The notes under the pieces: generated by a model
The model's input: the letters and a program-made list of their open reading frames with translations, nothing else
What the model was told of the DNA's origin: nothing
Database searches by the model: none
Shown here: positions 1 through 64,000 of the stretch, in pieces
Layout: each line of letters opens with the position of its first letter
How positions within the stretch are numbered: position 1 is the first letter of the stretch
Program-made: the position numbers and the translations under genes
Source of the DNA: Escherichia phage naam
DNA: 64,000 nt
Sequence record: MN850630.1
Direction: 5' to 3' (one strand)

Positions 1-252
1 CGTGCCAAGTTTTCTGAGCGGCTGGATCCTGATAATTTAAAGTTCGACCCTGAATTGGAGGATGTTGTATACTACTTCGACACTGTGGATGACTACGATT
101 CGTGGTTTGCAGCAATGAATCATTTCCCTCAAGGTTCTGGTATGCGCCGAATGGAAGAAGATTATCCTCCGTGTGAGCAATTCAATAGCGCAATGACTTG
201 CCTCTATGATTGGGCAGATAAGAACCTTGTCTGGATTCGAACTGCATTCTAG
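1..252 (+). CDS. hypothetical protein, 5' partial (frame open to window start)
   Basis: Frame 1 is open from nt 1 to the stop at 250-252; track ORF 55..252 is the same frame from an internal TTG. Confidence 0.4.
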   Translation, partial: RAKFSERLDPDNLKFDPELEDVVYYFDTVDDYDSWFAAMNHFPQGSGMRRMEEDYPPCEQFNSAMTCLYDWADKNLVWIRTAF

Positions 253-267
253 CAGGTGGGGGCAGGG

Positions 268-561
268 ATGCCGCTTAGAAGAGTAATAAACATGTTATAC
301 CAGAAACACGAACTTTGTGCAGAAAAAGAGTTAAATTTTGACAAAGTTATCCACAAATATTGTTACGGGAAAACCGGAAGATACCTAAAAAGGTGCACTC
401 CAGCATTCTTTCACCCCAGCAGGCGACTAAGCCCTGAAGAAGCAACAGCAGAAAGGGTTGCATACAACTGGGAAGTTGTGTACGATATTGACAGATCCGA
501 TGTGACATCTGTTTTGGAAAACTTTGAAAACACTTACACACAAGTAGAGGACTTTTACTAA
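268..561 (+). CDS. hypothetical protein
   Basis: Track ORF 256..561; in-frame ATG at 268 follows a G-rich RBS; stop overlaps next start (TAATG). Confidence 0.5.
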   Translation: MPLRRVINMLYQKHELCAEKELNFDKVIHKYCYGKTGRYLKRCTPAFFHPSRRLSPEEATAERVAYNWEVVYDIDRSDVTSVLENFENTYTQVEDFY

Positions 562-1745
562 TGTCAAGAAACGTATTTGAAAGTGGTCAAATCACTGTCC
601 GTGAGTTGCCAGCCATCATTCAGTTTGCCCAGCGTCATAACCGATCTGTCCTGATTTTAGGACCAATGGGCGTGGGGAAGAGCCAGGTGATGAAGCAGAT
701 CGCTAATAATATGTTCGGTGAGCGAGATGACAACCTGGTTGACGTGCGGCTGTCAGATAAAGATCCTGCCGACTTATCTGGGCTACCTATCCCTGTAGAA
801 GCGGATGGAACTACACGTACAGTGTTTGCAATTCCAGAATTTTGGCCTGCAGATCCGGACTGGAGCGGAATTATCTTTCTGGATGAGCTCACTCATGCAG
901 ATAATTACCTGCAAAAGGTTGCAATGCAAATTATGCTCGACCACAAGTGCGGCACCTATGCATTCCCCAAGGGCTCTGTTTTTGTAGCTGCAGGTAACCG
1001 TTCTACAGATGGTGCGGTTCTCTCGGCGCTCGAAGCTCCTCTGGCTAACCGCTTTATCATTGTAGAGGTTACAAGCAATGCAGAGGTGTTTATTGAGGAC
1101 TACGCATTCCTCAACGGGGTGCACTCATCTGTAATTGGGTATCTGAAAAGAGTTCCATCAGCTATCGATAATTATGAGGCTATGGCTGAGATTAATTGTC
1201 CATCTTTTGCCACACCGCGATCTTGGGTTGCTGCATCTGACATCTTGCACGATTTTGACAGCGGTATTATTTCTGACGCTATGGCCCGTGTTCTTCTGCA
1301 AGGTGCTATTGGTCACACTGCAGCGGTAGAGATCTGGACTTACCACACTAAGAAACGCAACTTACCGGAAATCGGTCGGATTATGGCAGGGGGTTGCAAA
1401 GAATACGTAGGTCCTAAACAGCCAGACATCTTGTGGATTCTTGGGTCTGAAGGTTGTATCGCTATTCGTAATATGATGGAAAATGCAAGTATCTCTGACG
1501 AAGATCTTGTTAGCTGTGTGGCAAACTTCCTCGATTTCCTTTGGGAAAATTTCAAGGACGAGAACCGAGATTTTGTATTCTCAGTCTTTATGGCAATGAT
1601 GAAGCCTAATGCCTTAGGAAATGCCTTACTTATCGGTAAAGGGCGTGACAAGATTGTTGCTCAGCTGATCAAAGCATACCCAAACCTGATGAAGATTGTA
1701 AAAGAGTTTGGTGAAGAGTTTAGCGCCATTTTAGCTAAAGCTTGA
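561..1745 (+). CDS. AAA+ ATPase (MoxR/AAA_5-like)
   Basis: Walker A LILGPMGVGKSQ, Walker B IIFLDELTHA, sensor-1 VAAGNRS, arginine ANRF; 394 aa. Confidence 0.8.
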   Translation: MSRNVFESGQITVRELPAIIQFAQRHNRSVLILGPMGVGKSQVMKQIANNMFGERDDNLVDVRLSDKDPADLSGLPIPVEADGTTRTVFAIPEFWPADPDWSGIIFLDELTHADNYLQKVAMQIMLDHKCGTYAFPKGSVFVAAGNRSTDGAVLSALEAPLANRFIIVEVTSNAEVFIEDYAFLNGVHSSVIGYLKRVPSAIDNYEAMAEINCPSFATPRSWVAASDILHDFDSGIISDAMARVLLQGAIGHTAAVEIWTYHTKKRNLPEIGRIMAGGCKEYVGPKQPDILWILGSEGCIAIRNMMENASISDEDLVSCVANFLDFLWENFKDENRDFVFSVFMAMMKPNALGNALLIGKGRDKIVAQLIKAYPNLMKIVKEFGEEFSAILAKA

Positions 1746-1754
1746 GGAGGTTGT

Positions 1755-2135
1755 ATGGCTAAAGTAGGTAAGCGGGGAAACTACCTAGTGGTATTGACCG
1801 AGGAGCCGGAGAAGGAGTACGAATGCAGCTCCACTTGCGTGATCGATATCCGAGAAAAAGATGTAGATGAAATCTGGTTTGAAATACTAGACGCTTGCGA
1901 CAGCAGTGATTATTTCTTCATCTATGTCAACGATAAGGCTGGGTTCTTCCATGACGACGGAGAGTTGCCGTATGAAATCTATGAACTTGTAGAGGCTTGC
2001 CATCGTGGAGATGCGGAGTTGTTTGGCCTACGGCTGAAAAGCGGTAAATTCTTCTATCAAGATGAGTGCATGAATCTTCATAACTTTGTAGAGGGAACTT
2101 GCAACGATGGAGAGATTTTGGCACACTACGATTAA
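1755..2135 (+). CDS. hypothetical protein
   Basis: ATG preceded by GAGGAGG; 126 aa; followed by an intrinsic terminator. Confidence 0.6.
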   Translation: MAKVGKRGNYLVVLTEEPEKEYECSSTCVIDIREKDVDEIWFEILDACDSSDYFFIYVNDKAGFFHDDGELPYEIYELVEACHRGDAELFGLRLKSGKFFYQDECMNLHNFVEGTCNDGEILAHYD

Positions 2136-2147
2136 TTTCTAAGACCT

Positions 2148-2175
2148 CCCCCGCTTCGGCGGGGATTTTCTATTT
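2148..2175 (+). terminator. rho-independent terminator (hand-located, +/- few bp)
   Basis: Stem tccccgc / gcgggga with ttcg loop, then T-tract ttttctattt, directly after the 1755..2135 stop. Confidence 0.6.
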
Positions 2176-2184
2176 GGAGTCATT

Positions 2185-2685
2185 GTGAAAATTAAGATCT
2201 TTGCTATTATTTTGAGCGCACTTTTATCGCTGCCTGTTGTTGCAGCACCAAAACAAAAAGTATATCATACTTGCAAGCCATCAGATACTAAGGAAAACAT
2301 TCTGGCATGCAATATCTACAGGGAAGCTAGAGGAGATGGCACGATGGGTATGCTGGCATCTGGGTTTGCCACACTAAACAGGAAATCCCACCCTAAATAC
2401 CCAGACACTATAAGAAAGATTGTCTACCAACCTAACCAGTTTTCGTGGACAAACCACGGCAAAACTTTTAAGGTGACAGAAAAAGATTCATGGGATCACG
2501 CTAAAAGTCTTGCAAAGATGCTTCTAAAGGTCTATAATAACAACCATGTTGCATACATGGCTATGGACATAACAGGTGGAGCAACACACTACCATACAAC
2601 CAAAGTACGACCGAAATGGGCAAAAAAGATGCAGAGGACAGCTCAATTCGGGAGCCATATCTACTACAAGGAGCGCAATAAATGA
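2185..2685 (+). CDS. secreted cell-wall hydrolase, SleB/CwlJ-like
   Basis: GTG start after GGAG; N-terminal signal peptide KIKIFAIILSALLSLPVVAAP; core ACNIYREARGDG...TLNRKSHPKYPDTIRKIVYQPNQFSW resembles the SleB hydrolase signature. Confidence 0.65.
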   Translation: MKIKIFAIILSALLSLPVVAAPKQKVYHTCKPSDTKENILACNIYREARGDGTMGMLASGFATLNRKSHPKYPDTIRKIVYQPNQFSWTNHGKTFKVTEKDSWDHAKSLAKMLLKVYNNNHVAYMAMDITGGATHYHTTKVRPKWAKKMQRTAQFGSHIYYKERNK

Positions 2686-4664
2686 TCGTAAACAGTAATG
2701 AAACTAAAGCGGTACTAACCGGTAATATGGAGGTCACCAGGGGCTCAATTTCTCTGAACAAAGAGACTTTTGGGCTAATCATTAAAGGGATTTACGAAGA
2801 TAAGGTGCTGGCAAGCTGCCGTGAACCAATCTTCAATGCCGTGGACTCCCATGTTGAGTCTGGACGGGGTGATGTACCGATCATTATTCACTCTCCTACA
2901 GACCTTGAACCATACTTCTTTGTGCAGGACGTCGGATTGGGCATGTCAGAAGAGATGGTCCGCAACACTTTCATGAACCTCGGGGAGTCAACCAAGCGCA
3001 ACAGCAACGCTCTGGTAGGTAATAAAGGTGTTGGTTCAAAGGCTCCGTTCAGCATGGTGGACACTTTCGATGTTATCAGTGTGCACAATGGTGTTGAAAG
3101 CACATATCTATTGTTCTTGGATCAGGGTATCCCAAACGTTACCAAGATCCGTGAGCGGAAGACTGAAGAGCACAACGGGGTAAAAGTTCAGTTCCATGTT
3201 AAGAAAGAGCATGTCCTGAAATATCGCACTGCTATTGCATCGTGCTTACGCTATGCGAAGTTTCCGTTCATCGTCACCGATCCTATGACCAGTAAGATGT
3301 TAGAAGGTGACAAGGTTGAGGCACAGTATCATTACGAGAAGGATGGCTGGAAAATGACCATCCTGAAAGGTTATACCAGTTCTGATGAGAGCCGTGTTGT
3401 GATGGGTCACCAACCTTACCGCTCTAAGTTTCTGGAAACATTGACAGACTACCCTGCAATCTGCGTGGAAATTCCTATTGGGGATTGCAATATTAACCCT
3501 GGGCGTGAATGGACCATAGAGGGCCATGACGACGGTGGATTCCAGGATCGCCTGGAGGCATTTGTTAAAGAAGGTATACGTCTTCGCGGGGCAGAAGTTG
3601 TTGCAGAACTGGAGACGGCAAAAACCTCCGCAGAAGCACGTGAAATGATGAAGAATAGTGGAGTGTTCGGACACATCTTCGGCAAGAACTTTATGTGGAA
3701 CCGTTGGGAAGAAACAGGGCTTGGCGACTTAGGCGATTGTGAAATTTTCGCTGGCGGCTTAAATAAAGGCCGCATAGGCTATGCTCGTTACGGAAAGTCG
3801 GAGTTCTTACGAGGTGTATACCTTGTATTTAACGACGGAGACGGCAAATATAACCGGAATAAGTGTAACTACTTAAGCGAGATCACCGGACGCAACGTTT
3901 TCTATTGCCGGAACACGGATCTGGTGAAAGAGTTTAAAGAGGCGGCACACCATCCGTTCTTTGCAGATACGGTCAAATTGTTATCGGAGCTTCCACGCCG
4001 ACCTGCGAAGAAAGGTGAAACCAAAACTCGTTACGAGCCAGGCTACTGGGTTAAGAAGCTTAGAGAGGATGGCTACTTCCATCGTGAGCGCCTCACGAAG
4101 GCAGAGTTCAAGAAGATTAAGCATTGCATCCCTTATGAGGGGGATATCCAACGGGGAAGCTGCTGGCTGGGCCAGATGAGTAACATCTACCAGCAAAATT
4201 ATGACCGTGTGCGTGCTGCACTCCAGATTCCTGAAGGTGAAGATCTGTACCTGGTATCAGAATCTCGTCTGCTTTGGACTGATCCTGATTGCCAGTATGT
4301 TACAGAGAAGAATGTGGAACATTTGTTGAAAGAGGATGCTTGGAAATTCTTACTGACTCGCGCAGCAAATGAAACTTCATATGACAGCCTATATAGACAA
4401 TTAGGGAAAATTATCCCCATGCAGGATTTTGGAAATTATCGGCCACATTTCCACAAGTGGGAAGGTAACACCGCGTGGAAGCACAGTGAGCTAAATCATC
4501 GTGCCAAAATCTTAATCGCCAACCGGGTTAAGTGCGGGAAGGCCTATATTGCAAGATTGGAAAAGAAATATCCACTTTTGAAGCATGTGGGCTTGAAATA
4601 TTGGGACACTCCTGCTATGATTGAATACCGTGAACTGATCGATACAAAGAATAACATCAAATAA
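2682..4664 (+). CDS. rIIA: rIIA-like protein with N-terminal GHKL (Hsp90/MutL-type) ATPase domain
   Basis: Bergerat-fold motifs: N-box EPIFNAVDS, G1 VQDVGLGMS, NLGESTK, G2 GNKGVGSKAPF; 660 aa with a 401-aa partner immediately downstream, the T4 rIIA/rIIB arrangement. Assignment by inference. Confidence 0.5.
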   Translation: MIVNSNETKAVLTGNMEVTRGSISLNKETFGLIIKGIYEDKVLASCREPIFNAVDSHVESGRGDVPIIIHSPTDLEPYFFVQDVGLGMSEEMVRNTFMNLGESTKRNSNALVGNKGVGSKAPFSMVDTFDVISVHNGVESTYLLFLDQGIPNVTKIRERKTEEHNGVKVQFHVKKEHVLKYRTAIASCLRYAKFPFIVTDPMTSKMLEGDKVEAQYHYEKDGWKMTILKGYTSSDESRVVMGHQPYRSKFLETLTDYPAICVEIPIGDCNINPGREWTIEGHDDGGFQDRLEAFVKEGIRLRGAEVVAELETAKTSAEAREMMKNSGVFGHIFGKNFMWNRWEETGLGDLGDCEIFAGGLNKGRIGYARYGKSEFLRGVYLVFNDGDGKYNRNKCNYLSEITGRNVFYCRNTDLVKEFKEAAHHPFFADTVKLLSELPRRPAKKGETKTRYEPGYWVKKLREDGYFHRERLTKAEFKKIKHCIPYEGDIQRGSCWLGQMSNIYQQNYDRVRAALQIPEGEDLYLVSESRLLWTDPDCQYVTEKNVEHLLKEDAWKFLLTRAANETSYDSLYRQLGKIIPMQDFGNYRPHFHKWEGNTAWKHSELNHRAKILIANRVKCGKAYIARLEKKYPLLKHVGLKYWDTPAMIEYRELIDTKNNIK

Positions 4665-4674
4665 GGAGACCAAG

Positions 4675-5880
4675 ATGATTTTCATCTACGAACATTTCAA
4701 AACCCGTAAAGAAGCACGAGACCGCCGTGCAGAACTTGAGAAGAAGGGTTTCACATGTGCCATTGAGAAAGGCGACACAACCTGGACACTGGCAGTTGGT
4801 GCCCCAGAGTTGTTCGATCCTGACCGTGACAGCGTCTGCTACACCCGTGAGGATTTTGAAACCCGCGAAGAGGCCCGTTTATTTCGATACGGTCTGGAAG
4901 ATAACGGTAAGTACGCTATGATCTTAGATTTAGGCGAAGGTTCCGTTAAACGTTGGGGCGTGGTATACCCACTGTGTGTTGTTCACGGTGTGGGGTTCAC
5001 TGGGGTAGCAATCAAGTCAGAAGAACCTTTAGTAGAAGTCAAAGATCCGGTGCTGGAGGTGGTGAGCAGTGTGTCTCAGCAACAGACTCGAAGCATCGAG
5101 CCTTTGGTAGTTATTTGTGGGGAACTCCTCCAGATCACCTGCAACGAAGGCATTTTTGAAATTCGCCGCAGCGAAAGTGAGGAAGTTTACCAGAAAGTCT
5201 TCGACCATATCTCTGTTCAGGAATATGATGAGGCAATTGGTGAAATCCTTGTCTGGCTGGAACGCAAGAATGAGTTCACCACACTTGCAGACAACCTGAT
5301 CATGAAAGATGGTAAGCTCTACTACTACGGTGTAGAGATGCGATCCACCATTGCAAAGAAAATTGAGAAAGATTATGCAGACGGAACGCTGGATGACCGC
5401 TATGTGAAATTCCTCGTTCGCCTGCTACGCAATCCTTCTGCAAAATCTGTAAACATGCTCTACGATTTTATGCAGGCCAACGATATCCAGATTGCCGAAG
5501 ATGGTCGAATCATTTGCTACAAAGGGGTTCAGTTTAACGGCAGCAAGTGGGTGGATTGGCACAGTGGTAAAGTTCCACAATACCAGGGTGCTTTTGTATC
5601 CATGCCTCGTAACTTTGTAGAGGATGATCCGGAAGCTGCGTGCTCCTATGGCTTACACTGCGCCAGCAAAGAGTATGCAAAGAGCTACGGCACTGTAATG
5701 ACTGTTATGGTTGATCCTGCAGATGTGGTTAGTGTGCCATACCAACACAATAGCGCTAAGTGCCGTGCATGCCGCTATGAGATTGTGGTAGCTCCGGAAG
5801 CACGCAAAGATGGAGACCCTATTGAATATGTAGTTGATCGTGACGGTAACACTATCGACATTCTTTACGAGGAGGCGTAA
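4675..5880 (+). CDS. rIIB: putative rIIB-like partner protein
   Basis: Position directly after the rIIA-like gene, size 401 aa, AAGGAG RBS; no diagnostic motif recognised. Confidence 0.3.
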   Translation: MIFIYEHFKTRKEARDRRAELEKKGFTCAIEKGDTTWTLAVGAPELFDPDRDSVCYTREDFETREEARLFRYGLEDNGKYAMILDLGEGSVKRWGVVYPLCVVHGVGFTGVAIKSEEPLVEVKDPVLEVVSSVSQQQTRSIEPLVVICGELLQITCNEGIFEIRRSESEEVYQKVFDHISVQEYDEAIGEILVWLERKNEFTTLADNLIMKDGKLYYYGVEMRSTIAKKIEKDYADGTLDDRYVKFLVRLLRNPSAKSVNMLYDFMQANDIQIAEDGRIICYKGVQFNGSKWVDWHSGKVPQYQGAFVSMPRNFVEDDPEAACSYGLHCASKEYAKSYGTVMTVMVDPADVVSVPYQHNSAKCRACRYEIVVAPEARKDGDPIEYVVDRDGNTIDILYEEA

Positions 5881-7250
5881 TGGAAAAAGGGCAGTATGAT
5901 GTAGGCACAGATGCTGCCCTCGTTGCAATCATGAGCGGTGAGAATGTCTTCGTTTCAGGACCCGCAGGTTGTGGGAAGACGTACCTCATCAACATGATCC
6001 AGTCAATGTATGGAGACTCTTGCATAACGGTTGCCCCGACAGGGGTAGCCGCTTTAAACGTTAATGGAGCAACAGCACACCGAACCTTCGATCTTGCAGC
6101 AGGTGTGAGCATGGAGTCGGACTGGACCGCAATAAGGGCAAAAACAGCAAAGCCTTTGAAAAGCAAGGCATTTACCATCCTAATTATCGATGAAATCTCT
6201 ATGATCCGTGCTGATAAGTTTATAGAGATGGATAGGAAACTCCGCTTCCTTCGAAAAAATGACAAACCTTTCGGGGGCATACAGGTCATATTGTTTGGCG
6301 ATTTTTACCAGGCACCTCCTGTTGTCTCTTCTATGGAGAAGGAAGCCTACTTCAACTTCTACCATACGGACCTGTGTTGCTATACCGAATCTTGGAAAGA
6401 GCTTGACCTCCACAACATAGCCCTAATAGATCAGTTCCGACAGGAGTCTATTCGATTTGCTACAATGCTCAACTGTGTTCGTGAGGGTCGTCGCATAAAA
6501 GAGGTTGTAGCAGAACTTAATGCTCGCTGTTACAAAGGAGGTGTACCAACAGACGCTCTCACAATTTGCGCCACCAACAAACAAGCAGAGGAAGTGAACA
6601 GAAGGTTCTATGATGCCATCAACGCCCCAGAGAAGGTATACACTGGTGAAATGAAGGGTAAGTTTCCCTCCACCCTGCCAGTTGAGCAGGAGATGAAGTT
6701 GAAAATTGGCATGAAAGTTATGATAACCGCCAACGATGTTGACCCGACGCACAAAGTACCTTATTATGTTAACGGAACACGTGCCACAATTGTTAAATTT
6801 AAGAACAAGGCGGTGGTGGTAGAGCTTGAAGATGGAACACAGGTTGACATAGAGCAGAGGTTGTGGGAGAATAACGAGTATAAGCCATCTCAGAGATACA
6901 ACATTGCAGAAAGGAAGATGGAGAAGTTTATAGAGAGGGTAGTGATTGGGTCATACAAGCAACTTCCTCTGAAATCTGGGTACGCCGTAACATCTCATAA
7001 AAGTCAAGGACTTACACTAGATTGTTACAACCTAGACCTTGGAAAGAACGGAGCTTTCTCTCCTGGGATGACGTATGTCGCTTTGAGTAGAGTTAAGACA
7101 ATACAAGGGATAAACTTGTTGCGTCCACTAAGAGAAGTTGACATTATTGTTGACCCGCGAGTCGTAGAGTTTTACAATACAACATTCCCTGACTTAGACA
7201 AAATTGTCAGGAAAGATTTTGAAACCAGAGCCGAAGAGGGGGACGTATGA
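5880..7250 (+). CDS. SF1 DNA helicase (Dda/PIF1/RecD-like)
   Basis: Walker A VSGPAGCGKTYL, Walker B LIIDEISMI, ILFGDFYQAPPV, C-terminal SHKSQGLTLD and YVALSRVK motifs. Confidence 0.8.
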   Translation: MEKGQYDVGTDAALVAIMSGENVFVSGPAGCGKTYLINMIQSMYGDSCITVAPTGVAALNVNGATAHRTFDLAAGVSMESDWTAIRAKTAKPLKSKAFTILIIDEISMIRADKFIEMDRKLRFLRKNDKPFGGIQVILFGDFYQAPPVVSSMEKEAYFNFYHTDLCCYTESWKELDLHNIALIDQFRQESIRFATMLNCVREGRRIKEVVAELNARCYKGGVPTDALTICATNKQAEEVNRRFYDAINAPEKVYTGEMKGKFPSTLPVEQEMKLKIGMKVMITANDVDPTHKVPYYVNGTRATIVKFKNKAVVVELEDGTQVDIEQRLWENNEYKPSQRYNIAERKMEKFIERVVIGSYKQLPLKSGYAVTSHKSQGLTLDCYNLDLGKNGAFSPGMTYVALSRVKTIQGINLLRPLREVDIIVDPRVVEFYNTTFPDLDKIVRKDFETRAEEGDV

Positions 7251-7588
7251 GTTTGTGGAGAAATATAGTTAACTACGTGTGTGGCAATCCAACTCCTGAA
7301 GAGAAGGATGTTTTGATTCACGATTTTACTAAAAGATCCCGTGAAAAAGATCTACTGTTAACAAAGGTGACTGATAAAGACCCTGCAGTAGGGGACTGGG
7401 CAGGTTTTGCGTTTACATCGGACAAATACACCTTTAACAAAGGTGACTACCTTGTTGTGGATTTTAACGAAGACATCGAGGGTGCTGAACCTTACTATCA
7501 GACCCTTATTGTTGCAGGGTGTGTTAATCTATCTTCAGGCATGCACAGTTTGATTCTTTTTGAGCTTGACTCTGAAGACCTTGAGTAG
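7247..7588 (+). CDS. hypothetical protein
   Basis: ATGA start/stop overlap with the helicase gene; 113 aa. Confidence 0.55.
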   Translation: MSLWRNIVNYVCGNPTPEEKDVLIHDFTKRSREKDLLLTKVTDKDPAVGDWAGFAFTSDKYTFNKGDYLVVDFNEDIEGAEPYYQTLIVAGCVNLSSGMHSLILFELDSEDLE

Positions 7589-7649
7589 TAAGATGTGAGT
7601 ATAAAGGGGAGGCCTCCTCCCCACAAAAAACTAAGGAGAGCACCAAACG

Positions 7650-8975
7650 ATGAGCAAAACCAAATTAGAACTTACCTGGATAGGTAAAAACGAGCGCAAA
7701 AAGTTAGAGCCGCACATTTTATTAGAAGATTCTAGCAAGTCTTACCGCAGCCAGAAAGTGACCGAAAACGATATTTTTGATAATAAACTGATTTTTGGAG
7801 ATAACTTATTAGCATTGAAGGCGCTAGAGCAAGAGTATGCAGGCAAAGTGAAGTGTGTTTACATAGACCCGCCATTCAATACCGGGAGGGCTTTTGAGCA
7901 CTACGATGATAGCCTGGAGCATTCCATTTGGCTGGGCTTAATGAGGGATAGGTTAGAAATAATTCGTAATCTTCTAAGTGATGATGGGGTAATATTCGTT
8001 CACTTAGATGATTGCGAAATGGCGTATTTAAAAGTTTTGATGGACGAGATTTTTGGTCGTGCAAATCAGTTAAATACCATATCGATGACCACAAATTCCC
8101 CTTCGGGATTTAAGGCAACAGGAGCCACAGTTTTCTCCACAGCAAACTTTTTGCTTGTATATGCAAAAGATCGCACCCAGAAACCGCTTAACAAAATCTA
8201 TATACCTAAAGGGTACGATACAGGATATAACAAATACCTATTAAACCCGGATGACCATTATAAAAATTGGACGTGGTGCAGTATTGCCGATGCGTTTGCA
8301 AAGGCCAATGGCTATAAGGATGCAAAAGAAGCCAAGAAAAAACTACCTGACACATTCGATGATGAATTAGCACAATTCGCAATTGATAATGCAGAACGTG
8401 TATTTCAATCTGTTGCAATTGGTGGTGGTGCTAAAATAAAGAGAAAAGAAACTATCGAGAAGTCAAAGAAAGATAGGGATAAGGTTTATGTACATCCAAA
8501 TGAGGATGTTGAAGGATTTTATATCGCAAATGGTAGGCAAATGGTCTTTTACTCCAATAGACTTTTGGAAATTGACGGTGAGATGCAACCTGCGGAACTA
8601 ATAACTGATGTTTGGACTGATATTAGTTGGAATGGAATAGCAAATGAAGGCGGCGTCAGTTTCAAAAATGGGAAAAAACCAGAAGCGCTTTTGAAGCGGA
8701 TTTTAGAAATGTGTACGCGAGAAGGCGATTTGGTATTGGATTCATTCGGTGGTTCGGGAACTACTGCTGCTGTAGCTCACAAGATGAAAAGACGTTGGAT
8801 CTCAATCGAGCTAGGTGATCATTGTCATACCCATATTATTCCGCGCTTGGAAAAAGTGATCGATGGCGAAGATCAAGGCGGTATTTCTAAGTCTGTAAAC
8901 TGGAAAGGTGGTGGTGGCTTCCGTTATTACAAACTTACCCCGACCTTAATTGCGAAAGATAAGTCTGATCAATAA
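7650..8975 (+). CDS. DNA amino-methyltransferase (N6-adenine or N4-cytosine, beta class)
   Basis: Motif IV DPPF (IDPPFNTG) near the N-terminus and motif I FGGSGTTAAVA near the C-terminus; AAGGAG RBS; 441 aa. Confidence 0.8.
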   Translation: MSKTKLELTWIGKNERKKLEPHILLEDSSKSYRSQKVTENDIFDNKLIFGDNLLALKALEQEYAGKVKCVYIDPPFNTGRAFEHYDDSLEHSIWLGLMRDRLEIIRNLLSDDGVIFVHLDDCEMAYLKVLMDEIFGRANQLNTISMTTNSPSGFKATGATVFSTANFLLVYAKDRTQKPLNKIYIPKGYDTGYNKYLLNPDDHYKNWTWCSIADAFAKANGYKDAKEAKKKLPDTFDDELAQFAIDNAERVFQSVAIGGGAKIKRKETIEKSKKDRDKVYVHPNEDVEGFYIANGRQMVFYSNRLLEIDGEMQPAELITDVWTDISWNGIANEGGVSFKNGKKPEALLKRILEMCTREGDLVLDSFGGSGTTAAVAHKMKRRWISIELGDHCHTHIIPRLEKVIDGEDQGGISKSVNWKGGGGFRYYKLTPTLIAKDKSDQ

Positions 8976-8988
8976 AGAGTACAATCAA

Positions 8989-9294
8989 ATGATGAAACGT
9001 TATAAACCATACACTTTTGAAATCGATTTCGAACTTGACGATATGTTCACTGTGGAAGCTCAGGCAGTTGTCCAGTTGCCAGACCCAGCGTGCCGTGATT
9101 CTGATGTTGACTATTATGGATTTAGACAAATTACCGATGTGCATGTTTACCACAACGGTGAAGAGGTGGACTTCCACAAACTGCCAAACGATATGCGCCA
9201 CTCAATTTACAAACGTGCAGCCCGTGAACTAGAGTCCTATCTTGATGCAGCGACGACAGCAGCTGCATTTGCCGAAGAAGTGGGAGGTTTCTGA
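8989..9294 (+). CDS. hypothetical protein
   Basis: Track ORF 8950..9294; first ATG clear of the upstream methyltransferase gene is at 8989. Confidence 0.5.
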   Translation: MMKRYKPYTFEIDFELDDMFTVEAQAVVQLPDPACRDSDVDYYGFRQITDVHVYHNGEEVDFHKLPNDMRHSIYKRAARELESYLDAATTAAAFAEEVGGF

Positions 9295-9689
9295 TGATTA
9301 CAGGTGTGAAGATTATCCAATACCACTTAACCAAGTTGGAAGATGCTGAGAAAGAGCTTGCAGAAGTTCTGAACAGTGGATATACTTTGCTATCATGCGC
9401 CTGTTCAGACACCTACGCTGTGTGGACACTTATCCGGAAGGAAGAGCCTGCAGGGATCTTGGTGCCAAACCCTAAGATTATTAGTGAGGTGGATGACTAC
9501 CCCCAAGACGGCCTGCCAGAAGGCTGGGAAGTATGGGAAGGTGGTGAAAACCCTGCACCAGGTAAGTGGGTAAAATACAAACTACGTAGTGGTGCACAGT
9601 ACGCTGACTACTCTGATGACCTAGACTGGAGTCATTCTTCACCAGGATCGTCTGCAAGTTCATATGATATCGTTGCTTTTCAGGAATAA
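9294..9689 (+). CDS. hypothetical protein
   Basis: Coupled start (TGATG) with GGGAGG RBS; 131 aa. Confidence 0.55.
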   Translation: MITGVKIIQYHLTKLEDAEKELAEVLNSGYTLLSCACSDTYAVWTLIRKEEPAGILVPNPKIISEVDDYPQDGLPEGWEVWEGGENPAPGKWVKYKLRSGAQYADYSDDLDWSHSSPGSSASSYDIVAFQE

Positions 9690-9701
9690 GGAGAGAGTAC
9701 T

Positions 9702-10184
9702 ATGTCAGATTTTATGTGGAAAGTAGGCTATGCCACTCCTGAAATGTGCGAGGCTTGCTTTGTGAAAATAGGCCGCGAGGATATCGACAAAGTGATCCTT
9801 AAGTTTCGTGATGTGGCTGTGATCGGCAACCGGGTGCTTAAGCACTTAAAGAATCTGAAGCTCACTAAAAAGAAGTTCTTCGGACTTTTCGAAGAGAAAG
9901 TTGATGCTTGGACCCATTGCATTCAGGAAGCTAAATCTCACTACAGTGCTATCGTTACTCCAGAACGGGTAGCTAAGATGGAAGGATTCATCAACAGCAC
10001 AGAATTTGAGTGTCTGAAAGCTGCACTTGATAGTTATCCGAAATGCCTCAAGCACTTGGACAAGTATGCAGAAAAGGATGGGGAAATGTATCTAACCCTG
10101 GACGCATATTATGAGATGCAAGAAATTTTAAATTTAGATTTGACATTGGTATCCACCGAGTACACAATAGGTATCCGGGTTTAA
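9702..10184 (+). CDS. hypothetical protein
   Basis: AAGGAG RBS; 160 aa; followed by a terminator. Confidence 0.6.
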   Translation: MSDFMWKVGYATPEMCEACFVKIGREDIDKVILKFRDVAVIGNRVLKHLKNLKLTKKKFFGLFEEKVDAWTHCIQEAKSHYSAIVTPERVAKMEGFINSTEFECLKAALDSYPKCLKHLDKYAEKDGEMYLTLDAYYEMQEILNLDLTLVSTEYTIGIRV

Positions 10185-10190
10185 CACTAG

Positions 10191-10219
10191 GCCCTGCCCG
10201 AAAGGGTGGGGCTTTTTGC
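10191..10219 (+). terminator. rho-independent terminator (hand-located)
   Basis: Stem gccctgccc / gggtggggc with gaaa loop then TTTTT; same hairpin recurs at about 20.33 kb. Confidence 0.7.
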
Positions 10220-10235
10220 ATTAGGAGACAGCAAA

Positions 10236-11000
10236 TTGAAATTTATCTACAAAGAACACTACCATAAAGGTGTTGTGTGGAGTCTATTTGACGGGTCTGG
10301 TGGTGCAGTCATTGACTGGGCAAAAGCTGGGTACCTGTGCCTGTGCTTTAATGCAGAAGGCGCTGATCACGGCAGTTATGCAGAGGTGATCACCGATCAT
10401 CCCAACATTCACTATGTGGACTATTGGATTGACCCGTGGTTCCCTCAGGAAACTTTTTGCATGTATCCGGCTCCAGACTTTATTCTTGCATTTCCTCCGT
10501 GCACGCATTTAGCGGTATCAGGTGCTGCACATTTTAAGAAAAAGCTGGCTAAGGACCCCATGATCCAAATTAATGCTGTAAAGGATGCTCGGGTTGCGGA
10601 AGAGCTGGGAGAGATTTACGATTGCCCGTGGCATGTAGAGAATCCTGTGGGTGTTATGTCCACACTGTGGCGCAAACCTGATTACCGTTTTCACCCTTCG
10701 GATTATGGCGGGTATTTACCGGAAGATGATGTAAACCCATGGTTTCCTGAATTTATAGCTCCACGTGATGCCTATCCAAAAATAACTTGCGGCTGGATAG
10801 GTAATGGATTTATAATCCCAGCCACAAAACCTGTCCCGCAAATAGTTGACGCGGTTAGCGGGTATTCCATGCAACACGCCAAGCTGGGTGGAAAGAGTGC
10901 AAGAACGAAGATGATTCGAAGCCTCACACCACGTGGCTGGGCAAAAGCCGTATTCCTAGCAAACGAGCCTGTAGTAAGGAGCAGAATTAATGGGAAGTAA
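10236..11000 (+). CDS. compact DNA (cytosine-5)-methyltransferase-like protein
   Basis: Motif I SLFDGSGG, motif IV AFPPCTH (PCQ-like, catalytic Cys), motif VI HVENP (ENV-like). The track start 10206 lies inside the terminator stem, so a TTG at 10236 after AGGAGA is preferred. Confidence 0.5.
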   Translation: MKFIYKEHYHKGVVWSLFDGSGGAVIDWAKAGYLCLCFNAEGADHGSYAEVITDHPNIHYVDYWIDPWFPQETFCMYPAPDFILAFPPCTHLAVSGAAHFKKKLAKDPMIQINAVKDARVAEELGEIYDCPWHVENPVGVMSTLWRKPDYRFHPSDYGGYLPEDDVNPWFPEFIAPRDAYPKITCGWIGNGFIIPATKPVPQIVDAVSGYSMQHAKLGGKSARTKMIRSLTPRGWAKAVFLANEPVVRSRINGK

Positions 11001-13068
11001 ATTTATGGCATCTGCATACAACCGTTTCGGTGAGCCAAACCCGAAAGCAACTAAGTATAAAAGTGGGGGAAGTGTGAAACGAGACTATCGTGATGAAAAA
11101 GAAGTTGAAACTGTAGAGACTGTTTTAGAAAATACTAAAATTGTCCCTGTCCCACAACAAAATATCGGTCTGATGGCTGCACAATATTTTGGTGTGCGAT
11201 CAGCATTGTCACAAGAAGACGGTGTGACAGTCACTGCAACATATTTCCCATATTACGACCGCTACGGAAATCTGTCCGGTTTCAAAAAGCGTGACTGGAC
11301 TATTCCTAAAGAACAAAGGGGCCACTTCTCCGTTGTTGGCATCGTAAAGGCCAACTCCCAGATGTTTGGTCAAAAGCTGTGTGCATCTTCCAACAACCGT
11401 AAGCAGATTAACGTTTGTGAGGGAGAAGGTGATGTTATTGCAGCATGGCAGGCTGCATATCAGATACAAGTAAAAGGGATTCTCACCAACGCTAAAGCCC
11501 CGGCAAAGGTGAAGCAGTGGGCTAAAGAGGTCCAGGACGGGATCGACGCAGTTATCAACGGTGGTGATCTGGCAGGAAAACCCTGCCTGCCTTTTGTTGG
11601 AATTAACTGTGGATGTGCAAACGCAGTAGATACTTTTGCAAACAATGAGAAGTTTATCCGTAGCTATGGAACAGTTGTGCTGGCAATGGATAACGATGCA
11701 GCTAACGAGGTAGAGAAGCAAAAACACGTCATTAAAGGTGTCGAGGCCACGCACAATATCGCAGCATTTTTGATGGCTGATAACGTTTACCACGTAGAAT
11801 ACCCTGGTGAAGTAAACGACCCTGACGGTGTAAAAGATATCCGAGACATGCTGAAGGCTAAAAAGCTGGAAGATATTGTCAACATGTTCCGGCATCCTGT
11901 TAAATATGTGCCTGATGCTGTGTCGGATTTAGAAGACTTCTCTATCGAGTCTTTGCGGAAAAAGACTTCCAACGGGGTAGATATCAGCGCAGAGTTCCCA
12001 AAACTGCAAAAAATGCTAAAAGGCTTGCACAAAGGTACACTCGTAATGCTTACAGGCCCATCAGGTGGCGGTAAAACAACCGTAGCTAAAAAACTGGAAC
12101 ACTGTATTGCAAGATACCTAATGGACCCGACATGCCCGAAGGCTGATGACTATGAAGAGGATGATCGTCTATGTATGATCCATCTTGAGGAGGACCCAGA
12201 GGAAGCAATTAACTCCTTGTATGCAAACCAGTTAGGGTTTGATGTTAAAGAGTTTGTTGAAGATCCTAGCCAGTTTTTAACTGATCAAGAACACGCAGAG
12301 ATTCATCAGTCATGGGCAAAAGCTGGAAAAATCAAAGTGTTCAAACATTTCGGGTCTATTCCGGTGGATGAGTTGATTACCAAGCTTAAGCAAATGGTTT
12401 GCCTGTACCATTGCCGTTATATTGTGCTGGATCACCTGTCCATGGTAATTTCAGGGCTTAATGTTAAGGATGAGCGAAAAGAACTGGACATGGCTATGAC
12501 CCAACTGGCTGCGTTTTGTAAGCAGTTTAATGTGTTTATCTTGGTGATCGCTCACCTCAAACGTACAGAGATTGTGCCTCCTAAGGACAAGGATGGTAAC
12601 CCGTTACCTTTCTGGTATCCTGTGCGAAAAGAGAATTTGCGAGGATCGGCGGGGCTTGAACAGTTGAGTTGGGTAGTCATAGGTGTCGAGGCCGAAGAAA
12701 TGGTGGATCGTTCTCGTGGGCGTGTCCGTCTGGTAGGTCTTAAAAACCGTCCAGCAAAAACTTTAGGTATTGCTGACACTTTAGTTATGGACCCGCACAC
12801 AGGTAAGTTCCATGATGCCAGTAACTGGTACTGGGACAAAGAAATGCAAATGTTTACAGACGGAGAAGGTGGGGAGGTTGTTTGGAGACCTCAGGCTATG
12901 TTTGAGGATCAGGAGCATGCAGTTGTAGAAACACCTATGGGCAAGGTTGTGGCTGATAAGGTTGTAACTCCTACTGTTAAGCCTGTTGACACGCAGGAAG
13001 ACCTCCAGTACGATGATCCGTCCTCTGACCATGTTCCTGGTTTTGAGGATGATGAAACACCTTTTTAA
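10990..13068 (+). CDS. DNA primase-helicase (TOPRIM primase fused to DnaB/gp4-like helicase)
   Basis: TOPRIM motifs VCEGEGDVIAAW and LAMDNDAAN; helicase Walker A LTGPSGGGKTT; 692 aa. Confidence 0.85.
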   Translation: MGSKFMASAYNRFGEPNPKATKYKSGGSVKRDYRDEKEVETVETVLENTKIVPVPQQNIGLMAAQYFGVRSALSQEDGVTVTATYFPYYDRYGNLSGFKKRDWTIPKEQRGHFSVVGIVKANSQMFGQKLCASSNNRKQINVCEGEGDVIAAWQAAYQIQVKGILTNAKAPAKVKQWAKEVQDGIDAVINGGDLAGKPCLPFVGINCGCANAVDTFANNEKFIRSYGTVVLAMDNDAANEVEKQKHVIKGVEATHNIAAFLMADNVYHVEYPGEVNDPDGVKDIRDMLKAKKLEDIVNMFRHPVKYVPDAVSDLEDFSIESLRKKTSNGVDISAEFPKLQKMLKGLHKGTLVMLTGPSGGGKTTVAKKLEHCIARYLMDPTCPKADDYEEDDRLCMIHLEEDPEEAINSLYANQLGFDVKEFVEDPSQFLTDQEHAEIHQSWAKAGKIKVFKHFGSIPVDELITKLKQMVCLYHCRYIVLDHLSMVISGLNVKDERKELDMAMTQLAAFCKQFNVFILVIAHLKRTEIVPPKDKDGNPLPFWYPVRKENLRGSAGLEQLSWVVIGVEAEEMVDRSRGRVRLVGLKNRPAKTLGIADTLVMDPHTGKFHDASNWYWDKEMQMFTDGEGGEVVWRPQAMFEDQEHAVVETPMGKVVADKVVTPTVKPVDTQEDLQYDDPSSDHVPGFEDDETPF

Positions 13069-13126
13069 TGTTTAACAAAGAGTGGGAGGGGTAGTACAAC
13101 CGCCTCCCCTTTAAGGAGAACTGTAT

Positions 13127-15904
13127 ATGAGCATGTGGTCGTTCGATTTTGAGTCATCCGGTTTGCTGGAAGACCCAGATCTTTATTATCACTGCGGCCT
13201 GTTTAAAGAGCTGAATAAGAACCGTTTTATGCTGTTCCTTCCTCTGAATGACCGCACACACTACTCCGAGGAGGATATAGAGAAGGCCAAGAACTTTATT
13301 CTGGCAAAGAAAACTCTTTATAAGGATTTTGAAGTTCGCATAGCAGATTTTTCGGAGTTGGAAGGTTGGCTTACAGGAAATTCCGACTGGTCACCAACAG
13401 CTTTGAACTGCCATAACTGCTACAGTTATGACTTTATGCTGATGGAGAGATTATCCGGTATTCATTTTGATATGTTCCGTGATCCTAAATGTATGGGGAC
13501 TATCAACGACCACCAGGTTAACCTGTTTGATACGTTGGCGATGAGCCGAATCTTGTGGCCTGATCGCCCTTTACCAAAAGGTTGTCCGGACTCCGTATTC
13601 AACCCGGTTACTAAGAAAATGCAGCCTGTTGGTCCTCACGGCCTTATGGCATGGGGCTACGCCCTTGGTAACCAGAAAGTTCAAATTGATGACTGGCGCG
13701 ATCTTCCGTTGTGGAAGTATGTGGATCGTGTATTCGAGGACGTTATCATCCAGGAGCTACTCTGGAAAGAGCTGGTAGCGGAATCAAAAGGTGTATTCTA
13801 CGGCAAATCTGACATGCAGAACTTTATGTACGATCCTGCCAAAGAGAAGCCGAAAGGGTTCAAGAAGATCACCTGGAAGAACGCATTGCGCCGGGGTATG
13901 CTGCAACACTTCCTGATGGAGCTGCAGGCCCGTCAGGGTGTGTATTTTGACATAGATGGGGCTATTGCTTTACGTGACCGTTGCGATGCTTGGATGAAAG
14001 AAATCGCTGATCGTGTTGAACCACAACTACCTTTAAAAGAGCTGTCAATGTCTCAGCGGCCCAAGTTCCCTGAAAAGCCGTTTAACCAAGATGGGACAAT
14101 CTCCAATAATGGTTGGAAATGGTTAAAAGATAAGCTTGGCTATCCTGTGGACATGAGTGCTTTAGAGTTCAAGGCCCCGCCTAAGCGAGCATTTACCTCT
14201 ACAGGAGATGTCAGTAAGATGGGGATAAAATGGTGTGAAGAGATGGGCTGCAAAGACCCAGATAAGATGGCTGATTTCTTGAGAGGCTATATTAAGGGCA
14301 CCTCCACACCACAACCTTTGCCTAAAGAGCTAATGGATCAGGCAATAAGTGATCTACAGCAGAAGCGAATGCCGGACTGCAAGATACCTATGAAAATCAG
14401 CAACCAGGACGACATTAAGCGATACCTGATCAGTGCTGGTTGGCTTCCGACAATGTGGAGAACTAAGGATGTAACTAAAGACAGCAAGAAGAAAGCTCTA
14501 CCTGATGCAGATGTTGATGCACGAGTATATGCATATATGGACGAGCTTTTAGAGTCAGAGTATTGTGACCTGATTATCAACTTCTGGAACAAAACTGATG
14601 CTAAGTTCCAGACAACCGTGCACAAGTTCCGAAGCTTTCCTAACTCCGAAAGGATTAAAAAGGAAGTATTCGGGAAAATACGTAGAAAAGCTAGGGCACT
14701 TATTACTTCTCCGCAACTGAAAGATACTTTTGGACACCTATGTCCAAATCTTGAAAAATTGAACGGAGAGATGGCTAAAGATATCGTCTTGTGGTTATCA
14801 TTGCGAAACCGCAGATCGGTCCTTGATCCAATCAAGGAGGATAAGGTTGATACTGGTCTTCTTAATCACCCACGTTTGAAGATTGACCATAAGCTTCCTG
14901 CTAAAAGCTCTGGATTAACAAACACTTCCCGACAGAAACACAGTATTTGTGCAAACATGCCTAAACCATCTCCTAAAGTGGTTATGGGTAAAGAGATGCG
15001 TAGTCTGTGGGGTGTTCCTCCAGGATACTTTGAGATCGGTATTGACGGGTCCAACTTAGAGCAGCTTATCGGGGCTTGGGGTGCCTTTGAGTTCGACAAC
15101 GGCTTGTATTATGATGTTGTAAGTAACGGAGACGCACACCAAAACAACGCCGAGGCATATACAAAAGTAGCAGGCAGAGAGGTATCTCGTAACGACGGTA
15201 AACCTATCACGTATGGGGTTATGTACGGGGCACAAAAAGACAAAGTTGCAGACATGCTGGATATCTCCCCAGAGTTGGGACAAAGGGTAATTGATGCACT
15301 TTGGGATGCCAACCCTGGTCTTAAGGGGCGTAAAGAAGATCTGGAGAAATTCTGGGAAGCAACGGGTAAGAAGTTTATCTACTCTTTTGATGGTCATGCT
15401 ATCTGGACCCGATCTAAACACTCTTTACTTAATGCATACCAACAGAATGGTGGTGCATCGTTGTGTGACTTAGTTGGGATACTCATGCACCACCAAATGG
15501 TGAAGCGTGGGTGGTACGATGAAGGTGTTCGTCGTATTATTTATTACCATGACGAATATCAGCTTCAAGTCCCTGACACACCTAAGTATAAGACTGTGTA
15601 CACCTTCGACACAATTGAAGAACTGGAAGCATTTAAGGCAGAGCAGGAGTCCAAACTTCATGTGTTCGACGGTCATAAGTACAAAAAGGCACGCAAGGAT
15701 GAGGACGGAAACGAAGTGGTTGACAGAGACGGAAACACGGTGTACGATCCTATCCTGAACGATGACGGAAAGCTTGAACTTATCTGGAGCCCTGTGGGTG
15801 AAATGGTGGTGCATTGCTTCTGGCAAGCTTCTAAAATGATGGGCGTCCCGTTTCAGATCACAGGTGAATACCTGTGTGGTCGTAATTGGGGTGATTGTCA
15901 CTAA
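13127..15904 (+). CDS. DNA polymerase, family A, with probable 3'-5' exonuclease domain
   Basis: Exo I-like FDFESSG at the N-terminus; Pol A motif B RNDGKPITYGVMYGAQ; motif C YYHDEYQ; 925 aa. Confidence 0.9.
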   Translation: MSMWSFDFESSGLLEDPDLYYHCGLFKELNKNRFMLFLPLNDRTHYSEEDIEKAKNFILAKKTLYKDFEVRIADFSELEGWLTGNSDWSPTALNCHNCYSYDFMLMERLSGIHFDMFRDPKCMGTINDHQVNLFDTLAMSRILWPDRPLPKGCPDSVFNPVTKKMQPVGPHGLMAWGYALGNQKVQIDDWRDLPLWKYVDRVFEDVIIQELLWKELVAESKGVFYGKSDMQNFMYDPAKEKPKGFKKITWKNALRRGMLQHFLMELQARQGVYFDIDGAIALRDRCDAWMKEIADRVEPQLPLKELSMSQRPKFPEKPFNQDGTISNNGWKWLKDKLGYPVDMSALEFKAPPKRAFTSTGDVSKMGIKWCEEMGCKDPDKMADFLRGYIKGTSTPQPLPKELMDQAISDLQQKRMPDCKIPMKISNQDDIKRYLISAGWLPTMWRTKDVTKDSKKKALPDADVDARVYAYMDELLESEYCDLIINFWNKTDAKFQTTVHKFRSFPNSERIKKEVFGKIRRKARALITSPQLKDTFGHLCPNLEKLNGEMAKDIVLWLSLRNRRSVLDPIKEDKVDTGLLNHPRLKIDHKLPAKSSGLTNTSRQKHSICANMPKPSPKVVMGKEMRSLWGVPPGYFEIGIDGSNLEQLIGAWGAFEFDNGLYYDVVSNGDAHQNNAEAYTKVAGREVSRNDGKPITYGVMYGAQKDKVADMLDISPELGQRVIDALWDANPGLKGRKEDLEKFWEATGKKFIYSFDGHAIWTRSKHSLLNAYQQNGGASLCDLVGILMHHQMVKRGWYDEGVRRIIYYHDEYQLQVPDTPKYKTVYTFDTIEELEAFKAEQESKLHVFDGHKYKKARKDEDGNEVVDRDGNTVYDPILNDDGKLELIWSPVGEMVVHCFWQASKMMGVPFQITGEYLCGRNWGDCH

Positions 15905-15953
15905 TGTAAACTATCAACACATGGAAGTGTTGTTGAGCAAAGAGGAGACTTTT

Positions 15954-16238
15954 ATGGTAGTAGAACCAACAAAAACATTTACATCCATGACTATCCCTGT
16001 TATTATGCAGGTGGAGTGTGTTCAGGTATCTCAAGTGTGGCCAGGCACTAAAATCCCAACAGGGCCTGATTTCTTTCAGGTTGGGAAAGTGTACAATGTC
16101 TGGAAGGCACCAGATTGTCACCCTTTCATCAAAGATGACCGTGGAATGCTGTGGTATCTTGGAAATGATTTGACACTGCACCTTGGGAATGCTATTATTG
16201 CAGTATTCAGACTTAACAAGAAGGAGACTGATCAATGA
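15954..16238 (+). CDS. hypothetical protein (paralog family A)
   Basis: Track ORF 15864..16238 starts inside the polymerase gene; ATG at 15954 has an AAAGAGGAG RBS. Carries KDDRGMLWYL, shared with the next two genes. Confidence 0.55.
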   Translation: MVVEPTKTFTSMTIPVIMQVECVQVSQVWPGTKIPTGPDFFQVGKVYNVWKAPDCHPFIKDDRGMLWYLGNDLTLHLGNAIIAVFRLNKKETDQ

Positions 16239-16462
16239 CGACTTTGGTTAAAGCTACCTTTGTAGAAGAAAAGATGACAGACCTGTCATTCTTTAAAGAA
16301 GGAAAGACCTACGAGGTTTATTACGATAAAGCTCGTGCAAACAAGATGATTAAAGACGAGGAAGGGATTGCCTGGTTTATCTCCCATCTGGCAAACGGTG
16401 AGTATCATATCTACGGAACCACCCTGCTTGCCAAGTTTGTAGCTGTTGAAGAGGACCTATGA
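16235..16462 (+). CDS. hypothetical protein (paralog family A)
   Basis: Coupled start; KDEEGIAWFI motif. Confidence 0.55.
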   Translation: MTTLVKATFVEEKMTDLSFFKEGKTYEVYYDKARANKMIKDEEGIAWFISHLANGEYHIYGTTLLAKFVAVEEDL

Positions 16463-16653
16463 AAGTAAAGTATCTGGCTGAGGGTATGAGTAGGTATTTC
16501 ACCCTTGGTGAAGAATATTGGCCCTTTACAAGCAACGGCGATGTCTACGTGAAAGATAATTTCGGCACGCCGTGGTTTCTGCACCCTAATGGGCTGGGAT
16601 ACTCCATTTACTGCGGTGCAGTGAACAACACAACACTTGCAGAGTTTGTATAG
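16459..16653 (+). CDS. hypothetical protein (paralog family A)
   Basis: Coupled start; KDNFGTPWFL motif. Confidence 0.55.
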   Translation: MKVKYLAEGMSRYFTLGEEYWPFTSNGDVYVKDNFGTPWFLHPNGLGYSIYCGAVNNTTLAEFV

Positions 16654-16663
16654 AGGAGGTAGA

Positions 16664-17035
16664 ATGTTAGTAAAAGGTACCCACACAGTCAAACAACGTA
16701 TTGAAGTTGAGATTGATGACTGCGAGCTGAAGCATATTTTACGGTCATGCTCCAACGTTTTGCTCCTTAGCATTCTTCAGGAGCGAGCAGAGAACGAGTT
16801 CTTAAATGCACTGGCAGGCCGTCCTGGTGACTTCTGTGTGCGTAAGCGTGGTGACAACAAGTCATGGCTGTGGGAGATAGACGCAGAATGGGATTACCAC
16901 AAAAATGAGGGTATAGATGAGCCTATTCGTGAATTGACAGACAAAGAGGTTCAGATGTACAATGAAGTTTGTCATTGGGCAACACGCCAACAAATTTACC
17001 TCGACCCCGTGTGGCTGATTGAAAATAGTCATTGA
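16664..17035 (+). CDS. hypothetical protein
   Basis: ATG after AGAGGAGG (track ORF 16637..17035). Confidence 0.55.
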   Translation: MLVKGTHTVKQRIEVEIDDCELKHILRSCSNVLLLSILQERAENEFLNALAGRPGDFCVRKRGDNKSWLWEIDAEWDYHKNEGIDEPIRELTDKEVQMYNEVCHWATRQQIYLDPVWLIENSH

Positions 17036-17060
17036 CAAGAAGTAAGATTAGATATAAGAT
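17032..17060 (+). promoter_or_regulatory. sigma70-like promoter
   Basis: TTGACA, 17-bp spacer, TAAGAT. Confidence 0.5.
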
Positions 17061-17111
17061 GCTTCACACAAACAGAGCGTTGATTTTTAAATAACTAAGG
17101 AGACTGCTAAG

Positions 17112-17366
17112 ATGAAAATTACTTTGAAGTCAGAATGCGTTGCAAATGACCGAGCTTTTAAAGATTGCACAGTCGGTGCAATTTATGAAGCAGAGTTTTG
17201 TGAGAACCCTCTGGTAAAAGCCCTCCTGGAAGAAGGGGCCCCTTTATCACAAGAAGAGATCGATGAGCTGGAAAACTCAGCACAGTGCCTTACCTTTAAA
17301 GATGATGAAGGAGACTCTGTCTGGTGCACTGTTAATGAAGTAGTTTTTGTAAAACCTGAACATTAA
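17112..17366 (+). CDS. hypothetical protein (paralog family B)
   Basis: AAGGAG RBS; shares AF(K/R)DCT and DD(E/N)GD(S/C)V(W/F)CT motifs with the next gene. Confidence 0.6.
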   Translation: MKITLKSECVANDRAFKDCTVGAIYEAEFCENPLVKALLEEGAPLSQEEIDELENSAQCLTFKDDEGDSVWCTVNEVVFVKPEH

Positions 17367-17369
17367 TAC

Positions 17370-17398
17370 TTGACAACAGTGATGGGGCCTAATATAAT
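17370..17398 (+). promoter_or_regulatory. sigma70-like promoter (consensus -35 and -10)
   Basis: TTGACA, 17-bp spacer, TATAAT; the track ORF 17370..17690 begins on the TTG of the -35 box. Confidence 0.6.
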
Positions 17399-17429
17399 GG
17401 CCCTATCAAAACGAAAGGGGACCACAGCA

Positions 17430-17690
17430 ATGACCAAACAATATCAACGAATTAAAGCCAAGGTTAAGCCAGACTATCTGGAGAAAGACTCTGCTTTTCG
17501 GGACTGCACAGCCGACAAAGTTTACACAGGGGCTGTCCTGTTGAACGATAAGCTTGAAGTAGATGTGCTGGGTAAAGAGGCCGTTATCGAGGATGACAAC
17601 GGTGACTGTGTTTTCTGCACCACACGGGAGCTAGAAGTCTTAGAATACTTCGGTGAAATCTTCAACTCCTTAGACGACGAGGAAGCGTGA
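17430..17690 (+). CDS. hypothetical protein (paralog family B)
   Basis: First ATG downstream of the promoter, after AAAGGGGA. Confidence 0.55.
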   Translation: MTKQYQRIKAKVKPDYLEKDSAFRDCTADKVYTGAVLLNDKLEVDVLGKEAVIEDDNGDCVFCTTRELEVLEYFGEIFNSLDDEEA

Positions 17691-18079
17691 TGAAAAATAT
17701 TTGGGATATTGATATCTTTGAAGCCTCTAAGCTTGACGGTGCTGATGGAGTTATTATGGTGTCTGATGGCAAGGCAACACTAACTTCCGGAGATATCATC
17801 TATGCCTTGGACGAGCTGGCGCTTCTGAAATCTACCGGTAACACTTTAGAGGAGCGTCTTCAAGGCTTCGCCTTCAAAGAAGGCACAAATACCGCCATGA
17901 TGTGCACCACACGGACAGTTCAGGTTGGTAACGGTGTCTATATGATCATTGCTGTGTGTCCTAAATTCAGCAACGTCAACAAAGATGATGCTGACGCTGT
18001 CAACGATGTGGTTGTTCTCTTCGTGGGTGACGCTATGGCAGACCTGATGAATGCAGGAGAAGCGGCAAATGAAGACTGA
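17687..18079 (+). CDS. hypothetical protein
   Basis: ATGA coupled start; 130 aa. Confidence 0.55.
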   Translation: MMKNIWDIDIFEASKLDGADGVIMVSDGKATLTSGDIIYALDELALLKSTGNTLEERLQGFAFKEGTNTAMMCTTRTVQVGNGVYMIIAVCPKFSNVNKDDADAVNDVVVLFVGDAMADLMNAGEAANED

Positions 18080-18371
18080 AAACATTACCCCAGCAGGGTT
18101 CTTAAAAGTATACCGTGAACTGCTATATACTACAGAGGACAGTGTTCTAGAGTATCCAGAATATCTTTTGCTGTATAAGTATCTACAGGAAGCTGGTGAA
18201 AATCTGCCAGTTAGTGCAGAAGGCGGTCCGAACTGGGTATACAGCGCATGGAGAAAGGTTGACATTCTCCCAGATCCAGGTAAAGATATGGTAGTTTGGC
18301 AGCTTATCAACAACATCGGGATTCCAATCTTTGATGAAGCTGTTAAAATCTATTTTGAACTTGACGATTAA
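18069..18371 (+). CDS. hypothetical protein
   Basis: ATG after CAGGAG (track ORF 18051..18371). Confidence 0.5.
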   Translation: MKTENITPAGFLKVYRELLYTTEDSVLEYPEYLLLYKYLQEAGENLPVSAEGGPNWVYSAWRKVDILPDPGKDMVVWQLINNIGIPIFDEAVKIYFELDD

Positions 18372-18388
18372 TATCAGGAGACCTTAAG

Positions 18389-18634
18389 ATGACTGAAGTA
18401 GTTGCTCGCGCAGGACAGAAAGTACGTTGTGTTGAAGTAGGTTTTGGTGGCAAAGGGTGTCAAAACTTGACTCAAGGTAAGGAATACGCTGTTATTTCTG
18501 GTGGTGGCGACGAAAGTATTGTGTTCGAGGGCCACATCCTGGATGCTGAAAACTTTGAAATCTTTGACGACGATGGGGATCCGATCACCTGCCTGCTGGA
18601 CGGGAATTGGGGAACTTTTGAAGTGATTGGCTAA
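18389..18634 (+). CDS. hypothetical protein
   Basis: CAGGAG RBS; 81 aa. Confidence 0.55.
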   Translation: MTEVVARAGQKVRCVEVGFGGKGCQNLTQGKEYAVISGGGDESIVFEGHILDAENFEIFDDDGDPITCLLDGNWGTFEVIG

Positions 18635-18717
18635 CAAATATCTATTGTAATTTACAGAAGGGGATGCTAAAATAGTGTCTCCTTCTATGTTGTTCAAATA
18701 AAATCGGAGATTCCATA

Positions 18718-19083
18718 ATGGAACAAATGAACGATCAAGCGTCGGTTGCGATGAACGAGCAAGAACAACCTCAAGAATTTTTCTTAGGGTTAAGTAAAGA
18801 TCAAGTGTCTCTTCTGCTAGTGCTTTCTTCTTTCATGGGAAGACTTCAGGAGCTTACACAACAGCCAGAGGCTGAACAATTATTCCAGGCTCTGCGTGAA
18901 GAAGAAAAATATCGTCGTTTGGACTATGCCTTAGGTTGGGTAGCTCAACAACGGGATATGCTGATGGCCCTCTCTGGGACCACAAGTTTTGCAATGGGCC
19001 TGCTGGCTCAAGTTCAGGACAAATTAATTCAAGCAGGGTTTGCACACACGGCAAACACTAACGAAGAACAAGGAGACAAATAA
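18718..19083 (+). CDS. hypothetical protein
   Basis: CGGAGA RBS; 121 aa. Confidence 0.55.
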   Translation: MEQMNDQASVAMNEQEQPQEFFLGLSKDQVSLLLVLSSFMGRLQELTQQPEAEQLFQALREEEKYRRLDYALGWVAQQRDMLMALSGTTSFAMGLLAQVQDKLIQAGFAHTANTNEEQGDK

Positions 19084-20309
19084 TGAGCGTTATCCAACAA
19101 TTCGCTAACCCGATGAATCCGCGTGAAACTGTTTTACTGGCTCACGGCATGATTAAACGTGTCAGCATCAAGCCTATCAAAGGTGCTGATCCTACAACAG
19201 GTATTAAAACCACTGTGTGGCAAGGTAAGAAAATTGAATCCAGCCACACCATCTCTTTACTGATTTCTGAACTGGATTCCTCTGATAACCTGCTTCAAGG
19301 TGGTGAAGAAGTCTGGATCAGCATGGGTGATAAACTGCTTAAACCGGGTCATCAAGACTCTGTCTCTGTTAAGATTGATGACAAGTGGGAAACCGTAACG
19401 CCAGGATGGATCGTAAATATCCCTTTGAAGGCAAACGAGCATAACGGTAAGACCTATTACAAAGGCTCACTGGCTAAGATGGTTAAGCTGGGTGCAGGAG
19501 AGGCTCCAGCAGCGGCTCAGCAGCAAAAACAGCAACAAGGTGCACAATCACAAGGCCAGAAGCAGAAACCTCAGCAGAATGCCAATCAGGACGTTTTACG
19601 CATCTATGGTGATGTGACTCAGATTGTTGGCAACGTGGTTACTGTTAATGACCACAAGATTGGCGAAGGTGCTATGGTTGTCACTGATGAGCAGCTTAAA
19701 GACCTGGTGGTAGGTGGTCGTGTTGCAGCCATTGTTGACAAAGACACCGGAAACATTATCAGTGGTTTCAAGGCCTATCCTCCTAAGGCAGAGAACGGCA
19801 CTCAAGGCTCTGGTGGCAAGCGTAAATCCTCTTACGACCCTATCGGTGTGGAGACGGGACATAGCATCAATGCGTTGCAGATCATCCTGGATCGCGGGTT
19901 TAAGGTGGACGACCCACTAGGCGTGGCTAAAACACTGCACGTAGTCACCATTGAGCTTAAGAAAGAGTATGCTCAAGCCACCAACCGAACTGAAGATGAA
20001 GTAGGTGCCAGTGTCGGCAATGCGGTGTTGAACGCTTGTCGCCGTATTGACAAGAAAACGAAAGTTGATGATTTTGCAGCGGCAATTACTGCAGAAGCAA
20101 AAGATGTCTTGACTAATCTGGCTGAGCCGTTGTACGATTGGATCAAGAACGGTGCTGGGTCCACTGACCATCAAGAACCTCAAGCTGCCAAACAGGAAGC
20201 AGCTCCACAGCAAAACACTGTAGACGCTCCTCCTGTAAATGACGAGGAAGATGACCCGATGGATCAGAATCCAGCACAGTACGCCTTTGATGATGACATC
20301 CCATTCTAA
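19083..20309 (+). CDS. single-stranded DNA-binding protein-like, with host-SSB-type C-terminal tail
   Basis: Last six residues DDDIPF match the E. coli SSB tip; Gln-rich linker QQQKQQQGAQSQGQKQKPQQ; acidic C-terminus; 408 aa. Confidence 0.6.
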   Translation: MSVIQQFANPMNPRETVLLAHGMIKRVSIKPIKGADPTTGIKTTVWQGKKIESSHTISLLISELDSSDNLLQGGEEVWISMGDKLLKPGHQDSVSVKIDDKWETVTPGWIVNIPLKANEHNGKTYYKGSLAKMVKLGAGEAPAAAQQQKQQQGAQSQGQKQKPQQNANQDVLRIYGDVTQIVGNVVTVNDHKIGEGAMVVTDEQLKDLVVGGRVAAIVDKDTGNIISGFKAYPPKAENGTQGSGGKRKSSYDPIGVETGHSINALQIILDRGFKVDDPLGVAKTLHVVTIELKKEYAQATNRTEDEVGASVGNAVLNACRRIDKKTKVDDFAAAITAEAKDVLTNLAEPLYDWIKNGAGSTDHQEPQAAKQEAAPQQNTVDAPPVNDEEDDPMDQNPAQYAFDDDIPF

Positions 20310-20324
20310 CATCTAGTTAACATA

Positions 20325-20353
20325 GCCCTGCCCGAAAGGGTGGGGCATTTTTG
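20325..20353 (+). terminator. rho-independent terminator
   Basis: Same hairpin as at 10191 (gccctgccc gaaa gggtggggc) followed by ATTTTTG. Confidence 0.7.
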
Positions 20354-20371
20354 TATAAGGAGATCTGAAAA

Positions 20372-20788
20372 ATGACATTAGAAGATATCATTGTTAAACC
20401 TGAGAACTATGACCAATACAACCTGTCAACTCAATCTGTAGACCTTGGATGCGCCACGGTCAGTGCGTGGATGGTTAACGGAAAAGAGCTGGATAAATGC
20501 TTAGAAGCTCACATGTCTATTAACAAGTTTCTGGATGAAAATACTCACTGGCTTGAGGGTGCAGGTGTGTATGCTTCATGGTTGGAGAGTATGGGATTCG
20601 ACTACCAATCTGAAGAGGGGTGGTGGAGCTATTTAGCTATCTGCCCAGAGACGCTGCAATGCTTCATGAAATATTCTGAAGATTTGGAGTACCGGGCGGT
20701 GGTTGATAGTGCTATTGCCCGTTATAGCCGTAAACCTTTTTCCCACGACATTAAAACTGTGGAAGAATTTGTTGAAGTTTTCTGTTGA
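20372..20788 (+). CDS. hypothetical protein
   Basis: TAAGGAG RBS; 138 aa. Confidence 0.6.
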   Translation: MTLEDIIVKPENYDQYNLSTQSVDLGCATVSAWMVNGKELDKCLEAHMSINKFLDENTHWLEGAGVYASWLESMGFDYQSEEGWWSYLAICPETLQCFMKYSEDLEYRAVVDSAIARYSRKPFSHDIKTVEEFVEVFC

Positions 20789-20884
20789 CACAAGTTGAAA
20801 GGTGTGCAATTATAACTTCATAGAACGGGAGGACGTGATGAACGAAGAAAACTGGGATGTATAACTAACAGGAGGCCACTGCCC

Positions 20885-21082
20885 ATGATTTATCGAATCC
20901 GTGTAAGAGAAGATGCACCAGGCTGTTACTTTGACTGGCGTGGGTGGTGGTTTCTCCACCCGATGGATGGACTCACAGATAGAATGCTGGATGCTGCCCT
21001 TTATACAGATACCGATATAGAATATAATCTCTATCTGAAGGATGGTATAGATAACGGTCTATTTGAAGCAATTCCTGTGTAA
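20885..21082 (+). CDS. hypothetical protein
   Basis: CAGGAGG RBS; 65 aa. Confidence 0.5.
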   Translation: MIYRIRVREDAPGCYFDWRGWWFLHPMDGLTDRMLDAALYTDTDIEYNLYLKDGIDNGLFEAIPV

Positions 21083-21150
21083 GAAACTGTGATAGCCATG
21101 TTTTATGATCTTCCTGTAGCACCACCACCTGTTGAACCCGGAGAACTAAG

Positions 21151-21576
21151 ATGATCTATGAAATGCCAAAACTGATTCGTGACGATGCCCAAAACGCTCA
21201 CACCATTATTATGGGCAAACGAATGGATATTATTTGTCATAAAGATTTCTGGGAAGGAAGTTACTTCACAGAGTATTTTGGTAAACTGGACAATGGTCTG
21301 CTGATCCAGTTCTACACCGATGCGGAAAACAACATTCACTGGGAGTTCGAAACTGAAGATATCCATAAACTTTTCACCTTCCTCGATATTAAGGTTGAGG
21401 CCAAGTTTGAAGAAGGTGAGTGCGACGATTGTGGATTCTATGAGGTAACAGATTTCTATCTCCCGAGTGGTGAGAACCTTTACTATGAAAGCCACTTCGG
21501 TAACTCCAATATGCCACAGTGCTGGACTGAGTTTTTTGAAATTGCGGAAGAGGAGCTGGCATACCGTGATTATTGA
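21151..21576 (+). CDS. hypothetical protein
   Basis: GGAG RBS; 141 aa. Confidence 0.55.
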   Translation: MIYEMPKLIRDDAQNAHTIIMGKRMDIICHKDFWEGSYFTEYFGKLDNGLLIQFYTDAENNIHWEFETEDIHKLFTFLDIKVEAKFEEGECDDCGFYEVTDFYLPSGENLYYESHFGNSNMPQCWTEFFEIAEEELAYRDY

Positions 21577-22024
21577 TACTGTAGAGGGAGATCTAATCTC
21601 CATTTTCAAGAAAGGGTCAGGCCACATGATCCACGGTTGTAACTGCTTTCACACAATGGGTGCAGGTATAGCGAAAGATATTGCCCGTGAGTTCCCTCAA
21701 GCACTGGCAGCCGACAAAGAGACTGCTTATGGTAATCTAGACAAGTTGGGTATGTTTTCTTGTTGGGAGCATTTTGCCAAGAACAGGGTCGTATATGGAA
21801 TCAACCTGTATACCCAGTTCTACCCAGGGCCCAATGCTGAATACTTCTCAATCATGAAAGGTTTTGAGCGAGTCAACGAGGTATTCAAAGGTGTGTCATT
21901 GCCGTTCTACATTCCTAAAATCGGATGCGGTATTGGCGGTCTAAAGTGGGAACATGTAGAAGATGTAATTAATCTTGCAACCACAGATATTGATGTGGTT
22001 GTGGTAGAGTACAAAAAGTGTTGA
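21566..22024 (+). CDS. macrodomain protein (TARG1/DarG-type ADP-ribose-binding or hydrolase fold)
   Basis: GDLISIF then HGCNCFHTMGAGIAKDIAREFP, the H.C...MGAGIA pattern. Track ORF 21467..22024; a GTG at 21566 after AGGAG overlaps the upstream gene by 11 nt. Confidence 0.6.
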   Translation: MIIDTVEGDLISIFKKGSGHMIHGCNCFHTMGAGIAKDIAREFPQALAADKETAYGNLDKLGMFSCWEHFAKNRVVYGINLYTQFYPGPNAEYFSIMKGFERVNEVFKGVSLPFYIPKIGCGIGGLKWEHVEDVINLATTDIDVVVVEYKKC

Positions 22025-22078
22025 CGACCATCTTCTGAGGTGATATAGTTCCCACAACAGCTAAGAGAGGAGAGCACT

Positions 22079-22249
22079 GTGGAGACTAAAATCTTAATTC
22101 TTGCTGTGGTAGATACAACCGAAGGAGCTATATTCGAATCTGCAGGAGGGTATTTCTACCTACCATACGGAAAAAGAACTTCCGAGCCAAGTAAAGATTC
22201 AATCCTCAAAGTGTTCCCGTGTGCTTTCTGGCTGGAGATTTTGGTATAA
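22079..22249 (+). CDS. hypothetical small protein (56 aa; not in ORF track)
   Basis: GTG start 6 nt after AGGAG; hydrophobic N-terminus ILILAVV; hand-translated with no internal stop. Confidence 0.4.
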   Translation: METKILILAVVDTTEGAIFESAGGYFYLPYGKRTSEPSKDSILKVFPCAFWLEILV

Positions 22250-22275
22250 GATTGCAGAGGATTTGGGAGAGAATT

Positions 22276-22470
22276 ATGAGAAACAAGAAAGAGCTTTACT
22301 CTGGTGAGTGGATCAACGATCAACAGGTGGGAGAGGTAACCTGCTTCAGATGTTTTACCAGGTACAATCTTAAAACTGCACCAAAAAGTGTTCCAAAGAC
22401 TGATGGTTATTACATAAAAGAACCTCATTGCCCAAAATGTAAATGCCGATTGTGCTGGAGCAATCTGTAA
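22276..22470 (+). CDS. small zinc-ribbon-like protein
   Basis: ATG after GGGAGAG; Cys pairs CFRC and CPKCKC; track ORF 22219..22470. Confidence 0.5.
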   Translation: MRNKKELYSGEWINDQQVGEVTCFRCFTRYNLKTAPKSVPKTDGYYIKEPHCPKCKCRLCWSNL

Positions 22471-22474
22471 GAGG

Positions 22475-22502
22475 TTGACATCTGAAAACTGCAGTGTATA
22501 AT
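22475..22502 (+). promoter_or_regulatory. sigma70-like promoter (consensus)
   Basis: TTGACA, 16-bp spacer, TATAAT. Confidence 0.6.
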
Positions 22503-22533
22503 ATACGCATAAACTAACAGAGAGCGATGCATT

Positions 22534-22725
22534 ATGGTAATTTTTAACCGGGATGGTATCATAGTTAGACAGCACCCGTTCCTTGAATACTATCAAATTG
22601 AGCAATGGTGCTACGGGGATTGCAGTCACTCCTATGGGCAAAGTTGGGGATATCGTACAGTTTTTGAATCAACAGATCTTGACAAAGTAAGACAGAAAGT
22701 TTTAGAACTTATTAACAACAAGTGA
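22534..22725 (+). CDS. hypothetical protein
   Basis: Downstream of the consensus promoter; 63 aa. Confidence 0.5.
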   Translation: MVIFNRDGIIVRQHPFLEYYQIEQWCYGDCSHSYGQSWGYRTVFESTDLDKVRQKVLELINNK

Positions 22726-22732
22726 GTATGAT

Positions 22733-23068
22733 ATGGTAACATTAGAAAGACGTAAAGCTATCGCCGCCACACTGGCAGACATCTTTTGGGAGTGCAATTT
22801 AAAAGATACCCGATATTGTGGCGCATCTGTAGATGCATTATTCCCACGGCCCACTATTGTTGCAATGGGAAACCTGTCAAACGTGGTGTATGGAGCATGG
22901 GACAAAGAAGGTGGATTTTATATCTGGCAACCTGACTACGGGACCTGGAAAGAGGTAAGGGGTGCGGATGACTTTGGGCCTGCAGTTGCCAAAACGATGG
23001 ATGGCTGGCAAATTTATGTTGGAAATGACATGAAGCTGAAAGGCGAGATTGTTTACTGGTTACCTTAA
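22733..23068 (+). CDS. hypothetical protein
   Basis: 111 aa. Confidence 0.55.
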   Translation: MVTLERRKAIAATLADIFWECNLKDTRYCGASVDALFPRPTIVAMGNLSNVVYGAWDKEGGFYIWQPDYGTWKEVRGADDFGPAVAKTMDGWQIYVGNDMKLKGEIVYWLP

Positions 23069-23088
23069 GAAAGTGCAGGAGATAAAGT

Positions 23089-23334
23089 ATGAACAAAGGG
23101 TGGACATTTGTAGACGGCGTTGAAAACATGCCTCTAGGAAAGTATATTGTAGCCATGGCAGATGAGAATGGCAAGGTTGATTTCGGAGCTTGCGAGATTG
23201 TTCTTGCAGGATCTGGTGACCATGTGCACAAAACTGGGATAATTAACGGTCATTTCTACTTTGATTACAACCCTGTTGTGGCGTATATGGCTATGCCAGA
23301 GTTAGAGCTCCCAAAGGAGGGTGCAGATGTTTAA
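23089..23334 (+). CDS. hypothetical protein
   Basis: CAGGAG RBS; 81 aa. Confidence 0.55.
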   Translation: MNKGWTFVDGVENMPLGKYIVAMADENGKVDFGACEIVLAGSGDHVHKTGIINGHFYFDYNPVVAYMAMPELELPKEGADV

Positions 23335-23524
23335 GCTTAAATCTGCATGGAACATCGCTGTGGGGGACGAGATCCGCATCCCAGGTGGAAAGACCATTAT
23401 GAAGATATCACGTATCGAGTATGAAGGTGATCGTGTATTTCATATCTTTGCAGAAGATGGTCGAGAAATTTATATACAGGCAGGCTCTCATATCTATATC
23501 CATAAGAAAGGGGACGACAAATGA
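23321..23524 (+). CDS. hypothetical protein
   Basis: AAGGAGG RBS; overlaps the previous gene; 67 aa. Confidence 0.5.
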   Translation: MQMFKLKSAWNIAVGDEIRIPGGKTIMKISRIEYEGDRVFHIFAEDGREIYIQAGSHIYIHKKGDDK

Positions 23525-23853
23525 CAGAGATCATCGTTTCAACTGCAGGGTATGTATTCCTGACAATCATTGCGTTGGCTATTCTGGTGGCGGTGTATGG
23601 ATTTGTTATCCTGCCTATTCTTGAGACATTTAGCTTGTGTCGGTGTTGGAGAAAAGCTTACGGACCACAACCGTGGAAAGACTGGTTTCATTTGGTGCGT
23701 ATAGCGTTCTCTTATGCCTATGATCACTCCAGCAGTGCATGCGTAACCGGGTACCATGCCTACAACTGGAACTGGGAAGGGCTGGGGAGATGGACTGTTA
23801 CAAAAACTATACCCTTACGGTTGTATAAAGGAAAGAACACACTGGGAGCCTGA
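23521..23853 (+). CDS. hypothetical membrane protein
   Basis: Hydrophobic helix VFLTIIALAILVAVYGFVILPIL; ATGA coupling; 110 aa. Confidence 0.55.
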   Translation: MTEIIVSTAGYVFLTIIALAILVAVYGFVILPILETFSLCRCWRKAYGPQPWKDWFHLVRIAFSYAYDHSSSACVTGYHAYNWNWEGLGRWTVTKTIPLRLYKGKNTLGA

Positions 23854-23897
23854 TATTTTAAGTTATCAGGTTGCCAGAGATCAGGAGGATTTCTAAA

Positions 23898-24110
23898 ATG
23901 GATTTCCTCCTTTTGATATTTTACCTACCAGGATATTTTAAAATCCTTAGAAAATCAGAAAATGGATCGAAAACTAAAATGGATTTTTCAGAGCAGGCAC
24001 GACGAGATGAACCACTCATCCTATCGTCTGCACCATATTCCAGACCACCATTACAGATTTCCCGCACATGCTCACACCCTTCTACTAGAACTTCCCCCAC
24101 TTACCCTTGA
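23898..24110 (+). CDS. hypothetical protein (doubtful)
   Basis: ATG after AGGAGG, but the ORF sits in a repeat-rich region and the RBS doubles as a hairpin arm. Confidence 0.25.
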   Translation: MDFLLLIFYLPGYFKILRKSENGSKTKMDFSEQARRDEPLILSSAPYSRPPLQISRTCSHPSTRTSPTYP

Positions 24111-24457
24111 CCTTTTATAGTAATAATCCAACCACTACCTTGAAGTTGTGGCGCAGCTTTCCAAGTACTCGATCTGTTTTTCGTTTCAAAGATTGAATTT
24201 TCTGAAAATTTTTCTCGATAAATTTCTCAGTACTCGATCTGTTTTTCGTTTTCTGAATCGGATTTTCTGGAAATCGTTCCGGCTCTCGACCTGAAATTTT
24301 TGGGGACGAAATCGATTTTTCGTTTTCAGAAATGGATTTTTAAAATTTCTATATGGGAATATTTTAGTGGATACTATTTTATAGGAAATTGTTACGGAGG
24401 GTAATTAGCGTGCTAATTAAATTTATTAAATGCGAGGAGTTCTCATTTAGAATTTTG

Positions 24458-24470
24458 AATGATAATCATT
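24458..24470. promoter_or_regulatory. Fur-box-like palindrome AATGATAATCATT
   Basis: Perfect 13-bp palindrome matching the core of the Fur consensus GATAATGATAATCATTATC (15 of 19 with flanks); a second GATAATGATAAC copy lies at 24588..24602. Confidence 0.3.
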
Positions 24471-24487
24471 CTCGTTTGCAGAATAAC

Positions 24488-24529
24488 GGGCAGGCCCGGT
24501 GATTGTCTCCCGGCCCCTGTTGCCCCGGC
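24488..24529 (+). repeat. GC-rich conserved element (core GGTGATTGTCTCCC)
   Basis: Related copy at 24621..24670 (GGTGGTTGTCTCCCCC) and an inverted copy at 33922..33947 (GGGGGAGACAATCACCAGGCCTGCC). Confidence 0.5.
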
Positions 24530-24866
24530 TTGTTATTATAGTATCACACAGGACAAAGAAGGCAAGGATTTTTTGCATAAATTTTTAAATGATAATGATA
24601 ACCGTTCTCATTTTATGCAGCGCCCATCCCCGGTGGTTGTCTCCCCCGTCACCGGTGCCTGCCGTCCTTTCGATAGGTATATTGTGCCACCTGGCGGGGC
24701 CGCTGTCAACACCTTTTCAAAAAATTTTTCTAACCTGATGCGCTAACCGTTGCAACCTGGCGGGGCCAGCCTGGCAGGACCTAACTGACCAGGTGGGAGA
24801 GGGTGAAATCTTGCAAACCTGGTAGGCCCATGCTGTAGGGTAAACAATTGAAGAGGAGGTACAAAA

Positions 24867-25109
24867 ATGAAAGGTAATGCTACTCACCTGGGAAATGTAG
24901 CGATTAATGACGCTGAGGCTATCACCCTGGTTGAAAAGGCTATGGCGGGAGCGTTGGAACATAAAGAAGAGTACGAAAAAATGATGGTTAACCTGGCAGG
25001 GGCGGCGGCTGGAGAATTCTGCCCAAAAAATAATTCTAACCAATGGTTGACAGCTCGGATAGTTCTGTTATTCTTATCCTCGCAAGGTGAACAACACCAC
25101 ACTAATTAA
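24867..25109 (+). CDS. hypothetical protein
   Basis: GAGGAGG RBS; 80 aa. Confidence 0.6.
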   Translation: MKGNATHLGNVAINDAEAITLVEKAMAGALEHKEEYEKMMVNLAGAAAGEFCPKNNSNQWLTARIVLLFLSSQGEQHHTN

Positions 25110-25126
25110 CAGAGAGGATAAAAATC

Positions 25127-25324
25127 ATGAACGCCTACGGAATTAAAGTACGTCGCAACACTCGCCAGGCCGTCACCGATCAAATGGTTTGCCAGGTGGA
25201 CGTAACCATCAACAACGGGCAAGGCCTTTATAAATTCCGTCGCGGTCAGAGCTATACCCGGCAACAGCTTAATCGTTGCGCCCTGACAAAAGGCCAGATC
25301 AACCACTGGTTTAATAAAAAATAA
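25127..25324 (+). CDS. hypothetical protein
   Basis: AGAGGA RBS; 65 aa; basic. Confidence 0.55.
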   Translation: MNAYGIKVRRNTRQAVTDQMVCQVDVTINNGQGLYKFRRGQSYTRQQLNRCALTKGQINHWFNKK

Positions 25325-25327
25325 GTA

Positions 25328-25356
25328 TTGACATATAGTCCGACACCAAATACACT
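25328..25356 (+). promoter_or_regulatory. sigma70-like promoter
   Basis: TTGACA, 17-bp spacer, TACACT. Confidence 0.5.
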
Positions 25357-25388
25357 AAAAGCACAAAAGACACTAAGAGGATAAAATC

Positions 25389-25787
25389 ATGAAAACCACT
25401 ACCTTTAATTTTGATAATGCGGACTTTTCTTTTTCTGATGTCAAGAACTGCCGCCGTGATCGTGGATTCTACAAGGCTTATAATCTGGTTGGCCTGGACG
25501 ATGACAATAATTTGCACGAAGTAGCTGAGATCCGGTATTATGCCGCCGCCAGCGGGAACACTCACTACTGCGTGTTTTGGATTCACGACAACAAGAACAA
25601 TAAGTACGGTTATACTGGCGGCAAGGCGAGCGGTCACGGTTACGATAAAGCTAACGCAGCACTTGAGAGCGCATTAAATGCTATGGGGATCACTGCCGAC
25701 GGCTGGATCTACGAAGAAGAGTTTTTGTCGGCACTTGCTGACCACCTGGGCTATAAAAAACACATTGTAACATGCGCCCACGAATAA
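25389..25787 (+). CDS. hypothetical protein
   Basis: AAGAGGA RBS; 132 aa. Confidence 0.6.
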   Translation: MKTTTFNFDNADFSFSDVKNCRRDRGFYKAYNLVGLDDDNNLHEVAEIRYYAAASGNTHYCVFWIHDNKNNKYGYTGGKASGHGYDKANAALESALNAMGITADGWIYEEEFLSALADHLGYKKHIVTCAHE

Positions 25788-25793
25788 AAATCA

Positions 25794-25821
25794 TTGACAC
25801 GCTGCAAAATTTAAGTAAACT
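25794..25821 (+). promoter_or_regulatory. sigma70-like promoter with 5' leader hairpin
   Basis: TTGACA, 16-bp spacer, TAAACT; leader stem-loop GGCGGGAATGTTTCCCGCC before the RBS. Confidence 0.5.
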
Positions 25822-25869
25822 AGACACAAAAGGCGGGAATGTTTCCCGCCAGCACAAAGGAAAAAGATC

Positions 25870-26265
25870 ATGAATAAGAACGTACGCCGCATCATGAACG
25901 AACTGGCAAACGATGAAAAAATTATTGATATGCATTTGGTCAACATTTGCCGCCGTTGTGTAACATATAACAACCGCGCCGCAAAAGCGCGTGAGATGAA
26001 CGCAAAAGGCACCTTAAAGCCCTTTCAGGTGGTTGTAAAATCTATAACTAGCGCAGCAGGCCAGGCGCAGGACCACAACAACGAGAGCGCTAATATTGAT
26101 CCGTCTTACGTAATGAAACGGATCCGGACTTGCAAGAATAAAGAGCAGGTATATAACGTCATAGATTGGCTGGACTCCCTGGGCGATGTGGTTTACAATA
26201 GGTTTTCTGCAGCTATCGAGATCCAGCTTGACAGATTGGACGGGAAAGTACTAAAAACTTATTGA
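25870..26265 (+). CDS. hypothetical protein
   Basis: AAGGAAAAAG RBS; 131 aa. Confidence 0.6.
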   Translation: MNKNVRRIMNELANDEKIIDMHLVNICRRCVTYNNRAAKAREMNAKGTLKPFQVVVKSITSAAGQAQDHNNESANIDPSYVMKRIRTCKNKEQVYNVIDWLDSLGDVVYNRFSAAIEIQLDRLDGKVLKTY

Positions 26266-26267
26266 GT

Positions 26268-26311
26268 TTATTTTTAGATGGCCTTGACACCAGGGCCATC
26301 AATAAAGTAAA
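26268..26311 (+). promoter_or_regulatory. conserved 44-bp promoter cassette, copy 1
   Basis: TTATTTTTAGATGGCCTTGACACCAGGGCCATCAATAAAGTAAA; inverted repeat GATGGCC/GGCCATC flanks the -35 TTGACA; near-identical copies at 26889 and 30628. Confidence 0.55.
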
Positions 26312-26345
26312 CTAACCACAGTTGAGCGGAAAAGGAGGCTTAAAG

Positions 26346-26465
26346 ATGAGCACTACACGCCAGCACACAAAGGTAACCATCATCGTTTGCATCATTGGGT
26401 ACATCCTGGCGCAAATGTTGATGGGTAGCGCCAACGGTGTCGCAAAATTTTTCTTAAACTTTTAA
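26346..26465 (+). CDS. small hydrophobic peptide (39 aa; not in ORF track)
   Basis: ATG 7 nt after AGGAGG; MSTTRQHTKVTIIVCIIGYILAQMLMGSANGVAKFFLNF. Confidence 0.5.
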   Translation: MSTTRQHTKVTIIVCIIGYILAQMLMGSANGVAKFFLNF

Positions 26466-26493
26466 TTGACAAGCTAACTTAAATCGATATAAT
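26466..26493 (+). promoter_or_regulatory. sigma70-like promoter (consensus)
   Basis: TTGACA, 16-bp spacer, TATAAT. Confidence 0.6.
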
Positions 26494-26544
26494 AAGCACA
26501 TAAACGGGAAAACTTCCCAGAACACACAAAAGGAGAAAAACACC

Positions 26545-26886
26545 ATGACTACTATGACCGCCTCAGAAAAAGCTATGCAGATCGCTGAACTGAAAAAACA
26601 GATCGCAGACCTTGAGAATAAGATCGATAACTTTGAAATCGACGAGGACAAGTACGACGAAAACTATGATGAATGGTTAGACGAGATCTACGGCGAAATT
26701 ATGATCGGAAACATTTCTTTTCTTCCGTCGCGTATCCTCAAGGAGCTAGATCCTATCGCTTACCGCTGCGGATTTAGCGACTACATCGACAGCCTGGATA
26801 TTGAGGACGATGAAGAATACCAGGAATTACAGACAGAGTTAGAAGAAGCAAAAGAAGAGCTTGCGGAGCTGGAAGAAAACGAGTAA
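26545..26886 (+). CDS. highly acidic coiled-coil protein
   Basis: AAGGAGAAAAA RBS; 113 aa, strongly D/E-rich. Confidence 0.6.
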   Translation: MTTMTASEKAMQIAELKKQIADLENKIDNFEIDEDKYDENYDEWLDEIYGEIMIGNISFLPSRILKELDPIAYRCGFSDYIDSLDIEDDEEYQELQTELEEAKEELAELEENE

Positions 26887-26888
26887 GC

Positions 26889-26932
26889 TTATTTTTAGAT
26901 GGCCTTGACACCAGGGCCATCAATAAAGTAAA
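26889..26932 (+). promoter_or_regulatory. conserved 44-bp promoter cassette, copy 2
   Basis: Identical to copy 1 across the palindrome and -35. Confidence 0.55.
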
Positions 26933-26975
26933 CTTTATACTGTTAACACTGAACTAATGCATAGGAGTTAAAACC

Positions 26976-27221
26976 ATGGCAGCACTAATCACCAAATATT
27001 ATGCCCCTACCAACACCAAAAGCGCCCGTATCATGGTAAAAGGCTTCGGACGTAAAAAGGTGTACACCTGGGATTATGCCTTAGACACGGAAGACAACTA
27101 CACCAACGCGATGACCGATTTTATTAATGATCTGAACACGCGGATCTTGACAAATTATAAAATTACCGATATTGCCTATATAGGGGAAGGCGGGATCTGT
27201 TTTGTCGGTATCGTCAAATAA
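26976..27221 (+). CDS. hypothetical protein
   Basis: TAGGAG RBS; 81 aa. Confidence 0.6.
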   Translation: MAALITKYYAPTNTKSARIMVKGFGRKKVYTWDYALDTEDNYTNAMTDFINDLNTRILTNYKITDIAYIGEGGICFVGIVK

Positions 27222-27296
27222 GCTGTTTTTTCGGTGGTCCTGGTAGCAGGGCCATCTATAAAGATAGTTTATCAATACAATGAAAGGAGAAAGTAC

Positions 27297-27650
27297 ATGA
27301 TCAGCGGGGCAAGTTTTATTATTGGCGCTATTGCTACGGCTTTAATTGTAAACAAGATCCAATCTAAAAACGAAAAAGATAGCAACGCCCTTACAGAATA
27401 CCCGTTTTGGGTATTCAACGACAATGAAGACTATATTATCAAGTACAAGAATGAGAAGGGCGACCAGGTAACACCGCGACCGATCCCGGCTTACAAGATG
27501 CAAGAAACACTATACCGCCTAAAGGCTGGAGGCGCAAAAATCGTAGACTTTTGGGGATACGATCACACAGATCAGGAAGTTATAAAGCGCCGTATCCGGG
27601 CTATTCAGGCCAATATTGAAGTTAGCAAGGGGGGAATATATGAAGATTAA
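27297..27650 (+). CDS. hypothetical membrane protein
   Basis: ATG after AAAGGAGAAAG; N-terminal helix ASFIIGAIATALIV; track ORF 27234..27650. Confidence 0.55.
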   Translation: MISGASFIIGAIATALIVNKIQSKNEKDSNALTEYPFWVFNDNEDYIIKYKNEKGDQVTPRPIPAYKMQETLYRLKAGGAKIVDFWGYDHTDQEVIKRRIRAIQANIEVSKGGIYED

Positions 27651-27837
27651 TTTTGAGAAGATTGTAAAGCGATCTCATGATTCCGAAGAGCTGCCGGAAC
27701 GCCGCCAGCGCAACAATAAACTGAATAAGCCAAAAAGATTTGGGAAGATCTGGCGGAATCATTATGATCGCAAATTACCGGGCCTGCTTTTGGAACGTGA
27801 ACGACAGGCGGAACGATACCGCCACAAAGGCAAATAA
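27640..27837 (+). CDS. hypothetical basic protein
   Basis: ATG after GGGGGGA; Arg/Lys-rich; track ORF 27616..27837. Confidence 0.45.
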   Translation: MKINFEKIVKRSHDSEELPERRQRNNKLNKPKRFGKIWRNHYDRKLPGLLLERERQAERYRHKGK

Positions 27838-27845
27838 CAACCAAC

Positions 27846-27874
27846 GCCCCGCCATTGTGCGGGGCTTTTTATTT
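27846..27874 (+). terminator. rho-independent terminator
   Basis: Stem gccccgc / gcggggc with cattgt loop, then TTTTTATTT. Confidence 0.7.
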
Positions 27875-28018
27875 CTATCCTACGAATAGCGCCCCTGGTT
27901 GGCCCTGTAAGCGCCAAAAAGGCCCCACCTATACAATCGCCCCCCTTTAACCTGAAAACATCGCTTAGGGCCGTTTTATGGCGTTAAAAATATCATTGAC
28001 AGTGATTTTATTTAAAGC

Positions 28019-28046
28019 TTGACATCTTAAACAGGTTAGCTATACT
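28019..28046 (+). promoter_or_regulatory. sigma70-like promoter
   Basis: TTGACA, 16-bp spacer, TATACT; a second TTGACA lies 23 bp upstream. Confidence 0.55.
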
Positions 28047-28078
28047 AACCACATCAAAGAGAGAAAGGAGTAAACGCC

Positions 28079-28339
28079 ATGCGTAAATTAAAAAATTTTG
28101 ATAAAGTTGATGTTGTCCTGAATAATTTTTACTACTGCAACAACAAGGCCATTTGGTGGCGTGATAGTTCCACCGATAAAGTTAAAGCTCGCTTTCTCCA
28201 AGGGCACTGGCAAGGCCGTCCAGTGATTAAAATACTGGGGCAACTGGTAGCGTTTAAAAATTGCCGCCGTGTTGATGACGTTGAAGAGATCTTGAACATT
28301 TTACGCCACAATAATTTAAAAAATAGTGTTGACAAGTAA
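28079..28339 (+). CDS. hypothetical protein
   Basis: AAAGGAG RBS; 86 aa. Confidence 0.6.
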   Translation: MRKLKNFDKVDVVLNNFYYCNNKAIWWRDSSTDKVKARFLQGHWQGRPVIKILGQLVAFKNCRRVDDVEEILNILRHNNLKNSVDK

Positions 28340-28356
28340 ATCTCGATAAGTATACT
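28329..28356 (+). promoter_or_regulatory. sigma70-like promoter with 5' leader hairpin
   Basis: TTGACA, 16-bp spacer, TATACT; leader GGCGGGAAAACTTCCCGCC. Confidence 0.55.
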
Positions 28357-28413
28357 TAAACACACAGGCGGGAAAACTTCCCGCCACTAACAAAGAAAAT
28401 AGGAGAAAATATC

Positions 28414-29037
28414 ATGACCACCGTTAACATTACCACAGGTTACAATTTATCTTTCGACGTGCTGACCGACGAACAAAAAGAAAAAGCTATTGAAATGGTC
28501 CGCGAAAGAGAAGAACACAGCGGGGATAATTTTTTTGCAGAAAGTGTAATTGAACACTATAAAGAATATGTCTTTCCAGAGTACGGCCTTGAAGATACCG
28601 AAGTACGTTGGTCCGGCTTTTGGTGTCAAGGCGATGGCGCGTCAATCAGTGCTGAAAACGTGGATTTAGAAAAATTCTTGCGTAAAGTAAAGGCCCTGAC
28701 CAAGTTCCGATCAATTCGTCACTTGTTCGGCACAATGCACGATGGCGAGTTATCAGCCAGTGTTGAACGTATCCCGTTTAGCCATTATCATCACGAAAAC
28801 ACAATAGGAGGGTGCATCGATACTAATTGGCTAGACCTGACCACCAAGCAAGAGGACAAAGTTGAAGAGCTGGAAGAGCTGATCACCGAGACGGTACGGG
28901 AGCTATCACGCAAGGTTTACGTAGACCTGGAGGAGGCCTATCTTGAACAGTTTACTACCGAAAACCTGATCGGCCTTATTGAAGCCAATGATTGGCGGTT
29001 TGATGTGGATGAATATGGGGAGATGAGTTTTTCATAA
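28414..29037 (+). CDS. hypothetical protein
   Basis: TAGGAGA RBS; 207 aa. Confidence 0.65.
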   Translation: MTTVNITTGYNLSFDVLTDEQKEKAIEMVREREEHSGDNFFAESVIEHYKEYVFPEYGLEDTEVRWSGFWCQGDGASISAENVDLEKFLRKVKALTKFRSIRHLFGTMHDGELSASVERIPFSHYHHENTIGGCIDTNWLDLTTKQEDKVEELEELITETVRELSRKVYVDLEEAYLEQFTTENLIGLIEANDWRFDVDEYGEMSFS

Positions 29038-29045
29038 ATAAAGTG

Positions 29046-29073
29046 TTGCAATAATCTAAAAACCTGCTATATT
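29046..29073 (+). promoter_or_regulatory. sigma70-like promoter
   Basis: TTGCAA, 16-bp spacer, TATATT; leader hairpin GGGGCGAGATGACTTGCCCC. Confidence 0.45.
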
Positions 29074-29127
29074 AAAAACTCAAGGGGCGAGATGACTTGC
29101 CCCCCACAAAACAAAGAGGAAAACATC

Positions 29128-29508
29128 ATGAAAAACACTACTAAAGCTATTGACACCGTTATGTTTAACCTGGTTACATTCCGTGAAGATATGAAAGATC
29201 TTCCACGTGAAACAGTGTGCGACCATATCGAAAACTATCGCAAACTAATCAAAGAGTTGCCTTTAAAACGTGACCAGTACGCGGCTAACGCTATGCTTAA
29301 CGCCATGATCAAAAAGATGATCCAGTGTGATTTAACTCTGGCCTATGATTATGCAGGCGGTCGTTTTGCAGTATACAATCAGCCCGTGCCCGGTATGAGC
29401 ACCACCGAAGAATTGCACGCGTTAAATCTGAAACAAGATGTATGGGATAACATGCCCCGCGTGGTGGTGTGGGCAGAAAGCGGAAAGATTTACGGCGATA
29501 ATTTTTAA
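29128..29508 (+). CDS. hypothetical protein
   Basis: ATG after AAAGAGGAAAA (track ORF 29092..29508). Confidence 0.6.
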   Translation: MKNTTKAIDTVMFNLVTFREDMKDLPRETVCDHIENYRKLIKELPLKRDQYAANAMLNAMIKKMIQCDLTLAYDYAGGRFAVYNQPVPGMSTTEELHALNLKQDVWDNMPRVVVWAESGKIYGDNF

Positions 29509-29572
29509 TCAGGTAACAGGCGGCATATTTGCCGCCTTATTGTTAAACAGAACTGCAAAAGAGGTACATAGA

Positions 29573-29944
29573 ATGGAATTTATTATTTTGGCTGTAGTAG
29601 TTGCCTTGTTCAACGCCTGGATCGCTGGCAAGATGGGTAGATCCGCCTTTTTATGGTTTATTATATCTATTTTCCTGGGGGTGGTTGCAACTATTGTACT
29701 TGTTATCCTTGCAATTGTTGACAAGGGGAATAATAGAAAGGGTAAAGTATTTTCAGACCTGTACGACGCTCAAACATTTGTCAACGCCTACTACAGCGAT
29801 CTTCCAGTCTCCCTACGTTGCAGCCTTGCACAACAGGTTTTCGATGAAGCTAAAACCAGAGATCACGCCCATGAGATTTGTTTAACTGAGGCGGATCGCC
29901 TATTTGAGAGGAATAGAAAATATGTGGACCAGCCGTTTAAATAA
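29573..29944 (+). CDS. hypothetical membrane protein
   Basis: ATG after AAAGAGG; two hydrophobic helices (FIILAVVVALF, LWFIISIFLGVVATIVLVILAIV); track ORF 29438..29944. Confidence 0.55.
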   Translation: MEFIILAVVVALFNAWIAGKMGRSAFLWFIISIFLGVVATIVLVILAIVDKGNNRKGKVFSDLYDAQTFVNAYYSDLPVSLRCSLAQQVFDEAKTRDHAHEICLTEADRLFERNRKYVDQPFK

Positions 29945-30163
29945 TGCCACGTTAATTAACCCCTTTAGTGAAGATTTGAAGCCAGCCGCCTGGCGGGATG
30001 GATTCAATAACGAAAGCTTTATTTTCAGGCCTGATCTTAAGGAATTTTATAACAATGGATCGAACAACGACAGAGATAATTTTTCTTGTAATGTGCGTGG
30101 TGATAATACTCCTGGGGGCCATTGCAAACCACGTCACTGCTAACAGGAGGAAAGGGGGAGACG

Positions 30164-30283
30164 ATGACACCCAAGGATAAGCCCCGCACCGATAAGGCGC
30201 GCCGTGTTATGGTATGGCTTGAGATCATCGCCCTTGAAATATTGTTAGGCGTAGGGATGTATTTTATCGCTGTAAGTAACTGA
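30164..30283 (+). CDS. small hydrophobic peptide (39 aa; not in ORF track; uncertain)
   Basis: ATG downstream of AGGAGG; hand-translated MTPKDKPRTDKARRVMVWLEIIALEILLGVGMYFIAVSN; ends just before a hairpin. Confidence 0.35.
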   Translation: MTPKDKPRTDKARRVMVWLEIIALEILLGVGMYFIAVSN

Positions 30284-30423
30284 TAACGGCCCCGATCCCT
30301 GGGGCCTAACTTTTCAAATTTTTTTCTCCCTGAGTGTTGCAATCCGATCCAGAATATGGATAATAACAATCAACGGGGAGACACTCCCCACCGCATAGAC
30401 AAAGTTCCAAAAGGAGAAACAAA

Positions 30424-30624
30424 ATGAGCAACAATATCCGCGTTATTAACTTCAAAAAAGAAGAAAAAATTGCCGTGCTGATTGACGGTCAAGAAATCTT
30501 TAAAGGTGATTATGAAGATCATCAAACGGCGATTAGTATCACTCGCGTGATTGGTTACCATAATTTTTACCCTCAAGGCGCTGAGGCAGCAGTAAAACGA
30601 ATTAAAGAGATTGTAGGCCTGTAA
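30424..30624 (+). CDS. hypothetical protein
   Basis: AAAGGAGAAA RBS; 66 aa. Confidence 0.6.
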   Translation: MSNNIRVINFKKEEKIAVLIDGQEIFKGDYEDHQTAISITRVIGYHNFYPQGAEAAVKRIKEIVGL

Positions 30625-30627
30625 AAT

Positions 30628-30671
30628 TTATTTTTAGATGGCCTTGACTCCAGGGCCATCAATAAAGTAAA
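30628..30671 (+). promoter_or_regulatory. conserved 44-bp promoter cassette, copy 3
   Basis: Same palindrome and -35 as copies 1 and 2, with TTGACT. Confidence 0.55.
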
Positions 30672-30715
30672 TTTAAACCCTGTTAAAATAATCAGTGCAA
30701 AAAGGAGTAATGATC

Positions 30716-31015
30716 ATGTTTATCCAGGCTAATAATCTTTATTTCTTTGATGGTCAGATCGTAGACGGCGTGGAGGTGGAAATAACCGGGTGCCCTGGCG
30801 GTCAGGTTATGACTTTTCGGAATAATGCCTTTGATGATTCTCATATCGTTATGAGAATGGAAGTTAGTAAGCTGGATGACAAGAAAACACTTATCGACTA
30901 TTCCGTCAAAGATCATCCAGACTACCACATGATCTATGGTGATTTGTGCATTGTTGACCGTGACAAGGTGAACGGCATTGTTATAGCCATTGTGAACGAT
31001 GTTTTCTCTGAATAA
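30716..31015 (+). CDS. hypothetical protein
   Basis: ATG 8 nt after GGAG (track ORF 30695..31015). Confidence 0.55.
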   Translation: MFIQANNLYFFDGQIVDGVEVEITGCPGGQVMTFRNNAFDDSHIVMRMEVSKLDDKKTLIDYSVKDHPDYHMIYGDLCIVDRDKVNGIVIAIVNDVFSE

Positions 31016-31074
31016 TTCCGGCAAATGATGCAAAATAAGGCCCCTAGCAGGGCCTGCAGCGATATAATCACATA

Positions 31075-31108
31075 AAGGCTATGCGGTTGCATGGCCTTTA
31101 TTATTTTA
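31075..31108 (+). terminator. rho-independent terminator
   Basis: 10-bp stem (aaggctatgc / gcatggcctt, one G-U pair) then TATTATTTT. Confidence 0.6.
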
Positions 31109-31239
31109 GCGTTACAGCGGCCCCAAGGCGCTTAAAAAATTTTTAAAGAAGTACTTGCATCAAGTCCTACAATATGGATAATAGGACGTGTCAGGGGGGC
31201 GGCCCCCAATCATTAACCGGATAGATAGGAGTTAAAATC

Positions 31240-31524
31240 ATGGCTATTGTCACCGTTGGCGATGTAGTGGAAATGGAAGCAAAATACTTAAAAGCGGGTA
31301 TGCATATCCTACGGAATGATCAAGAATTGTTATTAACGATGGTAGACTATAATCCCGGCCAGGATTATCCAAGCATCGACTACTTTTTTGAGTATGTTGA
31401 TGAAGAATTGAAAGAGGATGAGACTTATCAGGGTGAATTCTGCAATTTCTTTTGCCCTGATGAGGTTGTAAAAGTTATCTATCAACCTGGCGTACCTTTC
31501 CCGCTGCACGCTATCAATAAATAA
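31240..31524 (+). CDS. hypothetical protein
   Basis: TAGGAG RBS; 94 aa; followed by hairpin GGCGGGGCC gaaaa GGCCCCCGCC. Confidence 0.6.
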   Translation: MAIVTVGDVVEMEAKYLKAGMHILRNDQELLLTMVDYNPGQDYPSIDYFFEYVDEELKEDETYQGEFCNFFCPDEVVKVIYQPGVPFPLHAINK

Positions 31525-31586
31525 ACCTGGCGGGGCCGAAAAGGCCCCCGCCTGAAATTATGAAAAATAAAAAGAGGCAAACTATC

Positions 31587-31817
31587 ATGATGGAACAAAT
31601 TAAACGCGCTGAGGCTATTAATGGCAATGTGATCTATTTTGTCAGCAATAACGAAAAAGGCGTACCATATGCGGCGGTAATAGTACAGCCTGACGGCAAT
31701 TATTGGTTTACTGTATACGGATCTTATTCTTTCGGGCGTCCGGTGCATGATAGAATTTTAAAAGTAGCGAACCCAACCGGGAAGAATATCACAGCAGAAA
31801 AATTTTTTGAAAAATAG
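31587..31817 (+). CDS. hypothetical protein
   Basis: ATG after AAGAGG (track ORF 31560..31817). Confidence 0.55.
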   Translation: MMEQIKRAEAINGNVIYFVSNNEKGVPYAAVIVQPDGNYWFTVYGSYSFGRPVHDRILKVANPTGKNITAEKFFEK

Positions 31818-31845
31818 TTGACATGGCCTTATAAGACTGTAGAAT
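31818..31845 (+). promoter_or_regulatory. sigma70-like promoter
   Basis: TTGACA, 16-bp spacer, TAGAAT; the track ORF 31818..32072 begins on the -35 TTG. Confidence 0.55.
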
Positions 31846-31892
31846 ATAAATCAAAGGGGCAAGCCCCATCAACGGCAAAGAGGATAAAAATC

Positions 31893-32072
31893 ATGGCTAT
31901 TATTGCAAAGACTGAGATCGTAGGCTTAGATTCTATTCTCCTCGCATATGAGGAAGCTATAGAAATGTATGTGGTTTCCTATGGTGAGTATATCCGTGAA
32001 TATAAATCTATTGATCTGGCTTTTGAATGTTATATTCGCCAGGTTAATAAAGCGTACGATGATTATCGTTAA
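31893..32072 (+). CDS. hypothetical protein
   Basis: ATG after AAAGAGGA, downstream of the promoter; 59 aa. Confidence 0.5.
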   Translation: MAIIAKTEIVGLDSILLAYEEAIEMYVVSYGEYIREYKSIDLAFECYIRQVNKAYDDYR

Positions 32073-32163
32073 AATAGTTTGACAACAAACAACCATCTAA
32101 CAAAGCATAACACATAAGGTGGTAGAATGATCCGCCACCTGGAACAAAGAAGAGGTAAACACC

Positions 32164-32409
32164 ATGAAAAGCAATAAAGGTTATAACGGTTACAAAAACA
32201 AAACTCATTGGAATGTAAGCCTTTGGATTAATAACGATGAGTCCTTGTACCGGTTGGCCCAAGGCTTTATTAACGCTAATGCTAATCGTAATGATGCGGC
32301 GCGGGATATGATGCTTTTTCTGGAGCTAACCGGACAAGATAAGACCCCGGACGGCTTCAAGTACAGCACTACGGCGATCCGTGCCGCGATGGTTGGAATG
32401 AAACACTAA
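32164..32409 (+). CDS. hypothetical protein
   Basis: AAGAGG RBS; 81 aa. Confidence 0.6.
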   Translation: MKSNKGYNGYKNKTHWNVSLWINNDESLYRLAQGFINANANRNDAARDMMLFLELTGQDKTPDGFKYSTTAIRAAMVGMKH

Positions 32410-32486
32410 AAGCACATAGCCGCCTTACCCTGGGGCTGTAGTAGCGGTCCCATGAATAAGGTTACTAACAGAAGAGAATAAACACC

Positions 32487-32591
32487 ATGAAACAGAAATT
32501 AATTGATGCGGTGATCCTGGTTATTGCCCTGGGTATTGGCCTGATTGCAACCATGGCTAATGTGATCTTGTCTTCCAACGGTATCGGGTGA
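32487..32591 (+). CDS. small membrane peptide (34 aa; not in ORF track)
   Basis: ATG after GAAGAGAA; MKQKLIDAVILVIALGIGLIATMANVILSSNGIG. Confidence 0.4.
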   Translation: MKQKLIDAVILVIALGIGLIATMANVILSSNGIG

Positions 32592-32600
32592 GGTTGGCAA

Positions 32601-32816
32601 ATGATCACTAACAAAACAGGCAAAACGGAATTTTTACGCAACTTACAGATCGGCAAGCCTGAGATCTGGTATTGCACTAAAACACCACGTGACGAAATGA
32701 AAGACTTCACCGCCACGCTGCAACGGGTAAAGATATCCATCACGCAGAAAAAGGCCTTATTAGTGGTGGAAGGTGAGATCCCCCAAACCGTTGTTATAGT
32801 TGAACGTACAGCATAG
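32601..32816 (+). CDS. hypothetical protein
   Basis: 71 aa. Confidence 0.5.
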   Translation: MITNKTGKTEFLRNLQIGKPEIWYCTKTPRDEMKDFTATLQRVKISITQKKALLVVEGEIPQTVVIVERTA

Positions 32817-32907
32817 TTTAATTTATACCGATACCTGAAAATTAACCAACAAGGCATAAACAGGCTGTTACCGCCGCCTTAAACGTAGCAGAAAGAGGAT
32901 AGACACA

Positions 32908-33192
32908 ATGAAAAAGATGATCGCAGTGGTTGCCCTGGTTGTTGGACTTAATGCGCCTGTAATGGCTAAAGAGCTGGCAAAAGAGGTTAATCTAACGGAT
33001 ATTCATGCCGTCAATCGAATCGGGGTTACTTATCGCTTATGCCTTGCCGCTAAAACTTTTAAGGACGGCACGACAGAGTACTACGGATTCGAGGGTGTCC
33101 GGTGCGGTGAACTTGCTCGCGACCTTAAGGAAGATCCAGACCTGGAGGATCTGCCCATCACCGTAAACGGGAAAACTTACGTAAACCGTTAA
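32908..33192 (+). CDS. secreted or periplasmic hypothetical protein
   Basis: AAAGAGGA RBS; signal-peptide-like N-terminus MKKMIAVVALVVGLNAPVMA. Confidence 0.6.
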   Translation: MKKMIAVVALVVGLNAPVMAKELAKEVNLTDIHAVNRIGVTYRLCLAAKTFKDGTTEYYGFEGVRCGELARDLKEDPDLEDLPITVNGKTYVNR

Positions 33193-33337
33193 CCATGAGA
33201 AAGATAATTATTACCATGGGGATCGTGGCGGCAATGTTGGCGATCTTTCCCTTTATGGTTAGGTATGTGCTGATTAATGTTGTCCTGGTAGTCAGCGATC
33301 TGGTGTTATATATTAACTCATTGTTTTAGGCGCGATA

Positions 33338-33529
33338 ATGACAGCGGAAGAAGTTAAAAAAGTACTGGCGGTACTGCGTTATCATAATCATTGCAAGGTG
33401 AAGAATGATCCTGATTATCTTGATTCATCCCTTGAAGAGGATACACTACAAGCCATAAGCAACATGCAAGAATTGCTTAAGCGTATGACAGAGAAAAACC
33501 GACCGGACTACATAGGGGGTAAAATATGA
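33338..33529 (+). CDS. hypothetical protein
   Basis: 63 aa. Confidence 0.5.
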   Translation: MTAEEVKKVLAVLRYHNHCKVKNDPDYLDSSLEEDTLQAISNMQELLKRMTEKNRPDYIGGKI

Positions 33530-33837
33530 TCGCTATTACGCCAACCGTTTTAGATTGGTATCGGCAACGCATAGCGCCTCCGCTGGCTATCTTCAAAGAT
33601 GCGGAAGCAAAACAACGCCGGATCTCAATACATGAGATCATCAACCTTAACGCTGGAGGCACACCATACCGCCCAGGACCTGGCCGTGAGATGGACAATA
33701 CGTTAGCGATCCTGAAGATACGCCGTAAACGGTCCTCCCTTACGCTGGACTCATTACACACAATGCAGCCTCCGTTCCAGGTGACCGGGAAACGGATCGC
33801 CAGGTCCTGGACAAAGGCCAATGATCGGACCGTATAA
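33526..33837 (+). CDS. hypothetical protein
   Basis: ATGA coupling; 103 aa. Confidence 0.5.
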   Translation: MIAITPTVLDWYRQRIAPPLAIFKDAEAKQRRISIHEIINLNAGGTPYRPGPGREMDNTLAILKIRRKRSSLTLDSLHTMQPPFQVTGKRIARSWTKANDRTV

Positions 33838-33971
33838 ATAAAAGTGTTTTGGTACTGATTTTGGGGTTGACTTGTTCGGCCCCTTTTGCTATTCTTATTA
33901 AACGGGCGGCACTTGGGAACAGGGGGAGACAATCACCAGGCCTGCCTGTCATATAAGAACTATAAAAACCG

Positions 33972-34000
33972 TTGACATCTGCCATGGGGTGAGGTAACAT
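33972..34000 (+). promoter_or_regulatory. sigma70-like promoter with leader hairpin
   Basis: TTGACA, 17-bp spacer, TAACAT; leader GGGGCAAAAGTGCCC. Confidence 0.5.
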
Positions 34001-34054
34001 TTATCTTGAAGGGGCAAAAGTGCCCACACAACAACCAGAAGAGAGGAAAACATT

Positions 34055-34327
34055 ATGTCAAGCTGGATTAATCAAGAAGTCGAATCACGTTTTAATGCTA
34101 TTTGGGATCTCATCGAAAAAGAGGACGGAACATCAAGCCCTTATCTCAATAATCTTGAATTCCATTTCGTGGAAGCGATGAACGCAGAACATGATCACGA
34201 AGGTGGTGCGGATGAATTCGCTAAAGGATATGGCTTCAACAATGCCAACGAAATGATCGAGGCGGTTGTACTCCAGGCTGAGGAAGATTATCAATTAAAA
34301 ACGCTTGAATTCTGCCGCCGTAAGTAA
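34055..34327 (+). CDS. hypothetical protein
   Basis: AGAGAGGAAAA RBS; 90 aa. Confidence 0.6.
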   Translation: MSSWINQEVESRFNAIWDLIEKEDGTSSPYLNNLEFHFVEAMNAEHDHEGGADEFAKGYGFNNANEMIEAVVLQAEEDYQLKTLEFCRRK

Positions 34328-34389
34328 TAAGATAATGACACGGGCCAAAAGGCCCACTAAACAAAAACCACATAAAGAGGAAAAACATC

Positions 34390-34653
34390 ATGAAACGCCT
34401 TGATCAGCTCAAATTAGTTCAATATATGGCTTATCGTGTTCTTGAAGTCCAGAAAGGTAGCAAAAAAGAGGTTTGCGAGAAAGCTTATAAGATCTTCACT
34501 CGCAAAAAAGATGACTGGATGCTACGCCAGACCAAAAAGGCTGACATCTTGGGGTACCTGGAAGAAGAGATCCGCCTTGAAGAGCAAGAAGAGATCCGCC
34601 GTAGTGAGGCAGATTATCAGGCAGCTTGGGAAAACTGGATGAGCAACAAATAA
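34390..34653 (+). CDS. hypothetical protein
   Basis: AAAGAGGAAAAA RBS; 87 aa. Confidence 0.6.
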   Translation: MKRLDQLKLVQYMAYRVLEVQKGSKKEVCEKAYKIFTRKKDDWMLRQTKKADILGYLEEEIRLEEQEEIRRSEADYQAAWENWMSNK

Positions 34654-34719
34654 TACAACAAGTTACGGTCAGGGGGGTAATAAAGCCCCTTGATCGCATA
34701 AAAATTATGCCATCTCTGG

Positions 34720-34748
34720 TTGACAGGGATCGGCAGTTTTGCTATATT
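34720..34748 (+). promoter_or_regulatory. sigma70-like promoter
   Basis: TTGACA, 17-bp spacer, TATATT. Confidence 0.55.
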
Positions 34749-34797
34749 CTTTTTTGAAGGGAAGTTGTAAGAAAATTAACTAAGAGGTAAAAACACC

Positions 34798-35217
34798 ATG
34801 AACATTAAATCTAATAATCCGGCATATAGCTTTGATAACGCTTTTTGTCACGGTCCGGCGGCGAAAGGATTCGAAATCGATGGTAAACTAATTATTGTCA
34901 ATGTTGACGGGGAAGAGGTTGCAGTATATCCGGTGGCAGACGTAAAAAGCCGTTTACAATGCCGCATGGATGTTACCGCCTATCAGCTTGATCCGGTCCG
35001 CATAGTTGCCCTGGTCCTGGAAGAAGAAATTAAAGCCATGCACCATAGCAACAGATTTATTGGTGACGCGCAGGATAATATGAAAGTATGCCGCCATAAA
35101 GTTAATGAAGTGCTTAAAGAGTACGGCTATAAAGATCTTATGATCAAACGTGAGGAAAAATTCCGCTACCGTAACGACCTGGCAAATCGGATTTTTGAAA
35201 TATACGAATCATTATAA
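34798..35217 (+). CDS. hypothetical protein
   Basis: AAGAGG RBS; 139 aa; last gene of the plus-strand block. Confidence 0.6.
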   Translation: MNIKSNNPAYSFDNAFCHGPAAKGFEIDGKLIIVNVDGEEVAVYPVADVKSRLQCRMDVTAYQLDPVRIVALVLEEEIKAMHHSNRFIGDAQDNMKVCRHKVNEVLKEYGYKDLMIKREEKFRYRNDLANRIFEIYESL

Positions 35218-35235
35218 TTTTTTAACTGAATTATC

Positions 35236-35260
35236 AAGGGGCTTAGGCCCCTTTCTTTTT
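35236..35260 (+). terminator. rho-independent terminator ending the plus-strand block
   Basis: Stem aaggggc / gcccctt then TCTTTTTG. Confidence 0.65.
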
Positions 35261-35878
35261 GTCTGCTCTTCCCCCTACCATAAACGGCCCTACCTGGCAA
35301 GTGGAATAATTGACGAGCCATCAATCCTACACACTGTACAAACATACATGTAAAATAGCTATTGCATAACCTTTCATTGTGTGGTAGCGGTGCTATTTTT
35401 TACCAGTTTTCCTTCCAAAATTGCACGTAATGCCGCTATTGCACAAATTTTAACCTGATGCACATCTCCAATATCTTGTCAACAACTAAAAATCTTTATA
35501 AGTCATACACTTACACAGCATCGAAAGCGTGTTCTACGCGAAAAATCGAGTATAACTATAGCCGCCAGATCTCAGAATTCACGTACGCACGCCATTCTAT
35601 AGCCTGCAAAGTATTTATTCCAACCACAGAATAACGGAATAGTCAATACCTGCATAAAATAATTATTAGTGTAAACTGCATAACATAAATCAGCTCAGGT
35701 GTCAACATTTTTCGTAAACAGTCCGAAATTATCACGATGAGTTATCATAAACAGAGAAATCTTTAGTCGTCTAATGTTTACTGTACATTACTATACTGAC
35801 TGGAATCATTAGATGACTAAGAGAAAGATAAGAAATAATTAATAATGTAATTGTTTTACCTGTAACAATAAGGCAACT

Positions 35879-35898
35879 ATGCAAACGAATGGCATGGC
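35879..35898 (+). repeat. 20-bp direct repeat ATGCAAACGAATGGCATGGC, copy 1
   Basis: Exact second copy at 36140..36159. Confidence 0.7.
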
Positions 35899-36015
35899 GC
35901 GACGGAGTCGCGACATAATATAAAAGCAGTAACCATCACCCCCGTGATAGTTTGTCTGCAATCTATTAATCAGATCATAGTTGCCTTGTATTCAGTTAAT
36001 CATGACATGATAAGC

Positions 36016-36047
36016 AAGGCAACTATAGATCTTCTAATAGTTGCCCT
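36016..36047. repeat. palindromic site GGCAACTAT-N10-ATAGTTGCC
   Basis: Further copies of the arm at about 35870 (AAGGCAACTAT) and 35977 (ATAGTTGCCTT); operator-like or iteron-like. Confidence 0.55.
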
Positions 36048-36170
36048 GCTTTTATATTATGTCATAGAAACACCCGAAGGGGTGACCAAAGGTCACCTGG
36101 CATAGCCAGTGAAAGATTATTAACTTGCTAATAGTTATCATGCAAACGAATGGCATGGCTGATTATCGGT

Positions 36171-36257
36171 GTGTAAACAGTCAATCATGTAAATGGTTAG
36201 CATGTGAACAATCAGAAATGTAAACAATCCAGTGTGTAAACTAATAGGTGTGTAAAA
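36171..36257 (+). repeat. cluster of (G)TGTAAAC(A) repeats
   Basis: GTGTAAACAG, ATGTAAACAA, TGTGTAAAC and GTGTAAAAG within 90 bp; further GTAAACAG at about 35714, 36511 and 37221, and on the minus strand at about 36368. Confidence 0.55.
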
Positions 36258-36851
36258 GTGTCATGTTGTGTCAGTTAGGTCACATTATGTCAGACAAGTT
36301 TTTCTCCTCTTTGTCAAGTGCTGCATGAAAAATTTACAAGCTTGTATGGTAGCATTTTTGCGGCCCTGTTTACATTCAGTGTTGTATGTATAATCCTTGT
36401 TGTGTGGGCGTTTAGACGTCTGGACGGTCAGAAGTCTGCAGGTTAATATCTAATCTATCGGCTGCTAACTATATCCCACACAAATAGTAAGAAATATAAT
36501 TGTTATGTGCGTAAACAGTAACCCATGTTATCAATCCCTGTATGTATCGCCAGTGGTGCGCATAATGGGTATTATGTTAAATTGCCCGTAATGATAACAG
36601 TTCTCACAATGATAGGTATTCTCATTCACCCCCACAAGATAGGTTGCAAATGTTGTGCCACTGTGTGAACGGCCTGGCCTATTAATTTGCCTCACTGCCT
36701 TGATATTTGAGAATTATTATAAGAATGAGAAGTATTCCCATTTCGTCCGCCTGGCAGCACTCCTGTAGGTCAGGTCAAAATCGTGGTAGAACTAGACCTA
36801 TCCGGATATTTCTGGCTGACTCTTCAGGTCTGTGTGGGAAAAGCCAACCTC

Positions 36852-36866
36852 TCCGGCGGGGCAGGG
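36852..36866 (+). repeat. 15-bp GC-rich direct repeat TCC(C)GGCGGGGCAGGG, copy 1
   Basis: Second copy at 36999..37015; CTCTTCAGG recurs at about 36820, 36904 and 37351. Confidence 0.5.
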
Positions 36867-37710
36867 GGAGGTCAATTAAAAAATTTACGTGGTGTATGAA
36901 GCGCTCTTCAGGTAAGGCAGGTATTATGGGATGAAACCCGCTTCAGGCAATGATATTTGTGGGTGTGATATTTGCTGGAAGGCCAGATATGACGGGACTC
37001 CCGGCGGGGCAGGGGTAGTACAGACAGGGAAAATATGGGGATGTAGTTGGGGAAATTGATCAGACAGGTAGAGTATGGAATATGTTACAGGTATGTTAAA
37101 TATGGAGGTTGAATATCTGTAGGATTTGTGTGTAAAATCAAAGACTTAAGGGGTGTTGTGGTATTTTCTATAAATAATTCAAGTTTAATAGGCAATATTT
37201 GTCTCTATCCGCTTTGTGTGGTAAACAGATTCAGATGAGATTGGTTTACAAGTGTATACATAATATACAAATTAAAGATACAAGAAACCCCCCTCCCCCT
37301 TCGGCTACCATTCACCTTTTCCTCTGACTGGTACTTAAACACTTATTCAGACTCTTCAGGTTATCACCCATATATCATATGGCAGTGACTGGTGTCCTCC
37401 GGCCCCTCTTTCGTCACCCGTCCGCTTCGCCATGCTAATGCCATAGCTAATGGTTCGGTTGTTCACCCTGTTCACTCAGGTGTATCTCTATACCCCTTCA
37501 AACCGAAGAGAACAGAAAACCCGAATTACTCGGTAAAAGAAAAGAGAAGAACTTAATTTTATCAGGATAGGCAAGAATGTCAAGGCATGACTGCTCACTA
37601 AACAAGCAAACAGTCATGTGTGGGAGGTAAGTGATTGTGGTGGTAGGAAATTTAGTTGAAAGATGTGTTATAGGTGCTTCCAGCACTTTAGCCGGGCAGC
37701 TAATTGTGTG

Positions 37711-37926
37711 TCAGTCCAGCGGTTCATCCTCTACTTCACTGAAATCAATGTTCATGGTCTCTTCCCAACCATCGATCTCAGCACAAGAGTGGAGTTCTTT
37801 AGGGTTTACTCCCAAAGCCTCAGCAACAGAGTCTATATTTAACACCTCTGGCAGGTATGATTCATCGAATTCAAGGTAAATCAGGCCACGAGTGTTGTCA
37901 GCTCCACCAAATATCTCTATCTTCAT
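37711..37926 (-). CDS. small acidic protein (MK[IV][EK] paralog family)
   Basis: MKIEIFGG N-terminus, acidic C-terminus; most downstream gene of the minus-strand block. Confidence 0.55.
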   Translation of the reverse strand: MKIEIFGGADNTRGLIYLEFDESYLPEVLNIDSVAEALGVNPKELHSCAEIDGWEETMNIDFSEVEDEPLD

Positions 37927-38047
37927 AAAATCTCCTCTGGGAATGAGAGTGTGAACAGGGTTTTATACGTTCCAATACGCTGGAATTATGCACGTTTGCC
38001 TCTTCAGGCCATGCTTTAGCATGAGGAACCTGTGTGGGCTCGGTGCT

Positions 38048-38260
38048 TCATAGTCTACCACCTCTGAACTCTTCGTGCTCAGGCATAATAGAGAACCAGA
38101 TATCTACGATGTCCTCCCACGTCAGGTCATCAGCCTCAGGATCTGTCTGGGACGAAGATGAAGAGTCCTCAGAATCTAAGTTTTCCTCTTTAACTGGCTC
38201 ATCCAAGGGACATATGGTCACTCCTTTGGATGTCTCTTCAGATGCATGTGTGTTGATCAT
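38048..38260 (-). CDS. highly acidic small protein
   Basis: 70 aa, strongly D/E/S-rich (DSEDSSSSSQTDPEADD). Confidence 0.5.
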   Translation of the reverse strand: MINTHASEETSKGVTICPLDEPVKEENLDSEDSSSSSQTDPEADDLTWEDIVDIWFSIMPEHEEFRGGRL

Positions 38261-38620
38261 GTCCCACCTGTGAGTATTCCGGCAACAGCCGCTATGGACG
38301 TAATGATCATCAGGATCACCACTAAAACTTCGGACAATGTTCTCATTGTGTATTCCATATTCTACAAACTATGTGTGGATACTATCACGAGAGCGGTAAT
38401 GTGTCAACAGAAACGCCGCGAGGGTTTGGTTAAAATCCGAGCGTATGGTGATTTGGGTCAAAACGGACGTGCGTTCTCGCTACGCTCGAAAGAGAGATTT
38501 GTTTGTAGGAAGCTCTTAAACGCTCTGTAATGAGATTATCTGTCCAAGGTATGCAATCGTGCACCAGATAAAGAAAAGGACGCCACAGAGCGTCCTAGGT
38601 GTCTTAAATTTGATATTTTG

Positions 38621-38932
38621 CTATACCCATGAGGGCTTATCAAGGTTGGAGTAGCTGAAAGGTGTCAAAAGGTGACTGTCAAAATCTCTCAAACTATCTA
38701 AATCTTTTTCCTCGTCCTGACACCATCTGTGCCTACATTTATTGTTGTAGTGCATAGAATGCATAGCGTTCTGCAATTTAACAGGCACAAGTGATTCAGG
38801 AGTAGATAGTATTGTTGGGTATGCCAGAACCACCTCAAACAGTGGAAACACATCGAAACTAAAGTCTACCTCTGCAGAGGTTGATGGCATGTAAGAGTAT
38901 TTAGCCGCCTTTGTAGACATAATCCACCTCAC
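38621..38932 (-). CDS. hypothetical protein
   Basis: 103 aa; ATGA coupling with the upstream gene. Confidence 0.5.
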   Translation of the reverse strand: MRWIMSTKAAKYSYMPSTSAEVDFSFDVFPLFEVVLAYPTILSTPESLVPVKLQNAMHSMHYNNKCRHRWCQDEEKDLDSLRDFDSHLLTPFSYSNLDKPSWV

Positions 38933-39255
38933 ACAGGTTTGATAATACCTTTACCGAATAACTCTTCGTATCTAATCTTATCCGGATCCCACTCCTGGAT
39001 AATTTCGAAGACAATATCCAACCCTGGGATAATCACTTCTCCAGTGTCGAGCTTAGCAAGAACAAAACCGGAAGGTTGAATGGTTTCCCAGTTGCGCCGA
39101 TTGGAATAGAAGACCTCGAAAATATCGCCGACCTTTATCTGTTGATCAAGATGTTCAAGATTCTCTTTCATATAGACGCAGCGGATTTTTCGTGCAGGCC
39201 ATAGACCACCTGCATCACGTTCATTTAGCTCTTTTACAGTAATCGGTATACCCAT
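38929..39255 (-). CDS. hypothetical protein
   Basis: 108 aa. Confidence 0.55.
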   Translation of the reverse strand: MGIPITVKELNERDAGGLWPARKIRCVYMKENLEHLDQQIKVGDIFEVFYSNRRNWETIQPSGFVLAKLDTGEVIIPGLDIVFEIIQEWDPDKIRYEELFGKGIIKPV

Positions 39256-39310
39256 CTCAAATCTCCTTCATAGATAGTAAAAAGAGGGGCCCAAGCCCCC
39301 CTCTTTGTCA

Positions 39311-39616
39311 TTATTCTACAGAGCGTTTGAACAGAATGTCTGCCTCAGACATGTGCTCAACCTCTTCTTCGATTTTAGCGCGACGTTTTTCAGCCTCATA
39401 GCGGATATCGAACTCGGTAGCCACCAGAGATTTGATGAATTTAGGAGAATACAGGTGATCCTGCTTCTCAACGAGAATGATATCCTTAATGGCATCTTTC
39501 AGATCTTTAATCTGAAGTTGGAGTTCCACCAGTTCTTCGATTGTTTTGCGAAGGCGATCACGCTCTGCAGTGTCAGAAGGAAGAGAGGTGAACAGTTCAA
39601 CTTTAGATTTAGCCAT
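39311..39616 (-). CDS. hypothetical coiled-coil protein
   Basis: AAGGAGAC RBS; 101 aa. Confidence 0.55.
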   Translation of the reverse strand: MAKSKVELFTSLPSDTAERDRLRKTIEELVELQLQIKDLKDAIKDIILVEKQDHLYSPKFIKSLVATEFDIRYEAEKRRAKIEEEVEHMSEADILFKRSVE

Positions 39617-39644
39617 AGTAAGAGTCTCCTTATGTTGTTTTAAA

Positions 39645-39896
39645 TTAGCGTTCTACAAAAATACCGTTCAGTTCAATAACCAGGAATTTCTGGTCTTCAC
39701 TATCGTCTCGTGCCAGCACCTCACAGACGTATCGGTCATCCCCATCATCATCGCAGTCAAATACAAGACTGAGGACTTTATCATTATAAACCTTCGCCAC
39801 TACCGCCTCGTAAGTATTGCCGATTGTGAATCCAAGATAATCTCCGATGCATTTGACAACAACATGGTCGCCAGCATTCAAGTCAATCTTCGTCAT
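39645..39896 (-). CDS. small acidic protein
   Basis: ATG after AAGGAG (track ORF 39645..39962); acidic DCDDDGDD stretch. Confidence 0.5.
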   Translation of the reverse strand: MTKIDLNAGDHVVVKCIGDYLGFTIGNTYEAVVAKVYNDKVLSLVFDCDDDGDDRYVCEVLARDDSEDQKFLVIELNGIFVER

Positions 39897-40051
39897 TACT
39901 GCGCTCCTTGGGTAATAATACTGTATGTAAAACTTTAACCAGAGATGTGAATAACGCCCCAAAACACACCGATAGCGCTAAAACAGACAAGGCCATCATC
40001 AAAGCTTCAGTAAAATCAGTCATTCCTCACCTCTTGTTAGTCACTATACTA

Positions 40052-40315
40052 TCATTTATCCTTGCCGTCAAGAACTTTTTTAAATCTTTCAGGGATATCC
40101 CCCGTTCTTAGATAGTTCATGACCTCACAAGGTTCCCACTTGAATTTCTTACAGAGCAGGGCGGCTGAGATTGTTTCATTGCGAAAAGAAAGGATATTAA
40201 TATCCCACTCTGAGAACCCCAACTTCCGAAGGGTAGCTACAGAAATCCTCACCGCAACCCAGCAGCAAAAACATGCAACAAACGCCACTGCTACAACCCA
40301 CATCAGGATGTTCAT
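40052..40315 (-). CDS. hypothetical membrane protein
   Basis: N-terminal helix ILMWVVAVAFVACFCCWVAV; 87 aa. Confidence 0.5.
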   Translation of the reverse strand: MNILMWVVAVAFVACFCCWVAVRISVATLRKLGFSEWDINILSFRNETISAALLCKKFKWEPCEVMNYLRTGDIPERFKKVLDGKDK

Positions 40316-40404
40316 ATAAGCACCTTACTGAAATACAAGACACAGTGTTAAGGTTACTGACCAGCAAATAATTAGCAGGACCATTGCAACCTTGGCAAGA
40401 TTTA

Positions 40405-40692
40405 TCATAGTGCCTCTAAGATTTCATATCCTTCAGGTCGAAATACAAGCCACTCCGTGGCTCCGTTTGGTCGATACGCTTTATACAGAACAACCTGATC
40501 TCGGCACATGCACATGGCTACATAGTTTTCATCCACACCTGCAGCCTGCATTGCATCTTCTTCTCCGGCAACTGCTTTGCTTACAACTTCCTTGGTAGGC
40601 AGGTGTGCGATCAGCTCGTCACCATCATTAATTCCAAAATGACTGAGTTCTCCATTGGTATCTTTAATCTTAATCTTAACCAGATCTTTCAT
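40405..40692 (-). CDS. small acidic protein (paralog family)
   Basis: MKDLVKIKIKD start; 95 aa. Confidence 0.55.
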   Translation of the reverse strand: MKDLVKIKIKDTNGELSHFGINDGDELIAHLPTKEVVSKAVAGEEDAMQAAGVDENYVAMCMCRDQVVLYKAYRPNGATEWLVFRPEGYEILEAL

Positions 40693-41021
40693 TAGTCTTT
40701 CTCCAGGTTCAAAGGTCCTAAGATTTCATATGCCAGATTAGAAGTTACCAGAGGGTCTTCTGCATCTTTAGTATTGTACCACCCGTGAATAACCAGAGTC
40801 CCACTTTGTTTCATATCCAACTGGAACTGTTCTGCAGTTTCCTCATCCATCTCTAAGATCTCCATGAGGTATTTGATGTTAGGAAGGTATGCAGCTGTTA
40901 CAGTTCCCTCTACCAAACCTTCGGGCCAACCTACATCCGGATGACAAGTAGGAACCAGATTAGTCAGCTTAATAGTGTACGCTTTTTCTGCACGAGCCTT
41001 CAGTAACGGGTCAATCTTCAT
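40692..41021 (-). CDS. small acidic protein
   Basis: 109 aa; coupled start. Confidence 0.55.
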   Translation of the reverse strand: MKIDPLLKARAEKAYTIKLTNLVPTCHPDVGWPEGLVEGTVTAAYLPNIKYLMEILEMDEETAEQFQLDMKQSGTLVIHGWYNTKDAEDPLVTSNLAYEILGPLNLEKD

Positions 41022-41371
41022 TATTCGTCCTCCTCTTCGGTGCCTGCTTCCAGTAATAAGTTAAGAATATCTTCTGCACAAGGTTCATAGAACTCTTGGC
41101 CTTCATTATCGATGATTTTGTAGTCATCTCCACGAATAATCAGGGGATCACTCTCAAAATTATCGAGACCTTTAACAACGACAACACGATCGATTGCCAT
41201 CATTGTAAGAACTTTATCGACATCTTCCTCTGCTACACCATACTGCAGCAGAATGTCTTTGGTAGGAGGAACAGCATCCACCACAACGCCGTTACCAAAA
41301 CCTTCTGGGAGTTTAGCTAAAATATCTTCCGGAACCACATTCACATCAAAACCGGTAATTTCTACTTTCAT
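41021..41371 (-). CDS. small acidic protein (paralog family)
   Basis: MKVEITGFD start; VVVVKGLDNFES core; acidic tail EEEDE. Confidence 0.55.
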   Translation of the reverse strand: MKVEITGFDVNVVPEDILAKLPEGFGNGVVVDAVPPTKDILLQYGVAEEDVDKVLTMMAIDRVVVVKGLDNFESDPLIIRGDDYKIIDNEGQEFYEPCAEDILNLLLEAGTEEEDE

Positions 41372-41632
41372 TTACAGCACCTCTTCGTCAACTACTTCAT
41401 AAAAATGGCCTGGGATTGCAATAGCGTTCTCACCTTCACCTACAAACACAGTTCCGTCAAGAATCAACATCATAAGAATTTCTGTAATATCCTCTTCCGG
41501 AACGTTGCCAAAACCTTTAATCAGCTCGTAGGTTGGAATATTTACCTCTAAGATGTCACCATCTTTAGAACGGAAATCAACACCGTCCTGAATCTCTGCC
41601 GTTTCAAGGTTTTTCAATTTAATCTTCATCAA
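41372..41632 (-). CDS. small acidic protein (paralog family)
   Basis: MMKIKLKNL start; ends VVDEEVL. Confidence 0.55.
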   Translation of the reverse strand: MMKIKLKNLETAEIQDGVDFRSKDGDILEVNIPTYELIKGFGNVPEEDITEILMMLILDGTVFVGEGENAIAIPGHFYEVVDEEVL

Positions 41633-41708
41633 TCGGTCTCCTGTCTTGTTAAGATGAAGGTATTATTTCACACAGGGTTGGCGTTGTCAACACCTGTGTG
41701 CAAGAAAA

Positions 41709-42104
41709 TTACTGAAACAGTGCGGATAAATTACCTTCTGGTGGGAACTTATCTGCCAAAAACGGTGTTAGCACAGTAGCCTTCTGAAGATCTGGGGTCC
41801 ACTCGTTGTTCAGAACATCCCAGTAGTACGCAATGTTGCTGTGTGGGTGCCGCATTACGAACTTTTTTCCTTCGTAGTCATCTGAAACCTCTACAGAAGA
41901 AATAACAACAGAATCTTCAAGGGTTTCTTCATAGAAAGATCCGCCTTCAAATTTCCAACGAGATGCAAGAGCCCCTGCCTTGAACGCTGCAGATAACGGA
42001 CTGTCGGCAAGAACATACATTTCTTGCACTCTGTCGCTGCGATCTTTGCTTCTTACGTTGTATACAGTATCTGAGCTATACTCAACACGGTATAGGCTTA
42101 CCAT
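41709..42104 (-). CDS. hypothetical protein (paralog of 43911..44309)
   Basis: Shares HP.S...YW......WTP with 43911..44309. Confidence 0.55.
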   Translation of the reverse strand: MVSLYRVEYSSDTVYNVRSKDRSDRVQEMYVLADSPLSAAFKAGALASRWKFEGGSFYEETLEDSVVISSVEVSDDYEGKKFVMRHPHSNIAYYWDVLNNEWTPDLQKATVLTPFLADKFPPEGNLSALFQ

Positions 42105-42436
42105 TACCGCACCTCCTCAATAACTTCCACATCTGAACCTACCACAAATGCAAAAGGACAGGTTTCATGAAAGACATCCGGATCGCCGCCAAGCTTGCTA
42201 ACAATCTCTCCACCACTAATAAACACAAGCTCACCGATATTCATCAGATTGCTGAAATAGTACCCATAATGATTAAAGAATGCAGCAGGGTCAGGTAGAC
42301 TAGTAGCCTCAAGCACTACATCAGTTGAGGTTACTTTCTTATCATAACCTCTCGCCTTTTGAGATGCAAGATCTGCAGAATCCTCAGGCGACCGGAGATG
42401 CACAGGAATTGTTTCACCAATAAAGCGTACTTTCAT
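42104..42436 (-). CDS. small acidic protein (paralog family)
   Basis: ATG (MKVRFIGE) after GGTGA, clear of the upstream gene (track ORF 42104..42463); ends VEVIEEVR. Confidence 0.5.
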   Translation of the reverse strand: MKVRFIGETIPVHLRSPEDSADLASQKARGYDKKVTSTDVVLEATSLPDPAAFFNHYGYYFSNLMNIGELVFISGGEIVSKLGGDPDVFHETCPFAFVVGSDVEVIEEVR

Positions 42437-42440
42437 ATTA

Positions 42441-42704
42441 TCACCCAACAACCATAGCTTCAAAAGGGGTCATGAACGAATAAACGGCATCATCATCTGC
42501 TTCAGGGAATGCTCCCAAAGACTTCATGTCTGAGCCCTTGACAAATACAAGGTTTTGATCAAAAGCTTCTTGAGGATCAATCCGATACATATTTCGTAGA
42601 ATATCGCCTACCTCCTCATCAAGAGGTGAGTATGCTGTGCACGTTTTTCCGATCAAGCTTTGAGAATCAGGGTATCCACCTGAAGTTTTAAAATAAACAA
42701 TCAT
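42441..42704 (-). CDS. small acidic protein (paralog family)
   Basis: LVFVKGSDMKSLGA core. Confidence 0.55.
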   Translation of the reverse strand: MIVYFKTSGGYPDSQSLIGKTCTAYSPLDEEVGDILRNMYRIDPQEAFDQNLVFVKGSDMKSLGAFPEADDDAVYSFMTPFEAMVVG

Positions 42705-42795
42705 ATAGTATCACCTCTGGTAAGAGATTGGGATTCCTTTCCCACAAATAATTACAAACCTTCCTTATCGAGGAAGTATGCTAATCCAAGCAGGA

Positions 42796-43065
42796 TTATT
42801 CCTCTACAATCTCATACACATCCGGAGTTACAATCAACTCTTCTCCGTTACCCGGTGCAACAAACACCACCATGCCTTCAGGTGTGTGCTTTTTAGCCAT
42901 CTCGATAACATCTTCTCGCAGAGCTGGCTCCATCAGATCAAAACCTTCACCCAGGGCATCACGAACCACCTTCATATAGTCAACTGGTTGTGCTTCGACA
43001 ATCATACCTTCAACCAGTTCACAGTTTTTGTCTGCCAGCTCAGTTTTGAATAATTTAATTTTCAT
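42796..43065 (-). CDS. small acidic protein (paralog family)
   Basis: MKIKLFKTE start; ends VYEIVEE. Confidence 0.55.
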   Translation of the reverse strand: MKIKLFKTELADKNCELVEGMIVEAQPVDYMKVVRDALGEGFDLMEPALREDVIEMAKKHTPEGMVVFVAPGNGEELIVTPDVYEIVEE

Positions 43066-43202
43066 TTAGAGGTCTCCTCAATTATTTGATATTAATAGCC
43101 GTAACCTAACACATTAACTACAACTGCGATTGCAAACATAATTTCAAAGCATGCAATCTCTACATTTGGGACTAATTTCTTGATCACACCCATTGTAGCA
43201 CC

Positions 43203-43520
43203 TCATTCTCTAAAGTCAATCTTTACTTTGCCTTTCCCCTTACCTTTCTTTCCACCGCATTTAGCCAGTTGACGTGCTGCAACATCTACCATACGGTCAG
43301 TTGCCTCGTAAGCATCACTGCCTTTAGCTTTGGCAATAACTTCTTTTCCAGAATTGTCAAAAATGAACGCCATAACTTCCTGGTGATCATTTTCAACTTT
43401 TACACTCACACGTGCATAGTTGGCAGAGGGATGCAAACGCTCCAGCTTAGACATTTTGTGGGAAATGAAAGACACCATACCTTCAGTGATTTCTACGTTG
43501 CCAGTGATTTCAATTTGCAT
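43203..43520 (-). CDS. hpf: ribosome hibernation promoting factor / RaiA-like protein
   Basis: MQIEITGNVEITEG...KLE...VKVE...AKGSDAYEATD...ARQLAK parallels E. coli HPF (MQLNITG.NVEIT...KLE...KVEK...AEGQDMYAAID...ARQLTK); 105 aa. Confidence 0.75.
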   Translation of the reverse strand: MQIEITGNVEITEGMVSFISHKMSKLERLHPSANYARVSVKVENDHQEVMAFIFDNSGKEVIAKAKGSDAYEATDRMVDVAARQLAKCGGKKGKGKGKVKIDFRE

Positions 43521-43567
43521 AACGTGTTCCTTTTAAAGAAGAGGGAACCAAACCCTCTTTGAAAACA

Positions 43568-43596
43568 ATGATACTAAATCTGAAGCGTTGTGTCAA
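43568..43596 (-). promoter_or_regulatory. sigma70-like promoter upstream of the hpf-like gene
   Basis: Minus strand TTGACA, 17-bp spacer, TATCAT; leader hairpin AAGAGGG...CCCTCTT before the RBS. Confidence 0.55.
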
Positions 43597-43602
43597 CAGT
43601 TT

Positions 43603-43893
43603 TTACAGATTGTTGTCGATAGTTTTTAAAATATCCACAGCAAGATCTGCCATTTTTCGAACATACTCTGCAAACTCAACAGGATCCTTGATCAAAGAAT
43701 TCACAGGGTCGTACCCTAGAGCGTTCAAAATGGCTGCAGCATCTACAACCTTCTCATCATTTGCGAAGATCTCTCCATCAAACTTGTAGGTCCATTTTGA
43801 GTCAATCTTGGCAGGGAATGATTGGTCAACGCTTGTTACACCATCCTTTTTAAACGCTCCGGTGTTATCAGTGTCTAGAACTAAATCCATCAT
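43603..43893 (-). CDS. hypothetical protein
   Basis: 96 aa. Confidence 0.55.
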   Translation of the reverse strand: MMDLVLDTDNTGAFKKDGVTSVDQSFPAKIDSKWTYKFDGEIFANDEKVVDAAAILNALGYDPVNSLIKDPVEFAEYVRKMADLAVDILKTIDNNL

Positions 43894-43910
43894 GTTAGTA
43901 CCTCACCGTT

Positions 43911-44309
43911 TCAGTTTAGCTTTTCTTCAACAACCCCATAGCTCGGGACAGAGTCAAGAGCTTTCTGGTTTAAAAGTGGTGTAGCAGAATCTGCAAACGG
44001 TGTCCAAGTTTTTGTTCTGGCATTCCAGTAATGCTTCACTCTGGAATCTGGATGCACTATAACAAAAACTTTTTCACTTGTCAACACATTAATTTCTTCT
44101 ACACCCTTGCTGATAATTTCTCCGTCATAGCCACCAGTCTGGTATCCTTCGTACCAGGTTCTTGCATATGCATAGCCAGCCTGCCAGCATGCAGCCTCCT
44201 CCGAGGTGGAGACTACGTAGAAGTCTTTCTCAAATTCTGGGATACGCCCTTGCTTTACGCTCCAAGCTCCGCGAATTTTCATTGTAACTTTGAACAGTTT
44301 ATTTTTCAC
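43911..44309 (-). CDS. hypothetical protein (paralog of 41709..42104)
   Basis: HPDSRVKHYWNARTKTWTP motif. Confidence 0.55.
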   Translation of the reverse strand: MKNKLFKVTMKIRGAWSVKQGRIPEFEKDFYVVSTSEEAACWQAGYAYARTWYEGYQTGGYDGEIISKGVEEINVLTSEKVFVIVHPDSRVKHYWNARTKTWTPFADSATPLLNQKALDSVPSYGVVEEKLN

Positions 44310-44321
44310 AACGGTTACCCA

Positions 44322-44576
44322 TCACAGCTCTACAATCTCTGCATCTGACCCTGCCCCAAAGGCATAATAGGATTCTTCCCCGAAATAATATTCCGGTGCA
44401 CCAGCAGCGATCAGGTCTGATCCCAAGATAAACACCACGTTGTGGCCTACATAACTGTGATGTTGCCGCACAGGATCATCCCACGGCAACCCTTCAAAGT
44501 ATACCGCAGGAACGACCTTTCCCTTCAGGAAGGATTGTCCCAAGTAGACGTTAGAATCAAGAATTTTAACCTTCAT
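44322..44576 (-). CDS. small acidic protein (paralog family)
   Basis: MKVKILDSNVYLGQ start; VFILGSDLIAAGA core. Confidence 0.55.
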   Translation of the reverse strand: MKVKILDSNVYLGQSFLKGKVVPAVYFEGLPWDDPVRQHHSYVGHNVVFILGSDLIAAGAPEYYFGEESYYAFGAGSDAEIVEL

Positions 44577-44793
44577 TCTCGTCCTCCACTATCTCTACAT
44601 CCTCACCAAGGGCAAAGTTGTAGGTCCACTGGCTGTCAAAGCAGTCCTGAGATGCACCAGCGGAAATAAGATCTGCACCTTTTATTTTTAAAAGGTCAGG
44701 ATAATCTTCGTTAGGGATAGCGGTAAACACTTTCCCCACTAAGGGCTCCTGACCAATATAGAAGCTTGAATCTAAAACTTTAACTTTCATCAA
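44566..44793 (-). CDS. small acidic protein (paralog family)
   Basis: MMKVKVLDSSFYIGQ start; LKIKGADLISAGA core; ends EIVEDENEG. Confidence 0.55.
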   Translation of the reverse strand: MMKVKVLDSSFYIGQEPLVGKVFTAIPNEDYPDLLKIKGADLISAGASQDCFDSQWTYNFALGEDVEIVEDENEG

Positions 44794-45077
44794 CGGTCTC
44801 CCTCAGGCGGTTGTGGGACGTAAACACTGTTACGAATATCGTCAGCAGTGTAGTAATAAGTGGTTCCAACCCTATCTCGGGCTGCAATGTACTCTGCTAT
44901 ACCAATAAGTGCCATTGATTTGGTGGCGTATCTTCCCCACTCGTTAGCTCCCCAGTAGAATTTAGACCAGTAGGGAATAATACCGAACAAATATACCTTT
45001 TGACGAACTTCCCAGTAAGTGCCTTTTCCGACAAGTTTAAACTCTACTTCACCACTGTTAATCTTTTTCATTATCAA
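44790..45077 (-). CDS. hypothetical protein
   Basis: 95 aa; ATGA coupling. Confidence 0.5.
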   Translation of the reverse strand: MIMKKINSGEVEFKLVGKGTYWEVRQKVYLFGIIPYWSKFYWGANEWGRYATKSMALIGIAEYIAARDRVGTTYYYTADDIRNSVYVPQPPEGDR

Positions 45078-45370
45078 TCTCCCTCTACCGTGGTCGGATT
45101 GTCAGTAAGAAATTGAGCATTGGCTGGAGGCACGCCTGACATTTTCCACACAACCATAAGTTTGTAACCAGGAACTCTATTAAGTGCAGATCGAGTAGAG
45201 TTTGTGCACGTATACTTTCGCTTTCCAAACCCGTTCTCCATCATAATCCAGTACCCAGTATCTTTGTCACCAGGTATCGGTAGACCACCTTCATCAACCC
45301 ACTGAATGGACCACGGCACGATGGCTACAGCTTTATATTTAAACTTTTTAAACCACTCAAAAAGTTTCAT
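45074..45370 (-). CDS. hypothetical protein
   Basis: 98 aa. Confidence 0.5.
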   Translation of the reverse strand: MKLFEWFKKFKYKAVAIVPWSIQWVDEGGLPIPGDKDTGYWIMMENGFGKRKYTCTNSTRSALNRVPGYKLMVVWKMSGVPPANAQFLTDNPTTVEGD

Positions 45371-45465
45371 AATTCAGCCTCGCATAGACATAATCACTAT
45401 AAACAGGCAAACAATGAATCCGAATGCCACGCCACCCATAAACGTTAATATTGATGCAATCATAG

Positions 45466-45651
45466 TCAATCAGCCTCGCTTGGCAACTCTTCTACCTTAA
45501 CATGCCGAAAAGTGTTACCGTAATGGTTGATCCATGACATCAGCTCGCTTTCTTGCTCTTCCTCTGGGATGAACTCTCGAATGCTGACAAGTTTTAAGAA
45601 AACCCAATCACAATCTGCACCCATTCTACCAGACAGGCAATAGTGCTTCAT
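45466..45651 (-). CDS. hypothetical protein
   Basis: ATG after GGCGGGGG (track ORF 45466..45726). Confidence 0.4.
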   Translation of the reverse strand: MKHYCLSGRMGADCDWVFLKLVSIREFIPEEEQESELMSWINHYGNTFRHVKVEELPSEAD

Positions 45652-45667
45652 AAAACCCCCGCCTGGT

Positions 45668-45862
45668 TTAGAATATTGCTTCTTCCATTGCACCTGAGAG
45701 CAACAAAGAGGTGATCTGGCTAACATTCATCTCAGACTCTACTTCCTCCCCTTTGAAAGGTTCGCGGCAGAATAGGACTGTTTCAGGACTTTTACTTCGA
45801 ACAATATAATACAAATCATTCAATGTGTTGTAGTAATAAGTGTTAAAACGTAAGTTTTTCAT
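45668..45862 (-). CDS. hypothetical protein
   Basis: 64 aa. Confidence 0.45.
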   Translation of the reverse strand: MKNLRFNTYYYNTLNDLYYIVRSKSPETVLFCREPFKGEEVESEMNVSQITSLLLSGAMEEAIF

Positions 45863-46146
45863 TTTCTAGTCCCCTTCTTAGATTTTTGTGTAGAAACGCT
45901 TTCTGCAATACGAGACAAACGTTCTTCTGAAGCCTTGCCTATTCCAGGTTTTTTGAGTGGGTTATCTTTATGACCACAATCCAATTGGATATTGGATACC
46001 TCTCCAACCTTGTAAGTCAATTCTAGCAAAAGGTTGTCGTCCTTGTCAAATGTTCTTACGATAAATTTTTTATCGTTCTCCTGAACTTCGTATCGGGTAC
46101 CCGCAGTATACAGCATGGTGCCATCCGCATAGGATATCCAGATCAT
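45859..46146 (-). CDS. hypothetical protein
   Basis: 95 aa; coupled. Confidence 0.5.
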   Translation of the reverse strand: MIWISYADGTMLYTAGTRYEVQENDKKFIVRTFDKDDNLLLELTYKVGEVSNIQLDCGHKDNPLKKPGIGKASEERLSRIAESVSTQKSKKGTRK

Positions 46147-46490
46147 TGAACCTCCTTCTGCTGCAACAGCATTAACTCTTTGTTGGAGATTTTTACTGCT
46201 GTTTTTATTGTTCCATCTTCACGAAACCACGACCAGAACTCTACAGTGTCCCCACTGTCAAGCAAAGCATACCCGTGGTAGAAGTCTTTGTCCTTAGACA
46301 GTTTCTCATCTATGTCTGCATCGACACATTCGTGATCCATAGCATTTTGCCTGAATGCATCGGTTATACCAATGCACGCCTTGCTCTCAAGACTGGTATA
46401 TCCGATATCTTTTAATTCAGTTTCCCAAGTCCAGTACCCTATAAAAGCTAAAACAGCTACCCACATTAATAACGTTTTAATCTTTGGCAT
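46143..46490 (-). CDS. hypothetical protein with N-terminal signal or membrane anchor
   Basis: MPKIKTLLMWVAVLAFIGYWTW start. Confidence 0.5.
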   Translation of the reverse strand: MPKIKTLLMWVAVLAFIGYWTWETELKDIGYTSLESKACIGITDAFRQNAMDHECVDADIDEKLSKDKDFYHGYALLDSGDTVEFWSWFREDGTIKTAVKISNKELMLLQQKEVQ

Positions 46491-46552
46491 TCTCTCTACC
46501 TCTTTCTTAGTTTATTTCACTATGGCACATCCTTTGTGCCATATCTCAACCA

Positions 46553-47014
46553 CTACTTAAATAGTAGTCCAAAATAGTGCAAAATTAACAGAAGTTGAAC
46601 TACACCTAGTGCAACGGCGAGTATGTTAATCTTAGAATCGAAAAACTTCTTAACTTTTACTCTAAAAGGTTCCTTAATGTCCTTTACGATCCTATTTATA
46701 GATGATTTCATATCCCTGATTACCATCCTAAACATTAGAGACGGATCTTCCTTCTCTGTAATAGAATCGAAAACATACTCTCTTCGGTCATAAGGACCTC
46801 CAGATCTGCGTATTAACCTCTCCACAGAGACCTCGTACGACACACCTGTAACGTAATCATCTATGATAAGTAGTGACGGGTCTTTATCGTCCAAGGGTAT
46901 TAAAGTTATCTTTCCAGATTTTGTTAAAATTTCTCCTTTTTCAAGCAAGGTGTACCAATGCTCTCTACCAAGATTGTTGAGGCACGTTTTTACATATTTA
47001 ACAAACATCGTCAC
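46553..47014 (-). CDS. hypothetical protein with C-terminal membrane helix
   Basis: C-terminal INILAVALGVVQLLLILHYFGLLF; 153 aa. Confidence 0.5.
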   Translation of the reverse strand: MTMFVKYVKTCLNNLGREHWYTLLEKGEILTKSGKITLIPLDDKDPSLLIIDDYVTGVSYEVSVERLIRRSGGPYDRREYVFDSITEKEDPSLMFRMVIRDMKSSINRIVKDIKEPFRVKVKKFFDSKINILAVALGVVQLLLILHYFGLLFK

Positions 47015-47214
47015 CCCTCATCGCACGTCTGATATAACCACTCTATGAAATCTTGATACCATTCGCCCTCTGAGCGCTCCGTAGGCCAATAATCTTCACC
47101 CTCTCGTGCATTAAAATCTGAGTATTCAACTTTCCACTCCTTTACCAGCTCGTGGAGAAGGTTTTCAGCCTGCTCTAAAGATTTATTTTTTGCCATTGCT
47201 GTCTCCTTTTTCAA
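47011..47214 (-). CDS. hypothetical protein
   Basis: Internal ATG at 47196 after AAAAAGGAGA is a likely alternative start. Confidence 0.5.
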   Translation of the reverse strand: MKKETAMAKNKSLEQAENLLHELVKEWKVEYSDFNAREGEDYWPTERSEGEWYQDFIEWLYQTCDEG

Positions 47215-47415
47215 GATAGTTATACATCAGAACTGCACCACCTAAGATGGCTACCAGTAACAATATCCCAGATAGCATCTCAATAAACATGGCTTGAAAC
47301 ACTGGAAGGTCTCCCTAAATTAACGCACCATTTTAAATACATGCTCTTTTCCCATAAAGGTGCCTGGCTAAGATCTGCGTAGAACGCAATCTCTTTAAGA
47401 ACAGTATAGATAGTT

Positions 47416-47643
47416 TTAGGTGCGGTCTCCATCCCTACTCTCCTTCCTGATATTCTTGTAGTAATCAACTAGGCACATTATTACGATGAAGATAACAACA
47501 GGCCAAAAAGGTGCAGCAGTGATGATGGTGATAAAATCATCAAACTTCACCCTTCGTCTGGACACGATGCATACACCTGTCAAGAATACCGCTGTTATAA
47601 CGGACATTACCAGGTAACCTATTAGCACAACATTTATACTCAT
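47416..47643 (-). CDS. hypothetical membrane protein
   Basis: Two hydrophobic helices; 75 aa. Confidence 0.5.
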   Translation of the reverse strand: MSINVVLIGYLVMSVITAVFLTGVCIVSRRRVKFDDFITIITAAPFWPVVIFIVIMCLVDYYKNIRKESRDGDRT

Positions 47644-47673
47644 TGGTCCTCCCTTTGTAGGTTAAATTGTATA

Positions 47674-48207
47674 CTACAAATGGTCGCTGAGGGTGTCAAG
47701 AAAATTATCCCGTTCTTTCTCAGAGTTTTCATGTGTGTAGCTGAAAAACATATCGAGAATAACCTTATTGATATATTCCAGCTCCTCTGTGTTCAGATGC
47801 TTAGCAGGATCTACAATGACATCCCAAATATCATACAGACCACACTCATGATACCCATAACGCCACTCAATTGTCAAGCTGAGCGGCAAATCTTTACCTT
47901 CACAAACAACCTTCCATCTACATATGTTGGTATCTGGTCGTACCTGTGCACGGTACACCTGCACAAAATCCAATTTGAATTTGAGGTACTCGTCATACAA
48001 TTTAAGCACAAAGCTCTCGATTTGTGGAGACACTTTTGCAGCAAACTGTGCGTATTTGTACTTGCACTGGATGATCTTTCTGCGTTTTGCAGTTAAATTT
48101 TTTGCCGCCAGTTGTTCTTCAGTGTATCTCCACCTACGATCAACAAACGCAACAGGGTCTTTGTCCCCATAGAGGTCTTCCCAGTTAATCAGAAGCATAC
48201 CTGTCAC
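47674..48207 (-). CDS. hypothetical protein
   Basis: 177 aa. Confidence 0.55.
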   Translation of the reverse strand: MTGMLLINWEDLYGDKDPVAFVDRRWRYTEEQLAAKNLTAKRRKIIQCKYKYAQFAAKVSPQIESFVLKLYDEYLKFKLDFVQVYRAQVRPDTNICRWKVVCEGKDLPLSLTIEWRYGYHECGLYDIWDVIVDPAKHLNTEELEYINKVILDMFFSYTHENSEKERDNFLDTLSDHL

Positions 48208-48437
48208 TCCTCCACAACTTCAAGGCCTTTACCGCCTCGCTCTGGCAGATTACTTAAAGATAGGTAATACATATAATCAGGAGAGATCCTGCCAGACTCT
48301 GCACCTGCAGCTAGTAAATCCTTCCCTTTAACCAGGACAACATTCTCGTTTGCAGATAGCCGTTTTGCTTCCACAATTTTACCGACACAGTCAACCAAGG
48401 AAGGGTACCCTAAATCTGTAAGAAATTTAACTTTCAT
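48204..48437 (-). CDS. small acidic protein (paralog family)
   Basis: MKVKFLTDLGYP start; LVKGKDLLAAGA core; ends LEVVEE. Confidence 0.55.
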   Translation of the reverse strand: MKVKFLTDLGYPSLVDCVGKIVEAKRLSANENVVLVKGKDLLAAGAESGRISPDYMYYLSLSNLPERGGKGLEVVEE

Positions 48438-48474
48438 GCTACCTCCTACCTACCGTCCCTGGTAAGATAAATTA

Positions 48475-48873
48475 TTACTGAACAGAGCGCGGTGCTGGGA
48501 AGGATAACTCTTCTAAAGAGAAGATTTCATTTCCTACCACCCAAGTTGCTGGGTCATCTGGATCAACAGGTTGGATAATCATTACCTCATCCGCCTCGCA
48601 CACACGTTTCCCACCCATAGTAGCGTCAGCCACTAACATACGCGGCTCTTCAGAAATGCACAGGTAGCCACCTCGGCCCACTGTTCCTTCCACGGGATCC
48701 TGCCCTTTGACCACAATGAATACCTTCTCTCCTGTGGCGATATTACTTTTCACACTAACAGTTTGACCAACTTTAGATGTACCGATCTTGGTGGCTTCAA
48801 ACATTAAATCCCGAATTACTGTTGCATAGTTGCCGGACACTTTCTTACCTTCTTTAGTAATCTCAATCTTCAT
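48475..48873 (-). CDS. hypothetical protein
   Basis: MKIEITKEG start; 132 aa. Confidence 0.55.
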   Translation of the reverse strand: MKIEITKEGKKVSGNYATVIRDLMFEATKIGTSKVGQTVSVKSNIATGEKVFIVVKGQDPVEGTVGRGGYLCISEEPRMLVADATMGGKRVCEADEVMIIQPVDPDDPATWVVGNEIFSLEELSFPAPRSVQ

Positions 48874-49142
48874 AATCTAGGCTCCTTAAATGAATCTATG
48901 TAATCAATTAAATCCCAAGCATCCCTATGACCTGTCAGAGGGTATACTTCTCCAAGAGGGATCATAGCAATAAGTCTATCAAAAACCCAATCTGGACGCA
49001 ACATTTTATGGTGATACTCCCACTCACCTTCTACAGACTTTTTCTGAGTGATCAGGATCTCTGTGTAGTGTTTCGCCTGTCTTGAGTAGATTGAGAATGA
49101 CTTGTACATAAATGGCCCCCTCTTGTTGAAAACAAAATACAC
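48870..49142 (-). CDS. hypothetical protein
   Basis: 90 aa; coupled start. Confidence 0.5.
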   Translation of the reverse strand: MYFVFNKRGPFMYKSFSIYSRQAKHYTEILITQKKSVEGEWEYHHKMLRPDWVFDRLIAMIPLGEVYPLTGHRDAWDLIDYIDSFKEPRL

Positions 49143-49144
49143 TA

Positions 49145-49429
49145 CTACCAGGTCACTGTCAAGTAGGCAACTGTGTTATTTTTCTCCGGAGAGATGCCAA
49201 CAACATCCACCTGCAGACCTCCTGCCCTCAAATCCCCAACAATGTGTGGGAAGTAGTCTGAGAGGTGTGATGGGAGATTTATCGAAAATCCACATCCCAG
49301 AAAGCCTGCTAACGCTTTATTTTGTATCTCCCCAACAATCGCATCATAAATAGAGTTAAGCTCGTCAGGAAGCGTTACAGGACGTTTTAGCGCTAACTGG
49401 TGCAACTTGTCCTTAGCACTCATTTTCAT
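49145..49429 (-). CDS. hypothetical protein
   Basis: ATG at 49429 overlaps the methyltransferase stop (ATGA); track ORF 49145..49498. Confidence 0.5.
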   Translation of the reverse strand: MKMSAKDKLHQLALKRPVTLPDELNSIYDAIVGEIQNKALAGFLGCGFSINLPSHLSDYFPHIVGDLRAGGLQVDVVGISPEKNNTVAYLTVTW

Positions 49430-49959
49430 TTCAAGTCTGCCTCTGGTGGTGCCAACCACATAAATGGCGGCAAGTCTAGACGGTTTTTCTTGTCCCATAC
49501 AAAATATGCATATGCCTGCCCATCCGTTCTACCATTAGATTGGAATGACGGACGCTTAGATATTGTGATCACAGTGGTAGGTGCATTATCAAGCCACCAT
49601 TCAAATCTGGCCTTGCTTTCCAGAAAATTAAGACGCAAAAGCATAATAACTACGTCGGCATCTTTCAACGCCTTGTCCACAAACTCACGAGCCAGGCTGT
49701 ACGGCGGGTTGGTGATAATACAGTCAACATGGTTGTATTCTGTATTCAGATAGTCAACACCTTCTTGGATTTCTCCCCATGCAGATCCTAACGGCATACG
49801 GGAGTAGAACACACCTGAGGCACTATTCCTGCAAGGCTCTAAGTAGGTCCAGTCTTCTGGGAACGGAATAAGGTAATACAGCCCTTCTGCACACCACTCC
49901 GGTGTCACATACTCATCGTAGGCGTTACGTTGTTCATCAGGTTTTCTAGCACAAGTCAT
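49426..49959 (-). CDS. phage Dam-like DNA N6-adenine methyltransferase (small)
   Basis: Motif IV IITNPPYSL and upstream EYVTPEW; 177 aa. Confidence 0.7.
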   Translation of the reverse strand: MTCARKPDEQRNAYDEYVTPEWCAEGLYYLIPFPEDWTYLEPCRNSASGVFYSRMPLGSAWGEIQEGVDYLNTEYNHVDCIITNPPYSLAREFVDKALKDADVVIMLLRLNFLESKARFEWWLDNAPTTVITISKRPSFQSNGRTDGQAYAYFVWDKKNRLDLPPFMWLAPPEADLK

Positions 49960-50010
49960 GCAAATCTCCAGATCATAAAAGCCCTCCGAAGAGGGCTTTA
50001 GAATTAATGT

Positions 50011-51060
50011 TTAAGCTTCTTCGACAATTCCTGCACCCAGGATTTTTTCATTGAGCTCTTTTGCTGTTTTAATAATATTGTCCACAAGACGCTTGCGAGT
50101 CTTATCTTTCACCTTAACCTCTTCACCGCCGTTCAGAGTAGTCTTCAATTGAGACAGAATATCCTGAAGTTCAACGACAGAGAATCTCTGCAGATCTTCT
50201 GAAGTAATCTCACCCAGGGCAATTCGGACGGTCTCGCCACTTTCCATCTGCAGATTCAGGAACACAGTGTGAACATCACCTTTCGAACCACCCGCTTTTG
50301 CAGATTCAACAGCATGAACTAACTCATCTAAAGATGTGCACTGATGAATCTCCGGAAGACCTGCTTCACCTAACACGCCTTCTTCATCACCTTTTGCCAG
50401 AAGCTTTTTCGGTTTTTGTCCGTTCTGGATGCGTTGTATGTTGCCTTCATCCAGAATAATAGCTCCAGTGCGTGCTGCCAACTCTTCTCCGTCCAACCAC
50501 ACTTCGCCACCAGCTGTGATGGATGCGATCTCATCTTCTGTCAGCACCCCACCGTAGTATTTTTCGATCAGGTGTTCAAAACGTTTTTTCCAGTAGCTGA
50601 CCTGAGTATTCATGTTAACACCGTTACCATAAGTGCCACCTTGATAGTAGTGGAACATAAATTCTGTGTCCGGAGCCACAGTACGTTCTTTGCAACCAAG
50701 CCATAAGATTGTTCCAGCAGAGCAGCACATCCCTTCAGCATGTGCAACAACGCTTGCCTGAGACTCGCGGAATGCCTGCAGATAGGCCATTGCAATGTGC
50801 ACGCAACCACCAGGGCTATTGATGATCACACGAATGCTTTCTTCCGGCTGCGCCATACGGATCGTCTGCAGACGAGACATATGATCCTGCAGGTCCTCCA
50901 AATCGTCGATATAAAGAACGTGGTCAACAACAGGTGTTGGGTAGCTGTATGTTTCCATGATACCGCCCGGCATACCAAACATTTTATTACTCATAGGTTC
51001 GAAACCGTTCTGTTTTTCTTTCATGCCGTGTACCATGGTGCTGCGAGGTGTTAAATTCAT
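50011..51060 (-). CDS. ClpP-like serine peptidase (S14 family) with N- and C-terminal extensions
   Basis: VIINSPGG (ClpP INSPGG), catalytic Ser context GMCCSAG, His context FMFHYYQGG; 349 aa against about 200 for canonical ClpP. Confidence 0.7.
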   Translation of the reverse strand: MNLTPRSTMVHGMKEKQNGFEPMSNKMFGMPGGIMETYSYPTPVVDHVLYIDDLEDLQDHMSRLQTIRMAQPEESIRVIINSPGGCVHIAMAYLQAFRESQASVVAHAEGMCCSAGTILWLGCKERTVAPDTEFMFHYYQGGTYGNGVNMNTQVSYWKKRFEHLIEKYYGGVLTEDEIASITAGGEVWLDGEELAARTGAIILDEGNIQRIQNGQKPKKLLAKGDEEGVLGEAGLPEIHQCTSLDELVHAVESAKAGGSKGDVHTVFLNLQMESGETVRIALGEITSEDLQRFSVVELQDILSQLKTTLNGGEEVKVKDKTRKRLVDNIIKTAKELNEKILGAGIVEEA

Positions 51061-51120
51061 GAGAAATCCTTAATATTGGAAGTTGAAAGCTATTTATTTA
51101 AACCTGATTCACATTTACCT

Positions 51121-51432
51121 TTATTTAGCAATCACTATGGAGTACTTACGATTGTCAGAAGCATCACAACTCAATGATTGCCAATCTACCACATACCACG
51201 TATCATTGTCAACAATTACTTTATCGCCTGTTCTGTAGCAAGTGCTGCTTTCAATAATTCGAGACTCGATAAAGAATCTGTGTCGGCGCTCACGTAGCAA
51301 CGCTAAGTTGATTATATTACCACCGCTGTCCTTGGTCCACACATTCTTGGATCCTTTATTTGCCAAAATTGTCTCACCGTTATAGACAAATAGGCAGTAT
51401 ATTTTATTCAGTTTCTCTTGTATTGTAGCCAT
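51121..51432 (-). CDS. hypothetical protein
   Basis: ATG after AGAAGGA, preceded by a minus-strand TTGACA-17-TATTAT promoter (track ORF 51121..51555). Confidence 0.5.
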   Translation of the reverse strand: MATIQEKLNKIYCLFVYNGETILANKGSKNVWTKDSGGNIINLALLRERRHRFFIESRIIESSTCYRTGDKVIVDNDTWYVVDWQSLSCDASDNRKYSIVIAK

Positions 51433-51533
51433 ACTGTCCTTCTCTTTGTTTTGTCCGATAATAATATCTAAAGCTTGCCTATTTGTCAACAACTGTTTTA
51501 GATATTTAAGGGTGGAATAACCACCCTTCTGTA

Positions 51534-52322
51534 TTACTCGGAAACAGGGGTCCAAATATGATTTGCACGATCCTCAATAAGATTGAGTGCGATTTGACGA
51601 CCCAACCCGGAACGAACGACATCGTCTGGACTATCAAAGCTGATCATTCCAACCTCAGGATCTGGATGACGAGTAAAGAAATCCGTCACCCATGCAAGGC
51701 CAGATTTACCAGGGATGTCACGTTGGCTATTATCACCCATAATTACAAGGGTGGCTTGATCAGAGATCCTTGTGATAATTGACAACATTTCTTCAGGGTT
51801 AGTTTGCTGTGCCTCGTCAATCAGGACAAAGCATCGCTCATCGAAACTACGACCACGAATGCTTTCAACTTCACAAATCTCGATACGACTGTTCTGACCG
51901 TCTCCCAGCATTGCGGCAAAAGCACCTTTGCCAACACGACGACAAATCGTGTCCATCATGCTTCGAAGATAGGGCCACAGTTTCTGCATTGCATTTCCTG
52001 GTTTAAATCCTGAAGTCTTTCCTGTCTGGACGTAAGGACGTGCAACAATGATCTTATCAATCTCGTTCTTACGCAGAAGATCACCTGCATATGCAGATGC
52101 CATAAATGTCTTACCGGATCCAAACACACCGTTTACAATAATAATCTTACGTGACCCTAGATAATCAAGATACTTTTGCTGCTTCTTATTCATTGGTCGG
52201 AGAGCTGGAGCGGTGTGCTCTCTTTCGTCAGCAAATTTCTCAGCAGCCTTACGCAGGCGATCAGATTTGCGAGCCTCTCTAGCTTCATCACGCATGCGTT
52301 TTGTTTCTTTAGCTCGACCCAT
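51534..52322 (-). CDS. phoH: PhoH-like ATPase
   Basis: Walker A VNGVFGSGKTFMA, Walker B FVLIDEAQ, later VIMGDNSQRD; 262 aa. Confidence 0.85.
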   Translation of the reverse strand: MGRAKETKRMRDEAREARKSDRLRKAAEKFADEREHTAPALRPMNKKQQKYLDYLGSRKIIIVNGVFGSGKTFMASAYAGDLLRKNEIDKIIVARPYVQTGKTSGFKPGNAMQKLWPYLRSMMDTICRRVGKGAFAAMLGDGQNSRIEICEVESIRGRSFDERCFVLIDEAQQTNPEEMLSIITRISDQATLVIMGDNSQRDIPGKSGLAWVTDFFTRHPDPEVGMISFDSPDDVVRSGLGRQIALNLIEDRANHIWTPVSE

Positions 52323-52360
52323 GTTGGGACTCCTTTCAGATTGAGATGTGCCAAGTACTT

Positions 52361-52711
52361 TTACTGCAACAGTTTTTCAATAGCCGCTTCCATGCTGCTT
52401 GCAACAGCCTGAACTCGGATATTCATCTCTTCTTGGTGGATCAGCTCCTTAAGCTCTTTAATGGTAAATTCTTTAGAGAAACCTTCCACCATAATCTTGT
52501 GCAAGGCTTCTTGCGTGTCTACTTGCAAGAACTTTTCCAGTTTGTTGGCAGAGGCTTCTAAATCAGCCCGAATACGAGGGTCATCTGTGCGATTCAGCAT
52601 TAGGCGTAAGCCATCAAGATTAGTAGAAATAGCATCTGCATGTTGAGTAACTAACCGTGGCAAAATGAGATCTACAAACTTATTAGCCAAATCGATACGT
52701 TCTTGTGTCAC
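52361..52711 (-). CDS. hypothetical protein
   Basis: GTG start overlapping the stop of the upstream micro-ORF (GTGA); 116 aa. Confidence 0.5.
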   Translation of the reverse strand: MTQERIDLANKFVDLILPRLVTQHADAISTNLDGLRLMLNRTDDPRIRADLEASANKLEKFLQVDTQEALHKIMVEGFSKEFTIKELKELIHQEEMNIRVQAVASSMEAAIEKLLQ

Positions 52712-52821
52712 TGTTGCACCCCCTCTTCATCTTCATGATGTTTCTTTTCACGCTTGTGTTTTTTCTTAAGCTCAAGCGCAATCTCTTTCTTGTACGCCTT
52801 CTTCAAGGCTTTTTTAGCCAT
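52708..52821 (-). CDS. small lysine-rich basic peptide (37 aa; not in ORF track)
   Basis: ATG after GAGGAGG; MAKKALKKAYKKEIALELKKKHKREKKHHEDEEGVQQ. Confidence 0.5.
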   Translation of the reverse strand: MAKKALKKAYKKEIALELKKKHKREKKHHEDEEGVQQ

Positions 52822-52883
52822 TTGGCACCTCCTCTGCTTTCATTACGACAATTATAACCGACTTAACAAAGCTTTGTCAACGA

Positions 52884-53357
52884 TTAGTCAACCTGAACCC
52901 AACCATCTGCTACCTTTTTAAACATTCTTTGGTTATCACTGCCTCTAAAGGGTTTTTTGGTGGGGTTATCTTTTTCGTACTTACCGTCCATAATGTAATC
53001 AACACTATCTTTAATGTAATCGGGGACTTCTTCAAACAAATACCCTGTGTACACCCAGATAGTTTTTGTGTTGCCGAAGTGTTCACGGATAGCGCGAATG
53101 ATCGAGTACATACCATCAATATTGTAAGGCGCTAAAGGTTCGCCACCGCATAATGTAACGCCAGTAATGTGTTTCGGCTCTATAGAGTGAAGTATACTCT
53201 CAATAGTGTCATTTGTTAACGGTTCCCCTTTAGCTGGTGACCAAACACTTTTGTTTTGGCAACCGACGCAGTGATGTGGGCAACCAGAACAGAACACCGT
53301 TGTCCTAATGCCTGGGCCGTCAACCATGCTACACTCTATAATATTAACAACATTCAT
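52884..53357 (-). CDS. nrdG: anaerobic ribonucleotide reductase activating protein (radical SAM)
   Basis: CSGCPHHCVGC cysteine cluster near the N-terminus; 157 aa; same operon as nrdD. Confidence 0.85.
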   Translation of the reverse strand: MNVVNIIECSMVDGPGIRTTVFCSGCPHHCVGCQNKSVWSPAKGEPLTNDTIESILHSIEPKHITGVTLCGGEPLAPYNIDGMYSIIRAIREHFGNTKTIWVYTGYLFEEVPDYIKDSVDYIMDGKYEKDNPTKKPFRGSDNQRMFKKVADGWVQVD

Positions 53358-53590
53358 TCCTTATCCTCTTTTAGGTAAGGATATTCAGGCCCACAATAAG
53401 CTCTATCCAAGAAAACAGCTTCTTCCCCTCTGGAATCAGTAGATCTATAATACCCATCACCATGGTAACTAACGAACCAGTGGCACCCATCATCGCTTTC
53501 TACTGTTGTGGCTCTGTCCGAATGAAAGATAATTTCGTAATCCTTACCGAATGTAAACCATCTGTTAGCTTTTACACAGACACCTATCAT
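53354..53590 (-). CDS. hypothetical protein
   Basis: ATGA coupling to nrdG; AGAAGAGAGG RBS; 78 aa. Confidence 0.55.
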   Translation of the reverse strand: MIGVCVKANRWFTFGKDYEIIFHSDRATTVESDDGCHWFVSYHGDGYYRSTDSRGEEAVFLDRAYCGPEYPYLKEDKE

Positions 53591-53741
53591 AAGGAACCTC
53601 TCTTCTGTGATGTGCTTCTATTCAAGATAAACCTATAAAAGTCCATTTGATGAAGCCGTATAACTTTTTATACTTACGCTTCAGTGCTAACAATTTTATC
53701 TTGATTTTCTTGATAGATTTCCGCATTTCGACCCCTTATGC

Positions 53742-53858
53742 TTATAAGTACTCCGCATCGCATTCAGGGCAATGCCAAATAAAATCGTCCAGTGCCTTGC
53801 ACCAACGAAGATTGCAACGACAACCACACTTGCAAATTTTATAAATACCTGATGACAT
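53742..53858 (-). CDS. small cysteine-rich zinc-ribbon-like peptide (38 aa; not in ORF track)
   Basis: ATG after TAAGGAGGT; MSSGIYKICKCGCRCNLRWCKALDDFIWHCPECDAEYL, codon-verified by hand. Confidence 0.5.
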   Translation of the reverse strand: MSSGIYKICKCGCRCNLRWCKALDDFIWHCPECDAEYL

Positions 53859-53910
53859 ACTGCACCTCCTTAGTTAATAGCATGTTTAAGATATGCATAT
53901 CTTTCTACAA

Positions 53911-54843
53911 TCATTTACCACAAATCTTCTTGTATACCTCTTCTACCGTGTCAAACACTTCAGGCCTGTAGTAGAAAAACTCAGTGCTACCGTCAAATTT
54001 TACAGGAAAGTTTATTTTATACTTGCTCAAGGCCTTATGCACAGATTTTTCTAAATCTACCATGTTTTGAGTTGATCCGCTCCATGTTTTTACTACGTGA
54101 AGAGTGTGGACACCTGCGCCAGATTTACGAGCACTGTTAAGCACCTCATTTTTCCTCCTGTGCATTTTAACGCATACACCGATTTTCATAAGTGTTGGCA
54201 CTTCTAAGTCATCAACCATAATGTAGAGTTTACCGTACTCATGAGATAAGAATCCATTTTGTGCGCATTTACAGCAGCCACGACCACTTTTTAGGTTATT
54301 AGGTTTAGCAGACCACTTATACCCACAAATTTTGCACCTACATTGCACTTTTGTGTTATCATTGGCAATTTTCTCTAATATTTCTATGTCTGGGTTGGCT
54401 TTGTGGATAATTGCAGCGTGCTCCTTATGGGTTAACGCTTGACTTTGCCCACGTCTTAAGTCATAGCACTCTGGGCAGCCGTTTCTTTGGTATAAGTGGT
54501 TTTCAGGGTATTGTTCAAACACACCGTGTTCAGGGCAAACAATTTTTACAGGCGTTCTCATGTTCGCATATTTGACTAATGAGTAATCGTACTTGTCCCC
54601 ATGAACAGCCATAGCCTCTTTTATGAACTCTTCAGTGTTCTTTTTCGCTGACCCACCACACCTTGGACAACCATGATTCTTGAAAGCATGTGCCACAGGG
54701 GTTTGCCAGAACTCACCGTGCTCAGGACAAATTATACACACAGGTGTCTTGTTGTTTTTATACTCCACTTTGAAGTAATCATATTTGTCACCATGTATAG
54801 TCTGAGCTTTTTCTATAAACTCTTCGGTTGTTAGTCTTCTCAT
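53911..54843 (-). CDS. putative homing-endonuclease-like protein (three zinc-ribbon repeats plus C-terminal T5orf172/GIY-YIG-like domain)
   Basis: Three repeats of CPEHG.F.Q.P..H.....GCP.CG; C-terminal LYIMVDD...KIGV...R...EFFYY fits the T5orf172 pattern; own promoter and upstream terminator; lies between nrdD and nrdG. Confidence 0.65.
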   Translation of the reverse strand: MRRLTTEEFIEKAQTIHGDKYDYFKVEYKNNKTPVCIICPEHGEFWQTPVAHAFKNHGCPRCGGSAKKNTEEFIKEAMAVHGDKYDYSLVKYANMRTPVKIVCPEHGVFEQYPENHLYQRNGCPECYDLRRGQSQALTHKEHAAIIHKANPDIEILEKIANDNTKVQCRCKICGYKWSAKPNNLKSGRGCCKCAQNGFLSHEYGKLYIMVDDLEVPTLMKIGVCVKMHRRKNEVLNSARKSGAGVHTLHVVKTWSGSTQNMVDLEKSVHKALSKYKINFPVKFDGSTEFFYYRPEVFDTVEEVYKKICGK

Positions 54844-54881
54844 TACCAGACCAGACCCTTCCGCTATTCACTTTATATTGC

Positions 54882-54910
54882 ATACTATAGAAAAGAGGAA
54901 TAGAAGTCAA
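54882..54910 (-). promoter_or_regulatory. sigma70-like promoter for the endonuclease-like gene
   Basis: Minus strand TTGACT, 17-bp spacer, TAGTAT. Confidence 0.5.
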
Positions 54911-54946
54911 TAAAAACAAAAAAAAAATGAGAGCATCCTTGCTCTC
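54911..54946 (-). terminator. rho-independent terminator after nrdD
   Basis: Stem gagagca / tgctctc followed on the minus strand by a long T-tract (TTTTTTTTTTGTTTTT). Confidence 0.7.
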
Positions 54947-54957
54947 CACCTCTTTCC

Positions 54958-57096
54958 TTATTTACTCAACGGACAACAGTCTACATTCCCAACATGTTTA
55001 ACACGTTCGATAACCTCTGCTTGTTTACCTGTGTTATACGGCCTACTGTTCGGGCTGGAGAGATAGCCAGACACTCTTCGGATCACTGAGATATATTGTT
55101 CATCGTGGCATCCGCACGCAGGGCAGCAGAACCCTTTAGCTGTTGCACTGAACTCACCAGAGAAACCACACTTGAGACATTTATCCACAGGTTGGTTAAT
55201 ACCAAAATACATAATGTGTTTATACCCGAAGTCAACAAGAGCCTCTAAAGCATCAAGGTTGTTTTTCAGGTTAGGTGTCTCTACGTATCCGATGTTGCCA
55301 CCGGAGGAGATCATAGCAAAACCTTCCTCATACTCCCACTTATCAAAAGGAGAGCTATTGATCCATACTGGCTGATGGAAACTGTTGGTGAGATATTCAT
55401 GCTCGTGCTTTAACACTTCTGGATATTCACGATCCAGACAGGTTGCAGCTTTATAGCATAGACTCTCAGAAGGAGTGCCGTACAAGCTAAATGCTAGTCT
55501 ACTTTCCTTCTTGTATCGCTCACAAGCATCTCTCATGTGCTGAAGGATTCCAAGAGCTAAAGCCTTGTCACCTTCTCTGCCCAAAATCTGACAGGTTTCA
55601 TACACACCAATGTACCCAATGCTGATGGAAGCGTACCCGTCATAGAAGAGTTTATCAATACTTTCTTCAGGATCCAGGCGAGCAAGAGCGCCTTCACACC
55701 ACATGATGGGGTTCTGCCCTGACTTTGTTCCTTTTAGACGGTTAACCCTTACAAGGTGAGCCTCGTATGCAAGATCCAAGTATTCGTCAAGAACTGCAAA
55801 GAAATCAACACCTTCCGTCTTAGCTTTTGCCGCAATCATTGGCAGGTTAAGGCTAACAACGCCTAAGTTAAATCTGCCAAGGTATTTCTCCTCGCCTGTT
55901 TCCAAGTCATTGTATTTGCTAAGAAAACTCCGGCAACCCATGCTCGTTACTTTGCCATCTGTCGAGCCTGTCACTTTTCTATTTAGTGGTACAGATACGA
56001 AGTCAGGATAGATACGTTCTGCACAGCATTCCAGAGCTAATCGTTTCAAATCATAGTTAGGATCTCCAGGGTTCATGTTGACACCCTCTTCTAGGAAGAA
56101 CAGCACTTTAGGGAACACAGGTGTGATCCGTTCTTCACCAAGACCCATTTTGTGGACTTTCAAGTAATTTTTGGTAATCATTCTACCAAAGACCGAGGTA
56201 TCCAGTCCTAAACTTAATGTGATGAATGGAGTTTGCCCGTTGACAGAAGTTAACGTATTGATTTGATAGAGCAAAGTCTGCATGCTGTCAAATACGTCTT
56301 TATCTGTCATTTGCATTGCAACAGTCTCAGCATCTGGCAACCAATGTTCCTGGCAAAATTTAAGGTTCTTCTCATAGGTCGCTTCAGCATACTGTGCCAG
56401 ATAATGATCAATATGGCTCATAGTCTGACCCCCATATTGAGCACTAGCTACTGCACTAGAGATTTGGCTAAGGATTGTTGTTGCAACCCCTATTGACTTA
56501 GGCTTACTGACATGGGCGTTACCAATGTTGAATCCGTTTTCCAACATATCTGGATAATTTACCAAACAACAGTTTGTTAACGGACTGATCAAGTAGTCAA
56601 GATCATGCACATGGATGAAGCCTCTATTGTGCTCTTCTGAGACACGGTCTGGCAGGATCTGTGTTGATGCAAGGTGTTTGCTAAGAATACCTGCAAGCAG
56701 GTCGCGATGAGTGTGTACATGATTAGTAGGCTTATTTGCGTTTTCTTTTGTAAATTCATCACAAGTTCGATCCAAGAAGCCACTAATATCTGCAAGCAGT
56801 TTTCCACCTGCCTCTCTGTTATTATCTCTTGTCTGTCTATACTGGATGTATTCTCTGGCTGCACATTTTAAACCCATATCCATAAGAGCATCTTCAACAA
56901 GGATATGGATATTTTTTACAGAGATCGTGCACTGGTCGGTTGGTAGATTGTTAGCAACAACTTCATTAACCGCGCAGGCGATCCGGTAAGCTTCTTCTTC
57001 AGTATGCCCAGACTCAAGTAAGGCGGACTCTGCCGCCTTGATCACCTTAATTCCGTTATAGAACTCTTCTCTACCGTCCCGTTTTACAACTTTCAC
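54958..57096 (-). CDS. nrdD: anaerobic ribonucleoside-triphosphate reductase (class III)
   Basis: N-terminal ATP-cone (VVKRDGREEFYNGIKVIKA); C-terminal zinc ribbon CLKCGF...CCPACGC; glycyl-radical-type RRVSGYLSSP; 712 aa. Confidence 0.85.
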   Translation of the reverse strand: MKVVKRDGREEFYNGIKVIKAAESALLESGHTEEEAYRIACAVNEVVANNLPTDQCTISVKNIHILVEDALMDMGLKCAAREYIQYRQTRDNNREAGGKLLADISGFLDRTCDEFTKENANKPTNHVHTHRDLLAGILSKHLASTQILPDRVSEEHNRGFIHVHDLDYLISPLTNCCLVNYPDMLENGFNIGNAHVSKPKSIGVATTILSQISSAVASAQYGGQTMSHIDHYLAQYAEATYEKNLKFCQEHWLPDAETVAMQMTDKDVFDSMQTLLYQINTLTSVNGQTPFITLSLGLDTSVFGRMITKNYLKVHKMGLGEERITPVFPKVLFFLEEGVNMNPGDPNYDLKRLALECCAERIYPDFVSVPLNRKVTGSTDGKVTSMGCRSFLSKYNDLETGEEKYLGRFNLGVVSLNLPMIAAKAKTEGVDFFAVLDEYLDLAYEAHLVRVNRLKGTKSGQNPIMWCEGALARLDPEESIDKLFYDGYASISIGYIGVYETCQILGREGDKALALGILQHMRDACERYKKESRLAFSLYGTPSESLCYKAATCLDREYPEVLKHEHEYLTNSFHQPVWINSSPFDKWEYEEGFAMISSGGNIGYVETPNLKNNLDALEALVDFGYKHIMYFGINQPVDKCLKCGFSGEFSATAKGFCCPACGCHDEQYISVIRRVSGYLSSPNSRPYNTGKQAEVIERVKHVGNVDCCPLSK

Positions 57097-57371
57097 TTTT
57101 TCTCTCCAAAACCATTCTTAACAAAAGAGATGAAATCGTCGGCACCGCCTATATGGACACTGTCAAGATCGCTTTCTAAGAAGATCTGCGGCAACGTTCT
57201 GGGGACAATTGGACTGCACTTCTCAATAAGCTCTTCTTTTGTGTAGCCCTCGCCAAGTGTCTTATATACAAAAGGCAGACCTTTGCTGATTGCAAATTCT
57301 TTTGCTCTGACACAATGTGGGCAGTTATCCTTACCGTAAATGATGATGAAAAAAGATTTTTCGCAGCTCAT
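57093..57371 (-). CDS. glutaredoxin-like redoxin (NrdH/Grx-type)
   Basis: Active site CPHC in IYGKDNCPHCVRAKEF; 92 aa; between nrdB and nrdD. Confidence 0.7.
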   Translation of the reverse strand: MSCEKSFFIIIYGKDNCPHCVRAKEFAISKGLPFVYKTLGEGYTKEELIEKCSPIVPRTLPQIFLESDLDSVHIGGADDFISFVKNGFGEKK

Positions 57372-57374
57372 ATA

Positions 57375-58463
57375 TTAAAACTCCCAAATTTCTTCTTCAG
57401 CGTCGTTAACAGTTGTGTTGACGCGGTAGTCAGTGTTCGACATTTCTTGGTTCGCCGTCTGTTGTAATGAAGGTTTCATCCACACCTGCATAAACGGTAG
57501 CGGGTCCTTTGTTGGCGGCACAAAGTCTTTGTCGATGTCGTAGTAATCATAAATCGGTGAGCAGTTATAGTCAACCCACTCTTTAAGCAACGGTGAGTTA
57601 AGACCTATAATCGCTCTTCCTTCGCTGAAAATATAGTCACTCCAACCGTACTCTTTGGTTCGTACTTCATCAAGAATCTCTTTTAACTCCCCTTTTATCT
57701 CCAGGAAGCTTTTCTCCCATGCGGGATCGTTAAGCAAGATATCAATGATGGCAAAATCACCTTTCGAATGTAGCATTTCGTCAAGCATGATTTTTTGAAC
57801 AAGCTGCGCCACCTGAACAAAAATACCCTGTTCAGCTACTGCGAAAGTGCATGCAAAACTTGCAATAAACTCAATACTTTCTAGAGCTAAAAGTGCAAAA
57901 AGCGCTCTAAGAATGCATTTCCGCACAATATCTTCTTCAACACTAGAAGGATCCAGGCGGTATTTTGCACCAATAACCTCAAGCTCTTGCATGTATTTGA
58001 CAATAACGCCGGATCTGCTCAGAACGTTTTGGTTTTCCTGAATCTCTTCTATAATCTCACGGGCATTGGGGAGGCATTGTCTAACAATCTCTGAGTAAGT
58101 TAGTGCGTGAAGAACTTCAATCTCTGACTGTTTCATCAATAGAGTGAAAAGCTCACTATTAGTGATGAATGGTGAAAAGAGGCAGATGATCGATCTTGCC
58201 GCAACGCTATCAGCCTCCCATTGCCACATCAAGGTCTGCACCATCACGTCATAAGTTGACTTTGAGCATGTTACAAAATCTGAAATAGATTGCGACAAAT
58301 CCACTTCATCCTCTGTCCAATCTTGCTCTTTTTGTTTTTTGTATAGTTCAAACAGTTGTGGATATTTTTTGTTGATAGAGTCGTACATACCCATTTGCTG
58401 TCCCAGAAACAACGGATAGTCACCAGTTTTATGAGCGGTGTTCTCAGCATTAAATACAGCCAT
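57375..58463 (-). CDS. nrdB: ribonucleotide reductase small subunit (class Ia)
   Basis: Follows nrdA; iron-ligand-type motif SEIEVLHALTYSE; ATG at 58463 after AGAGGTAG (track ORF 57375..58523 starts further upstream). Confidence 0.8.
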   Translation of the reverse strand: MAVFNAENTAHKTGDYPLFLGQQMGMYDSINKKYPQLFELYKKQKEQDWTEDEVDLSQSISDFVTCSKSTYDVMVQTLMWQWEADSVAARSIICLFSPFITNSELFTLLMKQSEIEVLHALTYSEIVRQCLPNAREIIEEIQENQNVLSRSGVIVKYMQELEVIGAKYRLDPSSVEEDIVRKCILRALFALLALESIEFIASFACTFAVAEQGIFVQVAQLVQKIMLDEMLHSKGDFAIIDILLNDPAWEKSFLEIKGELKEILDEVRTKEYGWSDYIFSEGRAIIGLNSPLLKEWVDYNCSPIYDYYDIDKDFVPPTKDPLPFMQVWMKPSLQQTANQEMSNTDYRVNTTVNDAEEEIWEF

Positions 58464-58473
58464 TATTCTACCT

Positions 58474-58495
58474 CTAAAATGGGGCCGAAGCCCCT
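58474..58495 (-). other. intergenic stem-loop between nrdA and nrdB
   Basis: Stem ggggc / gcccc with ttcg loop followed by ATTTTA on the minus strand; hand-located. Confidence 0.4.
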
Positions 58496-58501
58496 TTAAA
58501 A

Positions 58502-60817
58502 TTATAGTGCACAGCTTTCGCAATACGGATCTTCAACTGAACTATCTGCAATCAAAGGATAGTTCTTTCTGGTTTCATCTTCAGCCTGTTTCTTGGCATG
58601 AAGTTCCTCTGCCAAGGAGTCACCAGCACCAACCCTGGAGTTTAAATAATACCATGTCTTCATCCCGAATTTAGTGGCACGGATAAGGTACCCTAGCTGC
58701 TCCTTCATTGAAATTTTACCATCTTTCAACTTGGTGTAGTCTATGTATAAATCCGCGCTGATTGCCTGACCTGTGAATTTTTGAATCACAGCATACATAT
58801 CGATCATGTCGTTAGTATCAACGTCCCAAGCCGAGGTGTAATACTCTTTCAACTCATCATAGTCAGGAACGATAAACAGCACCTGCCCTTGTGGCGACTT
58901 TTTAAAGATAATGTGCTCACGGACAGGATAAACCCCGTTAGTGGTGTTTGTTGCCAGCGAAGAGCTTTCATTAGGCATATATGCTTCAAGAACGCTATTA
59001 CGTAGCCCACCATTTTCAATGATTTCTTTACGTAACCCTTCCCAATCCTGTTTAAGAGAAGGATCTTTCACCACGCTATCGACCTCTTTGTTATAGGTGT
59101 CGATTGGTAACCAACCTTCTGGATATTTTGTTTTATGCATCCACTCGCAGACACCACGCTCTTTTGCCAACCGTAAACTTGCCTTATGCAAGCTGTAGCT
59201 GTGAAGTTCTGCAAGATCGTGAACGAGCTGTTTACTCTCAGGAGATCCGTAAGTAACCTTGTGGCTGGCAATAAAATGTGCAACATTGGTAAGGCCAACC
59301 CCGATGGATCTGCGTTTTTTAACTGTGCTTTCCATATTTTCATACGGATATGTCATGATTTCCATAACATTGTCAATCATAAGCACCGTATAGTATGCAA
59401 CATCCTCATACTCTTCTGGAGTAACCCTTCCGGCTACAAGAGATGACAGGAAGCACAATGCAACCTCTCCATCATCAGCATCGTACTTGAAGATATTACG
59501 CATATCTGAATAGCCTTTTGTCGGGAGGGCTATTTCTGCACACAGGTTACTTGAATAGATCACATCTTTAAAAGGTGTATGTCTATTCATCTCATCTGTC
59601 CAGTATACATACAGCCTTCCCACCTCAGTACGCTGCGTGATCAGCTCAACAGCAAGATCTCTAGCTCGGATCCATGTTTTAGGAATACTGTCATCTTTAG
59701 CGATACGATCAACCTCTGCATCAAACTCCTCCATAGACATGGTGAAGATACCCTCATGTAGTTGAGGCGCGTGCTTATAAGAAACAAGCATCCAATCTAA
59801 ATTCTTAGCCACACGGTTGATAAACGACCTATTAATACCGATGGAGTAGTCCATGGTGTTGATTCTTTTTGAAGCAACAGTCATAGGGTTTCTCAAACGG
59901 ATTAGCTCATCAATCTGCGGGTCTAGTGCAAGGAATGATACTGTTGCAGAACCGCCACGTGATTGTTGTCTGTTCTCCTTAACCCCAGCATCAATACCTC
60001 GATAATATGGAATCTTACCCATGTGTTTAATAGTGTTACCACGAACACCATCACCTGCAGATCTTGATGATAAATAGTAGCCGATACCCGCTTGGTTAAC
60101 CGTCATTGTGTACGCAACTTCACGTGCCACACCAATAGATTTTGCTGTATCGTCAGCTTTTATTACACAACAAGATGCATACCCTGTCTTACCTGTGCGC
60201 AGCCCGTTTAAGTACGGTGTCGGGGCATTGATCTTTAAGTCGGACAGATAAGTGTATAATTTTACAACATCGTTGATACGACGTTCTTTCGGCATATTCT
60301 TCATGACAGCCATTGCTATCCCCATAAACATCATCTGGGGAGATTCAAACAGGGTGTCTTTAAGAGTATCCTTGATCCCGTATTTGTCGCGAAACTGTTT
60401 AAGGACTGCATAGCCATAACCGAGATCTTTACTGTGGTCAATAACAGCGTCTAAAGTGTTTAGCTCGGTAAAGCTATAGCCCATATTCTCCCAATACCCT
60501 TTCTCAACCATGGTATTGTAAAATGATGGTAAGGAAGGGATCTTTGTAAACCCTCCAAAAGCCTCTTTATAAATCTGACCAATAAGAACACGACCAGCCA
60601 TACGGGAATGTGCTTCGTCTTTACGGCTAACACAGGAGTCTATGATAGCTTGGTTAACTTCTTTGGTTGTACATCCATCATACAGTCGTTTGTATGCATC
60701 CAGTGCAATGTGTGACCAATTGCCGTTACCGTCGTCACCGAAAATAGCTGCCTTATTTAAACGTTCTGGATCGAATGCCACTTCACATCCGTTGCTTTTA
60801 ATTACCTTGGTGATCAA
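58502..60817 (-). CDS. nrdA: ribonucleotide reductase large subunit (class Ia)
   Basis: N-terminal ATP-cone; active-site signature NLCAEI; C-terminal CESCAL cysteine pair; 771 aa. Confidence 0.9.
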   Translation of the reverse strand: MITKVIKSNGCEVAFDPERLNKAAIFGDDGNGNWSHIALDAYKRLYDGCTTKEVNQAIIDSCVSRKDEAHSRMAGRVLIGQIYKEAFGGFTKIPSLPSFYNTMVEKGYWENMGYSFTELNTLDAVIDHSKDLGYGYAVLKQFRDKYGIKDTLKDTLFESPQMMFMGIAMAVMKNMPKERRINDVVKLYTYLSDLKINAPTPYLNGLRTGKTGYASCCVIKADDTAKSIGVAREVAYTMTVNQAGIGYYLSSRSAGDGVRGNTIKHMGKIPYYRGIDAGVKENRQQSRGGSATVSFLALDPQIDELIRLRNPMTVASKRINTMDYSIGINRSFINRVAKNLDWMLVSYKHAPQLHEGIFTMSMEEFDAEVDRIAKDDSIPKTWIRARDLAVELITQRTEVGRLYVYWTDEMNRHTPFKDVIYSSNLCAEIALPTKGYSDMRNIFKYDADDGEVALCFLSSLVAGRVTPEEYEDVAYYTVLMIDNVMEIMTYPYENMESTVKKRRSIGVGLTNVAHFIASHKVTYGSPESKQLVHDLAELHSYSLHKASLRLAKERGVCEWMHKTKYPEGWLPIDTYNKEVDSVVKDPSLKQDWEGLRKEIIENGGLRNSVLEAYMPNESSSLATNTTNGVYPVREHIIFKKSPQGQVLFIVPDYDELKEYYTSAWDVDTNDMIDMYAVIQKFTGQAISADLYIDYTKLKDGKISMKEQLGYLIRATKFGMKTWYYLNSRVGAGDSLAEELHAKKQAEDETRKNYPLIADSSVEDPYCESCAL

Positions 60818-61044
60818 TTTGCTTCCTCCACTTCATTAACGTATTTATCAAGGCAGGTATCAGTATCTTGCTGGATAAAGGTATCCTCTTCTACAGAGAT
60901 ATTTATAATTTTACCTGTATACTCGTCATAATAAACATCATCATACATTTTAATATCGTTTGTCAGGCCGTTGAACCAAAGCCAACCAACATACTCTGCC
61001 CGACTTGCAAAACCAAGATCCTTCCACTTGGAGTTATGACTCAT
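60814..61044 (-). CDS. hypothetical protein
   Basis: ATG (MSHNSKW) after AAGGTGGTGA (track ORF 60814..61122). Confidence 0.5.
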   Translation of the reverse strand: MSHNSKWKDLGFASRAEYVGWLWFNGLTNDIKMYDDVYYDEYTGKIINISVEEDTFIQQDTDTCLDKYVNEVEEAN

Positions 61045-61054
61045 CTTCACCACC

Positions 61055-61516
61055 TTAGCTTTCAATACCGAATAATTTTTCCAGGCGATGCAGATCTTCA
61101 AAATTAAAAGGTTCATCAACAATATGAATATCTTCAGCCTTTTCAGATTGTTTTGTATACTTTCTTACATTAACACGATCCTCTACAGGGATATCATACG
61201 GAAGATCTTGAACAAGCATTGCCTCACCGGGTGCTTTATCTACATCTAAAATATCTACACCGTTATACATTTGCGGGTATCTAAAGTCTGCACGCATGAC
61301 ACCAGCAAATACATCTGCCTTTCGATAATGTGTTGGCTTATTTTTGCATCGAACGTTTTTTCCACGAAGAACATCAATACTTTTTAAATCAAACCCTACG
61401 GCAAAGAGTGCAGCTCGGAGACCGTTTCGTGTGCGAACGTTAAACCCGGGAACGGTAGATAGGAAATCCAAAGTAACTGAAATAAATGTCTTTTTAGGAA
61501 TCATAACATTACTCAT
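61055..61516 (-). CDS. hypothetical protein
   Basis: ATG (MSNVMIPKK) after GGAG; the track start 61555 abuts the -10 box and is unlikely. Confidence 0.5.
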   Translation of the reverse strand: MSNVMIPKKTFISVTLDFLSTVPGFNVRTRNGLRAALFAVGFDLKSIDVLRGKNVRCKNKPTHYRKADVFAGVMRADFRYPQMYNGVDILDVDKAPGEAMLVQDLPYDIPVEDRVNVRKYTKQSEKAEDIHIVDEPFNFEDLHRLEKLFGIES

Positions 61517-61556
61517 ATCTGTCTCCATTTCTGGCCCACTAACAAAGTGAGCCATT

Positions 61557-61585
61557 ATTATAGATTATCTAATACTATTAGTCAA
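61557..61585 (-). promoter_or_regulatory. sigma70-like promoter (consensus -10)
   Basis: Minus strand TTGACT, 17-bp spacer, TATAAT. Confidence 0.55.
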
Positions 61586-61586
61586 C

Positions 61587-61613
61587 ACAAAAATTACCTA
61601 TCGCTGTGATAGG
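61587..61613 (-). terminator. rho-independent terminator after thyX
   Basis: Stem cctatc / gatagg with 5-nt loop, then TAATTTTTG on the minus strand. Confidence 0.55.
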
Positions 61614-61614
61614 A

Positions 61615-62598
61615 TTAACCTTTCACGAAGTGGTTATTAAGCAGTTGTCTGTGCTGAACCCACCCACAAAAGTTGGCAGACCAGAATTTACCATCACGAT
61701 CTTGATGGGTTACACCTTCCTGCCAAGTACTGATGTCTTGTGTGATTTCACATGAAGACAGGTAGTAGTTTAAACGTTCCATTGCGTTATCGTGATCCAT
61801 AGGTGTTGCCTGGTGCTCGTAAGGGCTTGCATGAATACGATCCCCACCAATCAATTTTTTAGCCACACTGTCTGCCTTTTCAAACGTGCTGTCAATATTT
61901 CGATAAGATACTTGTGCACAGCAACTAGCACTGATAGACAGAGCTTCTTTAGTATCGAGAATGCAGAGCTTTCCTTCTGTGTCACGTACAGCGTAGTTAA
62001 ACTCCCCGTCCAAATAAACGTGCTCTACATATGGAGTGTGCCATTGACCCGGTTTAAGGATTTCAGGAGTGCTATTCACAAGAGCCTCCCACATACAATT
62101 AGCCAACATCTGAATCGTAGGATCCGCATCGTGCCAGCAACGGAGGTGGAAAAAATTATTCCACTCGGTGCTTGTTACAACTGTTTTCATGCGTTGAAAA
62201 GGCTCCACTAAGCGGTTACATACTTGCTTATGGTAACCAGCAAGGGCGAACTTCTCTGCATGCCAAGCGGCGTTTTTTGCAGCTTCTTTCCAAAATTCTT
62301 CAGGAGTTAACTCCATGTCAGTGTACTCTACACGGATCTTTTGATCGTGTTCCCCACCATCTTCCATCCCTCGCTTATTTGCACCGAAGCGAACTGGCAT
62401 TGCCGGATTCTCCACAATCTGTTGCAGCATCTTGCCGACAGGAACTGCACGGGAAGACATGGCGTTTCGGCTGAATACTCGATGCGTCATAAGCTCTGAG
62501 TGAATAATTCGAGGATACTCTAGCTCAAAAGTGGTGATGCGCTTACCTTTCTCGGAAATGCTGTCAGCAATGATCTTTGCAGTGCACAGTTTTAGCAT
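61615..62598 (-). CDS. thyX: flavin-dependent thymidylate synthase
   Basis: ThyX signature region MTHRVFSRNAMSSRAVP (RHR-x7-S-type); 327 aa. Confidence 0.75.
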   Translation of the reverse strand: MLKLCTAKIIADSISEKGKRITTFELEYPRIIHSELMTHRVFSRNAMSSRAVPVGKMLQQIVENPAMPVRFGANKRGMEDGGEHDQKIRVEYTDMELTPEEFWKEAAKNAAWHAEKFALAGYHKQVCNRLVEPFQRMKTVVTSTEWNNFFHLRCWHDADPTIQMLANCMWEALVNSTPEILKPGQWHTPYVEHVYLDGEFNYAVRDTEGKLCILDTKEALSISASCCAQVSYRNIDSTFEKADSVAKKLIGGDRIHASPYEHQATPMDHDNAMERLNYYLSSCEITQDISTWQEGVTHQDRDGKFWSANFCGWVQHRQLLNNHFVKG

Positions 62599-62798
62599 TA
62601 TTTAGCTCTCCTTGTTTTAATTTTGGAAATTTCGTCTGGGTTTATGTTGGCCTTAAATGCAAGGTATCTGTTGAACATATCGGAGCACATGTCTTGGGTG
62701 ATCCTGGAGGCATACACCAGCTTACCTCCCAGATCATACACCTCTAGCCAGTCACCGTATCTGACTACAGGATCGCCACCTTTAGAACATCTGCCCAT
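62598..62798 (-). CDS. hypothetical protein
   Basis: 66 aa; coupled with thyX. Confidence 0.5.
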   Translation of the reverse strand: MGRCSKGGDPVVRYGDWLEVYDLGGKLVYASRITQDMCSDMFNRYLAFKANINPDEISKIKTRRAK

Positions 62799-62799
62799 T

Positions 62800-63393
62800 T
62801 CAAATACCTTCTAAAAACTTTCCTATTTTATACCAGCTATTAGCGGTATAGTCAACACTGACCTTTAACTCCTCGAATTGCTCATAAGGCGTATCTTTTA
62901 GGATTTTAATAACTTCAGGTCGTGAAGCGAATTGGTTCAGGTATTCATGCCTGTCGTCAATTATAACATCTACAGCCACATTTCCTTTGAAATGTGTGGC
63001 GTAGAAGCCGTGACCCTGGGTGTGATCGTCCAGATCCATAAAATCACTGGTCCAACGCTTTAAGAACCTTGATTTAGATGCAAGGTGACCTTTCTTGCAT
63101 ACCGAGATAAATGCAAGCTTGTGACCACGAGCCACCAAATCTTTCATAACCTCAATAGCCCCCTCTTCGGGCTTAAGAAAGTCGTAGAGGAACGGGTCAC
63201 TCCAGAAATCAAAAGGCCCTATGATGTTTTCTTTGGGGCGATCAGGCCAATACTTTGACAGATCGTAATACATTAACCCATTAGAAGGTTTAGTGACTGT
63301 CTTACTGGCTGGACCATACAAACGCTCCAACCACTCCCACCATGCTGTTCCTGAATCTACCAGTGTCAGATCTACATCAATTCCGATTAACAT
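62800..63393 (-). CDS. HAD-superfamily hydrolase, 5'(3')-deoxyribonucleotidase-like
   Basis: N-terminal HAD motif I IGIDVDLTLVDS and later VIIDDRHEYL; 197 aa. Confidence 0.5.
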   Translation of the reverse strand: MLIGIDVDLTLVDSGTAWWEWLERLYGPASKTVTKPSNGLMYYDLSKYWPDRPKENIIGPFDFWSDPFLYDFLKPEEGAIEVMKDLVARGHKLAFISVCKKGHLASKSRFLKRWTSDFMDLDDHTQGHGFYATHFKGNVAVDVIIDDRHEYLNQFASRPEVIKILKDTPYEQFEELKVSVDYTANSWYKIGKFLEGI

Positions 63394-64000
63394 TCTTCTT
63401 GGGCCTCTTTAGCATCAATATACTTGCACACAATCTCCGATGCACACTCCCAAGGTGCACCTTCAGGGTTTACAACATCAAACTCAACCCCTTTTATTCC
63501 GTTCTTTTCCAGACTTAGATAGGTTCTGGAATCATTTCCCCAGTCATATCCGACACGGTGAATACGGAACAACAACAGATCTCCACCTGTGCTGTATGCG
63601 TACTCACTAAGGCATGCCAGCTCCTCTTTGAATCCACCATCGGAGTAAACAACAACCCCTTTACCTTTAGGGAAATCTTTCTTCAAGGATGTGACTGCGG
63701 CCTTACCGAAAGCATCTTCACCAAAGATAGGTTTAATCAGATTTTCACTACAATGGATCATCCATTCTCGCGGAGAAACATGCTTGCCGTCTATCATTAA
63801 GAAAGGGCAAGGCTCTTCTTTGTAGTGGCGGTCATAAAGTGCATTCCAGAGTTGAGGAGTTACACCAGCTGCCTTAATTGCCACGCTGAAGAGCATCTCC
63901 TTAACCTCGCGGTGGTGTGAGTTAGGAATAGCTTCCAACAAGAGATCTGCAATGTGATCCTTACCACTGCTGGGTGGGGCGTTAAGAACAATAATATCCA
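63387..64000 (-). CDS. P-loop kinase, deoxynucleoside monophosphate kinase-like (partial; start beyond window end)
   Basis: Frame stays open past the track TTG start to the window edge, adding DIIVLNAPPSSGKDHIADLL, which resembles the T4 gp1 P-loop (SGVKRSGKDTTADFI). Confidence 0.5.
   Translation of the reverse strand, partial: DIIVLNAPPSSGKDHIADLLLEAIPNSHHREVKEMLFSVAIKAAGVTPQLWNALYDRHYKEEPCPFLMIDGKHVSPREWMIHCSENLIKPIFGEDAFGKAAVTSLKKDFPKGKGVVVYSDGGFKEELACLSEYAYSTGGDLLLFRIHRVGYDWGNDSRTYLSLEKNGIKGVEFDVVNPEGAPWECASEIVCKYIDAKEAQEEC

Follow-up and report, generated by a model that had tools for sequence, protein, structure and literature searches.

Escherichia phage naam (sequence record MN850630.1) carries, at one end of the 64,000-nucleotide stretch analysed here (the window), an AAA+ ATPase, an exported cell-wall hydrolase and homologues of the T4 proteins rIIA and rIIB, all encoded on one strand. 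The arrangement raises the question of whether these genes form a single module, possibly a novel one, or are neighbours with separate tasks. We consider it very probable that this is a conserved, co-oriented, non-structural Vequintavirus block accommodating three independent neighbouring functions: the ATPase with its adaptor, the exported hydrolase, and rIIA/rIIB. The features of the locus are the following:

256..561, + strand: small ORF, 101 aa from a GTG start; PHROG 13164, E 1e-56
561..1745, + strand: MoxR-class AAA+ ATPase of the phage N4 gp24 family, 394 aa; PHROG 1297, E 1e-110
1755..2135, + strand: acidic, Cys-containing protein of 126 aa; PHROG 12370 only
2149..2164, + strand: GC-rich hairpin CCCCGC-UUCG-GCGGGG, then a U-rich tract
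2185..2685, + strand: Hydrolase_2 (SleB-like) cell-wall hydrolase with predicted export, 166 aa, GTG start
2682..4664, + strand: rIIA homologue, 660 aa; PHROG 612 "RIIA", E 3e-124, full length
4675..5880, + strand: rIIB homologue, 401 aa; PHROG 609 "RIIB", E 1e-61
5880..7250, + strand: flanking PIF1/Dda-like SF1 helicase, its start overlapping the rIIB stop by 1 nt

An established block of the rV5-like phages

The window shares 98.6% nucleotide identity with phage nomine and was assigned to Vequintavirus, the rV5-like E. coli myoviruses. The ORFs 561-1745, 2185-2685, 2682-4664 and 4675-5880 lie on the + strand exactly where the initial annotation had placed them, and the long ORFs with their strong profile matches are far beyond chance. 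Vequintavirus genomes differ from the window by point differences only (97-98.6% nucleotide identity), and gene set, order, lengths and overlaps are identical in rV5, nomine (nomine_61 to nomine_65) and the BASEL phages Bas53 to Bas59, an example of the orthologous set being bas54_0063 to bas54_0067 of Bas54. At least 82 phage records contain the complete block in nearly invariant form, and in Vequintavirus records its genes go by the GenBank names MoxR ATPase, cell wall hydrolase, rIIA and rIIB. Published work on this phage group (PMC7344957) has likewise dealt with its rII pair and its exported SleB-like enzyme. The combination, initially described as unusual, is thus a conserved, annotated and previously discussed one whose adjacency is lost in sister genera. 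The ATPase/exported hydrolase/rIIA/rIIB block of this phage is already known; since it stands near-unchanged in more than 80 sequenced phages and is annotated there, it is ordinary and not a new system.

Published transposon-insertion data are available from the HIDEN-SEQ preprint (10.1101/2025.11.20.689424) for phage Bas54, which is 98% identical. All five genes from bas54_0063 to bas54_0067 are non-essential on K-12, and in a clinical isolate (labelled CFE303 in the supplementary sheet heading and 311 in the file names) the ATPase gene was depleted with a log2FC of -7.2, while those of the hydrolase, rIIA and rIIB were unchanged (10.1101/2025.11.20.689424). The same source lists as non-essential the orthologues of the small ORF 256..561 (bas54_0062) and of the 126-aa protein (bas54_0064), and reports strong depletion of the helicase orthologue bas54_0068 in the clinical isolate (10.1101/2025.11.20.689424). 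The small ORF, given 89-97 aa in GenBank annotations (nomine_60, bas56_0060), overlaps the ATPase start with its stop by 1 nt. Searches with the 126-aa protein returned zero Pfam or NCBIfam matches, and tblastn was blank in the fetched loci of Certrevirus, N4, Salmonella phage 40 and Justusliebigvirus-like phages; the equal-sized ORF located 5' of the hydrolase in Certrevirus falls in another PHROG. The hairpin at 2149..2164, directly 5' of the hydrolase ribosome-binding site (GGAG, 2176-2179), is predicted to be a terminator-like or RNA-stability element, and hairpins of other sequence occupy the same position in Certrevirus, Seunavirus and three Justusliebigvirus/Phapecoctavirus-like phages. 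A sigma-70 promoter scan of window positions 1-9500 gave matches no commoner than in shuffles, and no fitting sigma-70 promoter was found in the interval from the hairpin to the hydrolase start.

The putatively exported hydrolase and the rII pair

The 166-aa product covers the entire Pfam Hydrolase_2 profile (PF07486; 70.4 bits against a cut-off of 27, E 2e-19) and begins with the signal-peptide-like sequence MKIK-IFAIILSALLSLPVVA|AP, in which a Sec signal peptide is predicted over residues 1-20 (2185-2244; VVA|A), bearing out the SleB-like, signal-peptide-bearing hydrolase of the initial annotation. A putative catalytic residue is also in place: Glu47 (codon 2323-2325), part of the motif YREARGD, lines up with the YGESRGE Glu of the SleB structures 4F55 and 4FET, which we take to be the catalytic residue of SleB, and it is invariant in seven divergent phage homologues. 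Cys30 and Cys42 are conserved as a pair. Signal-peptide-like N-termini recur in six of these seven homologues, PaoP5 having a hydrophobic N-terminal anchor instead. Bacillus SleB (PDB 4F55, 4FET) and the phage proteins CB7_83, CR3_087 and T5.083 share with our hydrolase the Hydrolase_2 domain, the Y-x-E-[AS]-R-G motif and the invariant Glu, and the three phage proteins have N-terminal signal peptides too, whereas the N-terminal peptidoglycan-binding domain of SleB is missing from the window protein. Orthology to SleB was ruled out by the score against the SleB equivalog TIGR02869 (48.3 bits against a cut-off of 236.5, profile positions 82-201 only), the catalytic domain alone being in common. 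The host produces no spore cortex, and the substrate must therefore be ordinary peptidoglycan. As judged from its sequence, the protein would be exported by Sec to the periplasm and act there through a SleB-type lytic-transglycosylase domain. A signal peptide and toxicity in E. coli have been reported for its homologue CB7_83 (PMC7344957).

Immediately downstream, the 660-aa and 401-aa proteins, initially read as rIIA-like and rIIB-like, are by profile and alignment true homologues of T4 rIIA and rIIB. Besides the PHROG 612 and 609 matches and a gene order as in T4, BLASTP aligned the first with T4 rIIA over residues 1-190 (28% identity, E 3e-21), collinear from the first residue and with motifs I to III in register, and the C-terminal domain of the second with that of T4 rIIB over 204 aa (37% identity, E 4e-39). 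The rIIA homologue matches HATPase_c_3 above the cut-off (E 2e-8) and has an N-terminal GHKL (Bergerat) ATPase fold at about residues 28-190, with the motifs E48/N52/D55, D83-x-G85-x-G87 and G113-x-x-G116-x-G118. The N-terminal part of the rIIB homologue is a pair of beta-alpha-beta-beta units (residues 3-42 and 56-99), which a low-confidence linker (102-141) joins to a conserved C-terminal domain at about residues 143-375. Sequence searches of the PDB gave nothing usable for rIIA (best match TRAP1, E 0.1) and chance matches only for rIIB, and NCBIfam has no matching model for either protein. As in naam, the T4 genes are adjacent, on a single strand and in the same order, the T4 pair lying on the minus strand across the record start. 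T4 rIIA is longer (725 against 660 aa), with a match at profile level only past residue 200, while T4 rIIB is shorter (312 against 401 aa), the N-terminal region of the naam protein being different and longer. The T4 rII pair protects against RexAB-type abortive infection: T4 needs it to grow on lambda-lysogenic, RexAB-bearing hosts, and its rII mutants lyse rapidly. Dispensability of the pair in Bas54 is thus to be expected on hosts without RexAB, and neither orthologue, bas54_0066 or bas54_0067, is essential on K-12 BW25113 or on the one clinical isolate (10.1101/2025.11.20.689424).

The rIIA start codon overlaps the hydrolase stop (ATGA, 2682-2685) with no terminator in between, and we read rIIA as translationally coupled to the hydrolase. 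It could be argued from this overlap that hydrolase, rIIA and rIIB make up one envelope-directed unit, in which rII "membrane integrity" proteins restrain a co-translated muralytic enzyme until lysis. The Certrevirus slot 3' of the hydrolase fits such an idea, as it is taken by a small membrane protein (PHROG 10205) that has been proposed as a holin, and so does the toxicity of CB7_83 when expressed alone (PMC7344957). However, stop/start codon overlaps are the norm genome-wide, and the two halves of the supposed unit occur separately: Certrevirus, Justusliebigvirus-like phages and T5 have the exported hydrolase without adjoining rIIAB, whereas N4 and T4 have rIIAB without such a hydrolase adjoining. 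Furthermore, Bas54 tolerates single insertions in the hydrolase, rIIA and rIIB genes each, and the rII insertions carry no toxicity signature (10.1101/2025.11.20.689424). A joint envelope-directed unit is therefore improbable in our judgement, and we keep to the reading of independent neighbours, in which rIIA and rIIB would form a T4-type rII pair of their own.

Even less credit can be given to the possibility that the 166-aa protein is the real endolysin, of signal-peptide or SAR type, exported early and activated on membrane depolarisation. It does match PHROG 938 "endolysin" (E 2e-27), its N-terminus has a hydrophobic segment that in the Certrevirus homologue is Ala/Ser-rich, like SAR domains, and the homologue CR3_087 has been called "implicated in host lysis" (PMC7344957). 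On the other hand, a distinct endolysin (PHROG 90, E 2e-56) is encoded elsewhere in the genome, with a small membrane protein next to it and Rz-like spanins also present, and the h-region of the hydrolase is Leu/Ile-rich (56% L/I/V/F/M) with a predicted VVA|A cleavage motif. The transposon data point the same way: the canonical endolysin gene of Bas54, bas54_0202, was free of insertions at its 24 TA sites; the non-essential hydrolase orthologue, bas54_0065, by contrast, was hit at 32 of its 36 TA sites with high read counts (10.1101/2025.11.20.689424). Both synteny and these data conflict with the SAR-type endolysin that the initial annotation had offered as an alternative. The protein would rather be an accessory enzyme distinct from the lysis endolysin, and accessory exported hydrolases of this kind occur in more than a thousand phage genomes.

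The ATPase and its distant candidate partner

The product of 561..1745 has a complete AAA+ core with Walker A (GPMGVGKS, residues 34-41), Walker B (D108-E109), sensor 1, arginine finger and sensor 2. Residues G37, G39, K40, S41, D108, E109, N146, R147, R164 and R220 are invariant in 20 homologues, down to 30% identity. Since its own Pfam AAA matches all stay below the gathering thresholds (AAA_5, 16.7 bits against 22; bpMoxR, 15.9 against 27), assignment to the MoxR class, which agrees with the MoxR/AAA_5-type ATPase first annotated, rests on transitive homology and predicted fold. In homologues of roughly 34% identity, AAA_3, AAA_5 and bpMoxR are assigned by precomputed Pfam annotation, and a PDB profile search retrieved midasin AAA modules (E 6e-10). 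The top 14 PDB matches of the AF2 model (pLDDT 82) in Foldseek are NorQ and CbbQ (E 8e-9 to 3e-7), the NorQ matches coming from structures of the NorQ-NorD VWA complex.

That the ATPase, the 126-aa protein, the hydrolase and rIIA/rIIB should act as one novel ATPase-driven module, as might be thought from tightly packed genes on one strand whose order is conserved within Vequintavirus, is the least credible reading of all, because it conflicts with synteny (the terminator-like hairpin separating the 126-aa ORF from the hydrolase is a structure kept across genera, the ATPase lies apart from the hydrolase in Seunavirus and Certrevirus CR3, and its usual neighbour elsewhere is a DUF2201 gene) and with the published transposon data, in which conditional essentiality in the clinical isolate touches the ATPase and spares hydrolase and rII (10.1101/2025.11.20.689424). 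The distance between ATPase and hydrolase is 6.4 kb in Seunavirus, and a 15-kb stretch around the CR3 ATPase is devoid of the hydrolase. The Certrevirus order is hydrolase, small membrane proteins and helicase, with no rIIAB and the ATPase elsewhere; the placement of the helicase 3' of the hydrolase is thus also kept there.

The ATPase had been described as having no vWA partner, which is true inside the window only, where tblastn found no vWA gene. In nomine, the closest complete genome, the gene nomine_53, which lies about 3.6 kb upstream in opposite orientation and just outside the window, encodes a protein with DUF2201_N and a DUF2201 VWA-like domain, containing the motifs HEVGH (HExxH, metallopeptidase-like) and DVSGS (MIDAS). 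It is the orthologue of the ATPase-adjoining gene in Certrevirus CR3 and N4, and DUF2201_N + DUF2201 proteins directly adjoin the ATPase as N4 gp25, as CR3 gp113 and in a metagenomic phage. NCBIfam has no matching model for the DUF2201 protein, and a literature search found no function for N4 gp24/gp25. By analogy with NorQ-NorD and CbbQ-CbbO, the ATPase would be a hexamer working with a VWA-domain adaptor, and this adaptor would be the DUF2201 protein, its gene relocated some 3.6 kb upstream to the other strand. The "orphan" MoxR ATPase would then be no orphan, having a VWA/metallopeptidase partner across the strand.

What such a pair might do is suggested by the orthologue bas54_0063, which is required against the two-gene defence system DS-28 and dispensable on K-12, the preprint naming the ATPase only, not the DUF2201 gene, as the anti-DS-28 factor (10.1101/2025.11.20.689424). 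In the clinical isolate the DUF2201 gene of Bas54, bas54_0055, was also depleted, although modestly (log2FC -2.2, padj 0.009; supplementary table, 10.1101/2025.11.20.689424). Given that both genes are depleted in one clinical host, it is tempting to speculate on a two-protein way of beating DS-28. We put forward tentatively, as a possibility with the balance still against it, that ATPase and DUF2201 protein make an ATP-driven counter-defence machine remodelling or cleaving a DS-28 component in rV5-like, N4-like and jumbo phages.

Comparison with known systems places this candidate pair closest to other ATPases with VWA partners. In NorQ-NorD, CbbQ-CbbO and N4 gp24/gp25 the partner likewise contains a VWA-like domain bearing a MIDAS motif. 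To our knowledge, the HExxH metallopeptidase-like domain present in the DUF2201 partner is absent from NorD and CbbO. The N4 homologue gp24 is 27% identical to the window ATPase, and our protein differs from gp24 and from NorQ/CbbQ in having about 130 additional, helical residues in its C-terminal part. As regards gene arrangement, the partner gene adjoins that of the ATPase in N4, whereas in Vequintavirus and Seunavirus it lies a few kb away in opposite orientation.

Gene block and its prior description

The plus strand of window positions 1-9000 carries a tightly packed series of ORFs, among them the five-gene block running from a MoxR-class ATPase to an rIIB homologue:

256-561, plus strand: 101-aa ORF (ORF scan)
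561-1745, plus strand: 394-aa ATPase ORF (PHROG 1297 'ATPase', E 1e-110)
1755-2135, plus strand: 126-aa ORF (ORF scan)
2185-2685, plus strand: 166-aa hydrolase ORF, GTG start preceded by a GGAG ribosome-binding site (Hydrolase_2, E 2e-19)
2682-4664, plus strand: 660-aa rIIA homologue (HATPase_c_3, E 2e-8; PHROG 612 'RIIA', E 3e-124, full length)
4675-5880, plus strand: 401-aa rIIB homologue (PHROG 609 'RIIB', E 1e-61)
5880-7250, plus strand: 456-aa PIF1/Dda-like helicase (profile searches)

The ORF coordinates of the initial annotation matched these ORFs exactly, every one of its domain calls found support in profile searches and the protein identities it had proposed were right. Megablast assigned the window to the genus Vequintavirus (rV5-like E. 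coli myoviruses of ~137 kb), phage nomine, the closest complete genome, being 98.6% identical to the region, at least 80% of which is present in at least 82 records. Genes in the matching records already bear the labels MoxR ATPase, cell wall hydrolase (SleB), rIIA and rIIB; moreover, SleB-like proteins with signal peptides have been described in all Vequintavirinae genera, and rIIA/rIIB in rV5 and PVP-SE1, being absent from Certrevirus (Buttimer et al., PMC7344957). Therefore, the block is real but already described, and the combination that had been regarded as unusual is a previously known and annotated one. Sixteen MG0656xx records of 'Campylobacter phage' (C5, D1, A142 and others), carrying a Campylobacter jejuni label, are 97-98% identical to the region, which looks like host mislabelling or coliphage carry-over.

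MoxR-class ATPase and its DUF2201 partner

All Pfam matches of the ATPase itself were sub-threshold. Evidence for its placement in the MoxR class comes from homology to N4 gp24, the AAA_3, AAA_5 and bpMoxR domains of relatives at ~34% identity, the invariant Walker A, Walker B, sensor and arginine residues, and an AlphaFold model (pLDDT 82) whose nearest structures are NorQ and CbbQ, both MoxR ATPases; some of the NorQ matches are structures solved in complex with the NorD VWA domain. The ATPase had been thought to have no vWA partner, and no DUF2201/VWA-type partner gene was found within the window. Inspection of the gene adjoining the ATPase in other phages revealed a protein with DUF2201_N (putative metallopeptidase) and DUF2201 (VWA-like) domains in N4 (gp25), Certrevirus CR3 (gp113) and a metagenomic phage contig. 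The Vequintavirus orthologue, nomine_53 (33% identity to CR3 gp113, E 7e-98), contains the two domains together with an HEVGH motif and a MIDAS motif, DVSGS, and maps to the opposite strand ~3.6 kb upstream of the ATPase, just beyond the window edge; thus, the missing partner was an effect of the window's starting point. The two genes are likewise split in Seunavirus 4MG.

The nomine locus upstream of the window (L013 3767-3837; nomine 53.5-53.7 kb) carries back-to-back sigma-70-like promoters, TTGACT-17-TATAGT (+) and TTGACA-17-TACGAT (-), in a 143-bp divergent gap with the anti-sigma/DUF2201 genes on one arm and the fucosyltransferase-to-ATPase genes on the other. These predicted promoters suggest divergent expression of the ATPase and its partner from a single control region. 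DUF2201 and the adjoining Srd-like anti-sigma protein (PHROG 1314, PHROG 3118, CR3 gp113, 4MG gp109 and gp107) are labelled 'HNH endonuclease' in PHROGs and some RefSeq records, probably an annotation error hiding the MoxR partner.

Transposon insertions have been mapped by HIDEN-SEQ in the related Vequintavirus Bas54 (MaxBurger), where the orthologues of the five block ORFs (bas54_0063 to bas54_0067) and the DUF2201 gene bas54_0055 are all non-essential on K-12, and the text describes the MoxR ATPase as necessary for overcoming the two-gene defence system DS-28 of E. coli CFE311 (10.1101/2025.11.20.689424). In the supplementary resampling table, whose sheet is headed CFE303 with file names reading 311, the ATPase has a log2FC of -7.23 and the DUF2201 protein of -2.20 (padj 0.009), with hydrolase, rIIA and rIIB unchanged (10.1101/2025.11.20.689424). 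These data are consistent with an ATPase-DUF2201 pair and argue against the proposal that the block forms a single ATPase-based module. A possible counter-defence machine formed by the MoxR ATPase together with its relocated VWA/metallopeptidase partner is the only reading here with some novelty.

The same preprint (10.1101/2025.11.20.689424) bears on other loci of the window. The second gene that it reports as required against DS-28, bas54_0140 (log2FC -5.48), is 99% identical to a 99-aa ORF at 38624-38920 on the minus strand. The orthologue of the helicase at 5880-7250 is non-essential on K-12 and has a log2FC of -6.32 (padj 0) in the clinical isolate, a depletion absent from the main-text discussion. 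The counterpart of a Bas54 intergenic region without insertions is the ~2.5 kb at 35218-37710, the junction where plus-strand genes stop and minus-strand genes start; it is partly AT-rich, its ORFs do not exceed 82 aa, and neither tRNAs nor Rfam families were detected in it. Short repeats are dense here: ATAGTTGCC[CT]TG recurs in both direct and inverted orientation, GTGTGTAAAC occurs four times, one 20-nt sequence is repeated exactly, and there is an 18-nt inverted repeat without mismatches. This region could be a replication origin or other essential non-coding locus.

SleB-like hydrolase and its neighbourhood

The hydrolase catalytic domain aligns to the SleB structures 4F55 and 4FET, and Glu47 (codon 2323-2325), within a YREARGD motif, is invariant in 7 divergent phage homologues. 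It is not a SleB orthologue: the N-terminal domain is missing, and its score in the SleB equivalog model, 48 bits, is far below the cut-off of 236. Its N-terminus resembles a signal peptide (basic n-region, 15-residue Leu/Ile-rich h-region, VVA|A motif); homologues from Certrevirus, Justusliebigvirus-like phages and T5 (T5.083) carry equivalent predicted signal peptides of unrelated sequence, and the one from PaoP5 has a hydrophobic N-terminal anchor in that place. Within the rV5-like group, Cys30 and Cys42 are a conserved pair. Homologues are found in 1,239 phage records, and therefore large virulent phages of Gram-negative hosts commonly encode an exported SleB-like enzyme among their non-structural genes. 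Toxicity to E. coli has been reported for the CB7 homologue (Buttimer et al., PMC7344957). A role as SAR-type endolysin, considered earlier, is disfavoured by the Bas54 data, in which the SleB-like gene tolerated insertions at 32/36 sites whereas the canonical endolysin had none at its 24 TA sites (10.1101/2025.11.20.689424). Elsewhere, the phage genome encodes a distinct endolysin (PHROG 90) as well as Rz-like spanins.

In Certrevirus, two small proteins (one of them a membrane protein) and then the helicase come after the hydrolase, with no rIIAB, and the CR3 ATPase sits in a different neighbourhood whose surrounding 15 kb lack the hydrolase. In Seunavirus 6.4 kb separate ATPase and hydrolase, and neither ATPase nor rIIAB is near the hydrolase in Justusliebigvirus-like phages. 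Besides, the 126-aa ORF and the hydrolase are separated by a GC-rich hairpin carrying a U-tract (2149-2164); a GC-rich hairpin directly precedes the SleB-like gene in 6 lineages, its structure being kept and its sequence differing:

2133-2190, window
5846-5904, L006 (this and the following are loci of other phage lineages)
~5800-5904, L007, L008 and L009
14716-14767, L022

In 3 of the 5 other lineages, the Justusliebigvirus/Phapecoctavirus-like phages, it is followed by a promoter-like TTGCAA-17-TATACT or TTGCAA-17-TACAAT. The evidence of synteny in other genera and of the hairpin says that the gene combination is not a module.

The rIIA/rIIB pair

Direct comparison with T4 identified both proteins as T4-type rIIA and rIIB by sequence. 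The 660-aa protein is 28% identical to T4 rIIA over residues 1-190 (E 3e-21), with three GHKL motifs in register (E48/N52/D55, D83-x-G-x-G87 and G113-x-x-G-x-G118), and the 401-aa protein is 37% identical to T4 rIIB over 204 conserved C-terminal residues (E 4e-39). A PDB sequence search found no solved relatives of either. In the rIIB N-terminus, two conserved beta-alpha-beta-beta units lead into a linker of low confidence. By analogy with T4, the pair would protect against RexAB; a CARD-gasdermin defence system is triggered by T6 RIIB (PMC10312443). As in T4, rIIA precedes rIIB on the same strand. The rIIB of the window is longer than its T4 counterpart.

Follow-up and report, generated by a model that had tools for sequence, protein, structure and literature searches.

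Three DNA methyltransferase genes in an rV5-like coliphage, one of them encoding a compact C5-methyltransferase-like protein

Orphan methyltransferases of phages have classically been read as anti-restriction devices. The closest experimentally described relative of the locus presented here is the BASEL phage Bas51 (Escherichia phage WalterGehring, MZ501111), in which mutagenesis and nanopore sequencing showed that a small phage enzyme makes N6-methyladenine (m6A) in GATC and triggers two retrons, Asa1 and Squ1 (PMC12548924). Phenotyping of the BASEL collection found the Vequintavirinae to be “exceptionally susceptible” to the restriction-modification (RM) systems tested, apparently without effective protection (PMC8594841). 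As for cytosine, CmoX of Synechococcus phage S-B43 (PDB: 8yf3) has been described as a phage DNA cytosine C5-carboxymethyltransferase (PMC12783734), and HPLC-MS of the DNA of Krischvirus TB34 revealed no detectable modified nucleoside (PMC13390438).

Methyltransferase genes shared with Bas51

The DNA analysed here, a stretch of 64,000 nucleotides from Escherichia phage naam (MN850630.1; “the window”), comes from a Vequintavirus, an rV5-like coliphage about 98.7% identical to Bas51; over positions 7000-12000 the two DNAs are 98.7% identical, and the gene order is the same. A preliminary description had placed three DNA methyltransferases in the window, and we recovered all three open reading frames, together with every motif quoted for them, where it had put them. 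They do, as proposed, represent three different classes. The range singled out at the time, 7650-11000, covers only two of the three genes. Each of the proteins matches a PHROG methyltransferase family (E-values from 1e-64 to 1e-87) and all three genes are conserved across about 118 Vequintavirus genomes, which argues that these reading frames are not products of chance.

The Bas51 counterparts are bas51_0070 and bas51_0176, both labelled “putative N6 adenine methyltransferase”, and bas51_0074, labelled “Dcm-like C5 cytosine methyltransferase”. Nothing substantial differs between the two sets, and the window represents another isolate. Bas51 encodes a fourth methyltransferase, bas51_0200 (272 aa, with an NPPF motif), whose equivalent position falls about 1.4 kb beyond the right end of the window; “three” is thus a count for the window and not for the whole genome. 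Annotations of all three genes already exist in more than 100 near-identical public phage genomes, and experiments have characterised one of the three, so the finding as it stands matters little. In the picture that we favour, a lytic rV5-like coliphage would carry three orphan methyltransferases, without partner nucleases, that mark its own replicating DNA. Taken jointly, it is probable, with considerable room for error, that the 177-aa enzyme makes m6A in GATC, that the 441-aa enzyme is likely active on N6-adenine and that the 254-aa protein is likely a minimal C5 methyltransferase.

Adenine methyltransferases and the GATC and GTAC marks

The 177-aa protein, an NPPY N6-adenine methyltransferase encoded on the minus strand (49426..49959), is identical to bas51_0176 at 176 of 177 residues. 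It carries NPPY at residues 84-87 and a motif-I-like EPCRNSASG at residues 41-49, and matches phrog_799 (E 8e-66), while its scores against the Pfam Dam profile (PF05869; 19.3 bits, cutoff 28.1) and against the phage N6A methyltransferase model TIGR01712 (16.5, cutoff 97) fall below threshold. The residues altered in the published escape mutants (D69G, D79G and T83P) fit this protein and neither of the other Bas51 adenine methyltransferases. When Bas51 DNA was sequenced by nanopore, in a study that called 6mA only, m6A calls at GATC, GTAC and other sites numbered 1405, 509 and 576 in the wild type and 35, 511 and 349 in the T83P mutant (PMC12548924). The term “Dam-like” used for the small enzyme is thus borne out functionally by the GATC m6A of its 99%-identical orthologue, and on this experimental basis the 177-aa enzyme is expected to methylate adenine N6 in GATC.

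GTAC methylation persists in T83P, and is therefore independent of the orthologue of the 177-aa enzyme. E. coli K-12 is not known to have a GTAC methyltransferase. Set side by side, the Bas51 methylome table and gene content show that distinct phage enzymes write no fewer than two adenine marks, GATC and GTAC. The GTAC mark is attributable to the 441-aa enzyme or to the fourth methyltransferase beyond the window; its assignment to the former is ambiguous because Bas51 also has this other N6A-type enzyme, bas51_0200, outside the window. It could also be that the 6mA caller was misled at GTAC by a neighbouring modified cytosine.

The 441-aa protein is encoded on the plus strand from an ATG start (7650..8975), with a RecD-like helicase gene and small ORFs as neighbours. 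It contains DPPF at residues 73-76 (nt 7866-7877) and FGGSGTT at residues 366-372 (nt 8745-8765), so that motif IV precedes motif I, the order of beta-class amino-methyltransferases. Matches to Pfam PF01555 N6_N4_Mtase (E 4.8e-43; 148.1 bits, cutoff 26.7) and to phrog_67 (E 8e-64) are strong, and in the PDB the sequences closest to it are type III Mod proteins, those of H. pylori (E 4.7e-29) and EcoP15I (E 2e-24). In its motif order, DPP(F/Y) and FxGxG it resembles type III Mod proteins and orphan N6A enzymes such as CcrM, with a significant similarity to beta-class/Mod enzymes (E 1e-24 to 1e-29), but it falls about 200 residues short of the length of Mod subunits, and we found no Res partner near the gene and none annotated in Bas51. 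The enzyme is therefore an orphan, and the label “type III RM methylation subunit” in some records is misleading. A palindromic GTAC target, if it is that of the 441-aa protein, would be atypical among type III Mod proteins. Judging from its sequence, this Mod-like protein is probably an N6-adenine methyltransferase and most likely active; it and bas51_0200 are the two candidate writers of the GTAC m6A, or of the “other” m6A sites, on Bas51 DNA.

Do these enzymes protect the phage? The window holds 350 GATC and 134 GTAC sites, which, scaled to 140.7 kb, correspond to about 90% occupancy of both on Bas51 DNA. Methylation at this level would block MboI- or RsaI-type nucleases, and the window shows no avoidance of GATC (observed/expected 1.03), as might be expected if the main role of the three enzymes together were broad protection from restriction, allowing the phage to evade host RM systems. 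We nevertheless judge this unlikely. The susceptibility of the Vequintavirinae to the RM systems tested in BASEL counts against a broad shield, and GATC methylation comes at a fitness cost against retrons: since it triggers Asa1 and Squ1, the Dam-like enzyme is a liability. In addition, four-base marks shield only against enzymes with overlapping sites and also create targets for methylation-dependent nucleases, while replication, packaging, avoidance of repair and gene timing are equally open as alternative roles. The “heavy investment in DNA modification as anti-restriction” of the preliminary description consequently over-reads the set. Any protection would be narrow, directed at nucleases whose sites overlap GATC, GTAC or a putative C5 motif, and would fall short of a general anti-restriction shield.

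The 254-aa C5-methyltransferase-like protein

The gene for the 254-aa protein lies on the plus strand (10236..11000), directly downstream of a terminator-like, GC-rich hairpin (10189..10214, plus strand) in which an 11-pair stem with 7 GC pairs is followed by a T-run. It begins with a TTG at 10236, 8 nt downstream of AGGAG, and has the identical extent in the Bas51 annotation; the GTG at 10206, which opens a mechanical ORF of 264 aa, lies inside the hairpin and is therefore unlikely to be the true start. At the other end the stop overlaps the start of a primase/helicase gene at 10990, which locates the gene among replication genes. Motif I (FDGSGG, residues 18-23, nt 10287-10304) aligns with motif I of DNMT3A and HhaI. 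Motif IV (FPPCT, residues 86-90, nt 10491-10505) holds the putative catalytic C89, its PC aligning with the PC of HhaI (C81) and of DNMT3A, and motif VI (ENP, residues 135-137, nt 10638-10646), which follows a beta strand and supplies the Glu expected to contact the cytosine, aligns with the ENV of DNMT3A. Motif VIII (QxRxR), with its canonical Arg pair, is absent. In its place, ahead of the equivalent strand, stands R177-D-A-Y-P-K182-I-T184, in which Y180, K182 and T184 are conserved and K182 might stand in for the arginine that contacts the flipped cytosine. We likewise found no GN(A/S)V of motif X, and only about 40 residues (190-232) separate the last core strand from the terminal helix. 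The protein is thus, as had been noted, short and with little room for a target-recognition domain (TRD), and this holds for its family, whose members are uniformly 210-260 aa long. A conserved R228-S-L-T-P-R233-G-W resembles, by eye only, motif IX (RxLTPRE) or the GRSW of DNMT3.

The AlphaFold model of the protein is of high confidence and has a class I SAM-methyltransferase fold with C5-MTase topology. When it was used to search for similar folds with two programs, the top matches were exclusively C5-cytosine methyltransferases, with DNMT3A/B best, and in both programs C5-MTases outranked all other Rossmann methyltransferases. The resemblance to the catalytic domain of DNMT3A/DNMT3B (PDB: 5yx2, 6u8p and others) comes at 12-15% identity and a TM of about 0.5, the phage protein being about 30 residues shorter and devoid of regulatory domains; parallels between the two in FWGN/LWxGN and GRSW/PRGW were drawn by eye and have no statistical support. 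A profile-sequence alignment to DNMT3A extends over motifs I-IV (E 1.3e-5, probability 81%), and hhalign of the C-terminal half against HhaI and DNMT3A gave nothing significant beyond ENV/ENP. With the type II C5-MTases M.HhaI and M.HaeIII (PF00145) the protein has in common the fold, the order of FxGxG, PC and ENx and, presumably, the covalent Cys-C6 route, but it differs from them in having no recognisable QxRxR or GN(A/S)V and no significant alignment to HhaI, and in the distance between motifs VIII and X, which in M.HhaI takes up about 100-130 residues (TRD/small domain) as against about 40 here.

Profile searches, which had been proposed as a check on this protein, were divided in their outcome, with a PHROG methyltransferase family matched and no match in Pfam or NCBIfam at the gathering threshold, nor to PF00145 at E up to 1. 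In the wider family one of 112 representatives matches PF00145 at E <0.01, and a profile of that family found no C5-MTase in the PDB by sequence; relatives 56% identical to the 254-aa protein (P0072, P0071, P0055) reach 24.7-28.5 bits against PF00145 (cutoff 22) across motifs I-IV.

Because the TRD is nearly missing, one might suppose that the enzyme acts on RNA (on tRNA, as DNMT2) or on single-stranded DNA intermediates of replication. This seems quite improbable to us, since in the fold searches the DNA enzymes rank ahead of DNMT2 (DNMT3A/B, CmoX, 3g7u, HhaI and HaeIII all do so), and since DNMT3 methylates double-stranded DNA with a small TRD. Furthermore, family members in many phages lie in DNA-replication and nin-region contexts near DNA adenine methyltransferase genes, and the window contains no tRNA genes. 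The model and the pattern of conservation suggest that the protein is most likely a minimal C5 methyltransferase forming 5-methylcytosine, in which the Cys would attack C6 before the methyl group passes from SAM to C5. It would belong to a large phage-specific family of such enzymes, with a SAM-binding Rossmann core, a motif IV PPC89-T, a motif VI E135-N-P and a TRD of about 40 residues. Its compactness recalls DNMT3, and the active form may therefore be an oligomer.

The preliminary description had drawn attention to Thr in place of the usual Gln after the catalytic Cys, and had raised the option of a different base modification. The Thr is no peculiarity of this protein, since 118 of 120 close homologues and 97 of the 112 representatives at 50% identity have it, and active DNMT3A/B carry PCN, so the residue at this position does not point to a different chemistry. 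Nothing in our analysis favours a different modification, and transfer of a non-methyl group, such as 5-carboxymethylcytosine made from host carboxy-SAM (as by CmoX) or a handle for hypermodification, appears extremely unlikely. CmoX is about 100 residues longer, has SPPC where the phage protein has FPPC (F86 being kept in 98 of the 112 representatives) and binds the carboxymethyl group through Arg350; its gene usually has CmoA and amide ligase genes as neighbours, neither of which adjoins the 254-aa gene. According to its discoverers the signature of CmoX is SPPC plus this Arg, at the position of HhaI Asn304, and the 254-aa protein does not show the combination of SPPC, Arg and a neighbouring CmoA or amide ligase gene. 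The Arg in question also occurs in DNMT3A (GRSW), which uses ordinary SAM, and is thus not in itself diagnostic of CmoX. Genes for CmoA, a CmoY-type ligase, TET or a glycosyltransferase are not annotated in the Bas51 genome and do not recur beside family members, and TB34, which has a homologue, yielded no modified nucleoside.

It might still be asked whether the protein works as an enzyme at all, or keeps the fold as a SAM- or DNA-binding decoy, a regulator or an anti-defence factor. Its failure to match Pfam or NCBIfam and the missing Arg pair of motif VIII would fit such a role, as would the degeneration of motif I among relatives (FDGSE and FNGSD in 80%-identical proteins, FD(Y/R/H)TG in the wider family) and an Asn at the motif II position that is Asp in the wider family. 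Against this, active DNMT3A likewise has a non-canonical motif I (FDGIATG), and the presumed catalytic residues are retained to a degree that a decoy would not need: among the 112 divergent representatives C89 is kept in 105 and E135 in 109 (94-97%), alongside N136 in 103 and P137 in 110, and the gene evolves under strong purifying selection (dN/dS = 0.026). We consider a non-enzymatic function very unlikely. A somewhat larger, though still small, chance attaches to a family that is an unconventional one in some other respect, be it an oligomer of relaxed or very short specificity, an enzyme of replication intermediates only, a non-methyl transferase or a relative by DNMT3 ancestry.

Distribution and genomic context of the 254-aa family

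Homologues of the 254-aa protein form more than 1,000 clusters at 50% identity and occur in 1505 of 50,697 phage records (about 3%), including essentially all Vequintavirus genomes; a Dam-like gene adjoins the family gene in 28 of 77 loci of other phages. Our literature search found no published measurement of cytosine modification for any member. Krischvirus TB34 encodes a homologue 56% identical to the 254-aa protein, and its DNA appears unmodified by HPLC-MS, which suggests that the target motif is infrequent; an equally good reading of this result is that members of the family leave virion DNA altogether unmodified. For the minimal C5 methyltransferase that we favour, the target would probably be a short and relatively infrequent motif. 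This C5-type family is very common in the coliphages and Klebsiella phages of therapy and of defence-system screens. What its members make could alter how sensitive a phage is to type IV restriction, BREX-like systems and retrons, and could have an effect on base-calling by nanopore. A C5 methyltransferase truly without a TRD, if that is what these proteins are, would be of interest to enzymologists and tool builders.

Between the genes for the 441-aa and 254-aa proteins lie three small conserved ORFs of about 100, 131 and 160 aa (8992..10184, plus strand), which match phrog_4240, phrog_11995 and phrog_12900, families whose function is unassigned in PHROG. They accompany the 254-aa family gene in Vequintavirus-type contexts only, and not in other phage groups. 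The first of them also matches, weakly, phrog_1573, annotated as “DNA methyltransferase” (E 1.7e-5).

Three methyltransferase genes in an rV5-like genome

The three methyltransferase open reading frames (ORFs) named in the preliminary description, together with all of the motifs it quoted, were found in the window sequence. The first (7650-8975) encodes a 441-aa protein carrying DPPF (residues 73-76) and FGGSGTT (366-372), so that motif IV lies ahead of motif I, which is the beta-class order. The second (10236-11000) encodes a 254-aa C5-cytosine-methyltransferase-like protein with FDGSGG at 18-23, FPPCT at 86-90 and ENP at 135-137, while the third, on the minus strand (49426-49959), encodes a 177-aa enzyme in which a motif-I-like EPCRNSASG precedes NPPY (84-87). 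The 254-aa gene starts at a TTG at 10236, 8 nt 3' of an AGGAG, and ends inside the primase/helicase gene, which begins at 10990. A longer, mechanically called ORF begins at a GTG at 10206 and is an overextension, since this codon falls within a strong terminator-like hairpin (10189-10214, an 11-pair stem followed by TTTTT) that separates a 160-aa ORF from the compact methyltransferase gene.

The 7000-12000 region of the window was 98.3-98.8% identical, from end to end, to numerous rV5-like myovirus genomes (Escherichia Vequintavirus), including the BASEL reference phage Bas51/WalterGehring (MZ501111; 98.7%). The gene order in Bas51 is DNA helicase, hypothetical protein, bas51_0070 ("putative N6 adenine methyltransferase"), three hypothetical proteins, bas51_0074 ("Dcm-like C5 cytosine methyltransferase"), DNA primase/helicase and DNA polymerase. 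The counterpart of the 177-aa gene, bas51_0176, is likewise annotated as a "putative N6 adenine methyltransferase" and adjoins a ClpP-like protease gene. The finding of three methyltransferases is real but ordinary: each of these genes already carries such an annotation in near-identical public genomes, and one has been experimentally characterised. Moreover, the count of three holds within the window but not for the phage as a whole, as near-identical Bas51 carries a fourth methyltransferase gene, bas51_0200 (MZ501111 124069-124887, minus strand), whose counterpart is expected about 1.4 kb past the window's right end, bringing the complement to four. The 272-aa product, with EPSAGRGSF followed by NPPF, looks from its sequence like a gamma-like N6-adenine enzyme.

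Several small ORFs near the 441-aa gene also gave matches. An ORF directly 3' of it (8950-9294, plus strand; annotated start about 8992) matched phrog_4240, of unknown function, and, weakly, phrog_1573 "DNA methyltransferase" (E 1.7e-5); the latter match may reflect a small domain that other proteins carry fused to a methyltransferase. The ORFs at 7247-7588 and 9294-9689 had weak matches to PHROGs labelled "DNA ligase".

Adenine methylation at GATC and GTAC

The 177-aa enzyme matched phrog_799 (E 8e-66), and gave weak matches, under thresholds, to the Pfam Dam and EcoRI-methylase models. It is identical to bas51_0176 at 176 of 177 residues. In a 2025 study, Bas51 mutants escaping the retrons Asa1 and Squ1 were selected, and the substitutions D69G, D79G and T83P, when rebuilt, eliminated defence by the retrons; in native nanopore reads, Bas51 had a GATC m6A motif that was almost gone in T83P (PMC12548924). 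D69, D79 and T83, the last immediately N-terminal to NPPY, are all present in the 177-aa protein, the same positions being C69, G79 and E83 in the 441-aa protein and Q69, A79 and I83 in bas51_0200. Because the three residues match the 177-aa protein alone, the characterised Bas51 enzyme is its counterpart. With GATC m6A shown for bas51_0176, the enzyme described earlier as "Dam-like" does work like Dam, though it falls below phage Dam profile thresholds.

The 441-aa protein matched PF01555 at 148 bits. Among solved structures it comes closest to the type III Mod subunits of H. pylori (E 4.7e-29) and EcoP15I (E 2e-24), with CcrM, MboIIA and N4C enzymes ranking behind them, and it is likely to be specific for N6-adenine. 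Since no Res partner is encoded, the label "type III RM methylation subunit" given in several GenBank records reflects homology and not a system.

E. coli K-12 has the methyltransferases Dam, Dcm and EcoKI, and is not known to methylate GTAC. In the source table of the retron study (PMC12548924), the m6A calls for wild-type Bas51 numbered 1405 at GATC, 509 at GTAC and 576 elsewhere, and those for T83P 35, 511 and 349, respectively. As the GTAC calls were 509 versus 511, GTAC methylation is independent of the 177-aa enzyme. When the sites counted in the 64-kb window (350 GATC and 134 GTAC) were scaled to the 140.7-kb genome, with two adenines per palindrome, occupancy came to roughly 90% for both motifs. 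The candidate writers of the GTAC mark are the 441-aa beta-class enzyme and bas51_0200; modification of the adjacent cytosine in GTAC may also have misled the 6mA model into calling it. This second adenine activity is one of two points of remaining interest, the other being the compact C5-type family.

The proposal that the three genes represent heavy investment in DNA modification as anti-restriction was weakly supported. In BASEL phenotyping, Vequintavirinae were exceptionally susceptible to restriction-modification (RM) systems, apparently without effective protection (PMC8594841), and in Bas51 the GATC enzyme has been shown to trigger retrons (PMC12548924), both of which speak against this idea. 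Protection can extend only to nucleases with recognition sites that overlap with GATC, with GTAC or with a putative C5 motif.

The compact C5-type family and its likely activity

The 254-aa protein had no match in Pfam or NCBIfam, and its PDB hits reached only E 0.05-1, those from phmmer and hmmsearch to DNMT3B and HaeIII, which spanned motifs I-IV, being at E 0.2-1; with a broader 112-sequence family profile, even these were gone. It did match phrog_757 "DNA methyltransferase" (E 3e-87). PF00145, the Pfam C5-cytosine methyltransferase family, is touched by one of the 112 family representatives, and relatives 56% identical to the 254-aa protein exceed its own threshold over motifs I-IV. When the family profile was compared by hhalign with verified sequences, SLFDG to PC(N/T)DL aligned with the DNMT3A catalytic domain at E 1.3e-5, as against E 0.13 for HhaI. 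The family is large, with 3,555 clusters at 90% identity (E <= 1e-3); at 50% identity it has 1,025 representatives. Almost all members are of 210-260 aa, and tblastn found it in 1,505 of 50,697 phage records. Carriers include the myoviruses Vequintavirus, Seunavirus, Krischvirus and Phapecoctavirus-like phages, as well as Dhillonvirus, T1-like Escherichia and Klebsiella siphoviruses and lambdoid prophages; NCBI labels the proteins "DNA cytosine methyltransferase". The compact family is abundant, Pfam-invisible and structurally nearest to DNMT3.

Among the 112 divergent representatives, the catalytic Cys is kept in 105 and the following Thr in 97, while E135, N136 and P137 are kept in 109, 103 and 110, respectively; the segments Y180-x-K182-x-T184-x-x-W187 and R228-S-x-T-P-R-G-F are near-invariant. 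The Thr noted earlier in place of the usual Gln is thus part of a family signature, PCT, rather than peculiar to this phage, and the residue after the catalytic Cys is not diagnostic, since DNMT3A/B have PCN. Comparison with a 98%-identical orthologue gave dN 0.008 and dS 0.325 (ratio 0.026), indicating strong purifying selection on the gene. The preliminary description was right that the protein leaves little room for a target-recognition domain: only some 40 residues, of which some 20 are variable, separate the last core strand (about 184-189) from the C-terminal helix (233-251), whereas M.HhaI has 100-130 in this region. Canonical motifs VIII (QxRxR) and X (GN) were not recognisable in the protein. 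Using hhalign in local and global mode, with the whole profile and with C-terminal sub-profiles, we found no significant similarity of the C-terminal half to the verified HhaI and DNMT3A sequences beyond ENV/ENP. These alignments did not assign the conserved C-terminal RSLTPRGW helix to motif IX, to motif X or to the GRSW or TRD loop of DNMT3, and we propose no residue equivalence for it. By eye, and without statistical support, LWxGN resembles FWGN of DNMT3, PRGW resembles its GRSW, and RSLTPRG resembles RxLTPRE of motif IX.

We then clustered the ORFs of 80 IMG/VR loci and counted contexts over 77. Across these 77, the gene occupies at least five different neighbourhoods: ahead of primase/helicase and polymerase genes (the Vequintavirus type), between two Dam-like NPPY genes and NinG in lambdoid prophages, ahead of terminase genes in T1-like phages and, in a further type, adjoining SNF2-type helicases. 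Genes found repeatedly nearby encode Dam-like methyltransferases (at most 5 kb away in 28 of the 77 loci), NinG, HNH endonucleases, and SNF2 or primase helicases. A separate specificity or partner subunit was rejected, there being no neighbour common to the contexts, and no CmoA, ligase, TET or glycosyltransferase gene recurred beside the family in the 77 loci. With neither a shared partner nor a recurring modification-pathway gene, the compact enzyme seems to be an orphan that works by itself and is encoded among replication or early genes.

The enzyme most likely methylates cytosine at C5 in phage DNA, with SAM as donor and in the ordinary way. Cys89 would attack cytosine C6 with the assistance of Glu135, and the target would be recognised through short loops, perhaps within an oligomer like that of DNMT3. 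An unlikely alternative is a carboxymethylating enzyme like CmoX, the phage DNA cytosine C5-carboxymethyltransferase, using carboxy-SAM supplied by E. coli; however, it lacks the CmoX signature SPPC, and the usual CmoX neighbours are missing too. In the literature searched, neither 5mC nor any other cytosine modification was reported for Vequintavirus, and we came across no biochemical work on the compact family. Observed/expected ratios in the window were 1.03 for GATC, 0.72 for GTAC and 0.44 for CTAG; no C-containing 4-mer stood out as avoided, and there is therefore no hint of the C5 target.

A global, non-specific cytosine modifier was also considered and rejected. Many rV5-like phages were isolated on E. 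coli K-12 MG1655 (GenBank host field), an mcrBC-positive strain, which was counted against it. In addition, Krischvirus TB34, whose family member is 98% identical to a relative itself 56% identical to the 254-aa protein, has no modified nucleoside detectable by HPLC-MS (PMC13390438). The TB34 and MG1655 facts would be compatible with a target motif that occurs rarely, with a substrate other than virion DNA or with weak activity. Krischvirus TB34 (OX001802, 40541-41254) and SAP (OZ034687, 40624-41337) both encode a member of the family. Their genomes are 99.96% identical, and SAP DNA is fully cytosine-modified (5-hmdC and glucosylated forms) while TB34 DNA is unmodified (2026 paper, PMC13390438). 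Being present in both, the compact enzyme alone does not account for this difference.

Other features of the window and its relatives

In the Bas51 regions homologous to the window, several core genes (among them DNA polymerase, anaerobic NTP reductase and terminase) are split into "joined" coding sequences by homing-endonuclease-bearing insertions, which vary among isolates; EmilHeitz, for instance, has an extra homing endonuclease in the counterpart of window 7000-12000. Across the methyltransferase genes, 16-39 "Campylobacter phage" records with C. jejuni as host (MG065658, MG065661, MG065666, MG065682 and others) were 98-99% identical to E. coli Vequintavirus genomes; these host labels look doubtful, and the phages are perhaps contaminating coliphages.

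At the switch from plus- to minus-strand genes, about 2.4 kb (35300-37700) contains no ORF longer than 82 aa, and its Bas51 counterpart (93911-96377) is likewise unannotated. No tRNA or Rfam family was found within this stretch. It holds repeated ATAGTTGCC(C/T)TG elements, direct and inverted, around 35863-36054; the 20-nt sequence ATGCAAACGAATGGCATGGC occurs in identical form at 35879 and 36140, and the 18 nt at 35912-35929 form a perfect inverted repeat with 36046-36063. The stretch may be an origin or regulatory region.

Follow-up and report, generated by a model that had tools for sequence, protein, structure and literature searches.

A putative replicative SSB of rV5-like phages with two predicted OB folds, a four-helix domain and the C-terminal tip of E. 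coli SSB

Overview

Our analysis indicates that the gene at positions 19083..20309 (+ strand) of the window, by which we mean the whole stretch of 64,000 nucleotides analyzed here, likely encodes the phage's own replicative SSB, a member of the large PHROG 4477 family for which we propose a mechanism of five steps. Predicted fold, family, genomic context and literature all support the SSB-like identity suggested in a preliminary description of this DNA. For a protein 99% identical to this one, such an identity has already been predicted, together with genetic evidence; as the central idea already stands in a 2026 preprint, what we present is a confirmation with family context and no discovery.

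The gene, its signals and its C-terminal tip

The ORF opens with an ATG, encodes 408 residues plus a stop codon and has a Shine-Dalgarno sequence, AAGGAG (19070..19075, +), 7 nt 5' of its start. The start codon shares an ATGA with the stop of the upstream ORF (18718-19083), an overlap consistent with translational coupling. The product of this upstream ORF (121 residues) belongs to PHROG 7310, a family with no assigned function whose ORF is not kept beside SSB-like family members in other phage groups. We considered it as a conserved coupled partner and rejected this, since it has no similarity to the corresponding upstream gene of phage ESCO5 and the two fall into different PHROGs, neither with an assigned function. 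On the 3' side of the SSB-like gene, a GC-rich hairpin (GCCCTGCCC-GAAA-GGGTGGGGC, 20325-20346) with a T-run (together 20325..20356, +) is terminator-like and may end the transcription unit.

The protein ends in ...NPAQYAFDDDIPF, followed by TAA at 20307-20309, and its last six residues, DDDIPF (20289..20306, +; directly 5' of the stop), are identical to the SSB-Ct hexapeptide of E. coli, as the preliminary description had it. Translated in all six frames, the 64-kb window yields a single DDDIPF, right before this stop codon, and the tip is kept in relatives with as little as 29% identity; given this conservation, and a chance of ~20^-6 = 1.6e-8 per ORF for a specified terminal hexapeptide (our own arithmetic), the match is not a chance one. 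Ahead of the tip lies a disordered acidic tail (residues 358-402; 20154..20288, +; pLDDT < 50) that is rich in Q, P, A, E and D (14% Q), and the last 51 residues (358-408), from whose end the peptide PAQYAFDDDIPF is taken, carry a net charge of -12. Residues 358-408 combine a disordered linker with an acidic DDDIPF tip bearing a free carboxylate, as in SSB-type proteins, and a salt bridge to the terminal Phe carboxylate is common to the SSB-Ct pockets of DnaG, ExoI, RecO, chi and PriA. The same description had placed a Gln-rich linker together with the acidic tail before the tip; the acidic tail is there, but the Gln-rich stretch is not beside the tip, as the segment with 41% Q comprises residues 139-170, between the first two domains.

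Predicted domain architecture

An AlphaFold2 model based on 33 homologs has three confident domains with disordered segments between them, and its pLDDT falls below 50 over residues 140-169, 237-250 and 363-408. The first is an all-beta, basic OB fold (OB1, residues 1-138; 19083..19496, +; pI 9.1) which is structurally similar to the SSB OB domain and whose best structural neighbors are SSBs. Its family-conserved aromatic positions, H55, W78, W102 and Y125/Y126 (65–92%), would be the base-stacking residues expected of an SSB, and we propose OB1 as the main ssDNA-binding domain. The Gln-rich disordered linker (residues 139-170; 19497..19592, +; pLDDT < 50) leads to a second OB fold (OB2, residues ~171-235; 19593..19787, +), a minimal, slightly acidic barrel of five strands in the order strand-strand-strand-short helix-strand-strand, the helix lying between strands 3 and 4. 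After a further segment with pLDDT < 50 (residues 237-250) come the four long helices of the third domain (residues ~252-357; 19836..20153, +), the best-conserved part of the family. Conserved here are D252, G255, G259, H260, N263, K283, H286, T289, K293, G308, G312 and A318, among which D252, G259-H260, H286 and G312 are near-invariant; its Asp/His/His set may build an interface or bind a metal. No relative of this four-helix domain was detected in Pfam or the PDB. It contains both sites at which substitutions allow escape from the DRT10 defense (see below), D252 (19836-19838) and Y351 (20133-20135). The suggestion that a protein about twice the usual SSB length should hold extra domains, and that an OB fold should be sought in its N-terminal region, was thus borne out by the model, which yields two OB folds (residues 1-138 and 171-235) and the four-helix domain.

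The PHROG 4477 family

The full-length protein (residues 1-408) matches PHROG 4477, listed as of 'unknown function', over positions 1-393 of the 393 in the profile (E = 1.1e-173). Other searches gave little: there was no match for the whole protein in Pfam, nor in the PDB by sequence with either the whole protein or an OB1 profile; TIGR00621 scored 11.5 bits (cut-off 53.95), with the match confined to the tail (residues 331-408) and the OB domain left out; and a BFVD fold search returned only 'uncharacterized' family members and weak SSB-like matches. We found neither an OB fold or sequence family of the gp2.5 type nor a zinc-binding (His/Cys3) OB core of the gp32 type in the protein.

A tblastn search identified 115 phage records with ≥95% identity, all rV5-like (Vequintavirus; some carry Campylobacter phage labels), and a further 213 records with <60% identity from Klebsiella, Salmonella, Cronobacter, Pectobacterium, Erwinia and other phages. 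The orthologs include rV5 gp209 (ORF 214), Bas55_0086 and Bas52_0087, and in nearly all records the gene is annotated as encoding a 'hypothetical protein'. A profile search of 1.84 billion representatives (E up to 1e-3) extended the family to at least 260 clusters, which come in a long form (~350–430 residues) with OB1, linker, OB2 and helical domain, and a short form (~260–300 residues) with OB1 and helical domain only. Among 188 near-full-length representatives, xP[F/W] is the ending of 153, IPF of 99 and DDDIPF of 44, with a mean of 4.5 acidic residues in the nine positions before the ending; some family members end instead in ...DGLDF, ...DVF or ...VAF. Homologs P0040-P0043, compared with the P0007 type, have a divergent OB1 (~45% identity), and their linker and OB2 are almost identical to those of another lineage, a domain mosaicism that suggests recombination at domain boundaries.

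Genomic context

In the window, as in rV5 and Bas55, the SSB-like gene lies ~3 kb downstream of genes for a gp4-like primase-helicase and a family-A DNA polymerase, and in ESCO5 the family gene follows the DNA polymerase I gene at a distance of ~1.7 kb that is taken up by five small genes. Two distant metagenomic members have the order primase/helicase, PolA, small ORFs, SSB-like gene and PHROG 107 exonuclease, which, judged by gene order, is that of a T7-like replication module. In one distant member the gene directly upstream (locus L006, 9837-10001), whose stop overlaps the start of the SSB-like gene, has a match to Pfam Phage_T7_Gp5_9, a family of RecBCD inhibitors, and underlines the T7-like layout. 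As to the polymerase itself, it is a single 925-residue ORF in the window (13127-15904) and in Bas55; in the rV5 RefSeq record (locus L001, 5871-8822) it is split into gp223 (775 residues) and gp220 with small ORFs between them, which could reflect a frameshift, an insertion or an annotation artifact.

Searches for another SSB in these phages were negative. The rV5 RefSeq record has none annotated at 4-82 kb or at 110-135 kb, and the rV5 genome paper lists no SSB among the replication proteins; none appears among the 25 of 40 Pfam families listed for 85 ORFs of the window; and phmmer with the E. coli SSB as query found no match in six-frame segments of the window or in the rV5 loci.

Comparison with known SSBs

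Like bacterial SSB (E. coli; PF00436/TIGR00621), the protein has an N-terminal OB fold and a disordered low-complexity linker, and its acidic tail closes with the same DDDIPF. However, its OB domain has no match to that family at the sequence level, the chain has about double the length and includes a second OB fold as well as a four-helix domain set apart from it, and we infer that its mode of oligomerization is probably different. T7 gp2.5 likewise has an OB fold and an acidic tail with a terminal Phe (essential in gp2.5), and works in a replisome with a family-A polymerase and a gp4-type primase-helicase, within a comparable gene neighborhood. There are two OB folds per chain in Thermus/Deinococcus SSB, and a comparison with these and with RPA is also invited; in the window protein, however, the OB folds are unequal (138 versus ~65 residues) and parted by a 32-residue Gln-rich linker, with a helical domain following, and sequence homology to Thermus/Deinococcus SSB or RPA was not detectable.

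Closer to hand, the short members in Phapecoctavirus, such as ESCO5 gp225, which is annotated 'SSB', belong to PHROG 4477 (E = 4e-97) and have OB1, the helical domain and a PPMDFDDDIPF tail, but are 295 residues long and lack OB2 and the Gln-rich linker. The matches of ESCO5-type proteins to SSB models span the last ~45 residues only, and this tail-only match probably gave rise to the 'SSB' label that some of the Phapecoctavirus proteins carry.

Bas52_0087 and escape from DRT10

A near-identical relative is Bas52_0087 of phage RudolfGeigy (Bas52), which is identical to the window protein at 405 of 408 residues, differing only by A145T, A369T and A401S, and which has the same length, locus, neighbors and FDDDIPF end. 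A recent preprint (bioRxiv 10.64898/2026.04.29.721553; 30 April 2026) describes the isolation of Bas52 mutants that escape DRT10, a system of a UG17 reverse transcriptase and a SLATT protein; both escape mutants had one substitution in Bas52_0087, D252V or Y351C. Its authors predicted two OB folds and a disordered C-terminus with a C-tip in Bas52_0087, which they called 'SSB-like', assigned both escape positions to a 'putative oligomerization interface', and proposed that it competes with SbcB/ExoI; overexpression of SbcB weakens DRT10 defense. They also report that expression of Bas52_0087 alone is neither toxic nor enough to trigger DRT10; triggering in infection was demonstrated genetically for Bas52 only. 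The window protein likewise has D252 and Y351 at the two escape sites, and D252 is among the most conserved residues of PHROG 4477. As Bas52_0087 is 405/408 identical and occupies the same locus, the reading of the preliminary description coincides with this published prediction. Literature on DARNA and retron Eco2 was set aside, since it concerns another matter than the SSB-like protein.

Proposed function and alternatives

The fold and domain layout are results of the prediction tools; DNA binding, oligomerization and partner binding we infer. In the mechanism that we propose, the basic OB1 would hold ssDNA by its conserved aromatics, as bacterial SSB does, and OB2, in the long forms only, would give an accessory contact to DNA or protein. 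The four-helix domain may provide self-association or cooperativity in place of the bacterial OB-OB tetramer interface. In the free protein the acidic tail would rival DNA for the OB fold, and would be freed once the protein binds ssDNA. The freed DDDIPF-COOH could then dock into host ExoI/SbcB, Pol III chi, PriA, RecQ, RecO and DnaG at their SSB-Ct pockets, and/or meet basic patches of the T7-like polymerase and primase-helicase that the phage encodes, so that tip clients would be drawn to phage replication forks and away from host SSB; DRT10 appears to sense the resulting upset of host ssDNA metabolism. The harmlessness of expression alone and a tip that is not always free are evidence against this main reading.

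Three alternatives were considered, each of them compatible with a replicative SSB and not exclusive of it. The protein could chiefly be a decoy or hijacker of host SSB-interacting proteins (e.g., ExoI, RecQ and PriA), with its OB folds a mere scaffold and the phage dependent on host SSB for replication. Such a role would fit a tip identical to that of host SSB, the proposed competition with SbcB and the weakening of DRT10 defense by SbcB overexpression, and the better conservation of helical domain and tip than of the OB fold; yet the gene's conserved place among T7-like replication genes and the absence of another SSB from the phage suit a replicative role better, expression alone does no harm to the cell, OB1 is basic with conserved aromatic positions, and viable phages carry capped-tip variants, and we regard a decoy as quite unlikely. 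The tail and terminal Phe might instead act chiefly on the phage polymerase and primase-helicase, as in T7 gp2.5, and identity with the host tip would then be incidental or tolerated. The T7 SSB tail and Phe232 bind T7 polymerase and helicase, enzymes of these types are encoded near the gene, and the ...DGLDF, ...DVF and ...VAF ends of some family members recall gp2.5-type tails. Against this, exact [DE][DE]D[ILV]PF tips predominate in the family, and the genetics implicate SbcB, which is known to be an SSB-Ct client, and so favor host partners; we consider a mainly phage-directed tail unlikely, if not strongly so.

A protein with OB folds need not be an SSB, and a recombination mediator, annealing protein or helicase loader (PriB-, RecO- or DnaT-like) could use such a tip on SSB-coated DNA machinery. 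To our knowledge, however, known SSB-Ct-binding proteins do not themselves carry an SSB-Ct, and IDL-like linkers with an acidic tail and tip are the hallmark layout of SSBs; as no separate SSB was found in the phage either, we rate this account as very improbable.

A replicative SSB of this kind would matter beyond the window. Vequintaviruses and their kin are common phages of E. coli, Klebsiella and Salmonella, used in therapy cocktails, and their SSB is still 'hypothetical' in almost all of 328 phage records. If PHROG 4477 were recognized as a class of SSBs with a host-mimicking tip, at least 260 protein clusters could be better annotated, and the triggering of SSB- or ssDNA-sensing defenses such as DRT10 would be explained. 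Natural variants with free and capped tips offer a tractable system for phage entry into the host SSB interactome.

Capped tips and HNH insertions

In 19 of the 188 representatives (~10%), including rV5 gp209 and Bas49_0089 (...DFCDDIPFAPVGLQYGKSRIHAL*) of the BASEL phage EmilHeitz (Bas49), the protein runs 13–16 residues past IPF. This cap peptide (APVGLQYGKSRIHAL; consensus [AS]P[VI]GLQY[GA]xxx[IV][HY]x[LM]) is encoded at 13225-13272 in rV5 (locus L001), 151-198 in L013, 7171-7218 in L010 and 7183-7230 in L012; it is absent from the equivalent site of the window, 20306/20307. As a C-terminal addition it would mask the carboxylate of the terminal Phe. The window protein has a free tip and no HNH gene, as in Bas52 and Bas55; in 52 phage records a gene for an HNH homing endonuclease follows the SSB-like gene directly (e.g., 13244-13867 in L001 and 343-921 in L009), and the corresponding site in the window (20307-20371) is empty. 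We considered the 15-residue rV5 extension as a by-product of HNH insertion and rejected this, as the same peptide occurs with no downstream HNH gene in L010 and L012. Read in the SSB-like frame, most codon differences between cap lineages leave the residue unchanged (Leu TTG/CTA, Gln CAA/CAG, Arg AGA/CGG, Tyr TAT/TAC); in the overlapping HNH frame they are non-conservative. Because the cap occurs without HNH and its differences are largely synonymous in the SSB-like frame, it is a selected peptide, one that the codon comparisons show to be under purifying selection. We speculate, and offer this as a possible but rather doubtful extension, that PHROG 4477 is a distinct, structurally unclassified class of phage SSBs defined by the four-helix domain, with selected free and capped states of the tip, the cap regulating or hiding the tip, e.g., from defenses that sense tip-dependent ssDNA disturbance.

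The HNH insertions show two different 5' junctions, and in the second type (PMBT16) the stop codon is kept after a tip of ...EFDDSIPF. We also considered a group I intron as the carrier of the HNH gene and rejected it, as the 624-nt HNH ORF nearly fills the ~646-nt insert. Tip-coding DNA that adjoins an HNH gene bears substitutions (DFCDDIPF, DDSIPF), possibly a form of target-site immunity.

Follow-up and report, generated by a model that had tools for sequence, protein, structure and literature searches.

Does the short gene at 21566-22024 of Escherichia phage naam encode an enzyme that removes ADP-ribose and, if it does, from which molecule? A preliminary description, drawn from the letters of the record alone (MN850630.1; the window, that is, the whole stretch of DNA analysed, is 64,000 nucleotides long), had read the product as a macrodomain protein of the TARG1/DarG type and had suggested that it acts as a counter-measure to immunity based on ADP-ribosylation, such as that of DarT-type toxins. 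Over the 3.1 kb around the gene, more than 100 E. coli phages of the rV5-like group (Vequintavirus, Vequintavirinae), among them rV5 and the BASEL phages Bas52-55 and Bas59, have 96-98% nucleotide identity to the window. Phages of this group are virulent myoviruses with genomes of some 136 kb.

The gene and its start codon

The gene lies in a longer reading frame (21467-22024), in which the GTG at 21566-21568 is in the same frame (Table 1). That this GTG, overlapping the upstream gene, is the start, as the preliminary description had it, is borne out by the ribosome-binding site, by the same coding sequence in relatives and by the N-terminal alignment to the Tk.4 proteins of phages RB49 and T4. 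The GAGGAG element and the GTG are kept in five Vequintavirus relatives, and the identical call, a 459-nt coding sequence with the 11-nt overlap, is annotated in A51.2, rV5_ev147, rV5, O157 typing phage 14 (hereafter typing phage 14), HMD-6 and Bas52-55. The N-terminus (MIIDTVEGDLI) matches the ATG-started RB49 Tk.4 (MIIDTVKGDLI) and T4 Tk.4 (MIVKYIKGDIV) residue by residue, and residues 1-20 are conserved with both in the alignment. Two other starts were considered and rejected. Initiation at GTG 21467 would give a protein of 185 aa whose 33 additional codons fall within the upstream gene, and the homologous proteins begin, in the alignment, at 21566; initiation at the internal ATG 21626 (Met21) would remove strand beta1 and the conserved G8-D9.

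The upstream open reading frame (21151-21576, 141 aa, stop TGA at 21574-21576) belongs to PHROG 8157, of unknown function, and the overlap between the two genes suggests translational coupling. The two motifs quoted in the preliminary description, GDLISIF and HGCNCFHTMGAGIA, both stand in the translation exactly as described. The macrodomain gene is confirmed as a genuine phage gene, and its match to the family is far beyond chance, as judged by the E-values for Pfam Macro, PHROG 335 and T4 Tk.4 given below and by a dN/dS of about 0.1.

Table 1. Coordinates of the macrodomain gene, its motifs and its surroundings in the window
Feature	Position	Strand	Detail
Macrodomain gene	21566-22024	+	152 codons and TGA (22022-22024); 459-nt CDS
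Translation start	21550-21568	+	GAGGAG ribosome-binding site 21550-21555, 10-nt spacer, GTG 21566-21568
Overlap with 3' end of upstream gene	21566-21576	+	11 nt
GDLISIF	21587-21607	+	Residues 8-14; end of strand beta1 and start of helix 1
HGCNCFHTMGAGIA	21632-21673	+	Residues 23-36; first ADP-ribose-binding loop
N-L-Y-T-Q	21803-21817	+	Residues 80-84; Q84 at the catalytic-Lys position
P-K-I-G-C-G-I-G-G	21914-21940	+	Residues 117-125; second, diphosphate-binding Gly-rich loop
Transcriptional context	20325-22502	+	Run of small same-strand genes, function unknown
Terminator-like hairpin	20325-20346	+	Consensus scan only
Promoter-like site	20785-20813	+	Consensus scan only
Perfect sigma-70 consensus promoter	22475-22502	+	Equals rV5 P205; consensus scan only

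A macrodomain with glutamine at the catalytic position

The protein matches Pfam Macro (PF01661) at 25.9 bits (E 1e-5; gathering cut-off 22), a score similar to that of T4 Tk.4 (27.7 bits), and PHROG 335 at E 1.7e-59. Its best matches in NCBIfam and PADLOC are DarG models, partial in both cases (E 7e-12 and 1e-12): the NCBIfam model NF048014 scores 45.2 bits against a cut-off of 250 and is covered only at positions 3-144 of its 338. With a profile made from 71 homologues, matches to BT1257, SCO6735, DarG (from M. tuberculosis and T. aquaticus), TARG1 and Poa1p were obtained at E-values from 8e-15 to 2e-12. In the AlphaFold2 model (pLDDT 94.5, pTM 0.89) strands and helices alternate, and the model and its Foldseek matches display the three-layer alpha/beta/alpha fold with a mixed central sheet. 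Foldseek gave 158 PDB matches at E<=1e-3, those among the top matches listed being macrodomains or designed enzymes. Ranks 1-24 are TARG1, DarG, SCO6735/BT1257 and Poa1p, with the alphavirus and coronavirus (Mac1-type) macrodomains lower; the best matches, Poa1p, TARG1, DarG and SCO6735, have TM scores of 0.69-0.78. On the Pfam, DarG-model, profile and Foldseek matches, the protein is classed as a macrodomain of the ALC1/TARG1-like class, its nearest neighbours in sequence and structure being TARG1, DarG, SCO6735/BT1257 and Poa1p and not MacroD, PARG or viral Mac1. The macrodomain assignment of the preliminary description thus agrees both with the profile search, where Pfam Macro is above its cut-off, and with the predicted fold.

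Conservation was counted over homologues taken from two large protein searches. G8 is nearly invariant among the macrodomain relatives. N26, the counterpart of N22 in DarG and N23 in PhiKZ AdfM, is found in 259/259 of those with a residue at that column, and G34, in the first glycine-rich loop (G32-A-G34), in 256/257. G122, in the second loop (G120-C-G122-I-G-G125), is present in all 258 relatives. C27, D50, N80 and Y82 are likewise invariant in the family, and K60 is K or R in 257/259. The loss of the glycine-rich loop on careful alignment, named in the preliminary description as a reason to abandon the assignment, was not seen, since G34, G120 and G122 are invariant or nearly so.

At the position of the catalytic lysine stands Q84, and glutamine is found there in 257 of 258 relatives. 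It aligns with K80 of DarG, K84 of TARG1 and K78 of PhiKZ AdfM, and three independent profile alignments, with M. tuberculosis DarG (PTKKHW), TARG1 (ITKKRA) and PhiKZ AdfM (PTKDNW), put it at the lysine. Profile alignments also place glutamine at this position in SCO6735 and BT1257, which carry an insertion of 5-6 residues after it; the corresponding phage loop (FYPGPN) is short. G124 stands at the position of TARG1 Asp125. The label "TARG1/DarG-type" therefore fits the class of the protein and fails at its active site: the Lys84/Asp125 dyad of TARG1 (TARG1/OARD1 of man being, with yeast Poa1p, a top structural match) and the catalytic lysine of DarG are both absent, replaced by Gln84 and, for TARG1 Asp125, by Gly124.

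The residues that are present are those of the lysine-less subclass represented by SCO6735 of Streptomyces coelicolor (PDB 5E3B), which is also ALC1-like with glutamine at the lysine position and whose Asn27, Gln85, Gly126 and Gly128 correspond to N26, Q84, G120 and G122. In the work of Hlousek-Kasun et al. (2022, PMC9411070), SCO6735 was shown to be an efficient hydrolase of thymidine-linked ADP-ribose (T-ADPr) on DNA and to rescue DarT toxicity; of its mutants, Q85A is inactive, N27S almost inactive and G128E of reduced activity. The mechanism that these authors put forward is initiated by water, with Gln85 serving to position the substrate. The mobile loop of SCO6735 is five residues longer than that of DarG or TARG1, and its Lys89 and Lys94 aid DNA turnover (PMC9411070). 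Unlike the phage protein, SCO6735 is a cellular, DNA-damage-regulated protein; the two are about 21% identical, the phage loop is short and Val25 of SCO6735 is Gly24 here.

DarG (T. aquaticus, 5M31/5M3E; M. tuberculosis, 5M3I) resembles the phage protein in fold and class (TM about 0.74), in the conserved asparagine and in the glycine at the TARG1 Asp125 position, and is presumed to be the evolutionary template of an "orphan antitoxin". It differs in its Lys80, in its length (about 340 aa versus 152), in its C-terminal DarT-binding domain and in the adjacent darT gene, neither of which has a counterpart here. PhiKZ gp104 AdfM is a phage-encoded stand-alone macrodomain as well, and it counters DarTG2 and was shown in vitro to strip thymidine-linked ADP-ribose from oligonucleotides (Morgan et al., Cell Rep 2026, PMC13309987). 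It is, however, only 22% identical to the window protein (BLASTP E 9e-5), has a DarG-type Asn23/Lys78 active site and is imported into the phage nucleus: a separate lineage under a common name. By sequence, the name AdfM now spans two lineages, a lysine type (PhiKZ, DarG-like) and a glutamine type (T4, RB49, rV5). No comment on the glutamine in place of lysine in T4-type AdfM was found in the papers that could be searched.

The Tk.4/AdfM family and its probable substrate

Homologues of the macrodomain were found by tblastn in 2,831 phage records, and the family numbers 1,326, 8,551 or 17,972 clusters (50% identity) at E <= 1e-30, 1e-10 or 1e-3, respectively. In most members the macrodomain stands alone, in a protein of about 150 aa. 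The nearest are rV5 ORF209, annotated "Tk.4" (98.7% identical), and bas54_0092 of Bas54 (98%); RB49 (Krischvirus) Tk.4, at 68%, is the closest outside the Vequintavirinae among those compared, and T4 Tk.4 is 39% identical over 150 of the 152 residues (E 1e-43). In several close relatives the macrodomain is joined to a NADAR domain, in others to DUF4326, one NADAR-fused relative also giving a weak match to gp30.3, the T4 AdfN family. NADAR proteins (AdfN) reverse the guanine-ADP-ribosylation of DarT1 (PMC11825919), and a Macro-NADAR fusion would, by analogy, unite both anti-DarT activities; such tandems had already been pointed out by Iyer et al. The context of one such fusion, P0245, a contig with flagellar and ParA genes, is not clearly that of a phage and was set aside as uninformative, and AdfB of ICP1, a 77-aa DarT binder with no macrodomain, was rejected as a relative.

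The gene belongs to a family that was known before this analysis: macrodomains were reported in 41% of myoviruses in 2022 (PMC9503650), rV5-like genomes have long carried the labels Tk.4 or macro domain, and a role of the family against DarTG2 was published for T4 in 2025. In that work, a preprint of November 2025, tk.4 was the single significant gene of a transposon screen on a DarTG2 host, where it is conditionally essential; a clean tk.4 knockout made T4 sensitive to DarTG2, and the gene was renamed adfM, for anti-DarT factor Macrodomain (bioRxiv 10.1101/2025.11.20.689424). That T4 AdfM removes ADP-ribose from DNA is the inference of those authors from genetics. In their Bas54 library, bas54_0092, listed as "hypothetical protein", took insertions at 31/31 TA sites and is non-essential on K-12 free of DarTG (bioRxiv 10.1101/2025.11.20.689424).

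The window protein and T4 Tk.4/AdfM are alike in being stand-alone proteins of about 150 aa in PHROG 335, with the HGCNC, D50, NxYTQ and PxIGxG motifs invariant in both, and in being dispensable on K-12, and the gene of rV5 itself has been called Tk.4 since the original genome record. They differ in setting: T4 tk.4 lies between vs and tk.3 in a member of the Straboviridae, whereas the window gene is found in a Vequintavirus among unrelated small ORFs. RB49 Tk.4, unlike the window gene, starts with ATG and keeps the canonical T-even position (vs-tk.4-tk). Downstream of it, RB49p090 is similar, according to the rV5 record, to rV5 ORF206, which is the counterpart of the Zn-binding protein at 22276-22470 in the window. 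A partner gene common with T4 was sought here and rejected, as Tk.3 has no similarity to the Zn-binding ORF; T4 Tk.1-3 are DUF7202 and DUF7438.

By analogy with these proteins, we consider it likely that the gene encodes an early-expressed hydrolase resembling an orphan antitoxin, which strips the ADP-ribose added by DarT2 from thymidines in single-stranded phage DNA by a glutamine-dependent chemistry like that of SCO6735. The product would be a stand-alone macrodomain ADP-ribosyl-glycohydrolase of 152 residues belonging to the phage Tk.4/AdfM family, and host-type promoters would probably drive its early synthesis. Infection of E. coli carrying DarTG2 would release the DarT2 toxin, which would ADP-ribosylate thymidines in single-stranded phage DNA and so block replication; the phage enzyme would bind the ADP-ribose in its cleft and cut the bond between thymidine N3 and ribose, restoring replicable DNA and acting in effect as an orphan antitoxin. 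Gln84, held by Asn26, is predicted to position the distal ribose while a water held by the backbone begins cleavage, along the lysine-independent route of SCO6735; the lysine-dependent route of DarG, TARG1 and PhiKZ AdfM is not predicted here. The present analysis establishes the gene, its start, the fold, the family membership and the conserved active-site residues, the literature supplies the T4 phenotype and the chemistry of SCO6735, and we infer that the rV5-type protein would have the same substrate and role as its homologues.

This role is favoured by a fold and class that suit it; by the orthology to T4 Tk.4, the common PHROG and rV5's own Tk.4 label; by the invariance, here and in about 258 relatives, of the residues tested by mutagenesis in SCO6735 (N27, Q85, G128); by the fusions to NADAR, a fold that reverses guanine-ADPr made by DarT1; and by the DarG models as best matches in NCBIfam and PADLOC, the dN/dS of about 0.1 and the sigma-70-type promoters of the region. 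A conditional anti-defence gene is expected to be dispensable, and the non-essentiality of bas54_0092 on K-12 free of DarTG fits. The preliminary idea of a counter to DarT-type immunity finds experimental support through the T4 orthologue, whose knockout is sensitive to DarTG2. Counting against the role are the identity to T4 Tk.4 of only 39%, the lack in the phage protein of SCO6735's DNA-binding mobile loop with Lys89 and Lys94, and the N-terminal H23 and T30, which recall the Appr-1''-p phosphatase Poa1p. A literature search combining DarTG and Vequintavirinae found nothing on exposure or resistance of Vequintavirus to DarTG2.

An alternative that we regard as unlikely is that the substrates are not DNA but small, soluble derivatives of ADP-ribose, so that the enzyme would clear by-products or quench host signalling. 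ADP-ribose-1''-phosphate (with a Poa1p-like "phosphatase"), O-acetyl-ADP-ribose and ADP-ribose-derived immune signals would be candidates. PHROG 335 and RefSeq bear the label "phosphatase", which is an old motif-based annotation rather than the result of an assay, and several records read "Poa1p-like". Poa1p is the top Foldseek match, but the geometry is better for TARG1 and DarG (TM 0.73-0.78, rmsd 2.5-3.1) than for Poa1p (TM 0.69-0.72, rmsd 4.1-4.5). The HGCNC...G-G-IA motif is closest to that of yeast Poa1p (IHSCNCNGSWGGGIA; IHxCNC...G-G-IA), including the equivalents of H23 and S30, the residues mutated in deposited Poa1p structures. The histidine is found in 252/259 relatives, T30 replaces Ser30, and the sequence alignment with Poa1p covers residues 15-48 only and does not reach the Q84 position, the central region of Poa1p being unalignable by sequence. 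According to the prediction of Iyer et al. (2022), the targets of phage macrodomains are for the most part low-molecular-weight derivatives; fusions to DUF4326, which is predicted to be a ribose-phosphate phosphatase, occur both in their survey and here. Against this stand the specific phenotype of the T4 orthologue with DarTG2 and the invariance, in the phage protein, of the SCO6735 residues essential for T-ADPr cleavage.

Somewhat less probable still is an enzyme that reverses ADP-ribosylation of protein or RNA, whether placed there by host defence or by a transferase of the phage, with DNA no more than a secondary substrate. Glu/Asp-ADPr on protein and uracil-ADPr on RNA are further substrates of both SCO6735 and TARG1. 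T4, which bears Tk.4, encodes the transferases Alt, ModA and ModB as well. For the window phage, however, no ADP-ribosyltransferase or darT was found among the ten ORFs flanking the gene (Pfam) or in the annotation of relatives, and no ADP-ribosyltransferase is annotated in the inspected rV5 regions (about 62 kb, matching most of the window). Moreover, the adenine-ADPr that CmdT places on RNA is described as irreversible, and the only known phenotype of the family is with DarTG2.

A mainly non-catalytic protein, binding ADP-ribose or blocking DarT directly like the C-terminal domain of DarG and AdfB, is highly improbable: the canonical catalytic lysine is missing, SCO6735 Q85A, though without catalytic activity, continues to inhibit DarT in vitro (PMC9411070) and two very divergent alleles in near-identical phages could mean matching to toxin variants, but N26, Q84, G120 and G122 are invariant over hundreds of relatives, which argues for conserved chemistry, glutamine at the Q84 position is catalytically required in SCO6735, and the divergence of the alleles is mostly synonymous (dS about 1.1, dN/dS about 0.1), which points to exchange of a cassette rather than adaptive change of a surface.

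Expression, allele exchange and meaning for the Vequintaviruses

The macrodomain gene belongs to a long array of small ORFs on one strand, which follows the replication genes (rIIB, helicases, primase, DNA polymerase). The run in which it lies is delimited by the terminator-like hairpin and the perfect sigma-70 consensus promoter of Table 1. All ten neighbouring ORFs fall only in PHROGs of unknown function, and Pfam matches just one of them, the ORF at 22276-22470, through a small Zn-binding domain. The rV5 record annotates sigma-70-type promoters across this arm, and on the strength of such promoters in the small-ORF region the gene is probably transcribed by host RNA polymerase, that is, expressed early. 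Rfam gave no match to structured RNA in the region from 18 to 40 kb, and the window contains no tRNA.

Compared in 50-nt bins with typing phage 14 and HMD-6, the flanks are 92-100% identical and the macrodomain gene 64-90% (78-79% nucleotide identity overall). The divergent alleles differ at dS of about 1.1-1.2 with a dN/dS of about 0.10, and all catalytic residues are kept in both Vequintavirus alleles. The sharp drop in identity at the gene and the low dN/dS mark it as a swapped cassette with sharp edges, both versions of which are under purifying selection.

The gene is ordinary and widely annotated, and the preliminary description was right in its observation and its interpretation, its TARG1/DarG label being wrong for the catalytic residue. 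Little new is added to the role itself, as the same anti-DarTG2 function was shown in 2026 for a different macrodomain, that of PhiKZ. T4-type AdfM, with glutamine at the catalytic position, offers a ready mechanistic contrast with the lysine of PhiKZ AdfM and DarG. Mutants of bas54_0092 already exist in the Bas54 transposon library. A further reading is tentative, and we would call it doubtful: that AdfM of the T4/rV5 type forms a lysine-less, SCO6735-like anti-DarT class, distinct in being mechanistically unlike DarG and PhiKZ AdfM, with broader substrates (thymidine-ADPr DNA, uracil-ADPr RNA and perhaps protein-ADPr), possible blocking of DarT and alleles matched to host transferases. If true, the two deeply divergent alleles, exchanged as a cassette among otherwise near-identical Vequintaviruses, would each be suited to different ADP-ribosyltransferases of the host. 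Vequintaviruses are considered for phage therapy, and by analogy with T4 the presence of the macrodomain gene would predict their resistance to defence of the DarTG2 type.

Divergence at the macrodomain gene

When the window is compared with O157 typing phage 14 (L006) and HMD-6 (L007), the macrodomain gene at 21566-22024 stands out as a sharp island of divergence: identity per 50-nt bin is 64-90% within the gene and 92-100% on both flanks. The same comparison gives a dS of about 1.1-1.2, with dN/dS near 0.10. Among records of the phage collection, 43 share 95-99% amino-acid identity with the window protein; a further 63 lie at 80-90%, a band into which the second Vequintavirus allele falls. 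The pattern suggests that cassettes have been exchanged at an anti-defence locus. The phage database matches to 20300-23400 also include 16 records whose names read “Campylobacter phage” (C15 and A12a among them, at about 135 kb), with approximately 96-97% identity to the E. coli rV5-like sequence of the window; these are probably mislabelled or contaminant genomes and not true Campylobacter phages.

Neighbouring genes and the link to RB49

The Zn-binding ORF (see table) is the counterpart of rV5 ORF206, which according to the rV5 record is similar to RB49p090 (NP_891661). Because RB49p090 lies directly after tk.4 in RB49 (L008, 19857-20496), and because the window macrodomain protein is 68% identical to RB49 Tk.4 versus 39% to T4 Tk.4, the sequences suggest that a block of tk.4 and Zn-finger genes was transferred between Krischvirus and Vequintavirus. 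T4 Tk.3 was ruled out as a relative of the Zn-binding ORF, to which it is unrelated.

The upstream gene had no match in a Pfam search; its counterpart, rV5 ORF210, is similar to RB49 NP_891635 per the rV5 record, and the NP_891635 gene adjoins dam in RB49. The overlap of the upstream gene with the macrodomain gene suggests translational coupling but is no evidence for a functional link. The promoter is the counterpart of annotated rV5 promoter P205.

Features of the window around the macrodomain gene and in the gene-free stretch
Feature	Position	Strand	Description
Terminator-like hairpin	20325-20346		GC-rich
Upstream gene	21151-21576	+	141 aa; PHROG 8157; 11-nt overlap with macrodomain gene
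Zn-binding ORF	22276-22470	+	64 aa; Pfam Phage_zn_bind_2, E 9e-22; two genes 3' of macrodomain gene
Sigma-70 promoter	22475-22502	+	perfect consensus, 12/12 (TTGACA, 16 nt, TATAAT); just 5' of ORF at 22534
Exact 20-nt repeat	35879 and 36140		in gene-free stretch
Perfect 18-nt inverted repeat	35912 and 36046		in gene-free stretch

A variable endonuclease site and a gene-free stretch

At the site of window 20309-20372, after the 408-aa gene and before the ORF that follows it, rV5 and Bas54 carry a 624-nt gene (ORF213, “endonuclease VII”, and bas54_0088, “putative homing endonuclease”, respectively), which is absent at this locus from the window, A51.2, typing phage 14 and HMD-6. Such a presence/absence polymorphism is typical of a homing endonuclease.

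Further downstream, about 2.5 kb without genes (~35220-37700) separates two convergently transcribed arms and contains short direct and inverted repeats, with neither a tRNA nor an Rfam match. Its counterpart in rV5 is the gap that separates ORF163 from ORF164, and the matching intergenic region of Bas54 tolerated zero transposon insertions (HIDEN-SEQ preprint). The stretch may serve as a replication origin or as some other cis element that the phage cannot do without.

Domain fusions among relatives

Close relatives of the Gln-type macrodomain, found in a large protein search, include some fused to NADAR domains and others to DUF4326 (P0146, P0179, P0195, P0231, P0245 and P0131), and P0245 has an additional weak gp30.3/AdfN-like match. 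A Macro-NADAR fusion would unite DarT2-reversing and DarT1-reversing activities in a single protein.
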